A DNA stretch of 64,000 nucleotides. It comes from Myxococcota bacterium. Its GTDB lineage: Bacteria; Myxococcota_A; Polyangia; Polyangiales; Sandaracinaceae. The stretch's first letter is position 1. Each line of letters begins with the position of its first letter. This document shows, in pieces, positions 1 through 64,000 of the stretch. Made by a program: the position numbers and the translations under genes. The notes under the pieces were generated by a model. The model had not been told where the DNA came from. It was given only the letters and a program-made list of their open reading frames with translations, and searched no databases. The stretch lies in assembly GCA_036149055.1 (NCBI GenBank), contig JAYZQJ010000078.1, positions 1-64,000 on the forward strand, read 5' to 3'.

Positions 1-103
1 GGAGCTCGGGGACGGGGCTGCGGGTGAGGGCCGGGGCGGGGAGCGGCGTCCGGGACGCGCACCCCGCGCACAGCAGCGCGAGCGTCAGCACGAGGCGCAT
101 CAC
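1..103 (-). CDS. 5' end of a lipoprotein running off the window, probably the partner subunit of the M16 peptidase
   Basis: GTG/ATG at 103/100 overlaps the stop of the M16 gene; translates MMRLVLTLALLCAGCASRTPLPAP (lipobox-like CAGC). M16 peptidases often occur as tandem pairs (inference). Confidence 0.6.
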   Translation of the reverse strand, partial: MMRLVLTLALLCAGCASRTPLPAPALTRSPVPEL

Positions 104-1458
104 CGCGACTCCGGATGAACCACCAGCTCCCGCACGATCCGCCCGCGCGGCGGCGCGTGGCGCCGGCCCGCGATCGACACGACCAAGCGGTCGGTCCGAG
201 GGAGGTAGCGCTCGGCGGCCCGCCCGACGTCCTCGCGCGAGACCGCCTCGTACCGCGCCCACCGCGTGGACGGGGCGTCGTATCCACCCGGCAACCGAGG
301 CCACCGGGTCGCCTGCAGCCAACCGCGGTAGATCGGAGAGTCGAGGATGCGCGCGTGGTGGTCCCGCAGCGCCCGAAGGGCCCGCTGGAACGAGGCCTCG
401 CTGACGCCGCCCTCGTGCATCCGCGCCAGCTCGGCGTCGAGCGCGCGAAGCGGTGCGAGGGTCCCCTGGCGGGAGGGGACCGCGATCCAGACGGAGAAGC
501 GACTCGCGAGCGCGTGGGACTCCAGCCACACGTCCACCTCGACCGCCTCGCCACTCCCCAACAGGCGCTGACGCAGCCGAGCCTGGAGATGGCGCGCGGC
601 GAGATCGAGCGCCGCGTCCGAACGCTCGCCGAGCGGCGGCGTGGGCCAGGCCACGTACAGCAGGTCGGTCGAGCGTGGCGCGTCGGCGAGGATCCTCCGC
701 TCCCCGTCGAGACGAACGAGAGGCGGCACGACCCATTCGGGCGGACGCGCCGTGGGCCCGCGCCGCAGCGGCGAGAAGTAGCGCTCGATCCACCGGCGGG
801 CGTCCTCGGGGTCGAAGCCTCCCGAGATCGCCAGGGTCAGCATGTCGGGCCCATAGTGCCGCTCGAAGAACCATCGGACGTCCCGCAGGCGGATGGCGGC
901 CACGTCGTCGGCCTGCTCGCGACCGCGCGCGTAGGGGTGACCGGAGGGATAGAGCGCGTGCCCCACCAGGTCCCAGACCTCCTCGCGCCCGAACTCGCGC
1001 TGCGCGCGCTCGCGCTCCAGGACGCGTCGCTGCGCCTCCACATCGGCCTCGGTCGTGCCGTCGAGCCCGTGGGCGAAGCGCTCCGCCTCCAGCCAGAGGG
1101 TCTGCTCGAGCGCGGACGCCGGGACGACCTCGACGTACACGGTCGCGTCCTGCGTCGTCATCCCGTTGAACGCGGTGGCCCCGAGTCGCTCCAGGCTCGT
1201 CAGCACGTGCCCCGGCGCGGCGGGCGTGCCGTCGAACATGAGGTGCTCGGTCAGGTGCGCGAGCCCCGACCACCCCTCCGGCTGATCACGGAGCCCCGCG
1301 TCGACCGAGACCACGACCGAGACGGTGGCCCGCCCGGGGATCGGGTCGAGCGCGACGCTCAGGCCGTTGTCGAGCGTGTACCGGATGGGGCGCTGGGCGA
1401 GCGCCGTCGAGGGCAGCGAGGCCGCCAGGGCGACGAGGCCGAGGAGAGAGGCGCGCAC
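100..1458 (-). CDS. M16 (insulinase/pitrilysin) family zinc peptidase, secreted
   Basis: Signal peptide; TLDNGL start motif; inverted zinc motif GLAHLTEHLMFDG; NGMTTQDAT; LWLEAERF; HPY. Confidence 0.9.
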   Translation of the reverse strand: MRASLLGLVALAASLPSTALAQRPIRYTLDNGLSVALDPIPGRATVSVVVSVDAGLRDQPEGWSGLAHLTEHLMFDGTPAAPGHVLTSLERLGATAFNGMTTQDATVYVEVVPASALEQTLWLEAERFAHGLDGTTEADVEAQRRVLERERAQREFGREEVWDLVGHALYPSGHPYARGREQADDVAAIRLRDVRWFFERHYGPDMLTLAISGGFDPEDARRWIERYFSPLRRGPTARPPEWVVPPLVRLDGERRILADAPRSTDLLYVAWPTPPLGERSDAALDLAARHLQARLRQRLLGSGEAVEVDVWLESHALASRFSVWIAVPSRQGTLAPLRALDAELARMHEGGVSEASFQRALRALRDHHARILDSPIYRGWLQATRWPRLPGGYDAPSTRWARYEAVSREDVGRAAERYLPRTDRLVVSIAGRRHAPPRGRIVRELVVHPESR

Positions 1459-1503
1459 GCGTTGCGCGTATCACGCGACCTCACGCAAGTCGAGGTGACA
1501 ACC

Positions 1504-2280
1504 TCAGCGGCAGCGCAGGCTCATGTACCAGCCGGTGAGGCGGCCGCTGTCCTGCCCGAGCGTGTCCGCGACCGCGAGGTTCCACTGGCCGCGCGCCTGC
1601 CGGCCGGCCGCGCGGCGCACCACGTAGGTGCGGAAGGGGTTCCGGCTGCTGTTGTTCTGCAGCATGTAGCTGCGCCCCTGCGGGTCGGTCAGGGTGATGC
1701 GGAGATCGCGGTTGAAGGTGTGGTTGCCGCGCAGCCGCACCCGGAGCCGGTCGATGACGCAGCTCTGCCCGACCACCGCCGCGCCGCGCGTGGTGTGGTG
1801 ATCGTAGATGGCGCCGCCGCCGCGGCCGTTCACGCGGATCTCGTTCGCGTCGTCGCCGTCGTCGCCCTCGTCACCGTCGTCGCCGTCGTCCCCGGTGGCC
1901 ACCTCCTGCGGCGGAGTGGCCGGCGCGAGCGCGGCGGTGATGGTGATGGTGTTGTTGACCGGCGCGGCGTTGATGGTCGCCGGCTGGTAGCCCGCCAGCT
2001 GGAAGTTGAAGGCGAAGGTCTGGACCTGCCCCGGCGTCGGGGTCGGGATCGGGACCTGGGTCTGGAGCGGGGTCTGGCCGAGCTGACGGCCGCCGCCGAC
2101 CACCGTCGCGCCGGGCGGCGTGGAGTTGGCGACCACGGTCACCATGACCTGCCCCGGCGGCGCCTGGGGCGTGGTCGGCGCGGTGGCCGTCTGGGGCGGC
2201 GGGGGCGGCGTGTCGTCCTCCTCGCTGCAACCCACGACCATCGCCAGCAGGGCGATCCCAACGAACGCGTTCTTCCGCAT
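1504..2280 (-). CDS. Lipoprotein with a PEGA-like domain, an acidic linker and a C-terminal proprotein-convertase P-domain
   Basis: ATG 2280 with GAGGAG RBS; lipobox VVGC; NSTPPGATV...LGQTPL (PEGA-like); HTFNRDLRITLTDPQG...ARGQWNLAVAD...DSGRLTGW (P-domain). Confidence 0.75.
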   Translation of the reverse strand: MRKNAFVGIALLAMVVGCSEEDDTPPPPPQTATAPTTPQAPPGQVMVTVVANSTPPGATVVGGGRQLGQTPLQTQVPIPTPTPGQVQTFAFNFQLAGYQPATINAAPVNNTITITAALAPATPPQEVATGDDGDDGDEGDDGDDANEIRVNGRGGGAIYDHHTTRGAAVVGQSCVIDRLRVRLRGNHTFNRDLRITLTDPQGRSYMLQNNSSRNPFRTYVVRRAAGRQARGQWNLAVADTLGQDSGRLTGWYMSLRCR

Positions 2281-2443
2281 CGGCTCCTCGAAGCGTGCTC
2301 GGGCCCTGGCCCATGCGCGGGCCCGCCCCCTCTTCGGGTCTATCACAAAGGCCTCGGCCCTCCGAGCCTACGCGACCAGGACGTCGAGCTTCCCCGCGCC
2401 GCGCGCCCGTCCTGTATCCTCCCGCGTCGTGCGTCCCCTCCCC

Positions 2444-2878
2444 ATGGTCGGCGGCATGCTCGAGACGGTCGTCCGCGCGCTCGGACGGAGCGATCTCTTC
2501 GGCGCCCTCACCCCCGAGCAGCACCGCAGCGTGGCCCAGCGCGGGCAGCTCTTCCAGGTCGCCGAGGGCGAGGAGGTGATGCGGCAGGGCGAGCCCTCCG
2601 ACGCGTTCTACCTCGTGCTGAGCGGGCAGGCGGTCGTGCGGCGCTCCCACACCACCGACGTCGCCTACCTCGGCCCCGACGACGTGGTCGGCGAGATGGG
2701 CGTGCTGCTCGGGCGGCCGCGGACGGCGACGGTGATCGCGAACGCGCCCAGCGTGCTGCTCCGCTTCGACGGCCCGGTGCTCGAGGCGATGTTCGAGCGG
2801 GTCCCCAACTTCGGCCTGCAGGTCTGCCGGGCCCTCGCGCAGCGCCTCCAGGACGTCACCGATCTCATCCAGCCCTGA
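2444..2878 (+). CDS. Stand-alone cyclic nucleotide-binding domain protein
   Basis: LFGAL, VMRQGEPSDAFYLVLSG, LGPDDVVGEMGVL, PRTATV. Start ATG 2444 or 2456. Confidence 0.85.
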   Translation: MVGGMLETVVRALGRSDLFGALTPEQHRSVAQRGQLFQVAEGEEVMRQGEPSDAFYLVLSGQAVVRRSHTTDVAYLGPDDVVGEMGVLLGRPRTATVIANAPSVLLRFDGPVLEAMFERVPNFGLQVCRALAQRLQDVTDLIQP

Positions 2879-2879
2879 G

Positions 2880-3926
2880 ATGTCCCGCCTCGCAGCGATG
2901 GCGCGGCTCGGGCGCTGGCTGGGCCCGTGGACTCCGGCCTCGAGTCGCCCCCGCGGCGTGCGCCGTCGGCAGGTGCGCATGCGCGGCAGCGAGCGCTTCG
3001 ACGGCTGGCTCTACGTGCCCGATCGGATCCGAGGCGCGCTCCTGCTCGTGCCCGGCCTGCACTACCTCGGCCCGGCCGACGAGCGGCTCGACCGCTTCCT
3101 CGCCATCCTCGCCGACGCCGGCCTGCTCGTCTTCTGTCCGTTCCTCCCCGAGTTCCGCCGCCTCCGCGTCGGCTCCAGTTTGGTAGAGGACACGGCGGTC
3201 GCCTGGGAGACGCTGCTCGCTCTGCCGGAGCGGCCGGCGGCGATCCACCCCGGCGCCTTCAGCATCAGCTTCGGCTCGTACCCCGCCCTCCACCTCGCGA
3301 CGCGCGCGGACGGCCCGTCGGCGCTCACCCTCTTCGGCGGCTACGCGTCGTTCGAGGAGACCATCCGCTTCTCGCTCGAGGGCGAGGCGGGCCGCGACTT
3401 CGACCCGACGAACCGGCCGGTGGTCTTTCTCAACGCGCTCGGGGGGCTCGACGGCGAGCCCCGCGATCCGGAGCCGCTGCGCCGCGCGTGGATCACCTAC
3501 GTGAGGCGCACCTGGGGCCGCCCCGCGCTCAAGAGCGGCGGCTGGCGCACGATCGCGACCGAGATCGAGCGGACCCTGCCGGACGACGCGCGGGCGCTCT
3601 TCCGGATCGGCGTCGGGCTCGATCCGGGCGGCGGCGCGCTGATCGACCGGGCGCTCGGGCGGCTCGACCACGGTCACCTCGATCCCACCGACGCCTGCCG
3701 TCGGGTGCGCTGCCCGACCACCATCGTGCACGGGCGCGACGACGACGTGATCCCCTTCACGCAGGCGGCGAAGCTGCACGCCATGGTGCACGGCTCGCGG
3801 CTCATCCTGACCGGGCTCTACGCCCACACCGGCCACGGAGGCGTCGGGCCGCGCGCGCTGATCGACGAGCTCGGCGCGATGGTCGGCATCCTCGACGCGA
3901 TCTGCGCGACGGCCCAGTACCGGTGA
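2880..3926 (+). CDS. Alpha/beta-hydrolase fold protein
   Basis: LLLVPGLH; nucleophile-elbow-like FSISFG; IVHGRDDDVIP; late His (YAH). Confidence 0.7.
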   Translation: MSRLAAMARLGRWLGPWTPASSRPRGVRRRQVRMRGSERFDGWLYVPDRIRGALLLVPGLHYLGPADERLDRFLAILADAGLLVFCPFLPEFRRLRVGSSLVEDTAVAWETLLALPERPAAIHPGAFSISFGSYPALHLATRADGPSALTLFGGYASFEETIRFSLEGEAGRDFDPTNRPVVFLNALGGLDGEPRDPEPLRRAWITYVRRTWGRPALKSGGWRTIATEIERTLPDDARALFRIGVGLDPGGGALIDRALGRLDHGHLDPTDACRRVRCPTTIVHGRDDDVIPFTQAAKLHAMVHGSRLILTGLYAHTGHGGVGPRALIDELGAMVGILDAICATAQYR

Positions 3927-3946
3927 GAGTGACGTAGGCTCGCCGC

Positions 3947-5320
3947 ATGCCGCGCCCGCGCACGCTGTCCCCCCTCTACGTCGAGCCGCGCCTGCCCGGC
4001 TGGTGGGACGGCTCCGTCGTGTTCCTCACCGTGGCGTCGCTCGTGATCCTCGTGGTCGAGATGGCGCTGCCCGAGGACAGCTTCGAGAGCTTCGTGCTGC
4101 GCTGGACCGACGCCGGCCTCTGCGCCGTCTTCGTGCTCGACTTCGTGGCCCGCCTGGTGCGCGCCGAGCGGCGCTGGGCGTTCGTCAGACGCAACTGGCT
4201 CGATCTGCTCGGCGCGATCCCGCTCGTGGGCCCGCTGCGCTCGCTGCGCATCGTGCGGCTCGTCCGGATCCTGCGCTTCACCCGCATCGCGGTGCTGAGC
4301 CGGCGCCTCATGCGCCGCTTCGACGTGACCGTGCCGAGCGAGACGTTCGGCAGCCTGGGCGTGGTCGCGATCGTGATCTGGCTGACCGCCGCCGCCGCCT
4401 TCTACGGGTTCGAGGACGGCTACAACAACGGCCTCGACGGCTTCGACGACGCGCTCTGGTGGAGCATGACCACGCTCTCCACCGTCGGCTACGGCGACCT
4501 CTACCCCCGCACCGACGGGGGCCGCGTGGTCGCCCTCATCACCATGGTCCTCGGCGTCGGCGTGCTCGGCACGCTCGCCGCCACCCTCGCCGCCGGCCTC
4601 ATGGAGCTGCGCGAGCGCGGCAAGAAGGGCCTGAGGAGCTACCGCATGAGCCAACACCTCCTGGTCCTCGGCTGGAACGACAAGGCCGGGGCGGCCATCG
4701 ACGACTTCCGCCACGACGCCCGCCACGAGGACACGCGCATCGTCATCGTGGCCGAGCTCTCCGAGTCCCCGGTCGACGATCCGAACGTGCGCTTCGTCCG
4801 CGGCGCGCCCGGCAAGACCGACTCCCTCCAGCGCGCGTCCGCCGGCGAGGCCTCCGCCGCGATCGTGCTCGCCCGCAACCCGCGCGATCCGCGCAGCGAT
4901 CACGAGACCGCGCTGGTGGTGCTCGCCCTGCGCGAGCTGAGCGCGACGGTGAAGATCAGCGCCGAGCTGGTCGACCCGGACCACCGCGAGTTCCTGCGCC
5001 GAGCCGGCTGCGACGCGGTGGTCGACACCCAGGCGGTCGCCTCCACCCTCCTCGTCCGCTCGGTGCAGGACGTCGGCGTCTCCGACGTGGTCGAGGAGCT
5101 GCTGAGCAACAAGACCGGCAGCCAGATCTACCGCCTCGCCCTCCGGGACACGCACGTCGGCATGACGTTCAAGGACCTGACCATCGCCCTGCTCGAGCGC
5201 GGCTGCACCCTCATCGGCCTCGCCCGCGGCCGCGCCCACCTCATCAACCCGGACTTCGACCTGCGCGTCGAAGCCGGAGACGAAGCCTTCGTCGTCGCCA
5301 AGACGCCTCCTTCTCTGTAG
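3947..5320 (+). CDS. 6-TM potassium channel with RCK (TrkA-N/TrkA-C) domains
   Basis: Arg-rich S4 LRSLRIVRLVRILRFTR; DALWWSMTTLSTVGYGDLYP selectivity filter; HLLVLGWND RCK start; INPDFDLRVEAGD. Confidence 0.92.
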   Translation: MPRPRTLSPLYVEPRLPGWWDGSVVFLTVASLVILVVEMALPEDSFESFVLRWTDAGLCAVFVLDFVARLVRAERRWAFVRRNWLDLLGAIPLVGPLRSLRIVRLVRILRFTRIAVLSRRLMRRFDVTVPSETFGSLGVVAIVIWLTAAAAFYGFEDGYNNGLDGFDDALWWSMTTLSTVGYGDLYPRTDGGRVVALITMVLGVGVLGTLAATLAAGLMELRERGKKGLRSYRMSQHLLVLGWNDKAGAAIDDFRHDARHEDTRIVIVAELSESPVDDPNVRFVRGAPGKTDSLQRASAGEASAAIVLARNPRDPRSDHETALVVLALRELSATVKISAELVDPDHREFLRRAGCDAVVDTQAVASTLLVRSVQDVGVSDVVEELLSNKTGSQIYRLALRDTHVGMTFKDLTIALLERGCTLIGLARGRAHLINPDFDLRVEAGDEAFVVAKTPPSL

Positions 5321-5339
5321 GGAGCTTCGGCGGCTTCGA

Positions 5340-5971
5340 ATTACTCTCGCAAAGCCGCGAAGCCGCAAAGGGGCGGGCGAGGGCCGCGGGATGGCGCGCT
5401 CGCCGGCGGGTGCCGAGTCGCCGGCGGCTCGTCGGCAGCGATTTTGTCACGCAGAGACGCAGAGACGCAGAGGGCGAGCGGGGCCGCGGGATGGGCCTTC
5501 GCCGGCGGGTGCCGAGTCGCCGGCGGCTCGGCGGCTGCGAATTGCTCTCGCAAAGCCGCGAAGCCGCAAAGGGGCGGGCTAGGGCCGCGGGATGGCGCGC
5601 TCGCCAGCGGGTGCCGAGTCGCCGGCGGCTCGGCGATAGCGAGTTTGTCACGCAGAGACGCAGAGACGCAGAGGGCGAGCGGGGGCTGCGGGATGGGCCT
5701 TCGCCGGCAGTCCGCCGAGCCCCGGCCACTCGCCATCCCGCCGCCCCCCACCGACTTTGCGTCTTTGCGTCTTTGCGTGAGTAAAAAAAGCTGTCGCCAA
5801 GAGCGACACCACCCGCCGAGCCCCGGCCACCCGCCACCCCGCCGCCCTCTGCGACCCTGCGCCTCTGCGAGAAAAGAAGCAGTCGCCAAGAGCGCACCAC
5901 CCGCCGAGCCCTGGCCACCCTCCATCCCGCCGCCCCTCTGCGACTCTGCGTCTCTGCGAGAAATTAGCTGT
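5340..5971. repeat. Intergenic REP-like composite repeat cluster: four forward ~100-bp units and three reverse ~90-bp units sharing a CGCA(G/A)AG-N triplet core
   Basis: Forward cores at 5348, 5450, 5549 and 5651 (A-B-A-B, 201-bp period); reverse-complement cores at 5755, 5847 and 5936. Confidence 0.9.
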
Positions 5972-6028
5972 CACCCGATCCCGAGGGAACGGGCCGCCTG
6001 GACACGTAGCCTCCCGAGTGGTAGGCAT

Positions 6029-6050
6029 CTCTCTACCGAACGGTAGGGAG
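6029..6050. promoter_or_regulatory. Probable TetR operator
   Basis: Perfect inverted repeat CTACCG-AA-CGGTAG (6033-6046), extendable to 6029-6050, overlapping the tetR RBS. Confidence 0.7.
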
Positions 6051-6055
6051 GCCAG

Positions 6056-6682
6056 TTGGACGCGAGGGAGCAGGCGCTGGACGCGGCGACGCGATTGTTC
6101 GCGGCGCAGGGCTACGGGGGCACGTCGCTCTCGGCGATCGCCGAGGCAGTGGGCATCCGGAAGGCGTCGCTGCTCTATCACTTCCCGTCCAAGGAGGCGC
6201 TGCACCGGGCGGTGCTCGACCAGATCCTCGAGCACTGGTCGAAGGTGCTGCCGCGGCTGCTCGAGGCGGCGGCGGGCGACGATCGGTTCGACGCGCTGCT
6301 CCACGAGGTCGTGCGGTTCTTCACCGCGGACCCGGACCGCGCGCGGCTCGTGCTCCGCGAGGTCCTCGACCGGCCCGACGCCATGCGCGCGCGGCTGGTG
6401 GAAGCCGTGGCGCCGTGGATGGCGGTCATCGCCGGCTACATCCGCAAGGGCCAGGAGAGCGGCGAGATCCGGGAGAGCGTCGATCCCGAGGCCTACCTGC
6501 TGCACGTGATTCACCTGGTGATCAGCGGCATCGCCACCGCCGACACCCTCGGCAGCGTGCTCGAGGGCGACGTCGACCGGCTCGTCCGGGAGCTCGAGCG
6601 GATGGCGAAGACGAGCCTGTTCACCGAAGAGGGGCTGGCGCGAGCCCGACAGCGTCGCGCGAAGAACGAGGCCGCCGAGTAG
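6056..6682 (+). CDS. TetR/AcrR family transcriptional regulator
   Basis: AATRLFAAQGYGGTSLSAIAEAVGIRKASLLYHFPSKEAL HTH; TTG start after GGAGG. Confidence 0.93.
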   Translation: MDAREQALDAATRLFAAQGYGGTSLSAIAEAVGIRKASLLYHFPSKEALHRAVLDQILEHWSKVLPRLLEAAAGDDRFDALLHEVVRFFTADPDRARLVLREVLDRPDAMRARLVEAVAPWMAVIAGYIRKGQESGEIRESVDPEAYLLHVIHLVISGIATADTLGSVLEGDVDRLVRELERMAKTSLFTEEGLARARQRRAKNEAAE

Positions 6683-6698
6683 CGGCGGGGGAGAGACC

Positions 6699-8615
6699 AT
6701 GGGCAACTTCTTCAAGGACAACGACGACCTGCAGTTCTACTTCGAGCGCGGGATCGACTGGGGCGAGCTGGTCCGGCTCACCGAGCACGACTTCCGCGCG
6801 CCCGACGGCCCCGAGAGCGTGGCCGAGGCGGTCGAGCTGTACCGGGACATCGCCAACCTCGTGGGCGAGTTCGTGGCCAACGAGGTCGCGCCGCACGCGG
6901 CCCAGCTCGACCGGGAGGCGGTGGAGCTCATCGACGGCGAGGCGGTGCACCCGCCGCGGCTGCAGGGCATCTTCGACCAGATCAACGAGATGGAGCTGAA
7001 CGGGCTCTGTCTGCCGCGCGAGCTCGGCGGGATGAACGCGCCGCTGATGCTCTACTACCTGACGAGCGAGGTGATCGGCCGCGCCGACGTCTCGGTCATG
7101 GCCCACCACGGCTTCCACGGCGGCATGGCCGCCGCGATGCTGATCTTCAGCGTGCGCGAGGGGAGCACCCAGGTGGACGCCGAGAACGGCGTGATCCTCG
7201 AGACCCGCTTCCAGCGCTACATCGAGGAGATCGTGCGCGGCGAGTCCTGGGGCTGCATGGACATCACCGAGCCCGACGCCGGCAGCGACATGGCCCAGCT
7301 CCGCTGCAAGGCCGAGCAGGACGACGAGGGCAACTGGTTCGTCACCGGCCAGAAGATCTTCATCACCTCCGGGCACGGCAAGTACCACTTCGTCATCGCC
7401 CGCACCGAGGAGGCGGCGGATCCGAACGATCCCTTCGCGGGGCTCGGCGGGCTGAGCATGTTCCTCGTGCCGACCTACGAGGACAGAGACGGCGAGCGGG
7501 TGCGCCTGGCCACCGTCGACCGCATCGAGGAGAAGCTCGGCCACCACGCGTCGGTCACCGCGCAGATCAGCTTCGAGCGCTCGCCCGCCCACCTCATCGG
7601 GCAGCGGGGCGAGGGCTTCAAGTACATGCTGACCCTGATGAACGGCGCCCGCCTCGGCGTCGGCTTCGAGTGCATCGGGATCTGCGAGGCGGCCATCCGG
7701 CTCGCGCAGGACTACGCGGCCGAGCGCCGCTCGATGGGCAAGTCGATCGATCGCCACGAGATGATCGCCGACTACCTCGACGAGATGCGCACCGAGGTGC
7801 AGGCGCTGCGCGCGGTCTGCGTGCACGGCGCCTACCACGAGGAGGTCGCCACCAAGATCGAGCTGGCGCTCCGCTTCGCCGCGATGAGCGACACCGAGCG
7901 CAAGCAGCTCGAGCAACAGCAGAAGGCGCACAAGCGCAAGGCCCGACGGGTCACGCCGCTGCTCAAGTACTTCGGCGCCGAGAAGGCGGTCGAGATGGCG
8001 CGGCGCTGCGTGCAGATCCACGGCGGCGTCGGCTACACGAAGGAGTACGGCGCCGAGAAGCTGCTGCGCGACGCGATGGTGATGCCGATCTACGAGGGCA
8101 CCTCGCAGATCCAGGCGCTGATGGCGATGAAGGACACCCTCGGCGCGATCATGAAGAACCCGCAGCGCTTCCTCCGCCGCGGGGCGCAGGCGCGGTGGCG
8201 CGCGGTGAGCGCGCGGGATCCCCTCGAGCGGCGCGTCGCGAGGCTGCAGGCGACCAGCTTCCAGGCGCAGCAGCACCTCATCACCCGCACCGCGACCGAC
8301 AAGATGCGCGGCCTCAAGGGCGTGGCGATGACCGAGTGGCCGGACGCGTTCCTCAAGAACTGGAACCCGAAGCGCGACTTCCGCTTCGCGATGCTGCACG
8401 CCGAGCGGCTGACCCGGATCCTCTTCGACGAAGCGGCGGCGGAGCTGCTGCTCGAGCAGGCGAAGGCGCACCCCGAGCGGCGCGAGCTGCTCGAGCGCTG
8501 GCTCGACCGGGCGGAGACGCGGAGTCGTTTCATGCTCGACGAGATCCAGACGACGGGCGATCGTCTCCTCTCGTCGCTGGACGAGACGGAGCTCGCGGCC
8601 GCCGCGGCCGAATAG
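6699..8615 (+). CDS. Acyl-CoA dehydrogenase
   Basis: MDITEPDAGSD, GQKIFITSG, IEEKLGHHAS, QIHGGVGYTKEY, PIYEGTSQIQA. Confidence 0.95.
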   Translation: MGNFFKDNDDLQFYFERGIDWGELVRLTEHDFRAPDGPESVAEAVELYRDIANLVGEFVANEVAPHAAQLDREAVELIDGEAVHPPRLQGIFDQINEMELNGLCLPRELGGMNAPLMLYYLTSEVIGRADVSVMAHHGFHGGMAAAMLIFSVREGSTQVDAENGVILETRFQRYIEEIVRGESWGCMDITEPDAGSDMAQLRCKAEQDDEGNWFVTGQKIFITSGHGKYHFVIARTEEAADPNDPFAGLGGLSMFLVPTYEDRDGERVRLATVDRIEEKLGHHASVTAQISFERSPAHLIGQRGEGFKYMLTLMNGARLGVGFECIGICEAAIRLAQDYAAERRSMGKSIDRHEMIADYLDEMRTEVQALRAVCVHGAYHEEVATKIELALRFAAMSDTERKQLEQQQKAHKRKARRVTPLLKYFGAEKAVEMARRCVQIHGGVGYTKEYGAEKLLRDAMVMPIYEGTSQIQALMAMKDTLGAIMKNPQRFLRRGAQARWRAVSARDPLERRVARLQATSFQAQQHLITRTATDKMRGLKGVAMTEWPDAFLKNWNPKRDFRFAMLHAERLTRILFDEAAAELLLEQAKAHPERRELLERWLDRAETRSRFMLDEIQTTGDRLLSSLDETELAAAAAE

Positions 8616-8628
8616 GGGGGAGACGACG

Positions 8629-9531
8629 ATGCCGGTACCGACCAGGTTCGTGCTGCAGCAGGGGCCCGCCCTGCGCGGCATGGGGGAGACGGCCCTGGGC
8701 GCGCTGAAGCAGCGCCTGGGGATCGCCAAGACGAACGGCGCGCCCTCGGCGCTGCCCGGGCCCGAGGTGCGGGAGACCTTCCCGCCGAGAGACCGCGCGC
8801 TGGTGCGGGCTTACGCCAAGCACGTCGGCGGCGACCCGTCGGCCTACAAGCGCCGCGTGCCGGCGCACCTCTTCCCGCAGTGGGCCTTCGCGCTCACCGG
8901 CAAGAGCCTCGAGGGCCTCGAGTACCCGATGCTCGCGGCGATGAACGGCGGCTGCCGCCTGGTCCAGAACGCGCCGCTCCCGATCGACGAGCCGCTCGAG
9001 GTGAGCTCGCGGCTCGAGAGCGTCGACGACGACGGCCGGCGGGCCATCCTCGAGCAGCGGGTGGTCACGTCGACGCCGAGCGCGCCCGAGGCGGTCGTCG
9101 CCCACCTCTACATCTTCGTGCCCCTCGGCAAGAAGAACGGGAAGTCGGGCGGCAAGAAGAGCGACAAGCCGCGCGTGCCCGCCGACGCGAAGGAGATCGC
9201 GTTCTGGCGGCTCCGCGAGGACGCCGGCCTCGACTTCGCGAAGCTCACCGGAGACTTCAACCCCGTGCACTGGGTGCCGGCCTACGCGAAGGCGTTCGGC
9301 TTCCGGAACACCATCCTCCACGGCTTCGGCACGATGGCCCGCGCCATCGAGGGCCTGAACCGAGGCCTCTTCGCCGGCGACGTCGACGCGCTCGAGGAGG
9401 TGCACGTGCGCTTCACCCGCCCGCTCGTGCTGCCGGCCAAGGTCGGCCTCTACGTGCGAGACGAGCAGCTCTTCGTCGGCGACGCGCCCGGCGGCCCCGC
9501 CTACCTCACCGGCACCTTTCGGACCCGCTGA
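8629..9531 (+). CDS. MaoC-like double hot-dog (R)-specific enoyl hydratase/dehydratase
   Basis: FAKLTGDFNPVHW...AKAFGFRNTILHGF hydratase-2 motif; VRFTRPLVLP. Confidence 0.9.
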   Translation: MPVPTRFVLQQGPALRGMGETALGALKQRLGIAKTNGAPSALPGPEVRETFPPRDRALVRAYAKHVGGDPSAYKRRVPAHLFPQWAFALTGKSLEGLEYPMLAAMNGGCRLVQNAPLPIDEPLEVSSRLESVDDDGRRAILEQRVVTSTPSAPEAVVAHLYIFVPLGKKNGKSGGKKSDKPRVPADAKEIAFWRLREDAGLDFAKLTGDFNPVHWVPAYAKAFGFRNTILHGFGTMARAIEGLNRGLFAGDVDALEEVHVRFTRPLVLPAKVGLYVRDEQLFVGDAPGGPAYLTGTFRTR

Positions 9532-9542
9532 AGGAGACGACC

Positions 9543-10997
9543 ATGAGTGACTTCCTCCTGGAGCTCGGGAAGAACCCGAACGCCCGCAAGATGATCAAGA
9601 CCCTCGGGCTGCCCCTGCCGATGCCGCAGGCGCTCGAGCGCGCCAAGCAGCCGTGGGAGGAGCGCCCGCTCCAGGAGCGGGTGATCGCGGTGGGCGTCGG
9701 CCCGAACGCGCAGCTGCAGTCGGCCATCGCCGACACCCTCGCCCGCGCCGGCGCCGAGCCCCGGCTCATCGGCGAGGGCCACGACGAGGCCCCCTACCGC
9801 GCGCCCGGCGAGGCGTACGGTCGGCCGGCGCAGCGCCTCGCGGAGATCCCCGAGCGCTTCCTCGCGCACGGGCTGCTCTTCGACGCCACCGGCATCGCGT
9901 CGCCGGACGAGCTGAAGAGCCTGCACGACTTCTTCCACCCCCTCGTCGGCCGCGTCTCCCGCTCGGGCCGCGCGGTGATCCTCGCGCGCCCCCAGCGGGC
10001 CGCCGCCCGCCCGCCCGGCGGCGCGGCCGCGCCCGCGAGCCAGCCCGCGCACGAGGGCTTCGTGCGGAGCCTCGCCAAGGAGATCGGGCGCCGCGGCGCG
10101 ACCGCGCACGTGGTCTACGTCGACGAAGGCGCCGAGGGGCGCGCGCCGGCGCTGCTCCGGTGGCTCCTGTCTCCGCGGAGCGCGTTCGTCAGCGGTCAGC
10201 CCTTCCACCTGTCGATGGAGGCGGCGAAGGGGGGCGGCACCGACGACGAGGTGCCGCTGACCCGCCCGCTCGAGAAGAAGGTCTGCCTCGTCACCGGGGC
10301 CGCCCGCGGCATCGGCAAGGCGACCGCGAAGCTCCTCGCGGCCGAGGGGGCGCACGTGGTCTGCCTCGACCGTCCGCAGGACGACGGCCCGGTCAGCCAG
10401 GTCGCGCGGGAGATCGGCGGCTCGGTCCTGCTCTGCGACGTGAGCGCCGACGACGCGCCGGCCCAGATCGCGGCCGCGCTGAAGGCGCACGGCGGCGTCG
10501 ACGTGGTCGTGCACAACGCCGGCGTCACCCGGGACAAGACCCTCGCGAAGATGAGCGAGGAGCGCTGGGCGCAGACCCTCGGCATCAACCTCTCGGCGCC
10601 GATCCGGATCGACCGCGCGCTGCTCGACGGCGGCGTGCTGAACGACGGCGGCCGGATCATCTGCCTGAGCAGCGTCGCCGGCATCGCCGGCAACATGGGC
10701 CAGACGAACTACGCGGCGAGCAAGGCCGGCGTGATCGGCTACGTCGAGGCGCTCGCGCCGGAGCTCGCCGCGCGCGGGATCACGGTCAACGCCATCGCGC
10801 CCGGCTTCATCGAGACCCGCCTCACGAACGCCATCCCCGTGATGATCCGCGAGGTCGGCCGGCGGCTCTCGAACCTCGGCCAGGGCGGCCTCCCCCAGGA
10901 CATCGGCGAGACGGTCACCTTCCTCGCCTCCCCCGGCGCGCAGGGGCTCACGGGCCAGGTGGTCCGCGCCTGCGGCGGGGCGTTCATCGGAGCGTGA
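9543..10997 (+). CDS. High-molecular-weight 3-oxoacyl reductase (FabG4-like SDR)
   Basis: ATG 9543 after AAGGAG; extra N-terminal domain (FDATGI...EGFVRSLAKEIG); TGAARGIG, HNAGVTRDKTL, NYAASKAG. Confidence 0.9.
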   Translation: MSDFLLELGKNPNARKMIKTLGLPLPMPQALERAKQPWEERPLQERVIAVGVGPNAQLQSAIADTLARAGAEPRLIGEGHDEAPYRAPGEAYGRPAQRLAEIPERFLAHGLLFDATGIASPDELKSLHDFFHPLVGRVSRSGRAVILARPQRAAARPPGGAAAPASQPAHEGFVRSLAKEIGRRGATAHVVYVDEGAEGRAPALLRWLLSPRSAFVSGQPFHLSMEAAKGGGTDDEVPLTRPLEKKVCLVTGAARGIGKATAKLLAAEGAHVVCLDRPQDDGPVSQVAREIGGSVLLCDVSADDAPAQIAAALKAHGGVDVVVHNAGVTRDKTLAKMSEERWAQTLGINLSAPIRIDRALLDGGVLNDGGRIICLSSVAGIAGNMGQTNYAASKAGVIGYVEALAPELAARGITVNAIAPGFIETRLTNAIPVMIREVGRRLSNLGQGGLPQDIGETVTFLASPGAQGLTGQVVRACGGAFIGA

Positions 10998-10999
10998 GC

Positions 11000-12289
11000 A
11001 TGGCGACGAAGAAGCGAAGAGCGGTCGTGGTCTCGGGGGTCCGCACCCCGTTCGTGAAGGCCTTCGGCAAGCTGCTGAAGGTCGACACCATCGGGCTCGG
11101 CGTGAGCGCGGTGGGCAACCTCCTCGAGCGCACCGAGCTCGACCGGAAGGAGATCGACGGCATCGTCTGGGGCGGCGTGATCCTCCCCGGGCTGGCGCCC
11201 AACGTCGGCCGGGAGATCGCGCTCGACCTGCGCCTGCCGCACTCGGTCGAGGCGTTCACGGTGACCCGCGCCTGCGCCTCGGGCCTGCAGGCGGTCACCA
11301 GCGCGGTCAGCGCGATCGAGCGCGGGGACGCCGACGTCATGATCGCGGGCGGCAGCGACTCGACCTCGAACGCGGAGATCAAGCTCCCCCAGAAGGTCGT
11401 GCACGCGATGGCCCCGCTGGCGTTCGGCAAGGCCACGCCCGGCGACGTGCTCGGCGTGATGTCGCAGCTGGTGCCGATCACCGACATCCTGCCCAAGCGC
11501 CCCAAGATCGCCGAGCGGACCACCGGCCAGGTGATGGGCGAGGCGGCCGAGGAGATGGCGCGCCGGAACGAGATCTCGCGCGAGGCGCAGGACGCCTTCG
11601 CCGAGGCCAGCCATCACCGCGCCGCGGCCGCCATCCGCTCGGGTCGCTTCGACGCGGAGGTCGCCCCGGTGGACCTGCCGAGCGGGGACCGGGTGCACGC
11701 CGACGATCTGGTGCGCGCCGACACCTCGGCCGAGAAGCTCGCCAAGCTCCGGCCGGTGTTCGCCAAGGACGGGACCCTGACCGCGGGCAACTCGAGCCCG
11801 CTCACCGACGGCGCCGCCGCGGTGCTGCTGATGAGCGAGGAGAAGGCGAAGGCGCTCGGCTACACGCCGAAGGCCGCCTTCCGGAGCTGGTCGTACGTGG
11901 GCGTGGACCCCGGCGATCAGCTGCTCATGGGCCCCGCGCTGGCGATGCCGAAGGCGCTCGAGCGGGCGGGCATGACCCTGGCCGACGCCGACCTCGTCGA
12001 CATGCACGAGGCGTTCGCGGCGCAGGTGCTCAGCGTGCTGCGCATGCTCGAGAGCCGCGCCTTCGCCCAGGAGCGGCTGGGCCGGGACGCGGCGGTGGGC
12101 GAGGTCGACCGCGACCGGCTCAACGTGCACGGCGGCTCGGTCGCGATCGGCCACCCCTTCGGGGCCACCGGCGCGCGCATGGTGACGACCATGGCGAACG
12201 AGCTGGCGGCGAGCGACCGGGAGACCGCGCTCCTCGGGATCTGCGCGGCCGGCGGCCTCGGGGCCGGGGCGGTGATGGAGCGCGTGTAG
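11000..12289 (+). CDS. fadI: Acetyl-CoA C-acyltransferase (thiolase, FadI-like)
   Basis: GVRTPF, RACASGLQA (catalytic Cys), TAGNSSPLTDGAAA, MHEAFAAQ, GHPFGATG, ICAAGGLG. Confidence 0.9.
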   Translation: MATKKRRAVVVSGVRTPFVKAFGKLLKVDTIGLGVSAVGNLLERTELDRKEIDGIVWGGVILPGLAPNVGREIALDLRLPHSVEAFTVTRACASGLQAVTSAVSAIERGDADVMIAGGSDSTSNAEIKLPQKVVHAMAPLAFGKATPGDVLGVMSQLVPITDILPKRPKIAERTTGQVMGEAAEEMARRNEISREAQDAFAEASHHRAAAAIRSGRFDAEVAPVDLPSGDRVHADDLVRADTSAEKLAKLRPVFAKDGTLTAGNSSPLTDGAAAVLLMSEEKAKALGYTPKAAFRSWSYVGVDPGDQLLMGPALAMPKALERAGMTLADADLVDMHEAFAAQVLSVLRMLESRAFAQERLGRDAAVGEVDRDRLNVHGGSVAIGHPFGATGARMVTTMANELAASDRETALLGICAAGGLGAGAVMERV

Positions 12290-12473
12290 CCGTTTGCTTG
12301 CCCCCTCGCCGCGCGCGCTGCAAGTTAGGGCGTCTCCCGGGGTCTCCCCGGATTGCCCTGCTCCGGGTCGTCTCCGGAGGTCGTCGGTTCCCCGTGCACG
12401 AGAGGGCGGTGTGCACGTCGGCTCGAAAGTGGGCGGCAGCCGTATCGCCGCTCACAGGTTTGGATAGAAAGAC

Positions 12474-12803
12474 ATGTCGAAGAAGCTCTTCGTGGGAGGC
12501 CTCGCGTGGGCCACCACGGACGATGGACTCCTCCAGGCGTTCGAACAGTTCGGGGAGGTCCTCGAGGCGAAGGTGATCACCGATCGCGAGACCGGCCGGT
12601 CCCGCGGCTTCGGGTTCGTGACCTTCGCGGACGGCGCGGCGGCGGACACCGCCATCCAGGAGATGGACGGGCGCGAGCTCGACGGCCGCACCGTCAACGT
12701 CAACGAGGCGCGTGAGCGCGCGCCCCGCGGCGGCGGCGGCGGCGGCGGTGGTCGCGGCGGCGGCGGACGCGGCGGCTACGGCGGCGGCGGCGGTCGCTGG
12801 TAA
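12474..12803 (+). CDS. RRM RNA-binding protein with a glycine-rich tail
   Basis: RNP2 KLFVGGL; RNP1 [22 protein letters not shown] tail. Confidence 0.95.
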
Positions 12804-12816
12804 GCGAGCGCTCCAA

Positions 12817-12852
12817 TGAAAAGGGCCGGTCGGAGACGACCGGCCCTTTTCA
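12817..12852. terminator. Bidirectional intrinsic terminator
   Basis: TGAAAAGGGCCGGTCG-GAGA-CGACCGGCCCTTTTCA perfect hairpin with A and T tracts, between convergent genes. Confidence 0.9.
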
Positions 12853-12863
12853 ATTGGGCCCCC

Positions 12864-13271
12864 CTACTCCTCGTCGTCCTCGACCCCGCTGCAGCTCGCC
12901 CCGCAGGACGCCCCGCACATCGCCTCGAGCGAATCGGCCGCCTGCCCACCCGTCGGCGAAGGCGTCGCGCGACGTGGGGAGCGGCGGCGACGCTCGGCGG
13001 CGGGAGGAGCCTCCGCCTCGACCTCCGGGGCCGGGCTCCCTTCGCCGTCCAGCGTCGGCTCGGCGGCCTGGGGCTCGGCGGCCTCGGGCTCGGCGGCCTC
13101 GGGCTCCGGCGTCGCCTCGGGCTCGGGCGGCGGCGCGGGCTCGGCGGCCGGCAGCTCCTCGCTCGCGGGCGCGGCCTGGATGGGCGCCTCCTCCGCTTCG
13201 GCGCAGCCGGTGGCCGCGAACGCGATCGCGGCGGCGGCGAGGATCTTCTGCTTCAGGTCGGACGCGGGCAT
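12864..13271 (-). CDS. Small low-complexity lipoprotein with a C-terminal CGxxCGxxC motif
   Basis: Lipobox ATGC; EPEAA repeats; ends EAMCGASCGASCSGVEDDEE. Confidence 0.7.
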   Translation of the reverse strand: MPASDLKQKILAAAAIAFAATGCAEAEEAPIQAAPASEELPAAEPAPPPEPEATPEPEAAEPEAAEPQAAEPTLDGEGSPAPEVEAEAPPAAERRRRSPRRATPSPTGGQAADSLEAMCGASCGASCSGVEDDEE

Positions 13272-13329
13272 GGCGACAGGGTACGCCGGAATCGACCTCC
13301 GCCGCGCGCCGCGCCTTGGATCTCCGCCC

Positions 13330-13803
13330 TCAGGTGCGGAAGAACGCCCGGACCCGGGGGCGCGACAGCCCGATCAGCATCACCACGCCGAAGCAGGCGT
13401 CGGCCACCATCTTGACCTTCCACGCCGAGGCGAGCCGGTAGGTGTGCTCGACCGGCGCCAGGAACACGGCAAAGCCGATCAGGGACGCGAGCGACCCGAG
13501 CACCACGAGCCAGTACGCCCACGGCCGCCCCATCCAGAAGAACCAGGCCACGCCCAGGCCCAGCACCAGGCCGCAGCCGGCGCCGTAGAGGTGCGTGGTG
13601 CCGCCGACCAGCCCGGGCGAGACGAACAGCCCGCTGATCGTCGAGGCGGCCATGCCGAGCGCGAACGCGTCCACCGTCGGCGGTCGCCTCGGCCGGGCGG
13701 CCTGCTTCGGCGCGTCGAGCTCCGCCGGCACGTGGAACCGCGCGGGCGGCCCCTCGTCGGGCGGTGGCGGGGCGGGTCCCCACTTCGGATCCCACTCGGG
13801 CAC
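13330..13803 (-). CDS. Hypothetical membrane protein (about 4 TM)
   Basis: Pro-rich N-terminus, four hydrophobic segments, ends LSRPRVRAFFRT. Confidence 0.6.
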   Translation of the reverse strand: MPEWDPKWGPAPPPPDEGPPARFHVPAELDAPKQAARPRRPPTVDAFALGMAASTISGLFVSPGLVGGTTHLYGAGCGLVLGLGVAWFFWMGRPWAYWLVVLGSLASLIGFAVFLAPVEHTYRLASAWKVKMVADACFGVVMLIGLSRPRVRAFFRT

Positions 13804-13845
13804 CGCGAGACTCTAGCGCGTACAGTACGGCGCGAGGGGGAGCGC

Positions 13846-14511
13846 ATGAGCGAGAAGAAGAAGCACCTGTTCACGTACCCGGGCGAGGCCACCGACGTGA
13901 CGTGGGACCGGCGGCTCTGCATCCACGTGGGGGAGTGTGGGCGCGCGGCGAACGAGCTCTTCGTCGGCGGACGCGATCCCTGGTGCGACCCCGACCGCGT
14001 CGGCGAGGACGAGGTGCTCGAGGTGGTCGAGCGCTGCCCGACCGGCGCCCTCTTCGCCCACCCCAAGCGCGACGACGCCGCGCGCGAGCGAGCGCCCGCC
14101 GAGAACGTGGTGCACGTGGCCAACAACGGCCCGCTCTACCTCCACGGCGACCTCGCCATCGACGCCGCCCCCGACGACGCGCCCGGGCTCGCGTTCCGCG
14201 CCGCCCTGTGCCGCTGCGGCGCCTCCGCGAACAAGCCCTTCTGCGACAACAGCCACGAGAAGATCGCGTTCCACGACCGGGGGGCGGTGGGCGAGAAGGG
14301 CCCCGGATGCGAGCGGGACGCGTCGGGCCCGCTGAAGGTGAAGCGCGCCAAGAACGGCCCCCTGCTCCTGAAGGGCCCCTTCGCCATCGTGGCCGCCTCG
14401 GGCCGGGTCGCCTGGCGAGGGCACAGTGCCGCCCTGTGCCGCTGCGGCGCGTCCGGCAACAAGCCCTTCTGTGACGGCAGCCATTCGAAGCAGGGCTTCG
14501 AAGCCGACTGA
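13846..14511 (+). CDS. Iron-sulfur protein: N-terminal divergent 4Fe-4S domain plus two CDGSH domains
   Basis: CIHVGEC...PWCDPD...RCPTGAL; ALCRCGASANKPFCDNSH and ALCRCGASGNKPFCDGSH. Confidence 0.92.
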   Translation: MSEKKKHLFTYPGEATDVTWDRRLCIHVGECGRAANELFVGGRDPWCDPDRVGEDEVLEVVERCPTGALFAHPKRDDAARERAPAENVVHVANNGPLYLHGDLAIDAAPDDAPGLAFRAALCRCGASANKPFCDNSHEKIAFHDRGAVGEKGPGCERDASGPLKVKRAKNGPLLLKGPFAIVAASGRVAWRGHSAALCRCGASGNKPFCDGSHSKQGFEAD

Positions 14512-14613
14512 GGCCGCGCCGGAGTCCTCGCACGAGGACGAGTCGGCTTGCGTGAGGCCCCCAAAGCGCTAGCACCGGCCGGTCGGAGGCGGCCGAAGCC
14601 GCCCTCGGCGTGG

Positions 14614-14688
14614 TGAATTCCTCAGGGATTCAGGCCTGTGAGGGCTTGTCACAGCCCCGCCGGTCCCGCGACACGGATGTCACGGGAC
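14614..14688. promoter_or_regulatory. Candidate upstream activator (enhancer) sites for the capsule promoter
   Basis: Three inverted repeats: TGAATTCC-TCA-GGGATTCA (14614-14632), CTGTGA-N7-TCACAG (14636-14654) and GTCCCGCGACA-CGGA-TGTCACGGGAC (14663-14688). Confidence 0.5.
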
Positions 14689-14789
14689 GGGGAGGTCAGA
14701 CCCCCGAGGCGGGCTGGACCGCGACTCGAACGTCCGTCTTTTCTCCGTTCGAGCCCCCGTTCGCCCAGCACAAGGCGCGAGGACCAGAG

Positions 14790-14806
14790 TGGCACATGGT
14801 TCGCAT
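14790..14806 (+). promoter_or_regulatory. Sigma54 (-24/-12) promoter of the capsule operon
   Basis: TGGCAC-ATGGT-TCGCA matches TGGCAC-N5-TTGCW, with exact GG-N10-GC spacing, ~95 bp upstream of kdsD. Confidence 0.7.
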
Positions 14807-14901
14807 ATGACGCGCTGCGTAACGTTCCGCGCCCTCCTCCCCACGGACGAGTAGGTCCGGATCCCGGCTTCACCAGCCGACTTCCTTGGAGAACCCCTCA
14901 G

Positions 14902-15957
14902 ATGCGATCGGACGCGACAGCAGCACTTCGCTCCTCCCTCCGAGACGGTGAGCCCGAGCGCCCCGGTCTCGAGGAGCAGTCCTCGAACGTCTTCGTGCTC
15001 GACACGCTCGCGAGCGTCCTCGACCCGCTGACGTCGCACGCGCGCGAGTGTCTCAAGCAGCAGGCCGCGGCGATCACCAAGCTGAGCACGCGCCTCGACG
15101 AGCAGTTCGCGCGCGCCATCCGGATCCTGTTCGCGACCGAAGGCCACGTGGTCATCACCGGGCTCGGCAAGTCGGGCCACGTCGGTCGCAAGATCGCCGC
15201 GACCCTCGCGTCGACCGGCACCCCCAGCTTCTTCGTGCACAGCGGGGAGGCGCTCCACGGCGACCTCGGCATGATCACCGAGCGCGACTCCGTGATCATG
15301 ATCAGCTACAGCGGCGAGACCCAGGAGGTCTCCGCCCTGATCCCGCACCTGAGGGCGCGCGGCATCCCCACGATCGCGCTCGTCGGCAAGCCGCAGTCCA
15401 CCCTCGGGCGCGGCGTGGACGTCGCGCTCGACGTCTCGGTCGACCGCGAGGTGTGCCCCAACAACCTGGCGCCGACGAGCTCGACCCTCGCCACCCTCGC
15501 CATGGGCGACACCCTCGCCGTGTCGCTGATGAAGCTGCGGGGCTTCCACGAGGCCGACTTCGCGCGGCTCCACCCGGGCGGCAGCCTCGGTCGGCGCCTC
15601 TCGCGCGTCGGAGACGCGGTCGTGCGCGAGGGCGTGAGCGTCATCGCCCCCGGCGCGCCCCTGCGCGAGGCGCTGCTGAGCCTCTCCGAGAGCGAGCTCC
15701 CGCTCGCGCTGGTCTGCGAGGGCGAGACCCTCCACGGCGTGGTGACGAGCGACGACGTGCGCGACGCGATGCGGCGCGGCCTCGACATGGAGGCCCCCAC
15801 CCGCGACGCGATGAACGCGGATCCCGCCATCGTCGAGCCCGGCGTGCTCGTCGCCGAGGCGGAGCGACGCATGGAGCGCGAGGGGCTCGACGCCCTGGTC
15901 GTCGTGGACCAGACCGGCGAGGTCGTCGGCGTCTTCGGGCGGCGCCGCGGAGGGTGA
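14902..15957 (+). CDS. kdsD: Arabinose-5-phosphate isomerase (KpsF/KdsD), SIS plus CBS domains
   Basis: ITGLGKSGHVGRKIAATLASTGTPSFFVH.GEALHGDLG; CPNNLAPTSST; LHPGGSLG; CBS pair. Confidence 0.95.
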   Translation: MRSDATAALRSSLRDGEPERPGLEEQSSNVFVLDTLASVLDPLTSHARECLKQQAAAITKLSTRLDEQFARAIRILFATEGHVVITGLGKSGHVGRKIAATLASTGTPSFFVHSGEALHGDLGMITERDSVIMISYSGETQEVSALIPHLRARGIPTIALVGKPQSTLGRGVDVALDVSVDREVCPNNLAPTSSTLATLAMGDTLAVSLMKLRGFHEADFARLHPGGSLGRRLSRVGDAVVREGVSVIAPGAPLREALLSLSESELPLALVCEGETLHGVVTSDDVRDAMRRGLDMEAPTRDAMNADPAIVEPGVLVAEAERRMEREGLDALVVVDQTGEVVGVFGRRRGG

Positions 15958-15961
15958 CGCG

Positions 15962-16312
15962 ATGCGCGGGCCGTTCACGCACGGGGGACTCGGGGCGGCG
16001 CTGATCACGGCGGCGCTCGGCCTGGCGTGCGGCTCGAGCGCGCCGCGAGAGTCCGACATCTTCCACGACCCGGCGCTCCGCGCGGGGGCGCTCGAGGCCG
16101 ACGGCGACGCCGAGCGGGCCCTGCTCACCGCGCTCGCCGACGCGGGCGAGGGCCCGGTCGAGGTCTCCGGCGTCGCCGCCACTCCCCCCTACCACGCCGC
16201 CAGCGGCCGCCGCTGTCGCCGCATCTCGGGCGGCTCCCACCGCCTCGCCTGCCAGGGTGACGAGGGCGCCTGGGTCTTCGTCCCGGACGTGCTCTCGGCG
16301 GAGGCGCGGTGA
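15962..16312 (+). CDS. Small lipoprotein inside the capsule operon (surface-antigen-like)
   Basis: Lipobox-like GLAC; YHAASGRRCRR...LAC...W pattern; stop overlaps the kpsM start (GTGA). Confidence 0.65.
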   Translation: MRGPFTHGGLGAALITAALGLACGSSAPRESDIFHDPALRAGALEADGDAERALLTALADAGEGPVEVSGVAATPPYHAASGRRCRRISGGSHRLACQGDEGAWVFVPDVLSAEAR

Positions 16313-17091
16313 ACGAGCTCGCCCGCGGCGCGGTCACGCAGGCCCGCGTGGTGTACGCGCTCGCGCTGCGCGAGACGCGGACCCGGTTCGGCGCCAACCA
16401 GCTCGGCTATGTGTGGGCCCTGCTCGAACCCGTGTTCTGGATCTTCACGTTCTGGGCCCTGTTCCGCATCGTCGATCGGGCCACGCCCATCGGGATGGAT
16501 GTGATCCCTTTCCTGGCCACCGGGGTGATCCCCTACGAGATGGCCATCAAGACCGCCGACCGCGCGAGCCTCTCGATCGATTCGAACCGAGCGCTCCTCT
16601 TCTATCCTCACGTGCAGCCACTCGATCTGATCCTCGCTCGCAGTGGCTTGGAGGTCGCGACCTACCTGACCGTGTTCGCGGCGCTCCTGGGCGGATACGC
16701 CCTCTATGAGCAGACGTTCGCGATCGAGAGCGCGCTGGCGACGCTGCTCGGCCTCGGACTCGCGGGGCTCTTCGGAATGGCCCTCGGGACCCTGCTCTGC
16801 GCATCCGCGGTGGTGAACAAGGTCGTGGATCGGATGAAGGGGCCCATCATGCGTCCCCTGTTCTGGATCTCCGGCGTCTACTTCACCGCCAATGCCCTCC
16901 CGACCTCGGTTCGGGAAATCCTGATGTGGAATCCCGTCCTCCACTGCGTGGAGATCGTGCGCGACGGTTGGTTTCCGGCCTATCACGCCCACCACGCGAG
17001 CGTGGCGTACGTCCTGATCTGGGTGCTCGCGCTGGGATTCTTCGGCCTCACGATCGAGCGCGCCGTGCGCGCGAAGGTGCAGCTCACATGA
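16309..17091 (+). CDS. kpsM: Capsule ABC transporter permease KpsM
   Basis: LRETRTRFG..LGYVWALLEP; RPLFWISGVYF; WNPVLH. Confidence 0.93.
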   Translation: MNELARGAVTQARVVYALALRETRTRFGANQLGYVWALLEPVFWIFTFWALFRIVDRATPIGMDVIPFLATGVIPYEMAIKTADRASLSIDSNRALLFYPHVQPLDLILARSGLEVATYLTVFAALLGGYALYEQTFAIESALATLLGLGLAGLFGMALGTLLCASAVVNKVVDRMKGPIMRPLFWISGVYFTANALPTSVREILMWNPVLHCVEIVRDGWFPAYHAHHASVAYVLIWVLALGFFGLTIERAVRAKVQLT

Positions 17092-17738
17092 TCGAGCTAC
17101 ACGGAGTCACGAAGGCCTATCGGGTCGGTGCCGGGGAGCACGTGGTGCTGGACCGGATCGATGCGATCTTCCCGGACCGAGTCTCGGTGGGGATCCTCGG
17201 GCGAAACGGGGCAGGGAAGTCCACCCTGCTCCGAATCCTGGGCGGTGCGGAGCGCCCCGACGCCGGCAAGATCGTCAGGCATGGGAGAGTGTCCTGGCCG
17301 ATCGGGTTCAGCGGCGGATTCAACGGTTCGCTCACCGGCGAGGAGAACTGCCGTTTCGTGGCGCGAATCTACGGCGCAGACGTGGACGAGGTCGTCGAGT
17401 TCGCTCGCGGCTTCGCCGAGATCGGCAAGTACTTCGCCATGCCCGTCAGGACGTACTCGAGCGGCATGCGCGCGCGGCTCGCGTTCGGGCTCTCGATGGC
17501 CATCGACTTCGACACCTACCTGGTCGACGAGGTCACCGCCGTGGGGGACAAGTCCTTCCAGGACAAGTGCCGAGACGCGTTCGCCGAGCGGCGAGAGCGG
17601 TCGAGCGTGATCATCGTGTCGCACCAGCTCAGCACCATCAAGCAGTACTGCGACCGCTACGCCCTCATCCGCCGCGGCCGTCTCCACTTCTTCGACGACA
17701 TCGACGAAGTCGCGAAGCTCTACAAGGCAGCAGCATGA
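17088..17738 (+). CDS. kpsT: Capsule ABC transporter ATPase KpsT
   Basis: GRNGAGKST; VSWPIG; YSSGMRARLAFG; YLVDEVTAVGD; ATGA coupling to kpsM. Confidence 0.95.
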   Translation: MIELHGVTKAYRVGAGEHVVLDRIDAIFPDRVSVGILGRNGAGKSTLLRILGGAERPDAGKIVRHGRVSWPIGFSGGFNGSLTGEENCRFVARIYGADVDEVVEFARGFAEIGKYFAMPVRTYSSGMRARLAFGLSMAIDFDTYLVDEVTAVGDKSFQDKCRDAFAERRERSSVIIVSHQLSTIKQYCDRYALIRRGRLHFFDDIDEVAKLYKAAA

Positions 17739-18883
17739 GCACCTCCGTCCCGAGCGACACTCGCGCCAAGACCGCGAAGCAACTTCGAAGACTGCGCGCT
17801 CGGAGGCTGGCCCTCAGGCTGGCTCTCGGCGTCGGTGTCCCTACCCTCCTGGCGGCCCTCTACTTCGGAGCGATCGTCACGCCTCGCTACGAGTCGGTGA
17901 CCTCGTTCACCATCCAGTCGGCCGACGGCGGGGCGCCCGCGAGCGCCCTTCAGATGCTCATCTCGAACGTCCCGGGCACCTCGGGACGGGACGTCATGCT
18001 CGTGCAGGAGTACATCCGGTCTCGAGACATGGTTCGTCACCTCGTGGAGAACCACGGGTACGTGGCCCACTACTCGAGTGACGAGGCCGACCTGATCTCC
18101 CGGCTCGACGCGGACGCGTCATTCGAGGAGGTCTACGGATACTACCTGGACCACGTTCACGTGGAGCACGACACGGCGTCGGGGGTCCTCACGCTTCAGG
18201 TCCAGGCGTTCTCACGCGACAAAGCCTTCGAGCTCGGGCAGGCCATCCTCGCCCACAGCGAGAGCATGGTGAACGCCCTCAGCGCGAGCGCCCGGGAGGA
18301 CCGTATCGCCCTGTCCCAGCAGGAGCTTCGACGCGCCGAGGAGCGCTTGACCAAGGCTCGGGGCGCGCTCCGCGAGCTCCAGAGCGAGCGCGGCGATTTC
18401 AACCCCGTCGCCTCGGCCGAAGCGGTTCTCCAGGTGCGCAGCCGATTGGAGGCTGAGCTCGCGATCGCTCGCGCGGAGCTGAGCACGGTCACGGCGACCA
18501 TGCCCCGCACCTCACCCGAGGTCGTGGCCGCTCGCCGACGAGTGAGCGCCTTGCAGCAGCAGATCGACCAGCAGAGCTCGCGCCTCGTCGGCGACGGCGA
18601 CGAGAGCCTCAACGCGGACTTGGCGCAGTTCGAGCCTCTGGTCATCGAGAAGGAGTTCGCCCAGCGCGCGTACGAGTCGGCGCTGACTTCGATGGAGCTC
18701 GCGCGAGTCGACGCGTCTCGGCAGCACCGCTATCTGGTGAGAATCGCGGGCCCGTCCCGTCCCGACGATTCGTCCCACCCCCGCTTCTGGTATTCGGTGC
18801 TCACCGTCCTGGTCCTGAGCTTCGCGCTCCTCGGCGTGGGCACCCTGCTCCTCGCCTCCATCCGCGAGCACGCGAACGTATGA
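17735..18883 (+). CDS. kpsE: Capsule export inner-membrane adaptor KpsE (PCP-3)
   Basis: Two terminal TM segments; PRYES; EYIRSRDM; coiled coil; ends IREH; ATGA coupling. Confidence 0.92.
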   Translation: MSTSVPSDTRAKTAKQLRRLRARRLALRLALGVGVPTLLAALYFGAIVTPRYESVTSFTIQSADGGAPASALQMLISNVPGTSGRDVMLVQEYIRSRDMVRHLVENHGYVAHYSSDEADLISRLDADASFEEVYGYYLDHVHVEHDTASGVLTLQVQAFSRDKAFELGQAILAHSESMVNALSASAREDRIALSQQELRRAEERLTKARGALRELQSERGDFNPVASAEAVLQVRSRLEAELAIARAELSTVTATMPRTSPEVVAARRRVSALQQQIDQQSSRLVGDGDESLNADLAQFEPLVIEKEFAQRAYESALTSMELARVDASRQHRYLVRIAGPSRPDDSSHPRFWYSVLTVLVLSFALLGVGTLLLASIREHANV

Positions 18884-20481
18884 CCCGCCTCGTCTCCAGC
18901 CTCCTCGCCGCGGCGCTGACGCTCGCGGCGCCCCACGCGCTCGCCCAGGGCGGTGACGCGCCGCCGCCCGAGCCCGCGCCCGAGGGCCCGCAGCCCTATG
19001 GCGCGAACCTCTTCACCGGCAGCTACGCCGCCCAGCGGGAGAACGGGCTCAACCCGGACTACACCATCCTCCCGGGCGACCGGGTGATGGTGAACGCCTG
19101 GGGCGCGGTGACGATCAACGACGTCTTCGGCGTCGACTCGCAGGGCAACATCTTCCTGCCGAGCGTCGGCCCGGTGCACCTCGCCGGGGTGCGGAACGAC
19201 CGCCTCACCGACACGGTGGAGGCCGCGATCCGGCGCGTCTACCGCGGCACCTTCGGCGTGTACACCAACCTGCTCACCGCGAGCCCGGTGGCGGTCTTCG
19301 TGACCGGGGGCGTGCCGCGCCCCGGCCGCTACGCCGGCATCCCGAACGACTCGGTGCTGTTCTTCCTCGACCAGGCGGGCGGCATCGACGCCGACGGCGG
19401 CAGCTACCGCGAGGTGCGCATCATCCGACAGGGCCAGCCCGTCGAGACGATCGACCTCTACGACTTCCTGCTCCGTGGCACGATCCCCACGCCGCAGTTC
19501 GAGGACGGCGACACCATCCTCGTCGGTCGCCGAGGCCCGGTGGTCGAGGTGCGACGGCCCGACCAAGAGCCGGTCCTCGTGGAGCTCGAGGGGGGCGGGG
19601 ACGCGACCGGCGCGCAGGTGCTCGAGGTCGTCAGCAGCGGGGCGCGCGTCAACGGCGTCACCCTCCGCGGCATGCGCGGCGAGCAGTCCACCGTCCGCAC
19701 CCTCAGCCTCGGGGAGCTGGAGCAGGCCGAGCTCGGCGACGGCGACGTGCTGACCTTCCGGGCCGACCTCCGCCCCGACTTCGTCATCGTGCACCTCGAC
19801 GGGGAGTTCCTCGGCCCGAGCGAGCTCGCGGTCCGCCGCGGCACCCGGCTCCTCGATCTCCTCAACTTCGTGCCGGTCGACCCCACCCTCGCCCAGACCG
19901 ACGCGGTCTACATCCGCCGCGACCGGATCCGGCGCGAGCAGCGGCAGGCGCTGCAGGACAGCCTCGACCGGCTCGAGCGCACGACCATGCTCGCGCTGAG
20001 CGACACCGCGAACGAGTCGCAGATCCGCGTCCGCGAGGCCGAGCTGGTGCGCACCTTCGTGGAGCGCGCCCGCGACATCGAGCCGCTCGGCCTGATGGTC
20101 ACCTCGAGCGCCGGCCGCCAGCTGAACGTGATCCTCCAGGACGGCGACACGGTGGTCATCCCGCCCCGCACCAACGTGGTGCACGTGGTCGGCGAGGTGA
20201 ACATCCCGCACGCGGTGATGTACCGGCCGGACCTGAACGTGCACGACTACGTGCGCATGGCGGGCGGGTTCAGCCAGCGCGCCAACCGAGGCGAGTTCAT
20301 CATTCGCCGCGCCAACGCCGAGATCGAGGTCGCCAGCTGGGACACGCCCGTGCACCCCGGCGACCAGGTCATGATTGCCCCCGCCGTGGACGAGAAGTGG
20401 CTGCAGAACGGCATCGACCTGGCACAGGTCGTGTATCAGATCGCCGTGGCCGCCTCGGTCGTCCTCCGGCCGGCCCTCTAG
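18880..20481 (+). CDS. kpsD: Capsule export OPX protein KpsD
   Basis: Signal peptide; PYGANLFTG...[33 protein letters not shown] repeats. Confidence 0.92.
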
Positions 20482-20492
20482 GAGCACCCACC

Positions 20493-21323
20493 ATGAAGAT
20501 CGCTGGTCACGAAGTCGGTCCCCGTCAGCCTTTCTTTCTGATCGCTGGCCCCTGCGTCATCGAGAGCGCGGATCTCTGCTTTCAGGTCGCGGAGACGATG
20601 AAGGAGATCACCGACCGCCTCGGCATCCCCTACGTCTTCAAGGCGAGCTTCGACAAGGCGAACCGGACCAGCGCGAGCTCGTTCCGGGGTCCCGGCATGG
20701 ACGAGGGGCTGGCCATCCTGGCACAGGTCCGCGACCAGGTTGGCGTACCCATCCTCACGGACATCCACGAGAAGGAGCAGGTCGACGCCGTCTCCTCGGT
20801 GGTGGACGTCATGCAGACGCCGGCCTTCCTGTGCCGCCAGACGGACTTCATCCAGGCGGTGTGCAAGCCGGGCAAGCCGGTGAACATCAAGAAGGGGCAG
20901 TTCTTGGCGCCCTGGGACATGAAGAACGTCGTCGACAAGTGCCGCGAGGTCGGCAACGAGAACGTCATGGTCTGCGAGCGCGGCGTGAGCTTCGGCTACA
21001 ACACGCTCGTCAGCGACATGCGCGGCCTCGCGCTGATGCGAGAGTCGGGCGCGCCGGTCGTCTTCGACGCGACCCACTCGGTGCAGCAGCCGGGCGGACA
21101 GGGCACCGCGAGCGGCGGACAGTCGCAGCTGGTCCCGGTGGTCGCGCGCGCCGCGATCGCGAGCGGCGTCAGCGGCGTCTTCATGGAGACGCACCCCGAC
21201 CCGTCCAAGGCGCTCAGCGACGGCCCCAACATGTGGCCGCTCCACCGCATGGAGGAGCTGCTGAGCGTGCTCGTCGAGATCGACCGCGCGGTCAAGAAGC
21301 AGCCCTACGCCGAAGGACTGTGA
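20493..21323 (+). CDS. kdsA: KDO 8-phosphate synthase
   Basis: [46 protein letters not shown]. Confidence 0.97.
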
Positions 21324-21325
21324 TC

Positions 21326-21853
21326 ATGCGCGAGCGCGCGGCGCGGCTGAAGCTCCTGATCCTCGATGTGGACGGCGTGCTGACGGACGGCTCCCTCGTC
21401 TACTCGGCGGAGGGTGAGGTCCTCAAGACCTTCCACGTGCGAGACGGCCTCGGCATCAAGCTGCTGCAGCAGCAGGGCGTCGAGGTGGCGGTGATCAGCG
21501 GCAAGACGGGTGGCCCTCTGAAGCGCCGCCTCGACGACCTCGGGGTGCGGCGCGCCTACCTCGGCCGCGAGGACAAGCAGGTGGCCTACGCGGATCTGCT
21601 GCGCGAGGCCGGCGTGCGTGACGAGGAGGTGGGCTACGTGGGCGACGACCTCATCGATCTCCCGGTGATGCGCCGGGTCGGGCTCCCCATGAGCATCGCG
21701 GACGGACACGCGTGCGCCCGGGACGCGGCCGCGTACGTGAGCACCCTCCCCGGCGGCCGCGGCGCGGTTCGAGAGATCGCCGACGCGATCCTCGACGCGC
21801 GCGGCGAGCGCGACGCGGCCTACGCCCGCTACCTGGCGGAGCACGGGGGATGA
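21326..21853 (+). CDS. kdsC: KDO 8-phosphate phosphatase (HAD)
   Basis: [34 protein letters not shown]. Confidence 0.95.
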
Positions 21854-22602
21854 CGCGCTTCCACGTCGTGGTCCCGGCGCGCTACGCGTCGGAGCGTCTG
21901 CCGGGCAAGCCGCTCAGCGACATCGGCGGCAAGCCCATGGTGGTCCGCTGCATGGAGGTCGCCCAGCGCGCTGGCGCCGAGCGGGTGCTCGCGGCGGTCG
22001 ACGACGAGCGCATCGCCGAGGCCGTGCGCGAGGCCGGGCACGAGGCGGTCATGACGTCGCCCGCGCACGCCAGCGGCACCGACCGCCTCGCCGAGGTCGC
22101 CGAGACGCTCCGCTTCGGCGACGACGAAATCGTCGTCAACCTGCAGGGCGACGAGCCCCTCGTGCCGCCGCGGCTCCTCTCCGCCCTCGCCGCCGCGCTC
22201 GAGGCGCACCCTCGCGCCGGCATCGCGACGATGGCGACGCCGATCCGCGACGCCGCGTCGCTCTTCACCGAGAGCGTGGTGAAGGTCGTCACCGACGACG
22301 CGGGCTACGCCCTCACCTTCAGCCGCGCGCCCATCCCCTGGGTCCGAGGCCTGTTCCCGACGGAGACGCTCCCGGACGGCGTCCCCTTCCTCCGCCACCT
22401 CGGCCTCTACGCCTACCGGGCCTCCACGCTGCGGCGGGTCAGCGCCGCGCCGCAGGCCGCCATCGAGAGGGCCGAGTCGCTCGAACAGCTCCGCGCGCTG
22501 GCGATGGGCATCCCGATTCACGTGACCGTGCTCGACGAGGCCCCGCCGCACGGCGTGGACACCCCCGAAGACCTCGAGCGAGTCCGGGCCGGCTGGGGCT
22601 GA
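21850..22602 (+). CDS. kdsB: CMP-Kdo synthetase (KdsB/KpsU)
   Basis: [55 protein letters not shown]. Confidence 0.96.
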
Positions 22603-22643
22603 CTTGCGCCGCGGCCGGGAGGCCGAAAAGCTTCGCGACCTCC

Positions 22644-24665
22644 ATGCCTTCGACCTTCGCATCCGAGCCGCTCGAGGGGCTGCGCGTGGGAGTTTTCTCT
22701 CCCGGGATCCGTCGCATTCCCCACCTGCAGGCGTTCCTGGGAGCGAGCCGTGTGATCTTCCTGCCGGGACCGGCGCGGCGCGTGGATGCGGTCGTCGGCT
22801 GGGGGCGGAAACCCAGCGCCCGCCGCGCACGGCGCTACGCCAGCAGGCAAGGGATCCCGTTCGTCGCTCTCGAGGACGGGTTCCTCCGCTCGCTCGACCT
22901 CGGGGTACACGGCGAGGCTCCGATGTCGCTCGTGGTGGATGACCGCGGCATCTACTACGACTCTCGAGAGCCCAGCCGGCTCGAGTCCCTGATCACTTCG
23001 AGCAACCTGAGCTCGGACGATCGGGGAGACGTTCGCCGCGCGATGGAGCGTCTCCGCGAAGCCCGACTCTCGAAGTACAACGCCTCGCCGGAGGTCGACT
23101 TGGGACCGCGTCGCGCAGACCGCGTGCTCGTCGTGGACCAGACCGCCGGCGACCTCTCCCTCCGCTATGGCGGGTGCGACGAGAGGACCTTCGAGGACAT
23201 GCTGACCGCGGCGCTGGACGAGAACCCCGGCGCTGACGTCTGGGTGAAGACGCACCCGGATGTCCTCGCACGTCGCCGCGAGGGACTGGCCCGGCGCGCC
23301 GAGCGACCGCGGCTCCGTTGGCTCGACCGACCTGCGCACCCCGCGGCGCTCTTCGACCAGATCGACCGCGTATACGTGATGACCTCCCTCATGGGTTTCG
23401 AGGCGCTCATCTGGGGCAAGCCAGTGACTTGCTTCGGGGCCCCGTTCTACGCCGGCTGGGGCGTCACGGACGATCGTGGCCCCGTGCCGACACGACGCCA
23501 GGCTCGTCGAAGCGTCGAGGAGATCTTCGACGCCGCGTACCTTCGGTACGCCCGGTACGTGGATCCCGAGACGGGGCGACGATGCACGATCGATCGCGTG
23601 GTCGAAGACCTCGCGCTGCGGCGACGTCGAGCAGAGCTGGACCGGGGTGCGATCACCGGAGTCGGATTCTCCGCCTGGAAGCGACGCATCGTGCCCCGCT
23701 TCGTGGGCGGTCCCGGCACGACGCTACGCTTCGTTGGGGATGTCGACTCGACGACCGACGGCGAACGGCTCCTGGTGTGGGGCAGCCGCGAGGTACCCGA
23801 GGGGCGCGAGGTGTGGCGAATGGAAGACGGCTTCCTTCGCTCGGTAGGATTGGGCTCGGATCTCTACTCCCCTTCATCCCTCGTCGTCGACCGACGGGGC
23901 ATCTACTACGACCCCAGCGTCCCCAGTGAGCTCGAGCACCTACTCGAGAGCGCAGATGTGAGCGAGACCGAGCTCGAGCGAGCACGGCACCTGAGGCAGG
24001 TCATCGTCGAACGCGGCCTCAGCAAGTACAATCTCTTGGGGTCGCGTCGGCGCGTCGGTGTCGGTGAACAGGGGCGCCGCGTCGCGCTCGTCATCGGACA
24101 GGTCGAGGACGACGCCTCCATCCGCCTGGGCACGGTGGATATCGCGCGAAACGAAGACCTGCTCCGCGCAGTCCGCCTCGTACGCCCGAACGCCCATCTG
24201 GTTTACAAGCCTCACCCCGATGTGGTGAGTGGCAACCGACGCGACTCGTTGCCGCTCCGGCTGGCGAAGGTCCTGTGCGACGAGGTGGTCACCGACGGCA
24301 CGCTCGCAGACTGCCTGGCTGCTGCTCAGGAGGTCCACACGATGACCTCACTCGTGGGGTTCGAGGCCCTGCTGCGCGGCCTCTCGGTGCACGTATACGG
24401 GCTCCCCTTCTACGCCGGGTGGGGCCTCACCTCGGACCGACACGCACACCCCCGCAGGACGCGACGTCGTACCCTGGACGAGCTGGTCGCCTTGACTCTC
24501 ATCCGCTACCCACGATACGCGAGCGCCGTCACCGATCGCCCCACCACACCGGAGGTGGTCGTGGCGCAGCTTGCTTCCGCGCGGATGGCGACGGGCGGCG
24601 GCAGGCCCGGTCGCGCCTGGACGAAGCTCTGGAATCTCCTCCGCGAGGTCAGCGGTGCTCCCTGA
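22644..24665 (+). CDS. kpsC: Dual-domain beta-Kdo transferase KpsC
   Basis: Two repeats of EDGFLRS / GIYYD / SKYN / QxxxD / HPD / TSLxGFEAL / PFYAGWG. Confidence 0.95.
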   Translation: MPSTFASEPLEGLRVGVFSPGIRRIPHLQAFLGASRVIFLPGPARRVDAVVGWGRKPSARRARRYASRQGIPFVALEDGFLRSLDLGVHGEAPMSLVVDDRGIYYDSREPSRLESLITSSNLSSDDRGDVRRAMERLREARLSKYNASPEVDLGPRRADRVLVVDQTAGDLSLRYGGCDERTFEDMLTAALDENPGADVWVKTHPDVLARRREGLARRAERPRLRWLDRPAHPAALFDQIDRVYVMTSLMGFEALIWGKPVTCFGAPFYAGWGVTDDRGPVPTRRQARRSVEEIFDAAYLRYARYVDPETGRRCTIDRVVEDLALRRRRAELDRGAITGVGFSAWKRRIVPRFVGGPGTTLRFVGDVDSTTDGERLLVWGSREVPEGREVWRMEDGFLRSVGLGSDLYSPSSLVVDRRGIYYDPSVPSELEHLLESADVSETELERARHLRQVIVERGLSKYNLLGSRRRVGVGEQGRRVALVIGQVEDDASIRLGTVDIARNEDLLRAVRLVRPNAHLVYKPHPDVVSGNRRDSLPLRLAKVLCDEVVTDGTLADCLAAAQEVHTMTSLVGFEALLRGLSVHVYGLPFYAGWGLTSDRHAHPRRTRRRTLDELVALTLIRYPRYASAVTDRPTTPEVVVAQLASARMATGGGRPGRAWTKLWNLLREVSGAP

Positions 24666-25893
24666 TCTGAACATCAGCCACGCGCTACTCCTTCAGGGTC
24701 CCGCAGGCCCGTTCATGCGCCGCTTCGCCGATGAGCTTCGTGCGCAGGGCATCGCGGCCACGAAGGTGAACTTTCATGCGGGGGACGCGGTCTTCTTCCG
24801 CGGTCCCGATGCGCTGTCCTACCGTGGCCGCTTCGACGAGTGGCCCGCCTTCGTCGAACGACTCATCGTCGAGAGGGGCATCGATGGTGTGTTCGCGTTC
24901 GGCGATTGCCGTCCGCTGCACCGCATGGCGTTCGAGGTGTCCCGCGGCCTCGGGGTCAAGGTGTTCGCGTTCGAAGAGGGCTACCTGCGTCCCGATTGGA
25001 TCACCCTCGAACAGGGCGGCGTCAACGGCAACAGCGAGATGCCGCGCGACCCCAGCTTCTACGAGAGCCTCTCGTTGCCGGACTTGCCGGAAGCCACGCC
25101 CATCGGCGCCAGCTTTCACTACAACAGCTGGTACTCGACGCTGAGCGCCCTCGCCTTCACGCACCTCAACGGTGGCTATCCGCACTACCAGCATCACCGA
25201 CCGCTGAACGCCTGGTACCACACGTTCGTCTGGTGCCGGAACGTGCTCAGGAAGCGTCGGTTCGCGTGGCAAGAGCGCCATATGATGAGCGAGCTGACCG
25301 GACCGCTCTCCGGGCGGTACTTCTTCGTTCCGCTTCAGGTGCACTGCGACTTCCAGATTCTCCACTCTCCGTACGACAACGTGTTGCAGTTCGTGGAAGA
25401 GGTCGTCGCCACCTTCGCCGAACACGGGAGGGCGTCCGACCACATTCTGTTCAAGCACCATCCCATGGATCGAGCGTACCGGGAGTACGGTGACCTCTTC
25501 CGGAAACACGCGCGCCAGTACGGCCTCGAGGGGCGGCTGCACTACTGCCACGACCTTCACCTCCCAACGCTCCTGAAGAACGCGAAGGGCACGATCACCA
25601 TCAACAGCACGGTGGGCCTGAGCTCGATGTTCCACGGGACACCCGTCGTCTGTCTCGGCACCGCCGTCTACGACATGCCAGGACTCACGCATCGGGGAGA
25701 CCTCTCCTCCTTCCTCGACGCTCCCGGCACCGTCGACGCGCAGCTCTACGAGTCTTTCAGGCGCTACCTGCTACACGTGAACCAGGTGAACGGGAGCTTC
25801 TACAAGCGCCTCCCCGGGGTCCCCACACCGACCGGTGCTCGCTGGTTTCCTGGGCTCCCAGCGGAGCTCGCCGACGGGTCCAACTCCAGGTGA
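24655..25893 (+). CDS. kpsS: Kdo transferase KpsS (lipid primer)
   Basis: LLLQGP; FGDCRPLH; FEEGYLRP; GVNGNS; PLQVHCDFQ; KHHPMDR; INSTVG. Start GTG 24655 inferred. Confidence 0.93.
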   Translation: MLPDLNISHALLLQGPAGPFMRRFADELRAQGIAATKVNFHAGDAVFFRGPDALSYRGRFDEWPAFVERLIVERGIDGVFAFGDCRPLHRMAFEVSRGLGVKVFAFEEGYLRPDWITLEQGGVNGNSEMPRDPSFYESLSLPDLPEATPIGASFHYNSWYSTLSALAFTHLNGGYPHYQHHRPLNAWYHTFVWCRNVLRKRRFAWQERHMMSELTGPLSGRYFFVPLQVHCDFQILHSPYDNVLQFVEEVVATFAEHGRASDHILFKHHPMDRAYREYGDLFRKHARQYGLEGRLHYCHDLHLPTLLKNAKGTITINSTVGLSSMFHGTPVVCLGTAVYDMPGLTHRGDLSSFLDAPGTVDAQLYESFRRYLLHVNQVNGSFYKRLPGVPTPTGARWFPGLPAELADGSNSR

Positions 25894-28163
25894 GCGCCCA
25901 CCGTACGCTCGCCCTCGGCCGACGACGGTCACGCTTCTACCGTTCCATCCGATCGGCCATGTTCGCCTTCGGCGAGGTCGTCTTCCTGGACGAGCGCACG
26001 CGAGGAGCGGAGGCGGCGCTCGCCGCGTTTCACCGGGGCGGCTTCGATCAGGTGTTGATGCCCAACCCGTATGGCAACGCAACCAGGTTGCGGGTCTACC
26101 GGGAGCTGCGCGCCTCGGGAGCACGGGTGATCGCCAGCGATCGCGGAGCCCTCCCGGACACCTGGTTCTTCGACGGGGGCTTCAACGCCGACTCCGACTC
26201 GTACCGGCCCGAACACTGGGATCACCCCCTACCGCTCGAGGAGCAGGATGCGACTCGCGACTATCTCAGGAGGCTTCGTGGAGGGGGGCGCGCACTCGAG
26301 GAGCAGGGGCCGCGCCGCGGCGCTTCCAGGCTTCGACGCACACTGGGGCTCGAGGGCCAGCGGGTGCTCTTCGTGCCACTTCAGCGACCGCGCGACACCG
26401 TCGTTCGCTACTTCGCCGACAACGTCGATGGTCTGGAAGGTTTCCTGACGTTCGTACGCGACCTGACGAGTCGACTCGCACGAGGCGGAGACCACCCGTG
26501 GGTCGTCGTCTACAAGAAGCATCCTCTCGAGCGCGACGCTCCAACCGTGCAGGGGGCGGTCCGAGCACCGGATGAGGCGCACGTTCACGACCTGCTCGAC
26601 ATGGCGGATGCCACGCTCGTGCTCAACAGCGGCGTCGGCCTACTGAGTCTCGCCTTCGGCAAGCCGACGCTACACGTGGGTGAGGTCTTCTATGGCGCGC
26701 CCGGCCTCTCCATCTCGGTGCGGAGCCCGGACGCAGCCGCTGAGCACCTGACGAATGCGACGCCACAGCCCGACCCCGAGAAGGTCGAACGGTTCGTCCA
26801 TCACCTCACGCGCCGCGTCTACTCCTTCGTCGATCCGCGGACTGAGCTCGAGAGTGAGGCAGGTGGCGCCTTGCGCCGCGTCACGCGCTCGCTTCGCTTT
26901 CGCACCCTCAACGTCCTGGGTCGGGCCATCGAGGTCGACTCGCCGAGAGTGTTGGTGCTCTGTCCACTCACGCCATGGCCATCGAGCCGAGGCAGCCAGA
27001 GCCGAATGGATGCGATGATCCGCGGGCTCATCGACCGGGGCGCTCGTGTCGACCTCGCGGTGCTCGACTCATCACAACCGGCGCCGACACAGACCGCGAC
27101 TCGACTCCGCGAACGCTACCCCGAGGCGGGCGCGGTGGTCGTTCATCCGCACCCGCACGGGCGCGGGTCCTGGCACCGACGCGTCGACCGCCTCCTCGAC
27201 GCAGTGACGGGCGACCTTCATCGGATCGCCAACCGATCGACCTGCCCCCCGTCTTTCCGGCGGGCCGTCCGGAATCTGTGTGCTCGCCGCCAACCAGACT
27301 ACATCCTGGTGAACTACGCGAAGCTGACCCCGGCGCTCCCTCGAGACCTCGACGCGATACGGGTGGTGGATACGCACGACCATCAGACGGCTCTTCTTCG
27401 CGAGGACCAATCGAAGAACCGGATCCGCCGATGGGTGAACCTGTCGCGGTTCGCCGAGAGCGAGTCACGCGCGCTCGCGCGATACGACCGGCTCATCGCG
27501 ATCGGCGAGTCGGAGGCGCGCACGTTCGCGTCGCTCTGTCCGACCGCCGAGGTCCACTGCATCCCTGCCTTCACACCGGCGCGGGTAGACGAGGGGGTGG
27601 AGACCGACATCGACATGCTCTTCGTCGGTTCGATCAGCAACTTCAACGTCAAGGGCCTCAGGTGGTTCGTGGACGAAGTCCTTCCCCTCGTCCGCCGTGA
27701 CTTGCCCGACCTGGTCCTGACGGTCGTGGGCAGCGTCACGCGAGCCCGCGAGTTGAGCCTCCGGACTCGAGGGGTGCGCGCGCTGGGCGTCGTGTCCGAT
27801 CTCGACAGCGTCTACGCGCGGTCGCGCCTGGTGATCGCACCTCTGCTCGGGGGAGCAGGCATGAAGATCAAGGTGGTCGAAGCGCTCTCGCGCGGAAAGC
27901 CGCTGGTCTGCACCCACCACGCCGCAGAGGGCATCGCCCTGACGCACGGTGTCAGCGCGTGGCTCGCCGACGCGCCGCACGACTTCGCCCGCGGCGTGGT
28001 CGCGCTGTCGAGAGACGAAGAGCTTCGAGGACGGATCGCGGTCGGCGGGCGAGCTGTCCACGCGGAGGACCATTCACCAGAGGCAGCCGCGAGTCGGCTG
28101 TCGGCTGTGTTCCGTCTGGGCCCCGTTCAGCCGACGTCCGTGGGCGCCCACGGCACGAAGTAG
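25890..28163 (+). CDS. Fusion protein: N-terminal KpsS/KpsC-like (beta-Kdo transferase-like) domain plus C-terminal GT4-like glycosyltransferase
   Basis: N half: DRGALPD, LFVPLQRPRD, KKHP, LNSGVG. C half: VNYA, VVDTHD, FVGSISNFN, GMKIKVVEAL. Confidence 0.8.
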   Translation: MSAHRTLALGRRRSRFYRSIRSAMFAFGEVVFLDERTRGAEAALAAFHRGGFDQVLMPNPYGNATRLRVYRELRASGARVIASDRGALPDTWFFDGGFNADSDSYRPEHWDHPLPLEEQDATRDYLRRLRGGGRALEEQGPRRGASRLRRTLGLEGQRVLFVPLQRPRDTVVRYFADNVDGLEGFLTFVRDLTSRLARGGDHPWVVVYKKHPLERDAPTVQGAVRAPDEAHVHDLLDMADATLVLNSGVGLLSLAFGKPTLHVGEVFYGAPGLSISVRSPDAAAEHLTNATPQPDPEKVERFVHHLTRRVYSFVDPRTELESEAGGALRRVTRSLRFRTLNVLGRAIEVDSPRVLVLCPLTPWPSSRGSQSRMDAMIRGLIDRGARVDLAVLDSSQPAPTQTATRLRERYPEAGAVVVHPHPHGRGSWHRRVDRLLDAVTGDLHRIANRSTCPPSFRRAVRNLCARRQPDYILVNYAKLTPALPRDLDAIRVVDTHDHQTALLREDQSKNRIRRWVNLSRFAESESRALARYDRLIAIGESEARTFASLCPTAEVHCIPAFTPARVDEGVETDIDMLFVGSISNFNVKGLRWFVDEVLPLVRRDLPDLVLTVVGSVTRARELSLRTRGVRALGVVSDLDSVYARSRLVIAPLLGGAGMKIKVVEALSRGKPLVCTHHAAEGIALTHGVSAWLADAPHDFARGVVALSRDEELRGRIAVGGRAVHAEDHSPEAAASRLSAVFRLGPVQPTSVGAHGTK

Positions 28164-31100
28164 GGGTCCAGAGCCCACTCCCCGCCCAACGGCCTCTGCC
28201 CGGTCACGACCAGGAGGTCCTCTCGTGAGCTCACGTCCCCGGACCCTCGCGAGATCCGAATCTCGACGTCTTCGGGGAGCTCCAGCTCTTCGCGCGCGCG
28301 ACGCTCCAACCAAGCACGCGTCACGGGCTCCTCGAGCTTGCGGTAGGTGAGATCCAGACGATCGGTGGGCTTCAGGTTTACTTCCAGCGGAAGGTAGCCG
28401 CGCTCGATCGCGCCCCGCCTCACGGTGTCGGCGAACGCACGCCATCGACGCCACCACGCCCGAACATCGAGGTTGCCCGCGCTCACGTGGCGCCAGGACG
28501 TCGGGGCCACCTCGGGAACGAGTCCTTCCAGATCCGCAGGCAGCCGGCGACTGCACCCCGTGTGGCGCTGCATGAGGTGACTCAAGTACGCGTCCACGTC
28601 TGCACGAGAGGGTGGGTCTCCCCCCGTGAGGCCCTTTCCGCTGTAGATACTCCGCCCGAACGCCAAGACCGGACGTTCGTGGAGCAGCGCGGTGAGCCCG
28701 ACGGTGGAGTTCACCGTGACCACGAGGTCTGCGAGCCGGATCCAGGCGTGCAGGTCTCCGCTCGCGTCCACGTACACTCCATCGAGGGTGGGTAGCTTGA
28801 CGGTCGCGGTCTCCTCCGGGTGCGGTCGCACCACGATGGCCGTGTTCTCGTCGTGGTACTGGTCCCAGACGCGCTGAACGAGCGCCCCCATGCTGTCGAT
28901 CTCCGGGCTGTGGAGCAGCAGGTTGGTGTCGGACTCCACCTGAAGGGGGACGAAGATGATTCGCCGGGCCGACCTCCACGGTCCCGCCCGACGCAGCGCG
29001 TCCATCTCGTCCTTCCCCACCGAAGGCACCACGGACCGCGCCCGCGCCACGTCTTCGGCCGACACCACTTCCTCGCGAATGGAGCTCATCGGAGCGTCGG
29101 GCAACCGGCTGTAGCCATTCACTCCGCTCCGGTCGACGAAGACGCAGCTCGGGAGCAGCGACCGCTCCATGAAAGCGCGCGGCAGCCCGCGAATCGACGC
29201 CGCCTGCCGCAGCAGGTTCGCGGTGATCCCCGTGTAGCCGTTCCAGACCAGCAGCACGTCCGGGCGCACCTCGTCGAGCATCCGGTCGATTCTGTGAATG
29301 TGTCGCAGCGCGTGCTTGCGAGACGCGCTCTTCTTGTGGGAGTTCCACCCCTTTGCAGCCGCCCGCGCGGCCGCCAGGTCGTCGAGATCGTAGTGCCGAT
29401 GGAAGGCGGGAACGACGCGCTCGGCGAGGCCATAGACCCACTCGCGAGAACGGCGGACGGCCGTCGGTTCCTCGAAGGCCTGCAGGGACACGACATCGAC
29501 GCCATGGGCGAGGAAGTAGTTGCGCCCCGTGGTTCCGTAGACGAGCGCGATCGGGTGGTGGCCTCTCTCGCGGATCACCTCCGCGAGGCCGACGCAGCGG
29601 TCCCAGTTCTCGTAGTGGTCGCCGACCTGCATGAGCACTCGCCGAGTCTGCGGAGCGAGCTCACCGATCTCGACGGCGGTCGGTCGCTCCAAGAGATCGA
29701 TGAGTGGGGCGTAGGCGGCAGAGTCTCCGAACCGGCCGGCGGCCGCACGGCGCGTCTCCAGCCTCTTGGTGCTCCACGAGCGGGGCTCCTCGATCTCGCG
29801 CTCGAGCGCGCGGGTGACGTCGTCCGCGCTCTCGGCGATCACGGCGAGGGTGTCATCGCCCAGACACCTCGCGCCCATCGGAGTGGTCACCAGGAGCCGA
29901 CACGCCATCAGGCTCTCGACCGCCTTGAAGTTCAAACCTCCTTGCACGACCAGCGGGTTCAACAGCGCGTCGATCGATGCGTAGAAGTCCCGCAGAGAGC
30001 TGACGAAACCAACGCGCTCCACCCCCTTCGCGAGGAAGGCCGCGTCGGCGACGGCAGGGACGTTGGAGATCGTACCGGCGAGGAGGAGTCGCGCCTCCGG
30101 CCAGCGAGCCACGACGGCGGGCCACCAACTCGAGAGCAGCAGCTCCACGGCCTTCACGTTCGCGTCCATCGCCCCGCCGATGAACCCGAACACCGGCCGC
30201 TCCGCATCGGGTTCGCGTGGCTCCATCTGCGCGTAGTCGAACCCGGTAGGCACCTCCAGCACGCGCTCTCGCGGCAGGTGCCTGCGAAGCACCTCGGCAT
30301 CGGACGCGCTGATGGCCAGCACGTGGTCGAACGACCGGAGCACCTTCAGCTCCAGAGCTCTTTCGCGCTCCGGCGAGAACCCGAGACGAAGCTCACCTCG
30401 GTTGTGAGTCTCCGTGCGGACGAACTGCACATCGTGCGTGTCGCAGATCCACCGGTACCTCCCGAGCAGCCGCGGGGGAACGAGGGCCCGGATCCTCTCC
30501 ATCCAGGCATAGTTCACGATGATCGTGTCGTAGCCGCCTCGCTCGAGGAGACGACGAAGCCGGACCCGCCCCGAGAACGCCGCGGCGGTGTGGAGCCTCT
30601 CCTCGAACAGCTTGGGGGGGGGCCTGTTCACGCCCGCGACGCGACGCAGCGCCAGCTCGGCTCGTCGCCGCGTCTTCATGTGAGGCGGGAGCTTTCGCCC
30701 GCTGGGGCCGTTCACGTGGACGGCCGGACAGAGCTGAGACAACACCACACGCGCCCGGTCCGCGGTGCGCTCGTTGCCACAGGTGATGAGCACGTCACAG
30801 TCGTGGCCGGCTCGCGACAAGGCCTCGAGCACACCGAAAGCCCGCTGATGCGAGCCCATCGACGTCGGCACGATCGGGCCAGGAAACACACTGAGGACGC
30901 GGCTCCGAGCGCGCGCTCGCGGCTCGTGGTCGGCCAACGCCCCGTCCGGCCCCGTGAGTCGTTGGATGGCCACGACGTCGAGCGCCGACAGCTGCCGGAC
31001 CCAGACGAGCGGCAGCGGCTCCTCGGGGCCGAAGCCCACGAGAACGACTCTCAGCTCGCCCGCGGTCGGCGGCAGGACGCCGAGCGCGTCCGCATCGCCC

Positions 31101-31258
31101 AGAGCTCGATAGAAGGATGTCGGTGCGGCGAGCGGCGGTCTGTCGGCCGAGCGAAGCACGACGGCGCGGCCGCCGGTCTCGGCTTCGAGGGCACTCACTT
31201 CGGCATCGGAGAGCAGCGCGCTCGGATGCTCGATCAGAAGCAGCAAAGGAGCGGTCAT
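28127..31258 (-). CDS. Fusion protein (~1043 aa): GT4-like glycosyltransferase followed by a KpsS/KpsC-like domain
   Basis: Probable ATG 31258; VNYAW, ICDTHD, FIGGAMDAN, GGLNFKAVES; then ERSLLP, GVNGYS, FVPLQVESD, RPHP, VNSTVG. Confidence 0.8.
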   Translation of the reverse strand: MTAPLLLLIEHPSALLSDAEVSALEAETGGRAVVLRSADRPPLAAPTSFYRALGDADALGVLPPTAGELRVVLVGFGPEEPLPLVWVRQLSALDVVAIQRLTGPDGALADHEPRARARSRVLSVFPGPIVPTSMGSHQRAFGVLEALSRAGHDCDVLITCGNERTADRARVVLSQLCPAVHVNGPSGRKLPPHMKTRRRAELALRRVAGVNRPPPKLFEERLHTAAAFSGRVRLRRLLERGGYDTIIVNYAWMERIRALVPPRLLGRYRWICDTHDVQFVRTETHNRGELRLGFSPERERALELKVLRSFDHVLAISASDAEVLRRHLPRERVLEVPTGFDYAQMEPREPDAERPVFGFIGGAMDANVKAVELLLSSWWPAVVARWPEARLLLAGTISNVPAVADAAFLAKGVERVGFVSSLRDFYASIDALLNPLVVQGGLNFKAVESLMACRLLVTTPMGARCLGDDTLAVIAESADDVTRALEREIEEPRSWSTKRLETRRAAAGRFGDSAAYAPLIDLLERPTAVEIGELAPQTRRVLMQVGDHYENWDRCVGLAEVIRERGHHPIALVYGTTGRNYFLAHGVDVVSLQAFEEPTAVRRSREWVYGLAERVVPAFHRHYDLDDLAAARAAAKGWNSHKKSASRKHALRHIHRIDRMLDEVRPDVLLVWNGYTGITANLLRQAASIRGLPRAFMERSLLPSCVFVDRSGVNGYSRLPDAPMSSIREEVVSAEDVARARSVVPSVGKDEMDALRRAGPWRSARRIIFVPLQVESDTNLLLHSPEIDSMGALVQRVWDQYHDENTAIVVRPHPEETATVKLPTLDGVYVDASGDLHAWIRLADLVVTVNSTVGLTALLHERPVLAFGRSIYSGKGLTGGDPPSRADVDAYLSHLMQRHTGCSRRLPADLEGLVPEVAPTSWRHVSAGNLDVRAWWRRWRAFADTVRRGAIERGYLPLEVNLKPTDRLDLTYRKLEEPVTRAWLERRAREELELPEDVEIRISRGSGDVSSREDLLVVTGQRPLGGEWALDPYFVPWAPTDVG

Positions 31259-31347
31259 CACGGGGCTCGTGCAAGAAAGTAAGGGCGACGTGTTCTCCAC
31301 GCCGGACCAAGATGGTGTACGCGGAGAAACTGCCTCCGTCGAGGCCG

Positions 31348-32709
31348 TCAGTTCGCTCCGTCTCCGCACGTGTTGCCAAGCGACTGGATACAACCGCCCT
31401 CGCTGCGATTCCCGCGCACCGTCAACTCGCGAGGGGTGCCGTGGCGAAGCTGCAGACGGCACCCCGGCGCGAGTTGGTTCCCGATGACCTCCGTTCCACG
31501 CAGGTTCGCCCCCGGAAGCAGACGGCCTCGAAAGGCGACCGGCTCGAGGTGGACTGCGAGGCAGGAGTCGGAGGTCTGGCCCGGAGCGAACGTGTTCCCG
31601 ATCACTCGGTTGCCCAGGGTGTGGATGGCGACGGCCGCCCATCGTTCGGGCGCCACGAACACGTTGTCGCGAATCACGTTCCCACGGGCCTCGTCGGGGG
31701 CGGAACCGGCACGCCCGCCGAGGGTCGCGCACCAGCCGGACTCGTAGGCGTGGCCCTGGCGTGAACCGACGATGATCCCGTCCTCGATCCGACTCTCCGC
31801 GACCAGATTGAAGGAAGCCCCGCGGGGCCGGATGATGGGACACACGGTGCCACGCAGCTCACCGCAGTTGTGAAAGAGCCGGATTCCCGCTCCGTGGTTG
31901 CCCCGGGTGAGCGTGCGGAGCACCTGGGTACCCGTGGAAGAGTCGATCGCGATCCCTTCGCGCCGACGCGTGTCCTCGACCACCGAGTCCATGACGCGCG
32001 TGTCCTCACTGGAAGCATCGACGTAGACGCCGACCTCGTGGGCTCCGTGCACGCGAACCCGCTCGAGAACGACCCCTCGACTGTAGGCCCCCACGTAGAC
32101 GCCGAACTTGGCGTCCGACACCTCGACGTCCTCCACGCGAACGTCGCGATGGCCTCGTAGTCGGTCGTTCAGCTCGTCGCCCCGGAAGTAGCGCATCAGC
32201 TCGACCGCCGCGTGTCCGGTTCCCGCGATCGTACAGCCAGCGATCGTGACATCGCGAAGCGACCGGTCTTTGGGAGCGCGCACCCCCGGGTGCGCCTCGG
32301 CACCCGCATGCCGGATCGTCTGGCCTGCGCAGTCGACCCGAACCCCATCCTGGTCGAGGAGCACGGTCACGTCGAACGTACCGCCGCCGCGGCAGAGCTC
32401 GACGTCCGAGTCCGCCAGCAGGCAGCCCCACTCCGCGAAGTCCTCCGCGGGGACGCAGCGCCCCGCGTAGTCGGAGGCGCGTCGGACCACCGGACAGGCC
32501 GCGGGATAACGATCGGCCACTTGCCTGTCGCATTCCAGGCGGGAGAGCTCTGCCTGTTCCTCCCCGAGCCTGGAGCCGACCGACGCTGCGGCGGTCTCCG
32601 CTCCTCGTCCACAGCCCGAGAGAAGCGCGATTGCCAGGAGATGAACGATGACCAATGTATTGGTCGGCAACCGCGGACACCTCACGACCAATGAAACCCG
32701 GTTGCCCAT
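31348..32709 (-). CDS. Right-handed parallel beta-helix (pectin lyase-like) lipoprotein
   Basis: Lipobox LSGC; Cys-rich N-terminus; repeated motifs GVRVDCAG, GVYVGAYS, GVYVDASS, EGIAIDSS, GNVIRDNVF, GNRVIGNTF. Confidence 0.75.
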   Translation of the reverse strand: MGNRVSLVVRCPRLPTNTLVIVHLLAIALLSGCGRGAETAAASVGSRLGEEQAELSRLECDRQVADRYPAACPVVRRASDYAGRCVPAEDFAEWGCLLADSDVELCRGGGTFDVTVLLDQDGVRVDCAGQTIRHAGAEAHPGVRAPKDRSLRDVTIAGCTIAGTGHAAVELMRYFRGDELNDRLRGHRDVRVEDVEVSDAKFGVYVGAYSRGVVLERVRVHGAHEVGVYVDASSEDTRVMDSVVEDTRRREGIAIDSSTGTQVLRTLTRGNHGAGIRLFHNCGELRGTVCPIIRPRGASFNLVAESRIEDGIIVGSRQGHAYESGWCATLGGRAGSAPDEARGNVIRDNVFVAPERWAAVAIHTLGNRVIGNTFAPGQTSDSCLAVHLEPVAFRGRLLPGANLRGTEVIGNQLAPGCRLQLRHGTPRELTVRGNRSEGGCIQSLGNTCGDGAN

Positions 32710-32730
32710 GGGTGGCAGACGAGCGCTGAC

Positions 32731-33015
32731 TCAGCCGATCATCCAGATGACCATGGCGAGGGCGGAGACGCGGAGCACGAAGAGGAAGGCGACGAGCTTG
32801 TAGGCCTTCGTGTGGGCGTGGGCGCGGCTCTTCAGCAGGCCGAGGAGGACCGGGACGTTCATCGCCAGGACGACGGTGATGAGGCCGCCGATCGCGGCGT
32901 GGAGCGCGGCGCCGTCGAGGCGGAACTTCGTGATGAGCACGAAGCTGCCGACGAGCACGAGCCACGTGTAGCGGCTCAGCGCGCGGGCGAGCTTCGGGTC
33001 GTCGAGTCTGGGCAT
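32731..33015 (-). CDS. Small 3-TM hypothetical membrane protein
   Basis: ATG 33015; three hydrophobic segments; host-like codon usage. Confidence 0.65.
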   Translation of the reverse strand: MPRLDDPKLARALSRYTWLVLVGSFVLITKFRLDGAALHAAIGGLITVVLAMNVPVLLGLLKSRAHAHTKAYKLVAFLFVLRVSALAMVIWMIG

Positions 33016-33055
33016 CTGCGCCCGGAGGGTGAGCCCGCCCGCGGGTCCCGGCAAG

Positions 33056-33940
33056 TCACCGCCGGCTGCGAGCCCGGATGATCATCGCGGTCAGGTTCAG
33101 GGTGAAGGTGATGACCAGGAGCACGAGCACGGTGCCGAAGAGGCTCCCCCGCGCGGCGTCGACGTTCGGGCTCTGCGTGCTGAGCGCGTACACGTGGTAG
33201 CCGAGGTGCATGTACATGTCGCGGAGGTCGGTCGGCAGCTGCGGGAGGTAGCTCGCCGCGCCGGTGAAGATGATCGGCGCGACCTCGCCCGCCCCGCGGC
33301 TGACCGCGAGGATGATGCCGGTGAGGATGCCGCCCTTGGCGTTGGGCACGGCGATCCGGAAGACGGTCTGGAAGCGCGTCGCGCCGAGCGCCAGCGCCGC
33401 CGAGCGCAGGTCCTGGGGGACGGACCGGAGCGCCTCCTCGGTGGTGACGATGACCACCGGGAGGGTGAGCACCGCCAGGGTCAGCGAGCTCCAGAGCACG
33501 GCCGGCTTCCCCCACACCGGCTGGCCGTCGTAGAGCAGGGCGTCCACGCCGCGGCCGAGGAAGAGGATGAAGAAGCCGAGCCCGAAGAGGCCGAAGACGA
33601 TCGACGGGACGCCCGCGAGGTTGACCACCGCCGCGCGCACCCAGGCCGCCAGGCGGGAGCCCCGGGGCGCGTACTCCGCGAGGTAGACGCCGGTGAGGAT
33701 GCCGACCGGGACGACCGCGACGGTCATCAGGAGCGTCATCAGCACCGTGCCCCAGATGGCGGGCCAGATGCCGCCGCCGACGAGGTCGCTGGACGGGCCC
33801 TCGGTGAGGAAGGTGGCGCTGATCGACGGCGCGCCGAGGATCGCGACCTGGCCGAGCACGACGAGCATGAGCGCGAGGACGAGCACGACGCTCGCGCCCG
33901 TGGCCCCCGCGAGGAGGAGGTCGCCCTTGACCCACTTCAC
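33056..33940 (-). CDS. pstA: Phosphate ABC transporter permease PstA
   Basis: GGIWPAIWGT; NLAGVPSIVFGLFG; LALGATRFQT; SRGAGEVAP; GTGA overlap with pstC. Confidence 0.95.
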   Translation of the reverse strand: MKWVKGDLLLAGATGASVVLVLALMLVVLGQVAILGAPSISATFLTEGPSSDLVGGGIWPAIWGTVLMTLLMTVAVVPVGILTGVYLAEYAPRGSRLAAWVRAAVVNLAGVPSIVFGLFGLGFFILFLGRGVDALLYDGQPVWGKPAVLWSSLTLAVLTLPVVIVTTEEALRSVPQDLRSAALALGATRFQTVFRIAVPNAKGGILTGIILAVSRGAGEVAPIIFTGAASYLPQLPTDLRDMYMHLGYHVYALSTQSPNVDAARGSLFGTVLVLLVITFTLNLTAMIIRARSRR

Positions 33941-34965
33941 GCCTCGACCCCCGCGGTCAGGCGACGGTGGAGGCGCGCGATGACGGCCGCGCCGAGGCGG
34001 TTGAGCGCGAACGTGATGACGAACAGGAGCACGCCGAGGAGGAAGAGCACCCGCCAGTGAGGGTCGCCCTGCGCGACCTCGCCCAGCTCGGCGGCGATGG
34101 TCGCGGTCACCGTGCGCGCGCTGGTGGTCGGGTCGAAGAGCTCCATCACCGCGGCGTTGCCCGAGGCCATGAGCACGACCATCGTCTCGCCGATCGCCCG
34201 GCCGAAGCCGAGGATCACGGCGGCCGCGATGCCGGGGAGCGCAGCCGGGACGACGACGCGCAGGGTCGTCTGCCACTTGCGCGCGCCCAGGGCCATCGCC
34301 GCCTCGCTCAGCTCCCGGGGGACGGCGCGCAGGGCGTCTTCGCTGATGGTGAAGATCATCGGGATGACGGCGAGGCTCAGGCCGCACGCCGCGACGATGG
34401 CGTTCAGGCGGTAGGCCAGGCCGAAGGTCTCCTGCATCCAGGTCGCGAGCACGATGAGCGCGAAGAAGCCGAGCACGACGCTCGGGATCGAGGCGAGCAG
34501 CTCGAGCGCCGGCTTGATGACCTCCCGGAGCGAGCGCGGCGCGTACTGCGAGACGAAGATCGCGGCGCCCACCCCCGCCGGCACGCTGATGAGCATGGCC
34601 AGGACGGTGACCTTGAGGGTGCCGACGAGCAGCGGCACGACGTTCAGCTTCGAGGGCGTGCCCACCGGCTGCCAGACGAAGACCGCCTCCGCGTAGCCCG
34701 CCCACTGCTTCGGCAGGAACAGCGCGTCGAGGCCGCCGATCTCTCCGTGCAGCTCGGTCTCCCAGAGGAGCGGCAGCGCCTCCTTCAGGATGAAGACGAA
34801 GATGAGCACGATGGCCGCGATGGCGACGAAGGCCACCCCGGTGATCGCCTTCTCCGCCAGGCGGTGCGCGAGCGGGGTCTCGAAGCCCTGCCCGAGCGGG
34901 ACGACGGCGCGCGGCGCGCCCGGCTCCGAGAGCTCTCGCTCGCCGGATCGCGCGCCGCGGCTCAT
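33937..34965 (-). CDS. pstC: Phosphate ABC transporter permease PstC
   Basis: ELLASIPSVVLGF; ISEDALRAVP; GRAIGETMVVLMASGN. Confidence 0.95.
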   Translation of the reverse strand: MSRGARSGERELSEPGAPRAVVPLGQGFETPLAHRLAEKAITGVAFVAIAAIVLIFVFILKEALPLLWETELHGEIGGLDALFLPKQWAGYAEAVFVWQPVGTPSKLNVVPLLVGTLKVTVLAMLISVPAGVGAAIFVSQYAPRSLREVIKPALELLASIPSVVLGFFALIVLATWMQETFGLAYRLNAIVAACGLSLAVIPMIFTISEDALRAVPRELSEAAMALGARKWQTTLRVVVPAALPGIAAAVILGFGRAIGETMVVLMASGNAAVMELFDPTTSARTVTATIAAELGEVAQGDPHWRVLFLLGVLLFVITFALNRLGAAVIARLHRRLTAGVEA

Positions 34966-35819
34966 CGCGTGACTCGCTCCGCGGTGCGCACGCGGGGCAG
35001 CGGGTAGTAGCCCGCCGCCTCCACCAAGCTCTGGCCCCGAGGGCCGCGGGTCCAGGCGATGAAGTCGGCCGCGGTGCCGCGCGGCTCGCCGGCCGTGTAG
35101 ACGAGGAGCGGCCGCGCCAGCGGATAGCGACCGTCGAGCGCGCTCTGGGCGCTCGGCGCCACCGGGTCGCCGCCCTCGGTGGCGATCGGCACCGCGCGCA
35201 CGCCCCCGCCGAAGCCGATCCCCCCGTAGCCGATGCCGCTCGGGTCGCGGCTCACCGCGTGGATCACCGCCGCCGTGCCCGGGAGCGTCTGGGCCTCGCT
35301 AGCGAAGTCGCGGTCCTCGAGCACGCGCTCCTTGAAGTAGGCGTAGGTGCCCGAGCTGTTCTCCCGGCTGTAGAGCACGATGCGCCCGGGCGGGCCGCCG
35401 ACGTCGCGCCAGTCGTCGATGCGCCCGCGGTAGATCGCCGAGAGCTGGGCCAGCGTGAGCGACGCGACGGGGTTGTCCTCGTGCACGTAGACGGCGACGG
35501 CGTCGATCGCGACCGGCACGGCGTGCGCTTCGGCGTCCCGGTTGCGCCGGAGGTTGCGTCGCTCGCGCTCGGTGATGGTCCGGCTCGCGGTGGCGATGTC
35601 GGTCGTCCCGTTGATCAGCGCGGCGAGGCCGGTGCCGCTCCCCCCGCCGGTGACCTGGATGGTCGCCTCGGGGTGGGCGCGCATGTAGTGCTCGGCCCAG
35701 CGCTGGGTGAGGATCACCATGGTGTCGGATCCCCGGACGCTGACACGTCCGGCGGCGTCGCCGTCGCCCGAGCAGGCGGCGGCGGAGAGCGCGAGCAGGA
35801 TCGCGAGCAGGGTCCTCAT
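34962..35819 (-). CDS. pstS: Phosphate-binding lipoprotein PstS
   Basis: Lipobox AAAC; RGSDTM; GGGSGTG; ATASR; SRENSSGT; YPLARPL. Confidence 0.93.
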   Translation of the reverse strand: MRTLLAILLALSAAACSGDGDAAGRVSVRGSDTMVILTQRWAEHYMRAHPEATIQVTGGGSGTGLAALINGTTDIATASRTITERERRNLRRNRDAEAHAVPVAIDAVAVYVHEDNPVASLTLAQLSAIYRGRIDDWRDVGGPPGRIVLYSRENSSGTYAYFKERVLEDRDFASEAQTLPGTAAVIHAVSRDPSGIGYGGIGFGGGVRAVPIATEGGDPVAPSAQSALDGRYPLARPLLVYTAGEPRGTAADFIAWTRGPRGQSLVEAAGYYPLPRVRTAERVTR

Positions 35820-35944
35820 GGGCTCCCTCGACGTACGACACATCCGATCACGGGGAAGCCCGGCATATGTAACAGGATGGAGAAATCTTGCGAGTGCATC
35901 TGCGCGCATCGGCGTGGTCGGATGCCACCGTTTTTGGTATCTCC

Positions 35945-38383
35945 ATGCCCGTGTGGCGGTGGGCCTGGCTGCTCGCGTTCGTGCTGGCGACGGCGCCGGG
36001 GTCCGCGGCGTTGGGGCAGGACGCCCCTGCCGAAGGCGCCGAGGAGGGCGAGCCGGCCCCGCCGACGCGGCCCGCGCTGACGCCGCCCAGCCTGATCGAG
36101 GCGCCGCCCGTCTCGCTCCCGGAGGGCGCCGAGCCGCTCCCCGAGGACGCGGCGGTCGAGCTGCAGATCACGATCGCCCCCGACGGAACCGTGAGCGAGG
36201 CGCAGATCCTCACCCCGGTGCGCGACGACGTCGACGCGCTCGTGCTCGAGGCGGCTCAGGGCATGCGGTTCGAGCCGGCCACCCGCGACGGAGAGCCGAT
36301 CCCGGCGCGGGTTCGCTTCCGCTACCGCATCACCCCGCCCCCGCCGCCGCCCGCGCCCGAGGAGCCGCTCGAGAGCGCGGCCGAGGCGATGGAGGCGGAG
36401 GCGCCGCTCGGCGGCGAGCCCACCGGGCTGGACGTCTCGGAGATGGAGACCGACGTCGAGGAGCTCGGGGTGACCGCGGTGACCGAGCGGCCCGAGCCAG
36501 GCGCCGCCGAGCGCATCACCCTGTCGGCGGAGGAGCTGACCACGGTGCCCGGCACCTTCGGCGAGCCGCTGCGGGTGGTGGCCACCCTCCCCGGCGTCGC
36601 GCGGAGCCCCTTCGGGCTCGGCTTCTTCCTCGTCCGCGGCGCGGCGTTCAACAACACCGGCTTCTTCGTCGACGGCTTCCCGGTGCCGCTCCTCTACCAC
36701 CTCGGCGCGGGCCCGGCGGTGATCTCGAGCCGGCTCGTCTCGGAGCTCAACTTCTACCCCGGCGGCTACCCGGCGATGTTCGGGCGGTTCAGCGCGGGCG
36801 TGATCGCGGTGGAGACCGAGGCGCCCGAGGTGCGGAGCCCGCGCGGGGAGCTCGAGATCGACATCTTCCGGGCGAGCCTGCTCGCGGTGATCCCCTTCGA
36901 CGAGAACCGGGGCTCGATCGCGGTCGCCTTCCGCCGCAGCTACTACGATCTGCTGCTGCCGCTCGTCGTCGACGGGCTCGACATCAACTACACCGACTAC
37001 CAGGTCCGCACGAGCTACCGGGTCGACTCCCGCATGGAGCTGAGCCTCTTCGTCTTCGGCTCGGACGACGTGCTCGACCAGAGCGGCAGCTTCGGCGGCG
37101 GCATGGCGAGCGAGGGCGTGCAGACGCGCCTCGGCTACGACTTCCAGCGCATCATCGGCCGCATCGACCTGCGCCTCCCCGAGCGGGTCCGGGTCCGCCT
37201 CAGCGGCATGCTCGGCCGGGACGGCAACACCTTCACCAACGCGTCGCCCGGCACCGACGGGCTTCGCTTCGCGCTTCAGAACAGCTACGCGGCGTTCCGG
37301 CTCGACGCGCAGATCCCCTGGATCGACGAGCTCGAGACGCGCGTCGGCTTCGACATCAACGCCACCCTCTTCGACGTCGAGGCGTCGGCGTTCACGCCCA
37401 TCGGGCTCGGCCAGTACCCGACGCCGCTGTTCACGCCGCAGGCCACCCCGGTGGACCTGACGGTCGTGCGCGCGCTCGCCGCCTTCTACATCGACCAGAT
37501 CATCCGCCTCGGCCCGGTCGAGATCAGCGCGGCCGGCCGCTTCGACTACATGCGCTACGGCACCGTCTCGGAGGTCTTCCCCGACCCGCGCCTCGTGGTG
37601 CGCTGGCAGGTGGTTCCCGAGCTGAAGCTGAAGGCCGCGACCGGGCTCTTCACCCAGCCGCCGAGCGTCTTCCAGATCACGCGACAGACCGGGAGCACGG
37701 ATCTCGCGCCCAACCGCGCGTGGCAGAGCTCGGCCGGCCTCGAGCTGATGCTGCCCGAGCGCATCGAGGTGCACACGACCGGCTTCTACAGCCAGATGTT
37801 CGACATCTCGCGGCAGGTGAATCGGGTCATCGACACCCCGGAGGGCCCGCGCCGCCAGTTCTTCGTCGCCGACGGCGAGGGCCGCTCCTACGGCCTGGAG
37901 CTGCTGGTCCGACGCAAGGTGGATCGCGGGCTCTATGGCTGGCTGAGCTACACCCTGAGCCGGAGCGAGCGGCGGACCGGCGCCGGCACCTGGGAGCCCT
38001 TCGTCTTCGACCAGACGCACATCCTCAACTTCGCGCTCAGCTACAGCGTGGACGGCTGGCGCTTCGGCGCGGCCTTCCAGCTCGCGACCGGTCGGCCGAG
38101 CGACACCCTGGTCGGCACCATCTACGACGCCGACGAGGACGAGTTCGATCCGTCGTTCCGCACGCTCGGCGGCCGGCTCGACACCTTCACGCGGCTGGAT
38201 CTCCGCATCGACCGCGACTTCGAGGTCGGCCCCATCCGCGGCTCCGTCTACCTCGACGTCCAGAACGTCTACAACGCGACCAACAACGAGGGCGTGCTCT
38301 ACCAGCACGACTACCTGCGCACCGCCAACCTCCCCGGCCTGCCGATCATCCCGGCGATCGGGGTGAGGGGGATCATCGAATGA
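35945..38383 (+). CDS. TonB-dependent receptor with an N-terminal TonB C-terminal-like domain (myxobacterial type)
   Basis: Signal peptide; ITIAPDGTV...FEPATRDGEPIP (TonB-C); plug VPGTFGEPLRVVATLPGV, FYPGGYPAMFGR; barrel end LDVQNVYN...PAIGVRG. Confidence 0.9.
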   Translation: MPVWRWAWLLAFVLATAPGSAALGQDAPAEGAEEGEPAPPTRPALTPPSLIEAPPVSLPEGAEPLPEDAAVELQITIAPDGTVSEAQILTPVRDDVDALVLEAAQGMRFEPATRDGEPIPARVRFRYRITPPPPPPAPEEPLESAAEAMEAEAPLGGEPTGLDVSEMETDVEELGVTAVTERPEPGAAERITLSAEELTTVPGTFGEPLRVVATLPGVARSPFGLGFFLVRGAAFNNTGFFVDGFPVPLLYHLGAGPAVISSRLVSELNFYPGGYPAMFGRFSAGVIAVETEAPEVRSPRGELEIDIFRASLLAVIPFDENRGSIAVAFRRSYYDLLLPLVVDGLDINYTDYQVRTSYRVDSRMELSLFVFGSDDVLDQSGSFGGGMASEGVQTRLGYDFQRIIGRIDLRLPERVRVRLSGMLGRDGNTFTNASPGTDGLRFALQNSYAAFRLDAQIPWIDELETRVGFDINATLFDVEASAFTPIGLGQYPTPLFTPQATPVDLTVVRALAAFYIDQIIRLGPVEISAAGRFDYMRYGTVSEVFPDPRLVVRWQVVPELKLKAATGLFTQPPSVFQITRQTGSTDLAPNRAWQSSAGLELMLPERIEVHTTGFYSQMFDISRQVNRVIDTPEGPRRQFFVADGEGRSYGLELLVRRKVDRGLYGWLSYTLSRSERRTGAGTWEPFVFDQTHILNFALSYSVDGWRFGAAFQLATGRPSDTLVGTIYDADEDEFDPSFRTLGGRLDTFTRLDLRIDRDFEVGPIRGSVYLDVQNVYNATNNEGVLYQHDYLRTANLPGLPIIPAIGVRGIIE

Positions 38384-39351
38384 GGCGCCTCCTCCCCGTG
38401 CTCTGCCTGCTGCTGTCGACCGGGTGCCTCGACATCGACTTCGACTCGCCGCACCTCATCCAGTACGAGCGCATCATCGGCCTCCGCGCCGAGCCGCCCG
38501 AGGCGCAGTTCGGCGAGGACGTGGTCTTCACCGCGCTGGTGGTCGACGAGACCGGCGCCAACCTGGCGATGGAGCCCGACGTCGAGCTGCGGTGGTCGGT
38601 CTGCGTGAGCCTGGCCGCCATCGTGCGCGGCGCGGGGCTCGGCGCCGGGAGCGACCTCGAGGACGACTGCCGCGAGGGCGGCGACGACCTCGTCCGGTTG
38701 AGCGCCGAGGGCCTGCCCCCCGACTCGGCCCGGCTGCCCGGCGCGGCGGTGGTCGCGGTCATCGCCGAGCTCATGGCCCCCGGCGGCGGCGGCGGCCTGC
38801 CCTCGATCCCCGGCCTCGATCCGGGCAGCGCGCGGTCGCTGCTGACGGTGATCGCCGAGGTCGGCGTGCCGCTCAGCGTGCGCCTCGAGGTCTACCGGCA
38901 GGGCGAGCTGATCCAGACCGGCTTCAAGCGCTTCGCGATCGTGATGCGCGAGGACCCGACCACGAACCCGCCGCCGCCGCGCTTCGCGCTCGACGGCGCC
39001 TTCGTGAGCGCGCGGGGCGAAGGCGACCCCACCCGGTGCGTCCCCGAGGAGGGCCCGATCGTGCTCGACGCCGGCGCCGAGATCGCGCTCGACCCCGACG
39101 ACGACGAGGAGGCCTGGCTCGAGACCTACCCCGTCTTCAACTTCGACGGCGAGGTGCAGGAGAACGAGGAGAGCGCCTACTACTCCTGGTTCGTCACCGC
39201 CGGCTCCATGGCCGACGACATCACCCAGCGCCCCGAGGACGACACCGCCTGGACGACCCCCGAGGAGCCCGGCACCTACCCGCTCTGGCTCGTCGTGCGC
39301 GACGGCCACCTCGGGATGTCGTGGTGCCAGGTCGACGTGGAGGTGCGCTAG
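38380..39351 (+). CDS. Lipoprotein partner of the TonB-dependent receptor
   Basis: ATGA coupling; lipobox STGC; LRAEPPE; YSWFVTAG; LWLVVRDGHLG. Confidence 0.8.
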   Translation: MRRLLPVLCLLLSTGCLDIDFDSPHLIQYERIIGLRAEPPEAQFGEDVVFTALVVDETGANLAMEPDVELRWSVCVSLAAIVRGAGLGAGSDLEDDCREGGDDLVRLSAEGLPPDSARLPGAAVVAVIAELMAPGGGGGLPSIPGLDPGSARSLLTVIAEVGVPLSVRLEVYRQGELIQTGFKRFAIVMREDPTTNPPPPRFALDGAFVSARGEGDPTRCVPEEGPIVLDAGAEIALDPDDDEEAWLETYPVFNFDGEVQENEESAYYSWFVTAGSMADDITQRPEDDTAWTTPEEPGTYPLWLVVRDGHLGMSWCQVDVEVR

Positions 39352-40229
39352 GCGTTCGGGCCGAAGCTCGTGATGATGTAGCCGCCGCTGCGCTCGTCCT
39401 TGCTCAGCTCGAGAAGGCCCTTCTTCTCGGCGTCCTCGAGCATCTCGCTGAAGGTGCGGTAGCCGTGGAAGCGCTCGGAGAAGTTCGGGCGCTTGCGCTT
39501 GAGGGTCTGCTTGACCATCGAGCCCCAGAGGTGGCTGTCGCGGTCCTGGAAGAGCGCCTCGACGGTGTCGAGGATGTGGTCGAGCCCCTCCTGCTGGCGC
39601 TCCTGCTCCTCCTCCTTCGACAGCTCCTTGTCCTTCGGGCTGGCGTCGGACTGGGTGACGGCGGGCTTGTCGTCCTTCTTGGGCGCCGGCCGGTCGTTGT
39701 TGCTCGACTTCTTGCGCGGCTTCTTGGCGTGCCGCTTGTGGCCGCGCTTCGCCCGCACGAGGTCGTCGTAGTAGATGAACTCGTCGCAGTTCTCGATCAG
39801 TAGATCGCTGCTCGAGTTCTTCACCCCGAGCCCGATGACGATCTTGTCGTTCTCGCGCAGCTTGCTGACGAGCGGCGAGAAGTCGCTGTCGCCGGAGATG
39901 ATGACGAAGACGTCGATGTGCCGCTTCGTGTAGCAGAGGTCGAGCGCGTCCACGACGAGGCGGATGTCGGCGCTGTTCTTCCCCGAGTAGCTGACGTGCG
40001 GGATCTCGATCATCTCGAAGCCCGCCTCGTGCATCGCCCGCTTGCTGCTCTTGTAGCGGTCCCAGTCCGAGTAGGCCTTCTTGACGACGATCTTGCCCTT
40101 GTCGAGCAGCCGCTCGAGCACGAGCTCGATGTCGAAGTCCTTGTAGTTCGCGTCCCGCACGCCGATGGCCACGTTCTCGAAGTCGGCGAAGATGGCCAGG
40201 TTGGGCGCGGAGTCGTAGTTGTCGCTCAA
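39348..40229 (-). CDS. NYN (LabA/DUF88) ribonuclease-domain protein with a C-terminal OST-HTH/LOTUS domain
   Basis: FADFEN; GKNSADIRLVVD; SGDSDFSPL; CDEFIYY; KPNFSERFHGYRTFS-like LOTUS. TTG 40229 after GGAGA. Confidence 0.92.
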   Translation of the reverse strand: MSDNYDSAPNLAIFADFENVAIGVRDANYKDFDIELVLERLLDKGKIVVKKAYSDWDRYKSSKRAMHEAGFEMIEIPHVSYSGKNSADIRLVVDALDLCYTKRHIDVFVIISGDSDFSPLVSKLRENDKIVIGLGVKNSSSDLLIENCDEFIYYDDLVRAKRGHKRHAKKPRKKSSNNDRPAPKKDDKPAVTQSDASPKDKELSKEEEQERQQEGLDHILDTVEALFQDRDSHLWGSMVKQTLKRKRPNFSERFHGYRTFSEMLEDAEKKGLLELSKDERSGGYIITSFGPNA

Positions 40230-40289
40230 AGCGCGTTCTCCAATGGAAGAGTTCGAAGTCAGGTAGGTCGCCGCCACGCGACCGTCAAA

Positions 40290-41012
40290 TCAGGCCCCGA
40301 GGAGCTGGACGATCTCGGCCGGGCTGACCTCGTCGCCGCACGGCAGCCAGGTCTGGGTGTGGGGCACGGCCTCGTTCAGCCGCTGGCGCTCGGCGAGGGG
40401 CATGCGCCAGACCACCACCCGCACGCCCGAGGTGCCCTCGGCGAGCACCGCGACGGTGCGGTCGACGGGGATCGAGGGGCTCCGCGCGTCGAGCACGACC
40501 GCGCTCGCCGGCTGCTCGCCCCGCGAGAGCGCCCCCTTGAGCACCGCCATGCTGGTGACCGCGATCACCTCGGTGCCCTGCGGCGCGGCCGCCATCGCCA
40601 TCTCCACCATCGTCCGGTCCACGGTGACCAGGATCCAGAGCGCCTCCTGCGCGCCCGGATCGGTGCCGCCCTTTCGCAGCCCCCACGCGGGCGTCGCGCG
40701 GGTGTGGATGGCGCCGCTGATCAGGTCCTCGTAGGCCTGCCGGGCGGAGGCGTCGTCGGCCGGCGGCCGGGCGGTGATCGGCTGGGTCCGCCCCGGGATC
40801 TCCTCGAGGATGGCGTCGACGATCTCGTCGGCGGTGCTCGGGTGCACCCGGCCCACCAGCGCGTGGCCGAGCGGCCCCCGCACGAAGGCGGCGAGCGAGT
40901 CCGGCTGCTCGGGCAGCGCCGACAGGCCCGCGCCCTCCAGCGCCTCGGCGAGCGCCCCCAGGGTCCCGGTCTGCTCGAGCACCCGCTTCACCCGCTGCTC
41001 CGGCTCGCTCAT
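40290..41012 (-). CDS. Hypothetical protein with a possible degenerate receiver-like C-terminal domain
   Basis: ATG 41012; good codon bias; WILVTVD...AVVLDARSP...VVVW beta/alpha pattern. Confidence 0.6.
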   Translation of the reverse strand: MSEPEQRVKRVLEQTGTLGALAEALEGAGLSALPEQPDSLAAFVRGPLGHALVGRVHPSTADEIVDAILEEIPGRTQPITARPPADDASARQAYEDLISGAIHTRATPAWGLRKGGTDPGAQEALWILVTVDRTMVEMAMAAAPQGTEVIAVTSMAVLKGALSRGEQPASAVVLDARSPSIPVDRTVAVLAEGTSGVRVVVWRMPLAERQRLNEAVPHTQTWLPCGDEVSPAEIVQLLGA

Positions 41013-41069
41013 CGCCGGCCGAGCATAAGTCGAAGGCCCCGCGCTCTCCAAGGTGGCAGACTCCGCGCG

Positions 41070-42206
41070 ATGAGCGCCCCCCATGACCTCTTCGCCGCCT
41101 GCGCCCCCGGTCTCGAGCCCCTCCTCGAGGCCGAGCTGTCGTCGCTCGGCACCCTGTCCCCCAAGGCCGTGCCCGGCGGGGTCGTCTTCGGCGGGCACCG
41201 ACGCGTGCTCTACCGGGTGAACCTCGAGAGCGGGCTCGCGAGCCACGTGCGCGTGCGGGTCGGCCGCTTCCTCGCGCGCTCCTTCGAGGAGCTGGAGCGC
41301 GAGGCGGCCCAGATCCCCTGGGAGCGCTACCTGAGCCCCGGGGTGCCCCGCCGCTTCCGGGTCACCGCTCGCAAGAGCCGGCTCCATCACACCGACGCGC
41401 TCGCCGAGCGCCTCTCGAAGATCATCGCGATCCGCCTCGGCGATCACCTCGCGGTGCCCGATCCGGGCGGCGTTCGGGTGCACCTCCGGATCGAGCGCGA
41501 TCGCGCGGGCTGCTCGATCGACAGCTCCGGGGAGCCCCTCCACCGCCGCGGCTGGCGGACCCACGTGGGCCCGGCGCCGCTCCGCGAGGACCTCGCGCGG
41601 GCCCTGATCGTGGCCAGCGGCTGGGAGCCGGGCCAGGCGCTCTGGGATCCGCTCTGCGGCAGCGGCACGATCGCGATCGAGGCGGCGACGATGGCGCGCG
41701 GCATGGCGCCGGGCCGCATGCGGGGCTTCGACTTCGAGCGCACCCCGCTCCTGCACGCGCCGACCTGGGACGCGGTGAAGGCCGAGGCCCGGGATCGCGT
41801 CGGCGAGAGCGCGTCGAGCTTCGGCGCCAGCGACCGCGACGAGGCGGTGCTGCAGGCGGCCCGCGCCAACGCGGAGCGCGCCGGGGTCGAGATCGCGTTC
41901 GAGCGCTCCAGCGTCACCCAGGCCGTCCGCCCCGAGGGCCCGCGCGGCGCGCTGGTCACCAACCCGCCCTACGGGCATCGCCTCGGCGAGGGCGAGGACC
42001 TGCGCCCGCTCTACGACGCGCTCGGCCGGCGGGCCGAGGAGCTGCCGCCCGGGTGGAGCGCCGCGCTCTACGCGACCGATCGCAAGCTCGGGCACCGCGT
42101 GGGGCCCGGGCTCACGACCGCCTTCGTCGCCGACGCGGGCGGCCTCAAGGTGCGGGCCCTGGTCAGAAGCCCTGCTGAGAGCCGACCAGCAGACGCACCG
42201 AGCTGA
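41070..42206 (+). CDS. THUMP-domain class I SAM-dependent RNA methyltransferase (RlmL-like)
   Basis: CAPGLEPLL; DSSGEPLHRRGWR; APLREDLA; DPLCGSGTIAIEA; TNPPYG. Confidence 0.9.
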   Translation: MSAPHDLFAACAPGLEPLLEAELSSLGTLSPKAVPGGVVFGGHRRVLYRVNLESGLASHVRVRVGRFLARSFEELEREAAQIPWERYLSPGVPRRFRVTARKSRLHHTDALAERLSKIIAIRLGDHLAVPDPGGVRVHLRIERDRAGCSIDSSGEPLHRRGWRTHVGPAPLREDLARALIVASGWEPGQALWDPLCGSGTIAIEAATMARGMAPGRMRGFDFERTPLLHAPTWDAVKAEARDRVGESASSFGASDRDEAVLQAARANAERAGVEIAFERSSVTQAVRPEGPRGALVTNPPYGHRLGEGEDLRPLYDALGRRAEELPPGWSAALYATDRKLGHRVGPGLTTAFVADAGGLKVRALVRSPAESRPADAPS

Positions 42207-43767
42207 CCTGCGCGCCCTGGTCGAAGGGCTCCGATCCGAAGGCGAGCAGGATGTTGAACGACTGGTCGCGATCCCCGATCGAGCGGAGGCCGAAGCCGAA
42301 GCTCATCCGGAGTCGCTCGACGTGGAAGTTCGACAGGCGCTCCTCGAAGACGTTGCCCACCGAGAAGTGCAGCGAGCCGTCCAGCCAGACCCAGACCGGG
42401 TAGCGGTACTCGAGGGTCGCCACGAGCGCGCTCCGGTCGACGAGCTGGTTCTGGATGAAGCCGCTCATGATCATCGGATCGCCGCCGAGGTTGACCTGCT
42501 CGAGCCACGGGACCGGCGCCGTGCCGAGCGGGTCGGCGAAGCGGGCGAGGCCGTAGAGCCCGAAGATCCGGTTGGCGCCGACGTCGAGGAAGCCGCCGAT
42601 GGCGCCGCCGTACTGGATCCAGCGGTTCTCCACCGGTTCGTTCAGGTCGAAGCCGAGCCCCGTGTAGGCCTCGACGCGCACCCCGTGGCCCGCCGCCGGG
42701 CGCGGCTCGCGGGTGTCGATGACCACGTCGAGGCGCTGACGGTAGGCGGTGTAGCCCTCGAACCCGGGCGGCAGCTCGTACCAGCCCTGATCGTCGACCG
42801 CCTGCTGGAGGGTCGGGTCGCCGCGTCGGCCCCAGTTGTAGCCGTCGGGCGCGAACTGGTTCCAGATCACGCCGGCCCGGAACCGGACCTCGCTCTCGCG
42901 CCAGGGCATGAAGCGGAAGTCGAGCCGCCCCTCGAGGTAGTCGCGGCGGTACCGCGAGCGCTGCGAGCGCTCCGAGTCGTAGCCGGTGCCCTGGTAGACG
43001 AAGTCCGGGCGGTGGAGCGCGTCGAAGGTCAGGCCGAGCTCGGTCTCCTCGCTGAGCCGGAGCCGGTCGCTGATGGTGCCGCGCAGCCAGTCGATCCCGC
43101 CGAACGCGGCCGACACGCGGAAGAAGTTGCCCTCGAGGACGTCCGGCGCGTTGTGCCAGAAGAAGAGCCCGACGCTCGGCTGGAAGCCGAAGTCGAAGAA
43201 GGCGGTCGGCACCAGGCCGGCGCGTCGCTCCTCGAAGGTGAAGAAGTCGATGAGCAGCGCGGTCCAGTTCTCGCGCTCCGCGGTGGTCAGGAACCACCCG
43301 AGCGGCTGACGGATCACGTACTCGAAGACCAGGTGGATCGGGAAGAAGAGGATGCGGGGGACCCAGAGCAGGACCTCGCCCGCGTCCGGCCCCGGCTCGG
43401 CGCGCCCGTCGTAGTCGGGGAGCTCGCGGCGCGCGATGGTGGGCTCGGTCGGCTCGTCGCCCTCCTCCGCTTCGCCCTCCTCCGCTTCGTCCTCGGCCTC
43501 GTCGTCCTCGTCGTCAGCGGCCTCGTCGTCTCCGGTCCGGAGCTCGGCCTGGTCCTCGTCGACCTCGACCGGCGCCTCCTCGACCGGGATCGGCTCCTCG
43601 GGGTCCGGGTCGCCGTCGGCGCCCGAGTCCTCGACCGTCTCGACCGGGAGCGGGATCTCGCCGCCGTCGTCGGCGTCCTGCGCGGCCGCGGAAGTGCTGA
43701 TGGCGAAGAGCGCCGTGCTCGCGGCCAGGAGGGCTGCGAGACGGAGGTTGAAGAGCGCGGGCTTCAT
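42163..43767 (-). CDS. Omp85 (BamA/TamA)-like outer-membrane beta-barrel without recognisable POTRA domains
   Basis: Signal peptide; acidic linker; amphipathic strands; LGG...SGF..NQLVDRSALVATLEYRYP resembling the loop-6 region; SFGFGLR; C-terminal Phe. Confidence 0.7.
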   Translation of the reverse strand: MKPALFNLRLAALLAASTALFAISTSAAAQDADDGGEIPLPVETVEDSGADGDPDPEEPIPVEEAPVEVDEDQAELRTGDDEAADDEDDEAEDEAEEGEAEEGDEPTEPTIARRELPDYDGRAEPGPDAGEVLLWVPRILFFPIHLVFEYVIRQPLGWFLTTAERENWTALLIDFFTFEERRAGLVPTAFFDFGFQPSVGLFFWHNAPDVLEGNFFRVSAAFGGIDWLRGTISDRLRLSEETELGLTFDALHRPDFVYQGTGYDSERSQRSRYRRDYLEGRLDFRFMPWRESEVRFRAGVIWNQFAPDGYNWGRRGDPTLQQAVDDQGWYELPPGFEGYTAYRQRLDVVIDTREPRPAAGHGVRVEAYTGLGFDLNEPVENRWIQYGGAIGGFLDVGANRIFGLYGLARFADPLGTAPVPWLEQVNLGGDPMIMSGFIQNQLVDRSALVATLEYRYPVWVWLDGSLHFSVGNVFEERLSNFHVERLRMSFGFGLRSIGDRDQSFNILLAFGSEPFDQGAQVSSVRLLVGSQQGF

Positions 43768-45470
43768 CGTCCGGGCGCCTCCACGCTGGAGGGCCGCTCG
43801 AGCCCGACGAGCTGGATGTCACCGGGCCCCTTGGCGTACAGGTGGACCCGCGCCGGCAGGGTGGTCTCGCGTCCCGGGGTCTGGGCGATCACGTCCACCA
43901 CGACGTAGGTCGGGTCGGCCGCGCTCGCCGCCACGTCGGGCAACGCCGCGCACACGTAGTGCTCGGCGGAGCGCGTCAGGCCGGGGCTCTCGACCGGCTC
44001 GAGGGCGTCCCCCGCCCACGCCCGCGCCGAGTAGCGCCGGGTCGCGCGGTCACGGATTCCGCTCCATGTGGCCAGGTCCTGCATACAGAGCTCGCTGCCG
44101 CCCTCCTCTCGGGGACGTACATAGGGCCACGTCAACGGTGACAAGCGCGTCAGGTAGCGCTCGAGGATCCGGTCACGGCGCCCCGCGAGGATGCGCGCCA
44201 GCTCCTGCTCGACCACCGGATCGTGAAAACGTCCCTGCGCCGCGAGCGCCGCCAGGTGAGGGTCTCGGAAGCGCGCGATGATGCGCGCCATCCAGGCCGC
44301 GTCGCGCTCGGTGTGGCGGTCGAACGAGGGGTTGGGGTAGCCCGGGCGCCAGGCGTCGGGCTCGAACCGGAAGACGTCGTAGTAGCCGAGCGTGCGGCCG
44401 GCCGGGCCCTCCTGGGCGACGAACCAGGGGCGCGCCGCGAGGTCGAGGGTCAGCCAGTCGGTGACCACGTGCTCGAAGTCGAGGTAGCCCGAGTGTCCGA
44501 AGCGGCGGACGAGGTACTCCCACTCGTGCACGATGCCGAAGCAGTCGCCGAAGTCGATCATGTAGTGGCGCACGTAGCCGTCGTCGGCGCCGTCTTCGGT
44601 CATCCACGCGGCGAGCGTGTTCTCCTGCCGCGAGTCGATGTGGTCGGTCCACGCGGCGAGCACGACCATGCCCCGGGTCTCGCGGCGGTGCTGGTGCGGG
44701 ACGACGTCGTTCGGGTCGTCGGACCGGACGCCCTCGTAGCGCCAGGGGCTGATCGGCCGGCCCTCGATGAAGCGGCTGACGCTCGCCCGGTAGCGCCCGT
44801 CCGGGAGCTGGAGCGCCGCCTCCATCACCGCGTCGATGTGATGCTGCTCGAGCGGCTCCTCGACCCCGTTCGTGCGCTCGATGGTGGCCTCGGGATCGAC
44901 GACGAGGATGTCGCGGTCGAAGTGCACGACGCGGTTGCAGGGCGTCCAGTAGCCGGCCGCGTGGTAGATGGCCGCGCCGATCGTGTCGGCGGCCCCCGGG
45001 CGCCACGGCTGCCGGGTGCCTTCGGTCTTGAGCAGGTAGCGCTGCCCGTTCGCGTCGCGGATCTGGAAGCCCGGGTTGGCGCCGTCGGGCTTGCCGCCGA
45101 CGATGGTCCACGGCCCCGGGATGTCGAAGCGCTCGCCGCACGCCCCCTGGGCGACCTGCTCGGGGCTCATCAGCCGCCGGCTCAGCCGGTTCTGGAACCA
45201 GCTCGAGTCGGGGACCTCGTCGACCGAGTTGACGTTCACCGCCTCGCGCGAGGGCTCGAAGAGCCAGAACTCGCTCACCGGACGGAAGAAGGTGTTGTCC
45301 GCCCCGTCCCACATGTAGGGGGAGTAGAAGGACTCCGGCATCGGCCGGAAGCGGCGCTGATCGGCGTCCTCCCACATCACCTCGGCGAGCGGGTACCGGC
45401 GCAGGCCGGTGGTGGCGCAGCCGGAGAGCGCGGCGATCAGCAGAGCGAGCAGGGGGGCGGGTCGGGTCAC
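43764..45470 (-). CDS. Uncharacterised lipoprotein with atypical protein-kinase-like (HipA/PI3K-like) motifs
   Basis: GTG 45470; lipobox LSGC; GGKPDGANPGF...RYLLK; DHIDSRQEN; YMIDFGDCFG. The gene itself is well supported; the function is inferred. Confidence 0.7.
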   Translation of the reverse strand: MTRPAPLLALLIAALSGCATTGLRRYPLAEVMWEDADQRRFRPMPESFYSPYMWDGADNTFFRPVSEFWLFEPSREAVNVNSVDEVPDSSWFQNRLSRRLMSPEQVAQGACGERFDIPGPWTIVGGKPDGANPGFQIRDANGQRYLLKTEGTRQPWRPGAADTIGAAIYHAAGYWTPCNRVVHFDRDILVVDPEATIERTNGVEEPLEQHHIDAVMEAALQLPDGRYRASVSRFIEGRPISPWRYEGVRSDDPNDVVPHQHRRETRGMVVLAAWTDHIDSRQENTLAAWMTEDGADDGYVRHYMIDFGDCFGIVHEWEYLVRRFGHSGYLDFEHVVTDWLTLDLAARPWFVAQEGPAGRTLGYYDVFRFEPDAWRPGYPNPSFDRHTERDAAWMARIIARFRDPHLAALAAQGRFHDPVVEQELARILAGRRDRILERYLTRLSPLTWPYVRPREEGGSELCMQDLATWSGIRDRATRRYSARAWAGDALEPVESPGLTRSAEHYVCAALPDVAASAADPTYVVVDVIAQTPGRETTLPARVHLYAKGPGDIQLVGLERPSSVEAPGR

Positions 45471-45605
45471 GAGATGGCTCCACCTAGCTCCAAACGGGCG
45501 CCGGAGCACGCGGGCGGCGGCGATGGTGAAACATCTCCGGCTCTGCGGTAAAGAGACGCCAGGATCCGGGGGACAAGCATCCGGGGGGGCAAGCGAGGTG
45601 ACGAG

Positions 45606-47105
45606 TTGAGCGAGAGCGATTCCTTCGGCGAGCTCCGGGCCCACGTCCGGCGCATCGAGACCCTCTCCGGGATCGAGGGCACCCTCGACTGGGACCAGCA
45701 GACGATGATGCCGCCCAAGGCGGCGGCGCTCCGGGGCGAACAGCAGGCCCTCGTCGCGGGGCTGGCGCACGAACACATCTCGGATCCTCGCATCGAAGGC
45801 TGGCTGGCGGACCTGGAGGGCACCGAGGACCCGGTGCGCGCGGCCGCCGAGAGGAACCTGGGGCGGACCTACCGCCGTGAGAAGCGGGTGCCGGCGGATC
45901 TGGTCGACGCGCTCGCCCGCGCCAAGAGCGAGGGCTTCGGCGTCTGGGTCGCCGCCAAGAAGTCCGACGACTGGGCGAGCTTCCAGCCGAAGCTCGAGCA
46001 GCTCGTCTCGCTCTCCCGCCAGCGCGCGGCCGCCATCGACCCCGATCGCCACCCCTACGAGGTGCTGCTCGAGGAGTTCGACCCGGGCACCACGGTGGCC
46101 TCGCTCCGCGACACCTTCGGCCGCCTCCGCGACGGCCTCGTGCCGCTGCTCGAGGCGATCGCCGGCGCCCCCGCGCTGCCCGCGGTGGACCGCACCTTCG
46201 ACGTCGCCGGGCAGGAGGCGCTGCACCGCGAGGTCGCGGCCGCGCTCGGCTACGACTTCGAGGCCGGTCGGCTCGACCCCGCCGAGCACCCCTTCACCAG
46301 CGGCATGGGCCCCGGCGACGTGCGCATCACCACCCGCCTCGCCCCCGACGACTTCTTCGGCGGCCTCGGCAGCACGGTGCACGAGACCGGCCACGCCCTC
46401 TACGAGCAGGGCCTGCCCCACGCGCATCGCGGGACCACGGTGGCGGAGGCGGCGAGCTTCGGGCTGCACGAGTCCCAGTCCCGCTTCTGGGAGAACACCA
46501 TCGGGCGCTCCGAGGCCTTCTTCCGCTGGCTCGCCCCGAAGCTGCCGGGCCACTTCGAGGGCGCGACCCCCGACGCGTCGGCGCTCTACCGCGCGGCCAA
46601 CCGGGTCGAGCCCAGCCTGATCCGGGTCGAAGCGGACGAGGTCACCTACAACCTGCACATCGTCGTGCGGTTCGAGCTGGAGCTCGCGCTCTTCGAGGGG
46701 ACGCTCGCGGTCGCCGACCTGCCGGCGGCGTGGAACGAGAAGTACGCCGAGTACCTCGGGGTCACCCCGCCCGACGACACCCGCGGCGTGCTCCAGGACG
46801 TGCACTGGTCGAGCGGCGCGTTCGGCTACTTCCCGAGCTACACCCTCGGCAACCTCTACGCCGCGTCGATGGGCCGTGCGATCGAAGCCGCGCTCCCGGA
46901 TCTCTGGGACCGGGTGGCCGACGGAGACTTCGCGCCGATCCTCGGCTGGCTCCGCGAGCGCGTCCACGCGCGCGGCCACCTGCTCGAAGCCCCCGAGATC
47001 GTGCGGGAAGCGGTCGGAGAGCGGGACCACGTCGCCGACCTGCTCGGCTACCTGTGGAGCCGCCACGGCGCCCTCTACGGGGTGTCGCGGCCCGAAGGCG
47101 TGTAA
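45606..47105 (+). CDS. M32 carboxypeptidase (Taq-type)
   Basis: WDQQTMMP; HPF; DVRITTR; HETGHALYEQG; HESQS; IRVEADE; LQDVHW; GYFPSY. Confidence 0.96.
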   Translation: MSESDSFGELRAHVRRIETLSGIEGTLDWDQQTMMPPKAAALRGEQQALVAGLAHEHISDPRIEGWLADLEGTEDPVRAAAERNLGRTYRREKRVPADLVDALARAKSEGFGVWVAAKKSDDWASFQPKLEQLVSLSRQRAAAIDPDRHPYEVLLEEFDPGTTVASLRDTFGRLRDGLVPLLEAIAGAPALPAVDRTFDVAGQEALHREVAAALGYDFEAGRLDPAEHPFTSGMGPGDVRITTRLAPDDFFGGLGSTVHETGHALYEQGLPHAHRGTTVAEAASFGLHESQSRFWENTIGRSEAFFRWLAPKLPGHFEGATPDASALYRAANRVEPSLIRVEADEVTYNLHIVVRFELELALFEGTLAVADLPAAWNEKYAEYLGVTPPDDTRGVLQDVHWSSGAFGYFPSYTLGNLYAASMGRAIEAALPDLWDRVADGDFAPILGWLRERVHARGHLLEAPEIVREAVGERDHVADLLGYLWSRHGALYGVSRPEGV

Positions 47106-47114
47106 GCTGACGGC

Positions 47115-49214
47115 GTGAAGGGGTGGTGGCGCTGGCTGTCGCCCGACGTGCCGCGCGACGACCCGGAGGAGGCGACGGCGGCGCGGCGGGCGGCGGGGCT
47201 GTTCGCGATCGTGACGATCGCGTGGCTGCTCTTCGCCGCCCAGTACGCGCTGCAAGGTCGGTGGCTGACCGTCGGGATCGACGTCACCGTCGCCGCCCTC
47301 ACCGCCCTCGGCCGCAGCTGGACCCTCCGGGATCCGAGCCTGCGCCGCGTGGCCACCGGCACCGCGCTCGTCACCCTGCTCTCGCTCGTGGGGCTGGTCG
47401 GCGCGGCGATCCTCAGCGGACAGGACCGGGCGATGGCGGTCTGGTACATCGCCATCGCGCCGCTCTTCCTCGGCTACGTGGTCGGCCCGGGGAGCGCGCT
47501 CGGGGCGGCGGCGCTCGCCTCGCTGGGCATCGCGCTCGTGCACGCCTCGACCGCGGTCGTGACGGTGGAGCCCGAGTTCGTGGCCGACGGCTCCGAGCGC
47601 ATGCTCGGCCAGATCCTGCTCGCCTGGGTGGTGGCCGGCTTCGCCTGGACGGCGCGCAAGGCGATGGACACCCAGGTGAGCACCATCGAGCGACAGCGCG
47701 CGATCGCGCTCCGGAGCGCGGCCGCGCTCGAGACGGCGCGGGATCAGGCGATGACCGCGGACCGCGCCAAGAGCGAGTTCCTGGCCAACGTCAGCCACGA
47801 GCTGCGCACGCCCCTCACCGCCATCCTCGGCATGGCCGACCTGCTCGCCGACGACACCCTGGCGGGCGACCAGCGGCACCGGGTCGAGCGGATCCAGGAG
47901 GCCGGGCGCACGCTGCTCGCGCTCCTCGACGACGTGCTCGACCTGTCGCGGGTCGAGGCGGATCGGCTCGAGCTGTCGCCCGAGCCCTTCGAGCTGCGGG
48001 CCGAGGTCGAGCGCGTGGTCGAGATGCTCGCGCCGAAGGCCGCGCGCGGCGTCTCGCTCGAGCTGGAGCTCGAGGGCGAGGTGCCCGAGTGGGTGCGGGT
48101 GGACGGGCGGCGCCTCCGGCAGATCCTCGTCAACCTGGTCGGCAACGCGGTGAAGTTCACCACCAAGGGCCAGGTCACCGTCCGGGTGACGACCGAAGGC
48201 GCCCGCACCCGGCTCGCGGTCGAGGACACCGGCATCGGCATCCCGCAGGCGGCGCAGGCCCGCATCTTCCAGCCGTTCCAGCAGGTCGACGCGTCGACCA
48301 GCCGGCGCTACGGCGGCACCGGGCTCGGCCTGGCGATCAGCGCGCGCCTGGTCCGCTCGCTCGGCGGTGACCTCCAGCTCGAGAGCCGGGAGGGCGAGGG
48401 CAGCGTCTTCCACTTCACGCTCGCGCTCGAGCCGTGCGCCCCCGGTCAGGCCCCCCGCGCCGCCGACGACCTCACCCCCATCGCCGAGCAGCGCCCGCTC
48501 TCGATCCTGGTGGCCGAGGACAACCCGGTGAACCGCGAGGTGATCACCGGCCTGCTCGAGCGGCTCGGCTACGCGCCGGTCGTGACCGAGAACGGGGTCG
48601 AGGCGGTCGCCGCCCTCGATCTGCAGCCCTTCGACGTGGCGCTCGTGGACATCCAGATGCCGCTCATGGACGGCATGGCGGTGGCGCGCGCGGTCTCGGA
48701 CCGCCCCGACCGCCCGGCGCTGATCGCGCTGACCGCCAACGTGATGGCGCACCAGCGCGAGCGTTATCTCCGCGCGGGCTTCGAGCGGGTGCTGCCCAAG
48801 CCCATCGATCCGCGGGCGCTGCGCGACGCGCTGCTGGATCGCGAGGGCCCGGGCGAAGCGCGCAGGGCCGTCACCGGCTCGTTCGACGAGTCCCGCCTCG
48901 AGCCGCTCGAGAAGATCAGCGGCGATCGCTTCCCCACCCTGCTCGCCGCGCACGTCGACAACGGCGGCGCGCTGGTGACGGAGGCGCGCGAGGCGCTGGC
49001 GGCCGGCGACCTGGAGACGCTCGAGCGCGCCGCCCACTCGCTGAAGTCGAGCAGCGCGCAGTTCGGGTCGATGCGGGTCAGCGACTGCTGCGCGGCCCTG
49101 GAGCACGCCGCCGAGCGCGGCGATCGGGCGGCGGCCGAGGAGGCGATGACGGCCCTCGAGGCGGCCTGGGAGCGCGCCGCCGGCCGCCTCCGTTCACGGA
49201 TCGACGCCGCCTGA
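47115..49214 (+). CDS. Membrane hybrid histidine kinase (HisKA-HATPase-REC-Hpt)
   Basis: About 6 TM; FLANVSHELRTPL; NLVGNAVKFT; GGTGLGL; AEDNPVN...DIQMP; AHSLKSSS. Confidence 0.95.
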   Translation: MKGWWRWLSPDVPRDDPEEATAARRAAGLFAIVTIAWLLFAAQYALQGRWLTVGIDVTVAALTALGRSWTLRDPSLRRVATGTALVTLLSLVGLVGAAILSGQDRAMAVWYIAIAPLFLGYVVGPGSALGAAALASLGIALVHASTAVVTVEPEFVADGSERMLGQILLAWVVAGFAWTARKAMDTQVSTIERQRAIALRSAAALETARDQAMTADRAKSEFLANVSHELRTPLTAILGMADLLADDTLAGDQRHRVERIQEAGRTLLALLDDVLDLSRVEADRLELSPEPFELRAEVERVVEMLAPKAARGVSLELELEGEVPEWVRVDGRRLRQILVNLVGNAVKFTTKGQVTVRVTTEGARTRLAVEDTGIGIPQAAQARIFQPFQQVDASTSRRYGGTGLGLAISARLVRSLGGDLQLESREGEGSVFHFTLALEPCAPGQAPRAADDLTPIAEQRPLSILVAEDNPVNREVITGLLERLGYAPVVTENGVEAVAALDLQPFDVALVDIQMPLMDGMAVARAVSDRPDRPALIALTANVMAHQRERYLRAGFERVLPKPIDPRALRDALLDREGPGEARRAVTGSFDESRLEPLEKISGDRFPTLLAAHVDNGGALVTEAREALAAGDLETLERAAHSLKSSSAQFGSMRVSDCCAALEHAAERGDRAAAEEAMTALEAAWERAAGRLRSRIDAA

Positions 49215-50015
49215 CTCGCTCATGTGCGGCGGCGGGCCGTCGCTCGTCAGGATGTGGTCGGGGTCGCCCAGGAACTCGAAGTGCATCGTGTCCATGAGCC
49301 GGTCGTGGCCGAGCCAGTAGAAGCCGTACTTCTCGAAGCCGCGCACCCAGCACTCCGGCATGATCATGCGGTCGAAGATCGAGTCCGGCTGGCCCTGGCA
49401 CTGCGGGTGGAGACGCCACTCCTTCACGCAGTTGCAGCAAGTGTTCTCGCGCGGGTCGAGGTCGATCGCGATCCCGTAGACGTGATTGCTGACCTCGCCG
49501 TTGTGGTAGGTGTTGCGGTCCCGGATCCCGCTCAGGCGCCCCGGCTGGTAGTCGTCCTGACAGGTCCGCGCGATCTCGCGCTCGGCGCAGCGAGCCGCCG
49601 GGATGATGCGCTCGTTGAGGCGGATGGGCCGGTCGAAGAGCCGGAGCCCGCGGGCGTTCTGCATCGGGCTGCGGTCGTTCCAGGACGCCTGGCCGAAGCC
49701 CGTGAAGAAGCCGTACTGCTCGGTGCGGAATCGGATGGCCCGCGCGTGCGTGCCCCGGCGATCGCGCACCTCGTCGCGATCCATGCGGCGGTTCACCTGC
49801 CAGTTGGCGCGGATGAGGAACGCCTGCGGATCCTGCGGGTTGCAGTCGATCTCCTCCGCCGCGGCGCGCTCGCGCCACGTGGTCTCCTCCGCGTCGTCCT
49901 GGGCCCCGAGCGGGAGCGCCAGCGCCGCGCCGAGCGCGAGCAGCGAGGACAGAGCGGAGAGGGCGAGGCCCAGTCGGGAGCGGGGTCGGGATCGCACGCG
50001 CCGAGGGTAGCTCAC
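49194..50015 (-). CDS. M15 family peptidoglycan metallopeptidase, secreted
   Basis: Signal peptide; SNHVYGIAIDLD; FEKYGFYWLG; DTMHFE. Confidence 0.85.
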   Translation of the reverse strand: MSYPRRVRSRPRSRLGLALSALSSLLALGAALALPLGAQDDAEETTWRERAAAEEIDCNPQDPQAFLIRANWQVNRRMDRDEVRDRRGTHARAIRFRTEQYGFFTGFGQASWNDRSPMQNARGLRLFDRPIRLNERIIPAARCAEREIARTCQDDYQPGRLSGIRDRNTYHNGEVSNHVYGIAIDLDPRENTCCNCVKEWRLHPQCQGQPDSIFDRMIMPECWVRGFEKYGFYWLGHDRLMDTMHFEFLGDPDHILTSDGPPPHMSESGGVDP

Positions 50016-50042
50016 CGTCCCCCGGACGCGAGCCCCCCGAGG

Positions 50043-50621
50043 TCACGCGCCGCGGATCCGGTCGAGGTCCGTCCAGAGCGCGTCCACGTCCAGGGCGATC
50101 CCGATGGAGTCGAGCGGGAGCGCGCCTCCGCGGACCAGGGTCACGAGCCACTGATCGGCGGACACGCGGCGGTGATGCTCGACCAGGCGCGCTTCCCAGG
50201 AGACGACCACGTACTCGGCGAAGCTCTCGAGCGTCCGGTAGTGCGACAGCTTGCCACCGCGGTCGTAGTCGGCGGTGGTGGGCGAGGCCACCTCGACGAC
50301 GAGCGTGGGGTTCACGAGGGCGTTGGGGTCGCGCTCGTCGTACCGGGGCGTCTCGCAGACCACGAGCGCGTCCGGGTAGTGGTACGCCTCGGTCGCCGGG
50401 GTGGAGACCTTCTGGCCGTCGGGGAACGCGACGCAGTCCCTCCCCGCCAGCCCGTTCGTCAGCTGCACGATCACGTTGCGCGTGACGATGCCGTGCTCGG
50501 GCGTCGCCCCCCGAGAGGCCCACGCGAGCCCGTTCGCGTACTCCCAGCGCTCTTCGCTCGCCGCGTCGAGCGCCACGTACTCGGCCACGCTCATCCGTCG
50601 CTCGTCCCGCGCCTCCACCAC
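50043..50621 (-). CDS. Uma2 family endonuclease
   Basis: MSVAEY...RWEYANG; YPDALVVC; NPTLVVEVASPTT.DYDRGGK. Confidence 0.92.
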   Translation of the reverse strand: MVEARDERRMSVAEYVALDAASEERWEYANGLAWASRGATPEHGIVTRNVIVQLTNGLAGRDCVAFPDGQKVSTPATEAYHYPDALVVCETPRYDERDPNALVNPTLVVEVASPTTADYDRGGKLSHYRTLESFAEYVVVSWEARLVEHHRRVSADQWLVTLVRGGALPLDSIGIALDVDALWTDLDRIRGA

Positions 50622-50643
50622 CCGAGCATACCGCGCGACGCGG

Positions 50644-50688
50644 GCTCGGGCAGGGCGCGCTCGGGCAGGGAGCGCTCAGGCAGGGAGC
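50644..50688. repeat. Three tandem 15-bp repeats
   Basis: GCTCGGGCAGGGCGC / GCTCGGGCAGGGAGC / GCTCAGGCAGGGAGC; the last copy contains the SUFU gene stop. Confidence 0.8.
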
Positions 50689-51248
50689 GGGGCGCGGTCG
50701 GGGCGGGTGACGAAGAGCGGGGTCGCGGCGCGCAGGCGGGCGATCAGCTCCTTCCAACCGTCGTCGGCCATCGAGGGCAGCTCCCGCTCGTGCAGCGCCA
50801 CCACCTGGTAGTAGACGGGCAGCTCGCTCGCGCCGAGCTCGGGGTCCTTCACCAGCGCGGCGCAGCGCAGGCGCCCGCCCGGGTCGACCGGGGTCGGGAG
50901 GCAGAGGTAGTGCCCCTCCTCGAAGCCGACGCCGCTCTCCACCACGTGCCGGGCGAAGCGCTGGAGCAGCCCGACCGGCCAGGCGGGCGGGCCGACGGGG
51001 CCCTCCGCGCGGGGGACGCGAGCGAGGCGGAACGTCAGCTCGAGCGCGAATCGGTCGCGCAGGCCGAAGCCGACGTAGTGCCAGTGCTGCGGCGCCTCCT
51101 GGGGCGCGGCCTCGAACACGCCGACCGTGGTCAGCGGCTCCTCACGCGTCCCCGGGCCGGAGAAGATCTCCGGCTCCTGCTCGCCGTAGAGCGCGGCGAG
51201 CGGCCCGGTCTCCAGCCGGGTGCGGATGCGTATGGGCGGGAGGCGCAT
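50676..51248 (-). CDS. Suppressor-of-fused (SUFU) domain protein
   Basis: HWHYVGFGL; ELTFRL; PPAWPVGLLQRFARHV; DPEL; QVVAL..REL. Confidence 0.85.
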   Translation of the reverse strand: MRLPPIRIRTRLETGPLAALYGEQEPEIFSGPGTREEPLTTVGVFEAAPQEAPQHWHYVGFGLRDRFALELTFRLARVPRAEGPVGPPAWPVGLLQRFARHVVESGVGFEEGHYLCLPTPVDPGGRLRCAALVKDPELGASELPVYYQVVALHERELPSMADDGWKELIARLRAATPLFVTRPDRAPLPA

Positions 51249-51258
51249 CAGGGGAGGT

Positions 51259-51720
51259 CTACGCCTCCCCGGTCGATTCCTTCCCGCCCTCGCGGTAGTG
51301 AGGTGCCCAGCCGCTGGGGTCCTGGAAGAGCCGCACGCATCGGATGGTCTTCCGATCCGTCAGGAAGAAGCGGTGGTGACGGTCCTTCGGCACCACGATC
51401 AGGTCGCCGGGCTCCACCGTCACCCGCATCCAGCGATCGTCCTGGCTGCGGATGTCGAAGACGCCCTCCCCCTCGAGCACGAAGCGGACCTCGTCCTCGG
51501 TGTGGAGGTGCTCGTCCACGAACTTCGCGCAGATGGCCTCGAGGTTCTCGGTGTCCGGCCGGAGCGCGACCTCGTCCTGGTGGACGTAGCCCTGCGCCGC
51601 CTTGAGCGCGTCGATCGGGCCCTGGTAGGCCCCGAGGTCGAGCCGCTCGTAGTGGACGCCCTCGGCGCCGAGTCGCTGCGGGTCGATGGTCTCTTCGGTC
51701 TCGAGCCAGTGCGCGCGCAT
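51259..51720 (-). CDS. mtnD: Acireductone dioxygenase
   Basis: EHLHTEDEVRFVLEGEGVFD; GDLIVVP...HHRF; RLFQDPSGW. Confidence 0.93.
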   Translation of the reverse strand: MRAHWLETEETIDPQRLGAEGVHYERLDLGAYQGPIDALKAAQGYVHQDEVALRPDTENLEAICAKFVDEHLHTEDEVRFVLEGEGVFDIRSQDDRWMRVTVEPGDLIVVPKDRHHRFFLTDRKTIRCVRLFQDPSGWAPHYREGGKESTGEA

Positions 51721-51729
51721 CGCGTGTCC

Positions 51730-52392
51730 TCAGTGCTTGAGCAGCGGCTGTCCCTCGAGCTCGGGGGCTCGCGGCGCCTGGGTGGGATCGAAGCCGAGCT
51801 TGCGCATCTGCACCGCGGCCTCGAAGAGGTAGTCGTAACACTCGGCGTGGGTCTTGGCCTTCACCCAGTCCTCGCCCCACACGTACACGCCGTGGCGCCG
51901 CACCAGGACCGCGTGGCTCTGGGGGTAGGCCTCGATCGCGGCGGCCATCGAGTCGGCGAGGTCGTGCTCGTGCGCCGTGTTCTCGATGATCGGGACGACC
52001 AGCTCGTCGTGATATCCGACGCCGGTGATGCCCTTCATCATCTCGAGGTGCGTGACCCGGAAGGCGTCCTCGAAGAGCAGGGTCGCGAGCATCGCGTTGA
52101 CGCTGTGGCTGTGCAGCACCGCGCCGGCGTCCCGCAGCCGGAAGGCGTTGTAGAAGAGCGGCGCGCAGGCGCTCACCTTCGCGGCGCCGGCCGGCGCCTC
52201 GACCACCTCCCCCTCCGCGTCGAGCACGAAGAGGTCCTCGGGCCGGAGGCGCTCCTTCTGCACCCCCGACGGCGCCATGTAGACGCGCTCGCCCTCGCGG
52301 ACGCTGATGCCCCCGCCGGTCCCGCTGACCCAGCCCAGGTCGTAGAACTGGCGGCACAGCTCACAGATGATCTCGCGCGGGTCCTGGGTCAC
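51730..52392 (-). CDS. mtnB: Methylthioribulose-1-phosphate dehydratase
   Basis: [46 protein letters not shown] 52392 after GGAGG. Confidence 0.95.
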
Positions 52393-52498
52393 GACGTCCT
52401 CCGAAGCGAGAGAGGGTATCGAACCGGCCGTGAGGCGCAACCGCCGGCTGGACGCCGATCGGCGGCGTGTCATGAGACGGGGCGGCGGTGACGGACGC

Positions 52499-53761
52499 GT
52501 GGGCTGGGAAGGCTGGGTCGTCTCGGGGATCGTGGTCGCGCTGGTCACCGGGCTGGCGCGCGAGGTGGCGTCGCCCCCGAAGGTGTTCGCCGCGGCGCTG
52601 GCCGCCCTGGTGGCGCTCTCGCCCGCCTCGCCACGCCTGCCCGACGCGGGCGCCCTGCTCGCGGCGTTCGGCAACGAGGCGCTCTGGACCATCGCCGCGC
52701 TCTTCGTGCTGAGCGGCGGCGTCACCCGCTCCGGCGCGCTCGCGCACGTGACCCGCTGGCTCGGCCGCCCGCGCTCGGTGGCCGGCGCGCAGCTGCGGCT
52801 GATGGCGCCGGTGATCGGGGCGAGCGCGGTGCTGAACAACACCCCGGTGGTCGCGATGATGATCCCGGTCGTGAAGGGCTGGGCTCGCGAGGCGGGGCTC
52901 GACCCGCGCAAGCTGCTGCTCCCGTTGAGCTACGCCGCGGTGCTCGGCGGGGTCTGCACCCTCATCGGCACGAGCACCAACCTCGTCGTGCAGGGGCTGC
53001 TCCGCCAGGCCGACCTGCCCACCTTCGGCTTCTTCACGCTCGGCTGGATCGGCGCCCCGGTCGCGGCGGCCGGCGTGCTCTACGTGCTCGCCGTCTCCCG
53101 CTTCTGGTCGCCGCGCCCCCGAGACGGCGCCCCGGACGTGGACCTCCCCGAGACGGTCGAGGGCCACCCGGGGCGCGCCGCCGTTCTGCTCGCGCTCTTC
53201 GTCGCCTCGGCCGCGCTCGAGCCGATCACCGGGGTCCCGGTCGTGGTCAGCGCGGTGGTCGCGGCGGCGCTCTCGGTCGCGCTCCGGGTGCTGTCCTTCG
53301 AGGCGGCCTGGCGCAGCGTCGACGGCGGCCTGCTCCTCTGCATCGGCGCGGCGCTCGCGCTCGCGAAGGCCCTCGAGCAGAGCGGGGCGGCGGGCGCGGC
53401 GGCGGACGCGCTCATGTCGCTCCTGGCTCCGCTCGGCGCCTGGGGCGCGCTCGCCGGCGTCTATCTCGTGACCTTGCTCTTGACCGAGGCGGTGACCAAC
53501 AACGCGGCCGCGGCCCTCGGCTTCCCGCTCGCGGTCGCCGCCGCGGCCCAGGTCGACGCGCCGATCACGCCCTTCGCCATCGCCGTCGGCATCGCCGCGA
53601 GCGGCGGCTTCGCCACCCCGATGGGCTACCAGACCCACATGATGGTCTTCCTCGCCGGCCGCTACCGCTTCCGCGACGTCGCCCTGCTCGGCCTCGGCCT
53701 CGACCTCGTCGTCATGGCGGTCGCGCTCACCCTGATCCCCCTCGTCTTCCCCCTCCGTTGA
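52499..53761 (+). CDS. SLC13/DASS family permease (compact form)
   Basis: [53 protein letters not shown]. Start approximate. Confidence 0.85.
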
Positions 53762-54760
53762 TCACGGGAGGCGGAGGCCGACGCCGATCTGGAAGATGAG
53801 CTCGGCCGGGTCGTCGGCGTCCTCGGGGGCGTCGGTGGGGAGCGGGATCCAGTCGTCGACGACGAAGAAGCGCGGCGTGATGTCGAGGGCGACGTCGTGG
53901 TCGAGCAGGATCGAGACCGGGGCGTCCCAGGCGATGTACCAGGTGGGGTCGCGGTCGCTGCGGAGCATCAGGCCGAGCTCGGGGCCGACGATGGAGCTGA
54001 AGGTCGGCAGCCGGACGACGGTGCGCTCGTAGCGGTTGTAGAGCGCGTCGCCGATGCCGATCGCGGCGATCCACTCCGCCTCCTGGCCGCGGTCCGCCCG
54101 GTAGAGGAAGTGCGCCTTCAGCGAGGCGCCGATCTGGTCGCCCACGATCGCGTCGACCAGCGAGTCGCCGAAGTCGCGCTCGTCGGAGTCCCGCGCGCGG
54201 TGGAGGAAGATCCAGTCGGCGGCGACGCTGCCCCCGACCCAGGTGCCGGGGGTCTCGGCCAGGGTGGCCACCGCCAGCTCGATCGACAGCTCGAGGCGGT
54301 CGCCGCGCTCGCGGTGCTCGCTCACCCAGCGCGGGTCCTCGGCGTGGCGCGCCTCCTCGTCCCGCGTCGCCTCGCGCCAGGCGCCTTCGCCCGGGTGGCT
54401 CTGGAGCCCGAGGAGCTGCACGCGGGGGTCGCCCCGCAGCGCGTCGAGCTCGGCGGAGTAGCCGGCGACGTCGGTGGGCCAGCCGGAGACCCGCGCGATC
54501 GGCGCGGCGACGCGATAGATCGAGCCGGTCCCGGGGCAGGCGGGCGGCGCGCAGGCGATCTCCTCGACCACCGGCGCGCAGCGCTCGGCGCAGGCGCTCA
54601 CCGGGTCTGCGCCCGCGCGGCTGAAGGCGCGGTCCGGGGCGATCCAGATCGCGGGGACCTCCGCCTGGAGGGAGAGCAGCCCGCCGACCCGGGCCGCGCC
54701 GTCCTGGGCGGCGGCGGGGGCGGCGAGGAGCAGCGAAGCGAAGAGCGGGAGCCAGCGCAT
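53762..54760 (-). CDS. Hypothetical secreted or outer-membrane protein
   Basis: ATG 54760; signal peptide ending AAA-Q; four Cys in the N-terminal part; beta-strand-like C-terminus QIGVGLRLP. Confidence 0.65.
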   Translation of the reverse strand: MRWLPLFASLLLAAPAAAQDGAARVGGLLSLQAEVPAIWIAPDRAFSRAGADPVSACAERCAPVVEEIACAPPACPGTGSIYRVAAPIARVSGWPTDVAGYSAELDALRGDPRVQLLGLQSHPGEGAWREATRDEEARHAEDPRWVSEHRERGDRLELSIELAVATLAETPGTWVGGSVAADWIFLHRARDSDERDFGDSLVDAIVGDQIGASLKAHFLYRADRGQEAEWIAAIGIGDALYNRYERTVVRLPTFSSIVGPELGLMLRSDRDPTWYIAWDAPVSILLDHDVALDITPRFFVVDDWIPLPTDAPEDADDPAELIFQIGVGLRLP

Positions 54761-54818
54761 GGGCGGCTCCGACGCGCCGCTCGGGCAAACGATCTCCGTT
54801 TTGATAGGCTCCGCCCCG

Positions 54819-56114
54819 ATGGCACGTCGCAGTCCCAACAAGCACATCAACCTGAACGTCCGAGGCATGCGCGCCTCGGCGACCGTCGCGATCAACGAGC
54901 ACAGCAACGCGCTGCTCGCCGAGGGCCGGACCGTCTACAAGCTGGGGCTCGGGCAGTCGCCCTTCCCCGTGCCGCGCTCGGTGGTCGACGCCCTGCGGGA
55001 CCACGCGCCCGAGAAGGACTACCTGCCGGTCCGCGGCCTCTACGATCTGCGCCGCGCGGTGGCCCACTACACCGAGCGCAAGGCGGGCATCGACCGGACC
55101 GCCGAGGACGTGCTCATCGGCCCCGGCAGCAAGGAGCTGATGTTCCTGCTCCAGCTCGTCTACTACGGCGACCTGCTCATCCCGACCCCGGCCTGGGTCT
55201 CGTACGCGCCGCAGGCGCAGATCATCGGACGCAAGGTCGAGCTGGTGCAGACCCGCGCCGAGGACGGCTGGATGCTGACCCCCGAGGCGCTCGACGAGGC
55301 GTGCTCGCGCGACTCGGACCGGCCGCGGGTGGTGATCCTCAACTACCCCTCCAACCCGACCGGCTCGACCTACAAGGTCGACCAGCTCAAGGCGATCGCG
55401 AAGGTCGCCCAGAAGCACGGGGTGCTGCTGCTCTCGGACGAGATCTACGGCGAGCTCCACCACAAGGGTCAGCACGTCTCGATCGCGCGCTACTACCCCG
55501 AGGGCACCATCATCAGCGCCGGGCTCAGCAAGTGGTGCGGCGCGGGCGGCTGGCGGCTCGGCACCTTCGTCTTCCCGGAGTCGCTGCGCTGGCTGCTCGA
55601 CGCGATGGGCGCGGTGGCGAGCGAGACCTACACGTCGACCAGCGCGCCGATCCAGTACGCGGCGGTCACCGCCTTCGAGGGCGGCGCCGGCATCGAGCGC
55701 TACCTCCAGAACTCGCGCCGCATCCTCAGCGCGCTCGGCCGCTGGTGCGCGCGGCACCTGCGCGGCGCGGGCGTCGAGTGCCCGCAGCCGGTCGGCGGCT
55801 TCTACCTCTTCCCCGACTTCAGCGCGCACGCCGAGGCGCTCGCGGCCCGCGGGATCACCGACGCGCCGACCCTCTGCGCGCGGCTCCTGGACGAGACCGG
55901 GGTGGCGATCCTGCCGGGCTCGCAGTTCGGGCGGCCGCCGGAGGAGCTGACCGCGCGGCTGGCCTACGTCGACTTCGACGGCGATCGCGCGCTGGAGGCG
56001 GTGGCGGTGATCCCGAAGGAGCAGCCGCTCGACGAGACCTTCCTGAAGCGGCACTGCGGCAAGGTCGTGGCCGCCATCCAGGCGATGGCGCGCTGGGTGG
56101 AAGCTGGCGCCTGA
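54819..56114 (+). CDS. Class I/II PLP-dependent aminotransferase
   Basis: LGLGQSPF; GPGSKE; NYPSNPTG; SDEIYG; GLSKW..AGGWRLG; GGFYLF. Confidence 0.93.
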   Translation: MARRSPNKHINLNVRGMRASATVAINEHSNALLAEGRTVYKLGLGQSPFPVPRSVVDALRDHAPEKDYLPVRGLYDLRRAVAHYTERKAGIDRTAEDVLIGPGSKELMFLLQLVYYGDLLIPTPAWVSYAPQAQIIGRKVELVQTRAEDGWMLTPEALDEACSRDSDRPRVVILNYPSNPTGSTYKVDQLKAIAKVAQKHGVLLLSDEIYGELHHKGQHVSIARYYPEGTIISAGLSKWCGAGGWRLGTFVFPESLRWLLDAMGAVASETYTSTSAPIQYAAVTAFEGGAGIERYLQNSRRILSALGRWCARHLRGAGVECPQPVGGFYLFPDFSAHAEALAARGITDAPTLCARLLDETGVAILPGSQFGRPPEELTARLAYVDFDGDRALEAVAVIPKEQPLDETFLKRHCGKVVAAIQAMARWVEAGA

Positions 56115-56139
56115 TCCACCCCGGCCCTATCTGGGCCGC

Positions 56140-56973
56140 ATGCGACATCTGTGGGTGGGAGTCCTCGCGTGGGCGCTGGCGGCGCCGGCCCTCGCGCAAG
56201 ACGCGGAAGAGGCGGAGCCGGAGTTCGGCGTGCGCGGCACGGTCGAGCTCGGGTTCCTCGCGGTGCTGGATCACGACATCCAGCTCGGCACCGACGGCAC
56301 GTTCATCGACTACCCGAGCGACCTCGAGCAGTCGAACCTCTACTTCGTGCCGCGCCTGTCGGTCGAGGTCGACATCTGGCGGCAGCATCACCTGACGTTC
56401 CTCTACCAGCCGCTCGACATCACCTCGACCGCGACCCTGCGGCGGGATCTGAGGATCGACGGGCTGGACTATCCGGAGGGCACGCCGGTGCGCGCGCGCT
56501 ACGGCTTCCCCTTCTACCGGCTGAGCTGGGACTTCGACGTGCTGCCGGAGCGCGACACGCTGCTCGCGTTCGGCCTCGGGCTGCAGCTCCGGAACGCGAC
56601 CATCGAGTTCGAGAGCCTCGACGGCGAGCGCTACCGGAGCCGCAACGACGTCGGCCCGGTGCCGCTGCTCCGCGCGCGCGGCCGCTTCCCGGTGGCCAAC
56701 CGCTTCTTCTTCGCCTTCGAGATCGACGGCTTCTACGCGCCGATCAGCGTGCTCAACGGCAGCGACACCGAGGTGCAGGGCGCCATCCTCGACGCGAGCC
56801 TCCGCTTCGGCTGGCGCTTCATGGACCACGCCGACGCGTTCCTGAACGTGCGCTACCTGGCCGGAGGCGCGTCGGGCGCGGGCGATCCCACGCCGACCAG
56901 CGACGGCGTGCAGAGCAACTGGCTGCACTTCCTGGTGGTCAGCCTCGGCGCGACGATCGACAGCCGGCCCTGA
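56140..56973 (+). CDS. Hypothetical outer-membrane beta-barrel protein
   Basis: Signal peptide (ALA-Q); alternating hydrophobic strands (FYRLSWDFD, FGLGLQLR, FAFEIDGF, VSLGATI). Confidence 0.65.
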   Translation: MRHLWVGVLAWALAAPALAQDAEEAEPEFGVRGTVELGFLAVLDHDIQLGTDGTFIDYPSDLEQSNLYFVPRLSVEVDIWRQHHLTFLYQPLDITSTATLRRDLRIDGLDYPEGTPVRARYGFPFYRLSWDFDVLPERDTLLAFGLGLQLRNATIEFESLDGERYRSRNDVGPVPLLRARGRFPVANRFFFAFEIDGFYAPISVLNGSDTEVQGAILDASLRFGWRFMDHADAFLNVRYLAGGASGAGDPTPTSDGVQSNWLHFLVVSLGATIDSRP

Positions 56974-57138
56974 CGTCCGGTTGACTTCGGTCCCCCAGGT
57001 GATACAGACGCCACCTCGTTCGAGGCAGGACGCGGACGCTCCATCGTGAAGCACACCGCTCCGGCCGACGGCGGGGCTTGGTGACCGGAGGCGCGCTCGG
57101 CGCCAGCCGCCGGTCTTCCTCTCGACAGGAGGGCGAGG

Positions 57139-57596
57139 ATGGACACCCGGGGACGACATCTGCTGGTCGAGTACCACGGCTGCAGCGAGGCGATGCTCGA
57201 TGACCTGGAGGGGGTCGAGGCGCTCATGAATCGCGCCGCGGTGGCCGCGAACACGAGCGTCGTGGCCTCCGTCTTCCATCCCTTCCAGCCCCAGGGCGTG
57301 AGCGGCGTGGTGGTGATCGAGGAGTCCCACCTCTCCATCCACACCTGGCCGGAGTACGGCTACGCCGCGGTCGACTTCTACACCTGCGGCCAGGGCGTCC
57401 CCGAGGAGGCGCACGCCGTGCTGCTCGAGGGCCTCGAGGCCACGGGGGCCGAGGTGATGACCGTCGACCGTGGGCTCGGGCTGCCCGGCCGCGGCTGCCG
57501 GATCCGGAGCCACGTGGCGAGCTCCCCGCGCGGCGGCACCGTCAGCGTGCGCGCCCCCGAGACGATGCCCCCGCCGGCCTCCGTCGAGGTCAGCCC

Positions 57597-57600
<4 letters not shown>
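57139..57600 (+). CDS. speD: S-adenosylmethionine decarboxylase proenzyme (short class)
   Basis: GRHLLVEY.GC; PQGVSG; IEESHLSIHTWPEYGYAAVDFYTCG (ES self-cleavage site). Confidence 0.95.
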
Positions 57601-58423
<823 letters not shown>

Positions 58424-58445
<22 letters not shown>

Positions 58446-59506
58446 CGCCGGGCGTGCTCGAGCAGGGCGCCCTGCACCGACACCCGCTCGTCGCCGGCCA
58501 CCACCTCGACCGCGTGCAGCGCGAAGCGCCCCTCGGTCCAGTCGAGCAGGCTCAGGAGCGACTCGAAGAGGCTGGCCCCCAGCTGGCCGCCGGGGAGCTC
58601 GACGCTGACGATCATTCCGTCGACGAGGCCGATCTTGGCCTCGCCGCCCGGGCGCGCGATCGCCAGCACGCCGGTCCGACGCTCGGCCTCGGCGAACGCG
58701 AGCAGGCTGGCGAGCGCGACCTGCTCGAGCGAGCCGCTCATGCCCTCGTCCGAGACGCCCTCCCGGCGGGCTCGGGCGACCACCCGCCGCACCCGCGCGA
58801 GCAGCTCCTCGGCCGCCGACGGCTTGGCGATGAAGTCGTCGATGCCGAGCTCGTAGCCTTTGATGCGGTCGGCGTCGGAGTCGAGCGTGGTCAGGAAGAC
58901 GACGGGCACGCTCTTGGTCTTGTCGCGCGCGCGCAGCAGCCGCAGCAGCTGCCAGCCGTCCATCACCGGCATGGTCACGTCGGTGAGGACGAGGTCCGGC
59001 GGCTCCTTCATCGCCTTGCCCAGCGCGTCGAGCCCGTGCTCGGCCTCGGTCACCCGGTGCCCCGCGCTCTTCAGCGCCGTCGCCACCGCGCCGCGGTAGC
59101 TCGTGGAGTCGTCGACCACCAGCACGTGGATCGGCGCGTCGCCCGCCTGCTCCTCCGCGTCCACCGTCGCGCTGAGGAACACCGCGATCCGGGCCGCGAG
59201 GGGCGCGATGTCCGCCTCGAGGAACTTCATGCCCATGCCGGGCTGACGGCCGGTCTTCTCGGCCTCCTCCGGCGAGAGGGTGTAGGCGACCTCGGCCGGC
59301 ACGCGCGCCGCGGGGCCCTCGTCGGGCAGCTCCATCTGCAGCTGCACCCGCGAGCCGGGCGGGAGCTGGTGGGTGGAGGTGACGAAGAGGCCGCCCCGGC
59401 TGATGTCGTCGGTGTAGGCGGTCACCAGCTCCTCGACGGAACGGAAACGCACCTTGATGCGCGCCGCGAAGCGCGGGGCGCGCCTGCGATCGGTCCCGTC
59501 GGTCAT
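58424..59506 (-). CDS. PilZ-receiver-DUF4388-like multidomain signalling protein
   Basis: RRRAPR and DISRGG (PilZ c-di-GMP motifs); VLVVDDS, DVTMP, AKP (REC); MSGSLEQVAL...RRTGVL...LLDWTEGRF (DUF4388-like). Confidence 0.88.
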
Positions 59507-59580
59507 GCGGCCCGCATTCTGCCACACATCCACGAATGGGGGCGTGATTGCAGCTGCGAGGGCGCGCAGGGTCGAGGGCG

Positions 59581-60576
59581 TCAACTCCAGCTGAGCACCA
59601 GCTTGCCGAAGGTGTCGTTCTTCTCCATGCGCGCGTGCGCCTCGGCGATCTCGGTCATCGGCATCACGTCGTCGACCACCGGCTGAAGCGCGCCGCCCTC
59701 CCCGAACAGCGGGGCGATCCGACTGGCGAAGGTCTGGGCCAGCGCCGCCTTCTCCTCGAGCGGCCGGCTCCGCAGCACCGATCCGTGGAGCGTGAGCCGC
59801 TTGCGCAGGAGCGCGCCCATCGGGAAATTCGCCTCGCGCCCGCCCATGAGCCCCAGGGTCACCATGCGGCCGCGGACGGCGAGCGCGGCGAGGTTCTCCT
59901 CGAGGTAGGCGCCGCCGATCAGATCGAGCACGACCTCGACCCCATGGCCTCCGGTCAGCTCGCGGGCCTGCTCGGCGAACTTCCCGCCCTTCACGTGCAC
60001 GGCGTGCGGCAGGCCGAGCTCGGCGCAGCGATCGAGCTTCTCCTCGGTGCGCGAGGTGCCGATGACCCGCGCGCCGGCGAGGCGGGCGAGCTGGAGCGCC
60101 GCGGTGCCGACGCCGCTCGCCACCGCGTGCACGAGCACGTGCTCCCCCGCGGCGAGGACGGCCTGGGCGAAGAGCGCGTCGTAGGCGGTGAGGAACGCCT
60201 CGGGGATGGCCGCGGCGTGCGAGAGCGCGAGCCCCTCCGGCACCCGGATCAGCTCCCGCTCGTGCACCAGGAGGTGGGTGGCCATCGCCCCGCCCCCGAC
60301 GATGCCCATGACCGCGTCGCCGCTCGTGAAGCTGGTCACGCCGTCTCCGACCGCCGCCACCCGGCCCGCGAACTCGAGCCCGGGCACGTCGGCGGGCACG
60401 CCGGGAGGCGCCGGGTACAGGCCGCGCCGCTGCATGAGGTCGGCCCGGTTCAGGCCGGCGGCGGCGACCTCGACGAGGACCTGTCCGGCGCCCGGGTCGT
60501 CGACCGGGACGCGGTCGATGTGCAGGACCTCGGGCCCGCCGGGCTCCTTGATGCGGACTGCGCGCGCGATGGGCAT
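59581..60576 (-). CDS. NAD(P)H-quinone oxidoreductase (PIG3/zeta-crystallin family)
   Basis: GGPEVL; GLNRADLMQRRGLYP; PGLEFAG; HAVASGVG; GSVLRSR; GKLVL. Confidence 0.93.
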   Translation of the reverse strand: MPIARAVRIKEPGGPEVLHIDRVPVDDPGAGQVLVEVAAAGLNRADLMQRRGLYPAPPGVPADVPGLEFAGRVAAVGDGVTSFTSGDAVMGIVGGGAMATHLLVHERELIRVPEGLALSHAAAIPEAFLTAYDALFAQAVLAAGEHVLVHAVASGVGTAALQLARLAGARVIGTSRTEEKLDRCAELGLPHAVHVKGGKFAEQARELTGGHGVEVVLDLIGGAYLEENLAALAVRGRMVTLGLMGGREANFPMGALLRKRLTLHGSVLRSRPLEEKAALAQTFASRIAPLFGEGGALQPVVDDVMPMTEIAEAHARMEKNDTFGKLVLSWS

Positions 60577-60613
60577 GCCGCGATGATAGACCCACGCGCC
60601 CGGGGCGCGAGCG

Positions 60614-62287
60614 TCATTCCCGACCCGGCCGGGAGCGCAGCACGACCGCGGCTCGCCCGGGCAAGCGGATCGACAGCACCCCGCGCGCCCCGACCCGCCA
60701 CGGGACGTCCGTCGCCTCGAGCGCGTCGAAGAGCAGCGTCCCTTCGCCGAAGCCGGTCGGCACCTCGGCGACCGAGTCGTCGAGCGAGGCGTTGAGCACG
60801 GTCAGGAGTCGCTCGTCCTCGAACGCGCGCTCCCACGCGAGCATGCCCGCGTCCGCCTCCGGCGCCTCGTCCGCGCCGCCCGAGCGCGACGCGTAGCGCA
60901 CCTCGAGCGTACCCCGGCGCAGGGCGAGCGAGCCCCGGCGGAGCGCGGTCAGCCGCGCGACGTGGGCGAACATCGGGTGGCCCTCGTCGAAGCCGGCCGC
61001 GCGCCACAGCGGCTCGCGGGAGAGGTGGTGCCGCGTCCCGTCGAGCCCCTGCTCGGTGCCGTAGTAGATGACCGGCATCCCGTCGACGGTCATCACCGCG
61101 GTGAGCGCGATCTCGACCGCGAGGGGATCGTCGAGCTCGCCGCGCAGCCGGAAGACGTCGTGGTTGTCGCCGAACACCGCGCGCGCCGACCACGGATCGA
61201 TCCCGATCCCGCCCGGCTGGCCCGAGGCCGGGAAGAACGAGCGGTTCGTCGACAGCGCCGGGACCGCGACCGAGGGCGGGCGGCCCTCGAGGATCACGCC
61301 GTTGATGAGCGTCTCCTTGAGGTCGAAGGCGAACACGCTGTCGAGCTGGTCGAGCTCGGTGTAGCGGGCGAGCGTCTCGGGGCGGGTGACGAAGACCTCC
61401 CCGAGAAGCAGGAAACGCTCCTTGCCGATCTCGGCCAGCCGGCGCCGGAGCCGCGCGTCGAAGCTCGCCCAGAACGCCCGGCCCGCGTGGGGCACCGCGT
61501 CGATCCGGAAGCCGTCCACGTCGGTCTGCTCCACCCACCAGACGTGCGTGTCGACCAGCAGGTCCACCACCTCGGGGCGCTCGGTGTCGAGGTCGCGCAG
61601 CCCGGTCGGGAAGTCGCCGAGCTCCTTCTGGAGGGGATCCGAGAGATCCCCGAAGCCGCGGCGGTGGAAGTGCTCGGGGCCCAGGGTCACGCGCTCGTAT
61701 CCATCGCCCACCGCTCGCCACATGCGAGGCGCGTGCGAGAAGAGGAGCGGCGCCTCGTAGGGCGGGTCGGCGTAGGGAGGCTCGACCTCGCCCGGGTCGA
61801 TCTCCCCATCGGCGTCCAGGTCGTAGGTGAAGACGCGCCCCGCGTGGTTGGGCACCACGTCGAGGATCACCAGCATGTCCCTCGCGTGCGCCTCGTCGAC
61901 CAGCCCGCGCAGCTCCTCGAGGGTGCCGAAGCGAGGGTTCGCCTCGGTGAAGTCGCTCGGCCAGTACCCGTGATAGCCGTCCTCGCTCTCGGTGCGCTGC
62001 ACGTTGGCGTAGGGCGGCGAGAGCCAGATCGCGGTGACGCCGAGCGCCTCCAGGTAGTCGAGCCGCCCGCGCACCCCCGCCCAGTCGCCCCCCTGGAAGC
62101 GCGCGAGGTCGTCCGGCTCGGGCCCGATCCCCTCGAGCACGTCGTTGCCCGGATCGCCGTCGTCGAACCGGTCGACCACGATCTGGTAGACGATCTCGTC
62201 CCGCCAGTCGTCCGCGTGCGTCCGCACCGCCGCGTCGGCGGGCGGCTCACAGCCGGCGAGACAGACCAGGAGAAGCGCCCAACGCAC
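60614..62287 (-). CDS. GH13 alpha-amylase family lipoprotein
   Basis: Lipobox LAGC; YQIVVDRF; YHGYW; DVVPNH; GFRIDAVPH; GEV; DNHD; YYGTEQ. Confidence 0.92.
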   Translation of the reverse strand: MRWALLLVCLAGCEPPADAAVRTHADDWRDEIVYQIVVDRFDDGDPGNDVLEGIGPEPDDLARFQGGDWAGVRGRLDYLEALGVTAIWLSPPYANVQRTESEDGYHGYWPSDFTEANPRFGTLEELRGLVDEAHARDMLVILDVVPNHAGRVFTYDLDADGEIDPGEVEPPYADPPYEAPLLFSHAPRMWRAVGDGYERVTLGPEHFHRRGFGDLSDPLQKELGDFPTGLRDLDTERPEVVDLLVDTHVWWVEQTDVDGFRIDAVPHAGRAFWASFDARLRRRLAEIGKERFLLLGEVFVTRPETLARYTELDQLDSVFAFDLKETLINGVILEGRPPSVAVPALSTNRSFFPASGQPGGIGIDPWSARAVFGDNHDVFRLRGELDDPLAVEIALTAVMTVDGMPVIYYGTEQGLDGTRHHLSREPLWRAAGFDEGHPMFAHVARLTALRRGSLALRRGTLEVRYASRSGGADEAPEADAGMLAWERAFEDERLLTVLNASLDDSVAEVPTGFGEGTLLFDALEATDVPWRVGARGVLSIRLPGRAAVVLRSRPGRE

Positions 62288-62338
62288 GCCGCCACTATGA
62301 GGCCTGGGCTCCGGAGCGCCCACTCCCGGAAGCCACCT

Positions 62339-63205
62339 TCAGAGTGAGATCGAGCCGAGCAGCGGCACGGTGCCGACCCGGACGCTCGGGTCGATCGCGG
62401 TGAGGGCGTCGACGAGCCGGGGCATGCGCATCGCGGGGAGCGGGCGGGCGCCGGCGTCCATGGGGCGGAAGAAGTTGTCCCAGTGGCTCAGGAGCACGGC
62501 GCCCGGGCGGAGCGCGCCCATGACGCGCGGGGCGAAGCGCTCGGTGGTGGTCCAGCCGGCCACGCACATCAAGAGGAGGTCGACGTCCCGCTCGGGGTAG
62601 GCGTCGAGCAGGTCCGCGCTGCCCAGGTGGTAGAGCCGCCGACCGGCGACCCGGATGTCGACCCCGAAGACCGCGCCACAGCGATACTCGTGCGTGCGGA
62701 GCGGGATCTGGTCGCAGTCGCTGATGTCGCCCGGCGACGGGATGCGCCCGAACGCGAAGGCGGAGTGCACGCTCGGCACGAAGCGGAGCTCGAACGGCCC
62801 GACCTCGGCGCGGGAGGGCTCGCGGCCGCGGCTCTCGACGTCGACCACCTGCGTCTCGGGCACGCCCTCGAGGCGGCAGAGGTGCACGCACGAGCGGGAG
62901 CCGTAGACGGTGGCCCCGGTGCGCTTCGCGATGGCCGGCACGTCGAGCACGTGGTCGAAGTGGGTGTGACCGGCGACGATGGCGTCGGCGCGGGGGGCGT
63001 GGCGCGCGACGAGCGCGGGGTCGCTCGACAGGCCCCCGAGGAGCCGGCGCAATGGAGCGCGCGTCACGTAGGGGTCGACGAGCACGGTGAAACCGTCGTG
63101 CTCGATCGCGAAGCCGGCCGTGCCCAGCCAGGTCACGGTGATGGGGCCGCGCTGGGCGGGGACCTCGAAGTCGCGAGGGCCGAACGAGAGGTCTTCGGGG
63201 CGCAC
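62339..63205 (-). CDS. MBL-fold metallo-hydrolase
   Basis: WLGTAGF; LVDPY; GHTHFDHVLD; HLGSAD; SHWDNFF. GTG 63205 inferred. Confidence 0.9.
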   Translation of the reverse strand: MRPEDLSFGPRDFEVPAQRGPITVTWLGTAGFAIEHDGFTVLVDPYVTRAPLRRLLGGLSSDPALVARHAPRADAIVAGHTHFDHVLDVPAIAKRTGATVYGSRSCVHLCRLEGVPETQVVDVESRGREPSRAEVGPFELRFVPSVHSAFAFGRIPSPGDISDCDQIPLRTHEYRCGAVFGVDIRVAGRRLYHLGSADLLDAYPERDVDLLLMCVAGWTTTERFAPRVMGALRPGAVLLSHWDNFFRPMDAGARPLPAMRMPRLVDALTAIDPSVRVGTVPLLGSISL

Positions 63206-63260
63206 GGCGCGGAGCGTATCACCTGGACAGCGCGCGAGCGGCCGTGCGTCAATGCGCGCG

Positions 63261-64000
63261 ATGAGGCGCCTGCTGACGTTTGCCCTGGTCTGCGCCGTCA
63301 CCGCGCCCGCGGCGGCGCAGGAGCGCCCGACGGCCGACCCGACGCCAGCCTCGGAGCCGCTCCGCGCCGTCGAGCGCATGGCCGAGCCGGAGGCCGAGCT
63401 CGAGCCCATCCCCACCCCCCAGATCGGGCGGCGCATCGAGGAGACCTTTCGCGAGCTGCAGGACGTGGCGCCGCGGCTCCGTCGGCAGCGCGAGATCAAG
63501 GTGATCCGGGACGCCCTGCCCCCGTTCACCCGGGAGGTCGACCTGATGCGCGCCCTCCCGGCGCTCGAGCGGCTGCACGGCCTGTCCCCGCGCGCGCTGC
63601 TCGACCTGGAGCAGGAGTGGGAGCGCATCTCGCGCCGGCTCTCGGCGTGGCAGTCGGCCCTCGAGGCGCGGGTGACCTCGCTCGCCGAGGAGCGCTACCA
63701 CGTGGGCCGCGCCAAGCGGCAGTGGCGCATGACCATGGAGGCGGAGCGGGAGGAGCCGCTCCCCGCCTCGCAGCTCGAGCGCATCCAGCGGCTGCAGGGC
63801 GAGATCCGGCGCGTGAACCGCCGCCTCGAGCGCCGCATCGACGAGGTGCTCGAGCTCCAGGGGCAGCTCTCGGACGAGGGCCTGCGGATCGCGGCGATGC
63901 TCGCCCGCATCCAGTCGGCGCGGCAGCAGGCGCGGGACGAGCGCGTGCACCCCGACCACCGCGCGCTCTGGAACGGCGGCGGCTGGCTGCCCGACGCGCG
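63261..64000 (+). CDS. 5' part of a secreted helical protein, possibly an MscK-like mechanosensitive channel, truncated by the window
   Basis: MRRLLTFALVCAVTAPAAAQ signal peptide, then an open coiled-coil-rich frame to the window end; not in the ORF track because it has no stop. Confidence 0.55.
   Translation, partial: MRRLLTFALVCAVTAPAAAQERPTADPTPASEPLRAVERMAEPEAELEPIPTPQIGRRIEETFRELQDVAPRLRRQREIKVIRDALPPFTREVDLMRALPALERLHGLSPRALLDLEQEWERISRRLSAWQSALEARVTSLAEERYHVGRAKRQWRMTMEAEREEPLPASQLERIQRLQGEIRRVNRRLERRIDEVLELQGQLSDEGLRIAAMLARIQSARQQARDERVHPDHRALWNGGGWLPDA

Follow-up and report, generated by a model that had tools for sequence, protein, structure and literature searches.

Secretory-pathway kinases are supplied with ATP by an ATP/ADP exchanger of the ER and Golgi, an arrangement parallel to the one proposed below for NTT carriers. 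Among atypical kinases, CtkA, PI4KII-alpha, MavQ, HipA/HipT and actin-fragmin kinase act in the cytosol, either their own or that of a host, and to our knowledge none of them has a lipobox or a barrel partner. ATP was long considered to be absent from the periplasm (bioRxiv 10.64898/2026.03.22.713542). A 2020 review, in the part dealing with this subject, gave the ATP route across the inner membrane as unknown and E. coli as having no ATP/ADP translocase (PMC7432876).

Omp85 barrels are known both tied to an enzyme domain and without POTRA domains. Metallo-Omp85 proteins may have a kinase-like middle region. They carry PF00149 (PMC4104836, in part), and in PlpD, a patatin-Omp85 protein, the enzyme domain remains periplasmic and affects membrane lipids (PMC11116518, in part). 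The noNterm Omp85 proteins (Heinz and Lithgow 2014; Leptospira paralogues) share with the barrel studied here the 16 strands and the lack of POTRA; the word 'kinase' is absent from the main text of the papers on them (PMC4104836, PMC11358297). In free-living bacteria, NTT (TLC/AAA) carriers and NTT-HEAT-cNBD fusions resemble the carriers reported below in their PF03219 domain, in having single-domain and HEAT-fused forms, and in an adjacent cNMP-binding gene. Major, Embley and Williams (2017) left the function of free-living NTTs open and, in the part of the paper on this, named no exported kinase or barrel as a neighbour; the NTTs characterised so far work in uptake, with NAD as the substrate of some and no detectable transport by others (PMC5381601). 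The preliminary description of our locus knew of no characterised function for a kinase-barrel pair, and our literature search likewise found no description of such a pair or of a module of exported kinase, Omp85 barrel and NTT carrier.

The window analysed here is a stretch of 64,000 nt from a Myxococcota bacterium (Sandaracinaceae; GCA_036149055.1, contig JAYZQJ010000078.1, positions 1-64,000, forward strand). Its minus strand, on which all features below lie, encodes a 568-aa kinase-like lipoprotein with a predicted atypical protein-kinase-like fold and a C-terminal Ig/FnIII-like domain (43764..45470; model and homologue alignment), and a 534-aa POTRA-less Omp85-type barrel (42163..43767; homologues, model and Foldseek). 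The kinase-like gene starts with GTG at 45470, has a Shine-Dalgarno-like GGAG 8-11 bases upstream (45478..45481, read from the sequence), and ends with TGA at 43766-43764. This stop and the barrel start overlap in an ATGA (43764..43767), at the position given before, and the overlap suggests translational coupling of the two genes. A 1780-codon frame was rejected as the kinase ORF and considered an artefact, because third-position GC was 0.69-0.80 upstream vs. 0.90-0.98 from ~45500 down. Neither a sigma-70 promoter nor an intrinsic terminator was found in 41900-45800, a search that is uninformative at 72% GC. Parts of the stretch are contained in 13 runs of RNA libraries. Contigs of the best run lay over 30 of 30 bins of 38500-49000 and one spanned the kinase-barrel junction, with the flanking genes also covered and DNA as a possible source.

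The kinase fold, first proposed from three motifs, was recovered in the predicted structure (pLDDT 94.8, pTM 0.93). Against 48,161 chains, atypical kinases made up 14 of the top 15 matches (Z 9.1-13.7), led by CtkA (Z 13.7, rmsd 3.8, 228 aligned), Fam20C (13.3), PI4KIIa (13.0), Hydra Fam20 (12.5), and CotH (12.1), and the best non-kinase chain reached Z 9.7. The top four Foldseek matches were Fam20C and PI4KIIa, although weak (E only 5e-4). These structural matches share 8-14% identity with the lipoprotein, and the fold assignment comes from comparison at the level of whole chains. At the level of the model, the comparison confirmed a predicted atypical kinase fold, bilobed and nearest to CtkA, Fam20C, PI4KII, and CotH. 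The predicted likeness to CtkA, PI4KII-alpha, MavQ, HipA/HipT, and actin-fragmin kinase (Z 10-14) does not fix the substrate, since that group spans protein and lipid substrates.

At the sequence level, no Pfam or NCBIfam family matched the kinase protein at E<=1, including the Fam20C, CotH, HipA, and PI3/4-kinase families, and no PDB sequence matched it significantly. The nearest named clusters in the Atlas scored only 0.78-0.80. The family itself is large and uncurated, with 2,486 clusters at 50% identity. The cultured Sandaracinus amylolyticus has both proteins (kinase 56% and barrel 47% identical); no homologue was found in the plasmid collection.

The lipoprotein signal peptide (45417..45470; sequence and homologue alignment) closes at lipobox Cys18 (lipobox 45428-45417). 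All six paralogues in this genome have Cys in this column, as do 111 of 117 close homologues. The kinase-like domain covers residues ~111-443 (44142..45140, from the VIA-align ranges for CtkA, PI4KIIa, and CotH). It contains, by sequence and alignment, a Gly-rich loop with invariant Lys127 and Gly130 (45081..45098), a catalytic-loop motif HxDxRxxN with Asp279 and Asn284 (44619..44645), and a DFG-type metal-binding motif with Asp306 (44535..44564). The preliminary description had noted the lipobox and, in this order and within 1-2 bases of our positions, the Gly-rich loop with a following lysine, the catalytic loop, and the DFG motif. From model and alignment, Lys148, the last residue of strand 144-148 (45027..45029), would be the ATP-binding beta3 lysine and Asp162 in helix 157-172 (44985..44987) the alphaC acidic residue. 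K148, D162, D279, N284, and D306 follow the canonical order on the expected secondary-structure elements of the model. Every one of 117 close homologues keeps K127, K148, D279, N284, and D306, which were found in 108, 113, 118, 116, and 119, respectively, of 121 homologues at 28-61% identity; position 162 is Asp or Glu in 117/117 and 106/121. Thus, with conservation in both close and distant homologues, the motifs are more than chance.

Fam20C/Fam20B and CotH are alike in predicted fold, export signal, and conserved Cys pairs (possible disulfides). Here, Cys462 and Cys507 are invariant among close homologues and lie in an Ig/fibronectin-III-like beta-sandwich (residues ~441-560, 43791..44150; structure comparison and alignment). 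In contrast to those proteins, ours has no sequence match to them, is lipid-anchored, ends in an Ig-like tail, and is paired with an Omp85 barrel; it retains the DFG motif, which CotH lacks (PMC12189002, in part).

The low identity to any tested kinase (8-14%) leaves an outside chance of a different chemistry, adenylylation or ligation, that would still be periplasmic and carrier-fed. SelO and SidJ have a kinase-like fold with such chemistry, and the family has its own invariant cluster (Asp252, His259, Arg262, Arg263, Arg266, His302, Asp390, Trp393). Against it, phosphotransferases make up the nearest folds listed, and Lys, Asp-Asn, and Asp stand in canonical order.

The barrel protein begins with a signal peptide (helix 5-26), followed by an acidic linker (residues 30-110, 43438..43680; 48% Asp/Glu, unstructured in the model) whose length differs between homologues. 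In the model, a conserved helical segment (residues 129-176, 43240..43383) and the linker occupy the place of POTRA, and no POTRA domain is present. A 16-stranded beta-barrel follows (residues 183-534, 42166..43221; model and alignment) and closes with a terminal Phe, as in 97 of 107 barrels. Signal peptide, acidic linker, helix in the POTRA place, and terminal Phe had all been read correctly from the sequence before. Foldseek matched the model to BamA, TamA, and Sam50 (E 1e-10), and PF01103 was found on 73 of the 120 barrel homologues listed, with no match of the query itself in Pfam and NCBIfam at E<=1, PF01103 included.

The lid-lock motif consists of a loop-6 Arg and a strand-13 Asp (PMC11358297, in part). 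Here it is degenerate: the Asp column of the strand-13 FxDxG is Ala, Ser, or Gly in 100/107 barrels, and the Arg of the loop-6 RG(F/Y/W) is present in 51/107 and absent from the query. Leptospiral noNterm Omp85 proteins retain both motifs (PMC11358297, in part), whereas the barrels here mostly do not. Model and alignment confirmed the second gene product as a predicted 16-stranded POTRA-less barrel of Omp85/TpsB type with a degenerate lid-lock. Since the Asp column is replaced and the query lacks the Arg, the barrel probably does not secrete the kinase. PlpD also combines an enzyme domain with an Omp85 barrel, but it has a POTRA domain. PlpD and Metallo-Omp85 are also single-chain hydrolases that use no ATP, whereas the enzyme described here is a predicted transferase and mostly a lipoprotein separate from the barrel. 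The Metallo-Omp85 layout, an N-terminal PF00149 fused to the barrel, was absent from both proteins and from 12 longer homologues.

We surveyed related genomes, which are kin, so that the counts overstate independence. A co-oriented barrel lay <=700 bases from the kinase in 62/80 genome loci (45 upstream, 17 downstream) and, by clustering, beside it in 59/79 distant metagenome loci. A second barrel profile, used for the de-replicated barrel counts, lifts the latter to 70/79 but is circular, being built from those distant loci. In the reverse direction, 301 genomes gave 44 strong barrel matches, of which 34, counted by hand, had a kinase match no more than 1.5 kb away. One protein, P0277 (a single cluster with one member), joins the kinase to the barrel without a second signal peptide. 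No in-frame kinase-barrel fusion occurred among the longer forms (12 proteins), and no fused frame at 159 loci. Three other candidates, P0402, P0283 (kinase plus PAP2), and P0297, resemble frameshifted read-throughs and were left out of the fusion count. The genome holds six kinase copies, two of which lack an intact barrel.

This survey bore out the adjacency and fusion anticipated earlier and, by gene linkage, showed kinase and barrel to be a dedicated pair, probably in physical contact. That the motifs arose by chance, or that the genes lie side by side without being related, is scarcely credible: neither protein matches a curated family, but linkage in both gene orders, the fusion, the reverse linkage, and the invariant motifs refute it.

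The preliminary description also proposed that the barrel displays or serves an extracytoplasmic kinase. The two-gene module stood, through linkage and fusion, but display became less likely with the degenerate lid-lock and with P0277, where the kinase is attached at the N-terminal end of the barrel, the periplasmic end in known Omp85 proteins. It is unlikely, then, that the barrel puts the kinase on the cell surface in a two-partner-like manner, with ATP coming from lysed prey or neighbours and the carriers importing scavenged nucleotides, as parasite NTTs do. The Ig-like tail would fit a surface protein, this kinase copy has no adjacent carrier, and characterised NTTs import. Known Omp85/TpsB proteins assemble or translocate proteins, often with co-encoded partners (PMC11358297, in part), but this barrel lacks the POTRA domain that would take up a passenger. 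Soil, sediment, and water metagenomes are the source of the distant relatives, and ~25 nM ATP is low for a kinase. Extracellular ATP exists but was measured at about that level; the exported ATP-dependent ligase Lig E, which our protein would resemble in being exported and ATP-dependent but which has no dedicated gene neighbours, is its proposed user (bioRxiv 10.64898/2026.03.22.713542).

The source of ATP had been left as a puzzle, and NTT-family carriers, encoded outside the window, are candidates for it. NTT-family (ATP/ADP-carrier-type) genes lay <=6 kb from the kinase in 30/80 genome loci, against 0.28 expected, and occurred in 34/79 distant loci, in ten arrangements scattered across the kinase tree. 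The linked carriers match PF03219 and solved ADP,ATP carriers (E 5e-36), and NTT-HEAT fusions were found in 15/80 genome and 25/79 distant loci. A strong single-domain carrier match was present in 32 of 35 kinase-bearing genomes vs. 39 of 266 others, at thresholds (kinase E<=1e-50, carrier E<=1e-60) chosen after the tables had been inspected and with at most 4-5 candidates scored per genome. Because the genomes are kin, the Fisher test on this co-occurrence was set aside. A strong carrier match was missing from three of the 35 kinase genomes, and of the 71 genomes with a carrier, 21 had none of the three exported enzymes tested.

The same carriers adjoin a signal-peptide dikinase, a second type of exported ATP-using enzyme, in 13 of the 14 genomes possessing it. 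For a second exported kinase-like family (~340 aa), the carrier was present in 14/14 genomes; it adjoins in 4/14, uncounted as those four built the query. Profile comparison of this family with the 568-aa kinase family was not significant. That carriers are so closely linked to two unrelated types of exported ATP user is more easily explained by supply than by display with import, and suggests that nucleotides are fed into the periplasm for phosphorylation. The 64-kb window has no carrier gene, this genome's carrier being on another contig, and none of the six kinase copies has one within ~6-7 kb. Of the 43 genome loci flanked by 4 kb on either side, 25 were without a carrier. We ruled out that this genome's carrier runs into a kinase over the contig end, as a dispersed repeat comes after it.

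In plant NTT1, replacing Lys527 with Glu abolished ATP binding (PMC3306366). The linked carriers differ from NTT1 in these key residues: by positions mapped from reading the alignment, those of the main clade have Lys, Gly, and Asp at Lys155, Glu245, and Lys527 (21/23), and those of the minor clade, including this genome's, Glu, Asp, and Lys. Neither clade has the Arabidopsis set.

An Asp at the Lys527 position would suit ADP or AMP rather than ATP, and with it a role in nucleotide sensing or salvage: the barrel would admit nucleotides, the kinase-fold protein would bind or convert them, and the carriers would import the product or pass on a signal together with HEAT partners, cyclic-nucleotide-binding partners, and a Ser/Thr kinase of the cytoplasm, with no stable envelope phosphorylation. 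The NTT-HEAT fusions are in line with this, as are cNMP-binding genes (9) and cytoplasmic Ser/Thr kinases (19) among the 79 distant loci. We consider it distinctly unlikely, since the full catalytic set is kept at 30% identity, beyond the needs of a binding protein, and phosphatase genes recur near the loci (PAP2 genes adjoin 11/79 distant loci, and a PF00149 gene adjoins one kinase copy in this genome). Moreover, the solved structures show Omp85 barrels with a closed outer face (PMC4104836, in part).

Our preferred reading, with a probability of about 0.5, is that the kinase faces the periplasm beneath a barrel of its own, receives its ATP from the carrier, and likely acts on outer-membrane lipid or protein. 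Kinase and barrel would both be exported, judging by their export signals, and the kinase, of predicted fold and with a catalytic set intact by conservation, would probably form one outer-membrane unit with the barrel on its periplasmic side; gene linkage and the one fusion point to this pairing. The barrel would be an anchor or scaffold, as in PlpD, rather than a secretor. From linkage, an NTT-family inner-membrane carrier may swap cytoplasmic ATP for periplasmic ADP. As a guess, we favour an outer-membrane lipid or lipid-linked sugar as substrate, with an envelope protein nearly as likely; a PAP2 or metallophosphoesterase, whose genes adjoin some copies, might reverse the phosphorylation.

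More tentatively, and at somewhat less than even odds, NTT carriers running outward in free-living Gram-negatives of several phyla may supply periplasmic ATP for a reversible outer-membrane phosphorylation cycle, in which kinases of a new family, docked beneath a dedicated Omp85 barrel, would be opposed by PAP2 or metallo-phosphatases. This would be a bacterial counterpart of secretory-pathway phosphorylation, with the same carriers also feeding further exported ATP users, among them the signal-peptide dikinase.

If the carrier link fails, the finding shrinks to a variant of enzyme-plus-Omp85 units such as PlpD. If it holds, the module offers a candidate exporter, consumer, and anchor, which makes the ATP route and the function of free-living NTTs testable with three cloned genes. 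Besides, it adds a large uncurated kinase-fold family and a possible non-secretory role for POTRA-less Omp85 barrels.

The window holds two of the three core genes of a real, conserved envelope module that is apparently unpublished. The kinase-like gene runs on the minus strand from a GTG at 45470 to a TGA at 43764 (568 aa), and the barrel gene from an ATG at 43767 to 42163 on the same strand (534 aa), the end of the first joined to the start of the second by an ATGA overlap. Both gene positions and the overlap are as the preliminary description had them, and its motif coordinates in the kinase-like protein are correct within 1-2 bases. Neither protein has a Pfam or NCBIfam match at E<=1. In the 1780-codon open frame of the kinase gene (43764-49106, minus), the upstream 1200 codons overlap real plus-strand genes, and we rejected them as a shadow frame because of their low third-position GC. 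The flanking genes encode an M32 carboxypeptidase (45606-47105, plus), a hybrid histidine kinase (47115-49214, plus) and an NYN-domain protein (39348-40277, minus); comparing neighbours across loci, none of them recurred by the module beyond close kin.

For the kinase-like protein, no PDB sequence matches significantly, and its closest named relatives are Sandaracinaceae proteins with identity up to 76%. The family is large: 1,916 of 8,000 scored candidates belong to it, and it forms 2,486 clusters at 50% identity. As had been proposed from the motifs, the predicted fold is nearest to atypical kinases: when the model, built from 117 homologues (pLDDT 94.8), was compared with 48,161 solved chains, these were 14 of the 15 top matches, among them CtkA (Z 13.7), Fam20C (13.3), PI4KIIa (13.0), CotH (12.1), actin-fragmin kinase (10.9), MavQ (10.8) and HipA (10.3). 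Foldseek ranked Fam20C and PI4KIIa on top, with E only 5e-4. Residues 441-560 are predicted to resemble fibronectin-III-like domains (Z 6-7). The proposed catalytic residues also hold: K127, K148, D279, N284 and the DFG Asp D306 are the same in all 117 close homologues and retained in 108-119 of 121 distant ones, where position 162 is Asp/Glu in 106. They map to the expected strands, helix and loops of the model, a placement made without residue-level superposition on known kinases. Beside this fold and these residues, nucleotide transfer of a non-kinase kind is quite improbable.

The lipobox Cys is retained in 111 of the 117 close homologues; many distant ones lack it yet start with an ordinary signal-like stretch, as judged by eye. 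All six kinase copies of this genome keep the catalytic set, and the five outside the window (contigs C69, C4, C89, C208 and C88) each have the lipobox Cys. Three of these five adjoin a whole barrel gene, the C69 copy only a 117-aa barrel stub and the C4 copy none. The C88 copy is followed by a metallophosphoesterase-like gene. In nine proteins of ~1160 aa (P0393-P0401, one named Acidobacteriota) the kinase is followed by about 600 fused C-terminal residues that match no Pfam family; inspection of two, P0393 and P0398, suggests that they have lost the beta3 Lys and the catalytic Asp.

The barrel was also described correctly as Omp85-like and POTRA-less. In its model a signal helix is followed by an unstructured acidic linker, helices at 129-176 and 16 strands. 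The model matches BamA, TamA and Sam50 in Foldseek at E 1e-10 and contains no POTRA domain. PF01103 was found on 73 of the 120 barrel homologues listed. The lid-lock residue pair described for Omp85 proteins (PMC11358297) is degenerate: its Arg occurs in 51 of 107 barrels and is absent from the window's barrel, and in 100 of 107 its Asp is replaced by Ala, Ser or Gly.

The suggested pairing of the two genes extends well beyond the window. Among 80 loci from genomes of close relatives, a co-oriented barrel lies within 700 bases of the kinase in 62 (45 upstream, 17 downstream), and in 53 of the 65 where the sequence extends 1.5 kb or more to each side. In a distant metagenome subfamily (79 loci, roughly 30-38% identical to the window's kinase), neighbour clustering placed a barrel beside the kinase at 59, and Pfam Omp85 was found on all five of these barrels tested. 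In the reverse test, 34 of 44 barrel matches (E<=1e-40, 301 genomes of the phylum) had a kinase match no more than 1.5 kb away by hand count, several of the ten unpaired ones sitting at contig ends. One protein, P0277, is a kinase-barrel fusion with a barrel from the same subfamily and no second signal peptide; it is a single-member cluster seen on two contigs. Chance as the explanation of the motifs or of the pairing is next to negligible. Three genes at 33056-35909, 6 kb from the window's barrel, resemble what we take to be a PstS/PstC/PstA phosphate ABC set; this and the PiT and PhoU-like neighbours at 4 of the 79 distant loci may be coincidence.

Clustering of kinase neighbours gave one more recurrent family, the NTT/TLC nucleotide carriers (PF03219), single-domain or HEAT-fused, with E values of 5e-36 and 5e-26 to ADP,ATP carriers of solved structure. 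Of the 80 genome loci, 27 have a single-domain carrier no more than 6 kb from the kinase and 30 a carrier of one form or the other; the carrier density of this genome would predict 0.28. At the 79 distant loci the counts are 20 and 34, and where 4 kb is available on each side, 13 of 14 have a carrier. Ten different arrangements are spread over the kinase tree; 33 of 73 kinase clusters at 60% identity have a linked carrier, and 25 of the 43 genome loci with good coverage have none. Strong single-domain carrier matches occur in 32 of 35 kinase-bearing genomes versus 39 of 266 others, with thresholds chosen after viewing the tables and genomes that are kin rather than independent. In the clade nearest the window's kinase, the order is carrier-kinase-barrel at L033, L034, L039 and L094. 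At L033 and L034 one carrier is flanked by two kinase-barrel pairs pointing apart; after them comes a DUF2252/APH-like gene whose start resembles that of a lipoprotein.

No carrier was found at the window's kinase locus. This genome has one single-domain carrier, on contig C283, and two HEAT-fused ones, on C128 and C14, none beside a kinase; the closest matches of the C283 carrier (L076 and L068, 55%) are both directly upstream of kinase genes. After the C283 carrier gene lies a ~200-base dispersed repeat (C283:1-215) with 155 matches on 116 contigs; 118 matches lie no more than 400 bases from a contig end, and the window has none.

In Arabidopsis NTT1, changing Lys527 to Glu is described as abolishing ATP binding and sparing ADP binding (PMC3306366), and phosphate and the gamma-phosphate reportedly share one residue at this site (PMC2606016). 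With NTT1 positions mapped by a single offset in the alignment, Asp replaces Lys527 in 21 of 23 linked carriers, and Gly replaces Glu245; judged by sequence they are not NTT1-type ATP/ADP+Pi exchangers. They could move ADP or another nucleotide. Alternatively, we speculate that exchange without phosphate would be electrogenic, and membrane potential would then favour ATP export. Characterised NTTs work in uptake, and those of free-living bacteria are uncharacterised (PMC5381601).

Carriers also neighbour other exported enzymes. Among 40 carrier loci away from this kinase type, 13 have a signal-peptide dikinase and 4 a second exported kinase-like family; 15 hold one or both, and the others have mixed neighbours. 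The dikinase occurs in 14 of 301 genomes, in 13 within about 7 kb of a carrier. A conserved row (L158-L164, L166, L168-L172; e.g. L160:6100-14500) comprises a single-domain carrier, two exported serine beta-lactamase-fold proteins and the ~980-aa dikinase (PF01326 + PF00391). The second family, of about 340 aa with putative kinase-like motifs, is found in 14 of 301 genomes, and this genome is one of them (G000:C233:21113-22297; also L149, L166, L170, L177).

At about even odds (roughly 0.5), we favour a kinase that faces the periplasm beneath a barrel of its own, with the carrier feeding it. The kinase would sit on the periplasmic side of the outer membrane, beneath the barrel, as suggested by the order of the two parts in the fusion, the lack of a POTRA domain and of an intact lid-lock, and the precedent described for PlpD (PMC11116518). 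Next to these features, display on the surface with scavenged ATP is somewhat unlikely. Nucleotide sensing or salvage as the role of the module is unlikely. For the periplasmic kinase, the carrier would supply nucleotide, and we lean weakly towards an outer-membrane lipid or lipid-linked sugar as substrate, because PAP2 phosphatase genes (11 of 79) and membrane glycosyltransferases (5 of 79) occur at distant loci and PlpD is described as acting on lipids (PMC11116518). The argument is weak since lipid kinases as well as protein kinases are among the closest folds.

A search of literature that included few subscription papers gave no description of the kinase family, the kinase-barrel pair or the carrier link; such barrels or carriers may nevertheless be listed, without discussion, in tables of PMC4104836 and PMC5381601. 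Each part comes from a known superfamily. Since no curated family accommodates the kinase and the parts are not combined in any described system, the combination would be a new system, conditional on the carrier link. Every biochemical step is one that we infer, and the module makes the question of periplasmic ATP supply, as raised in PMC7432876, directly testable.
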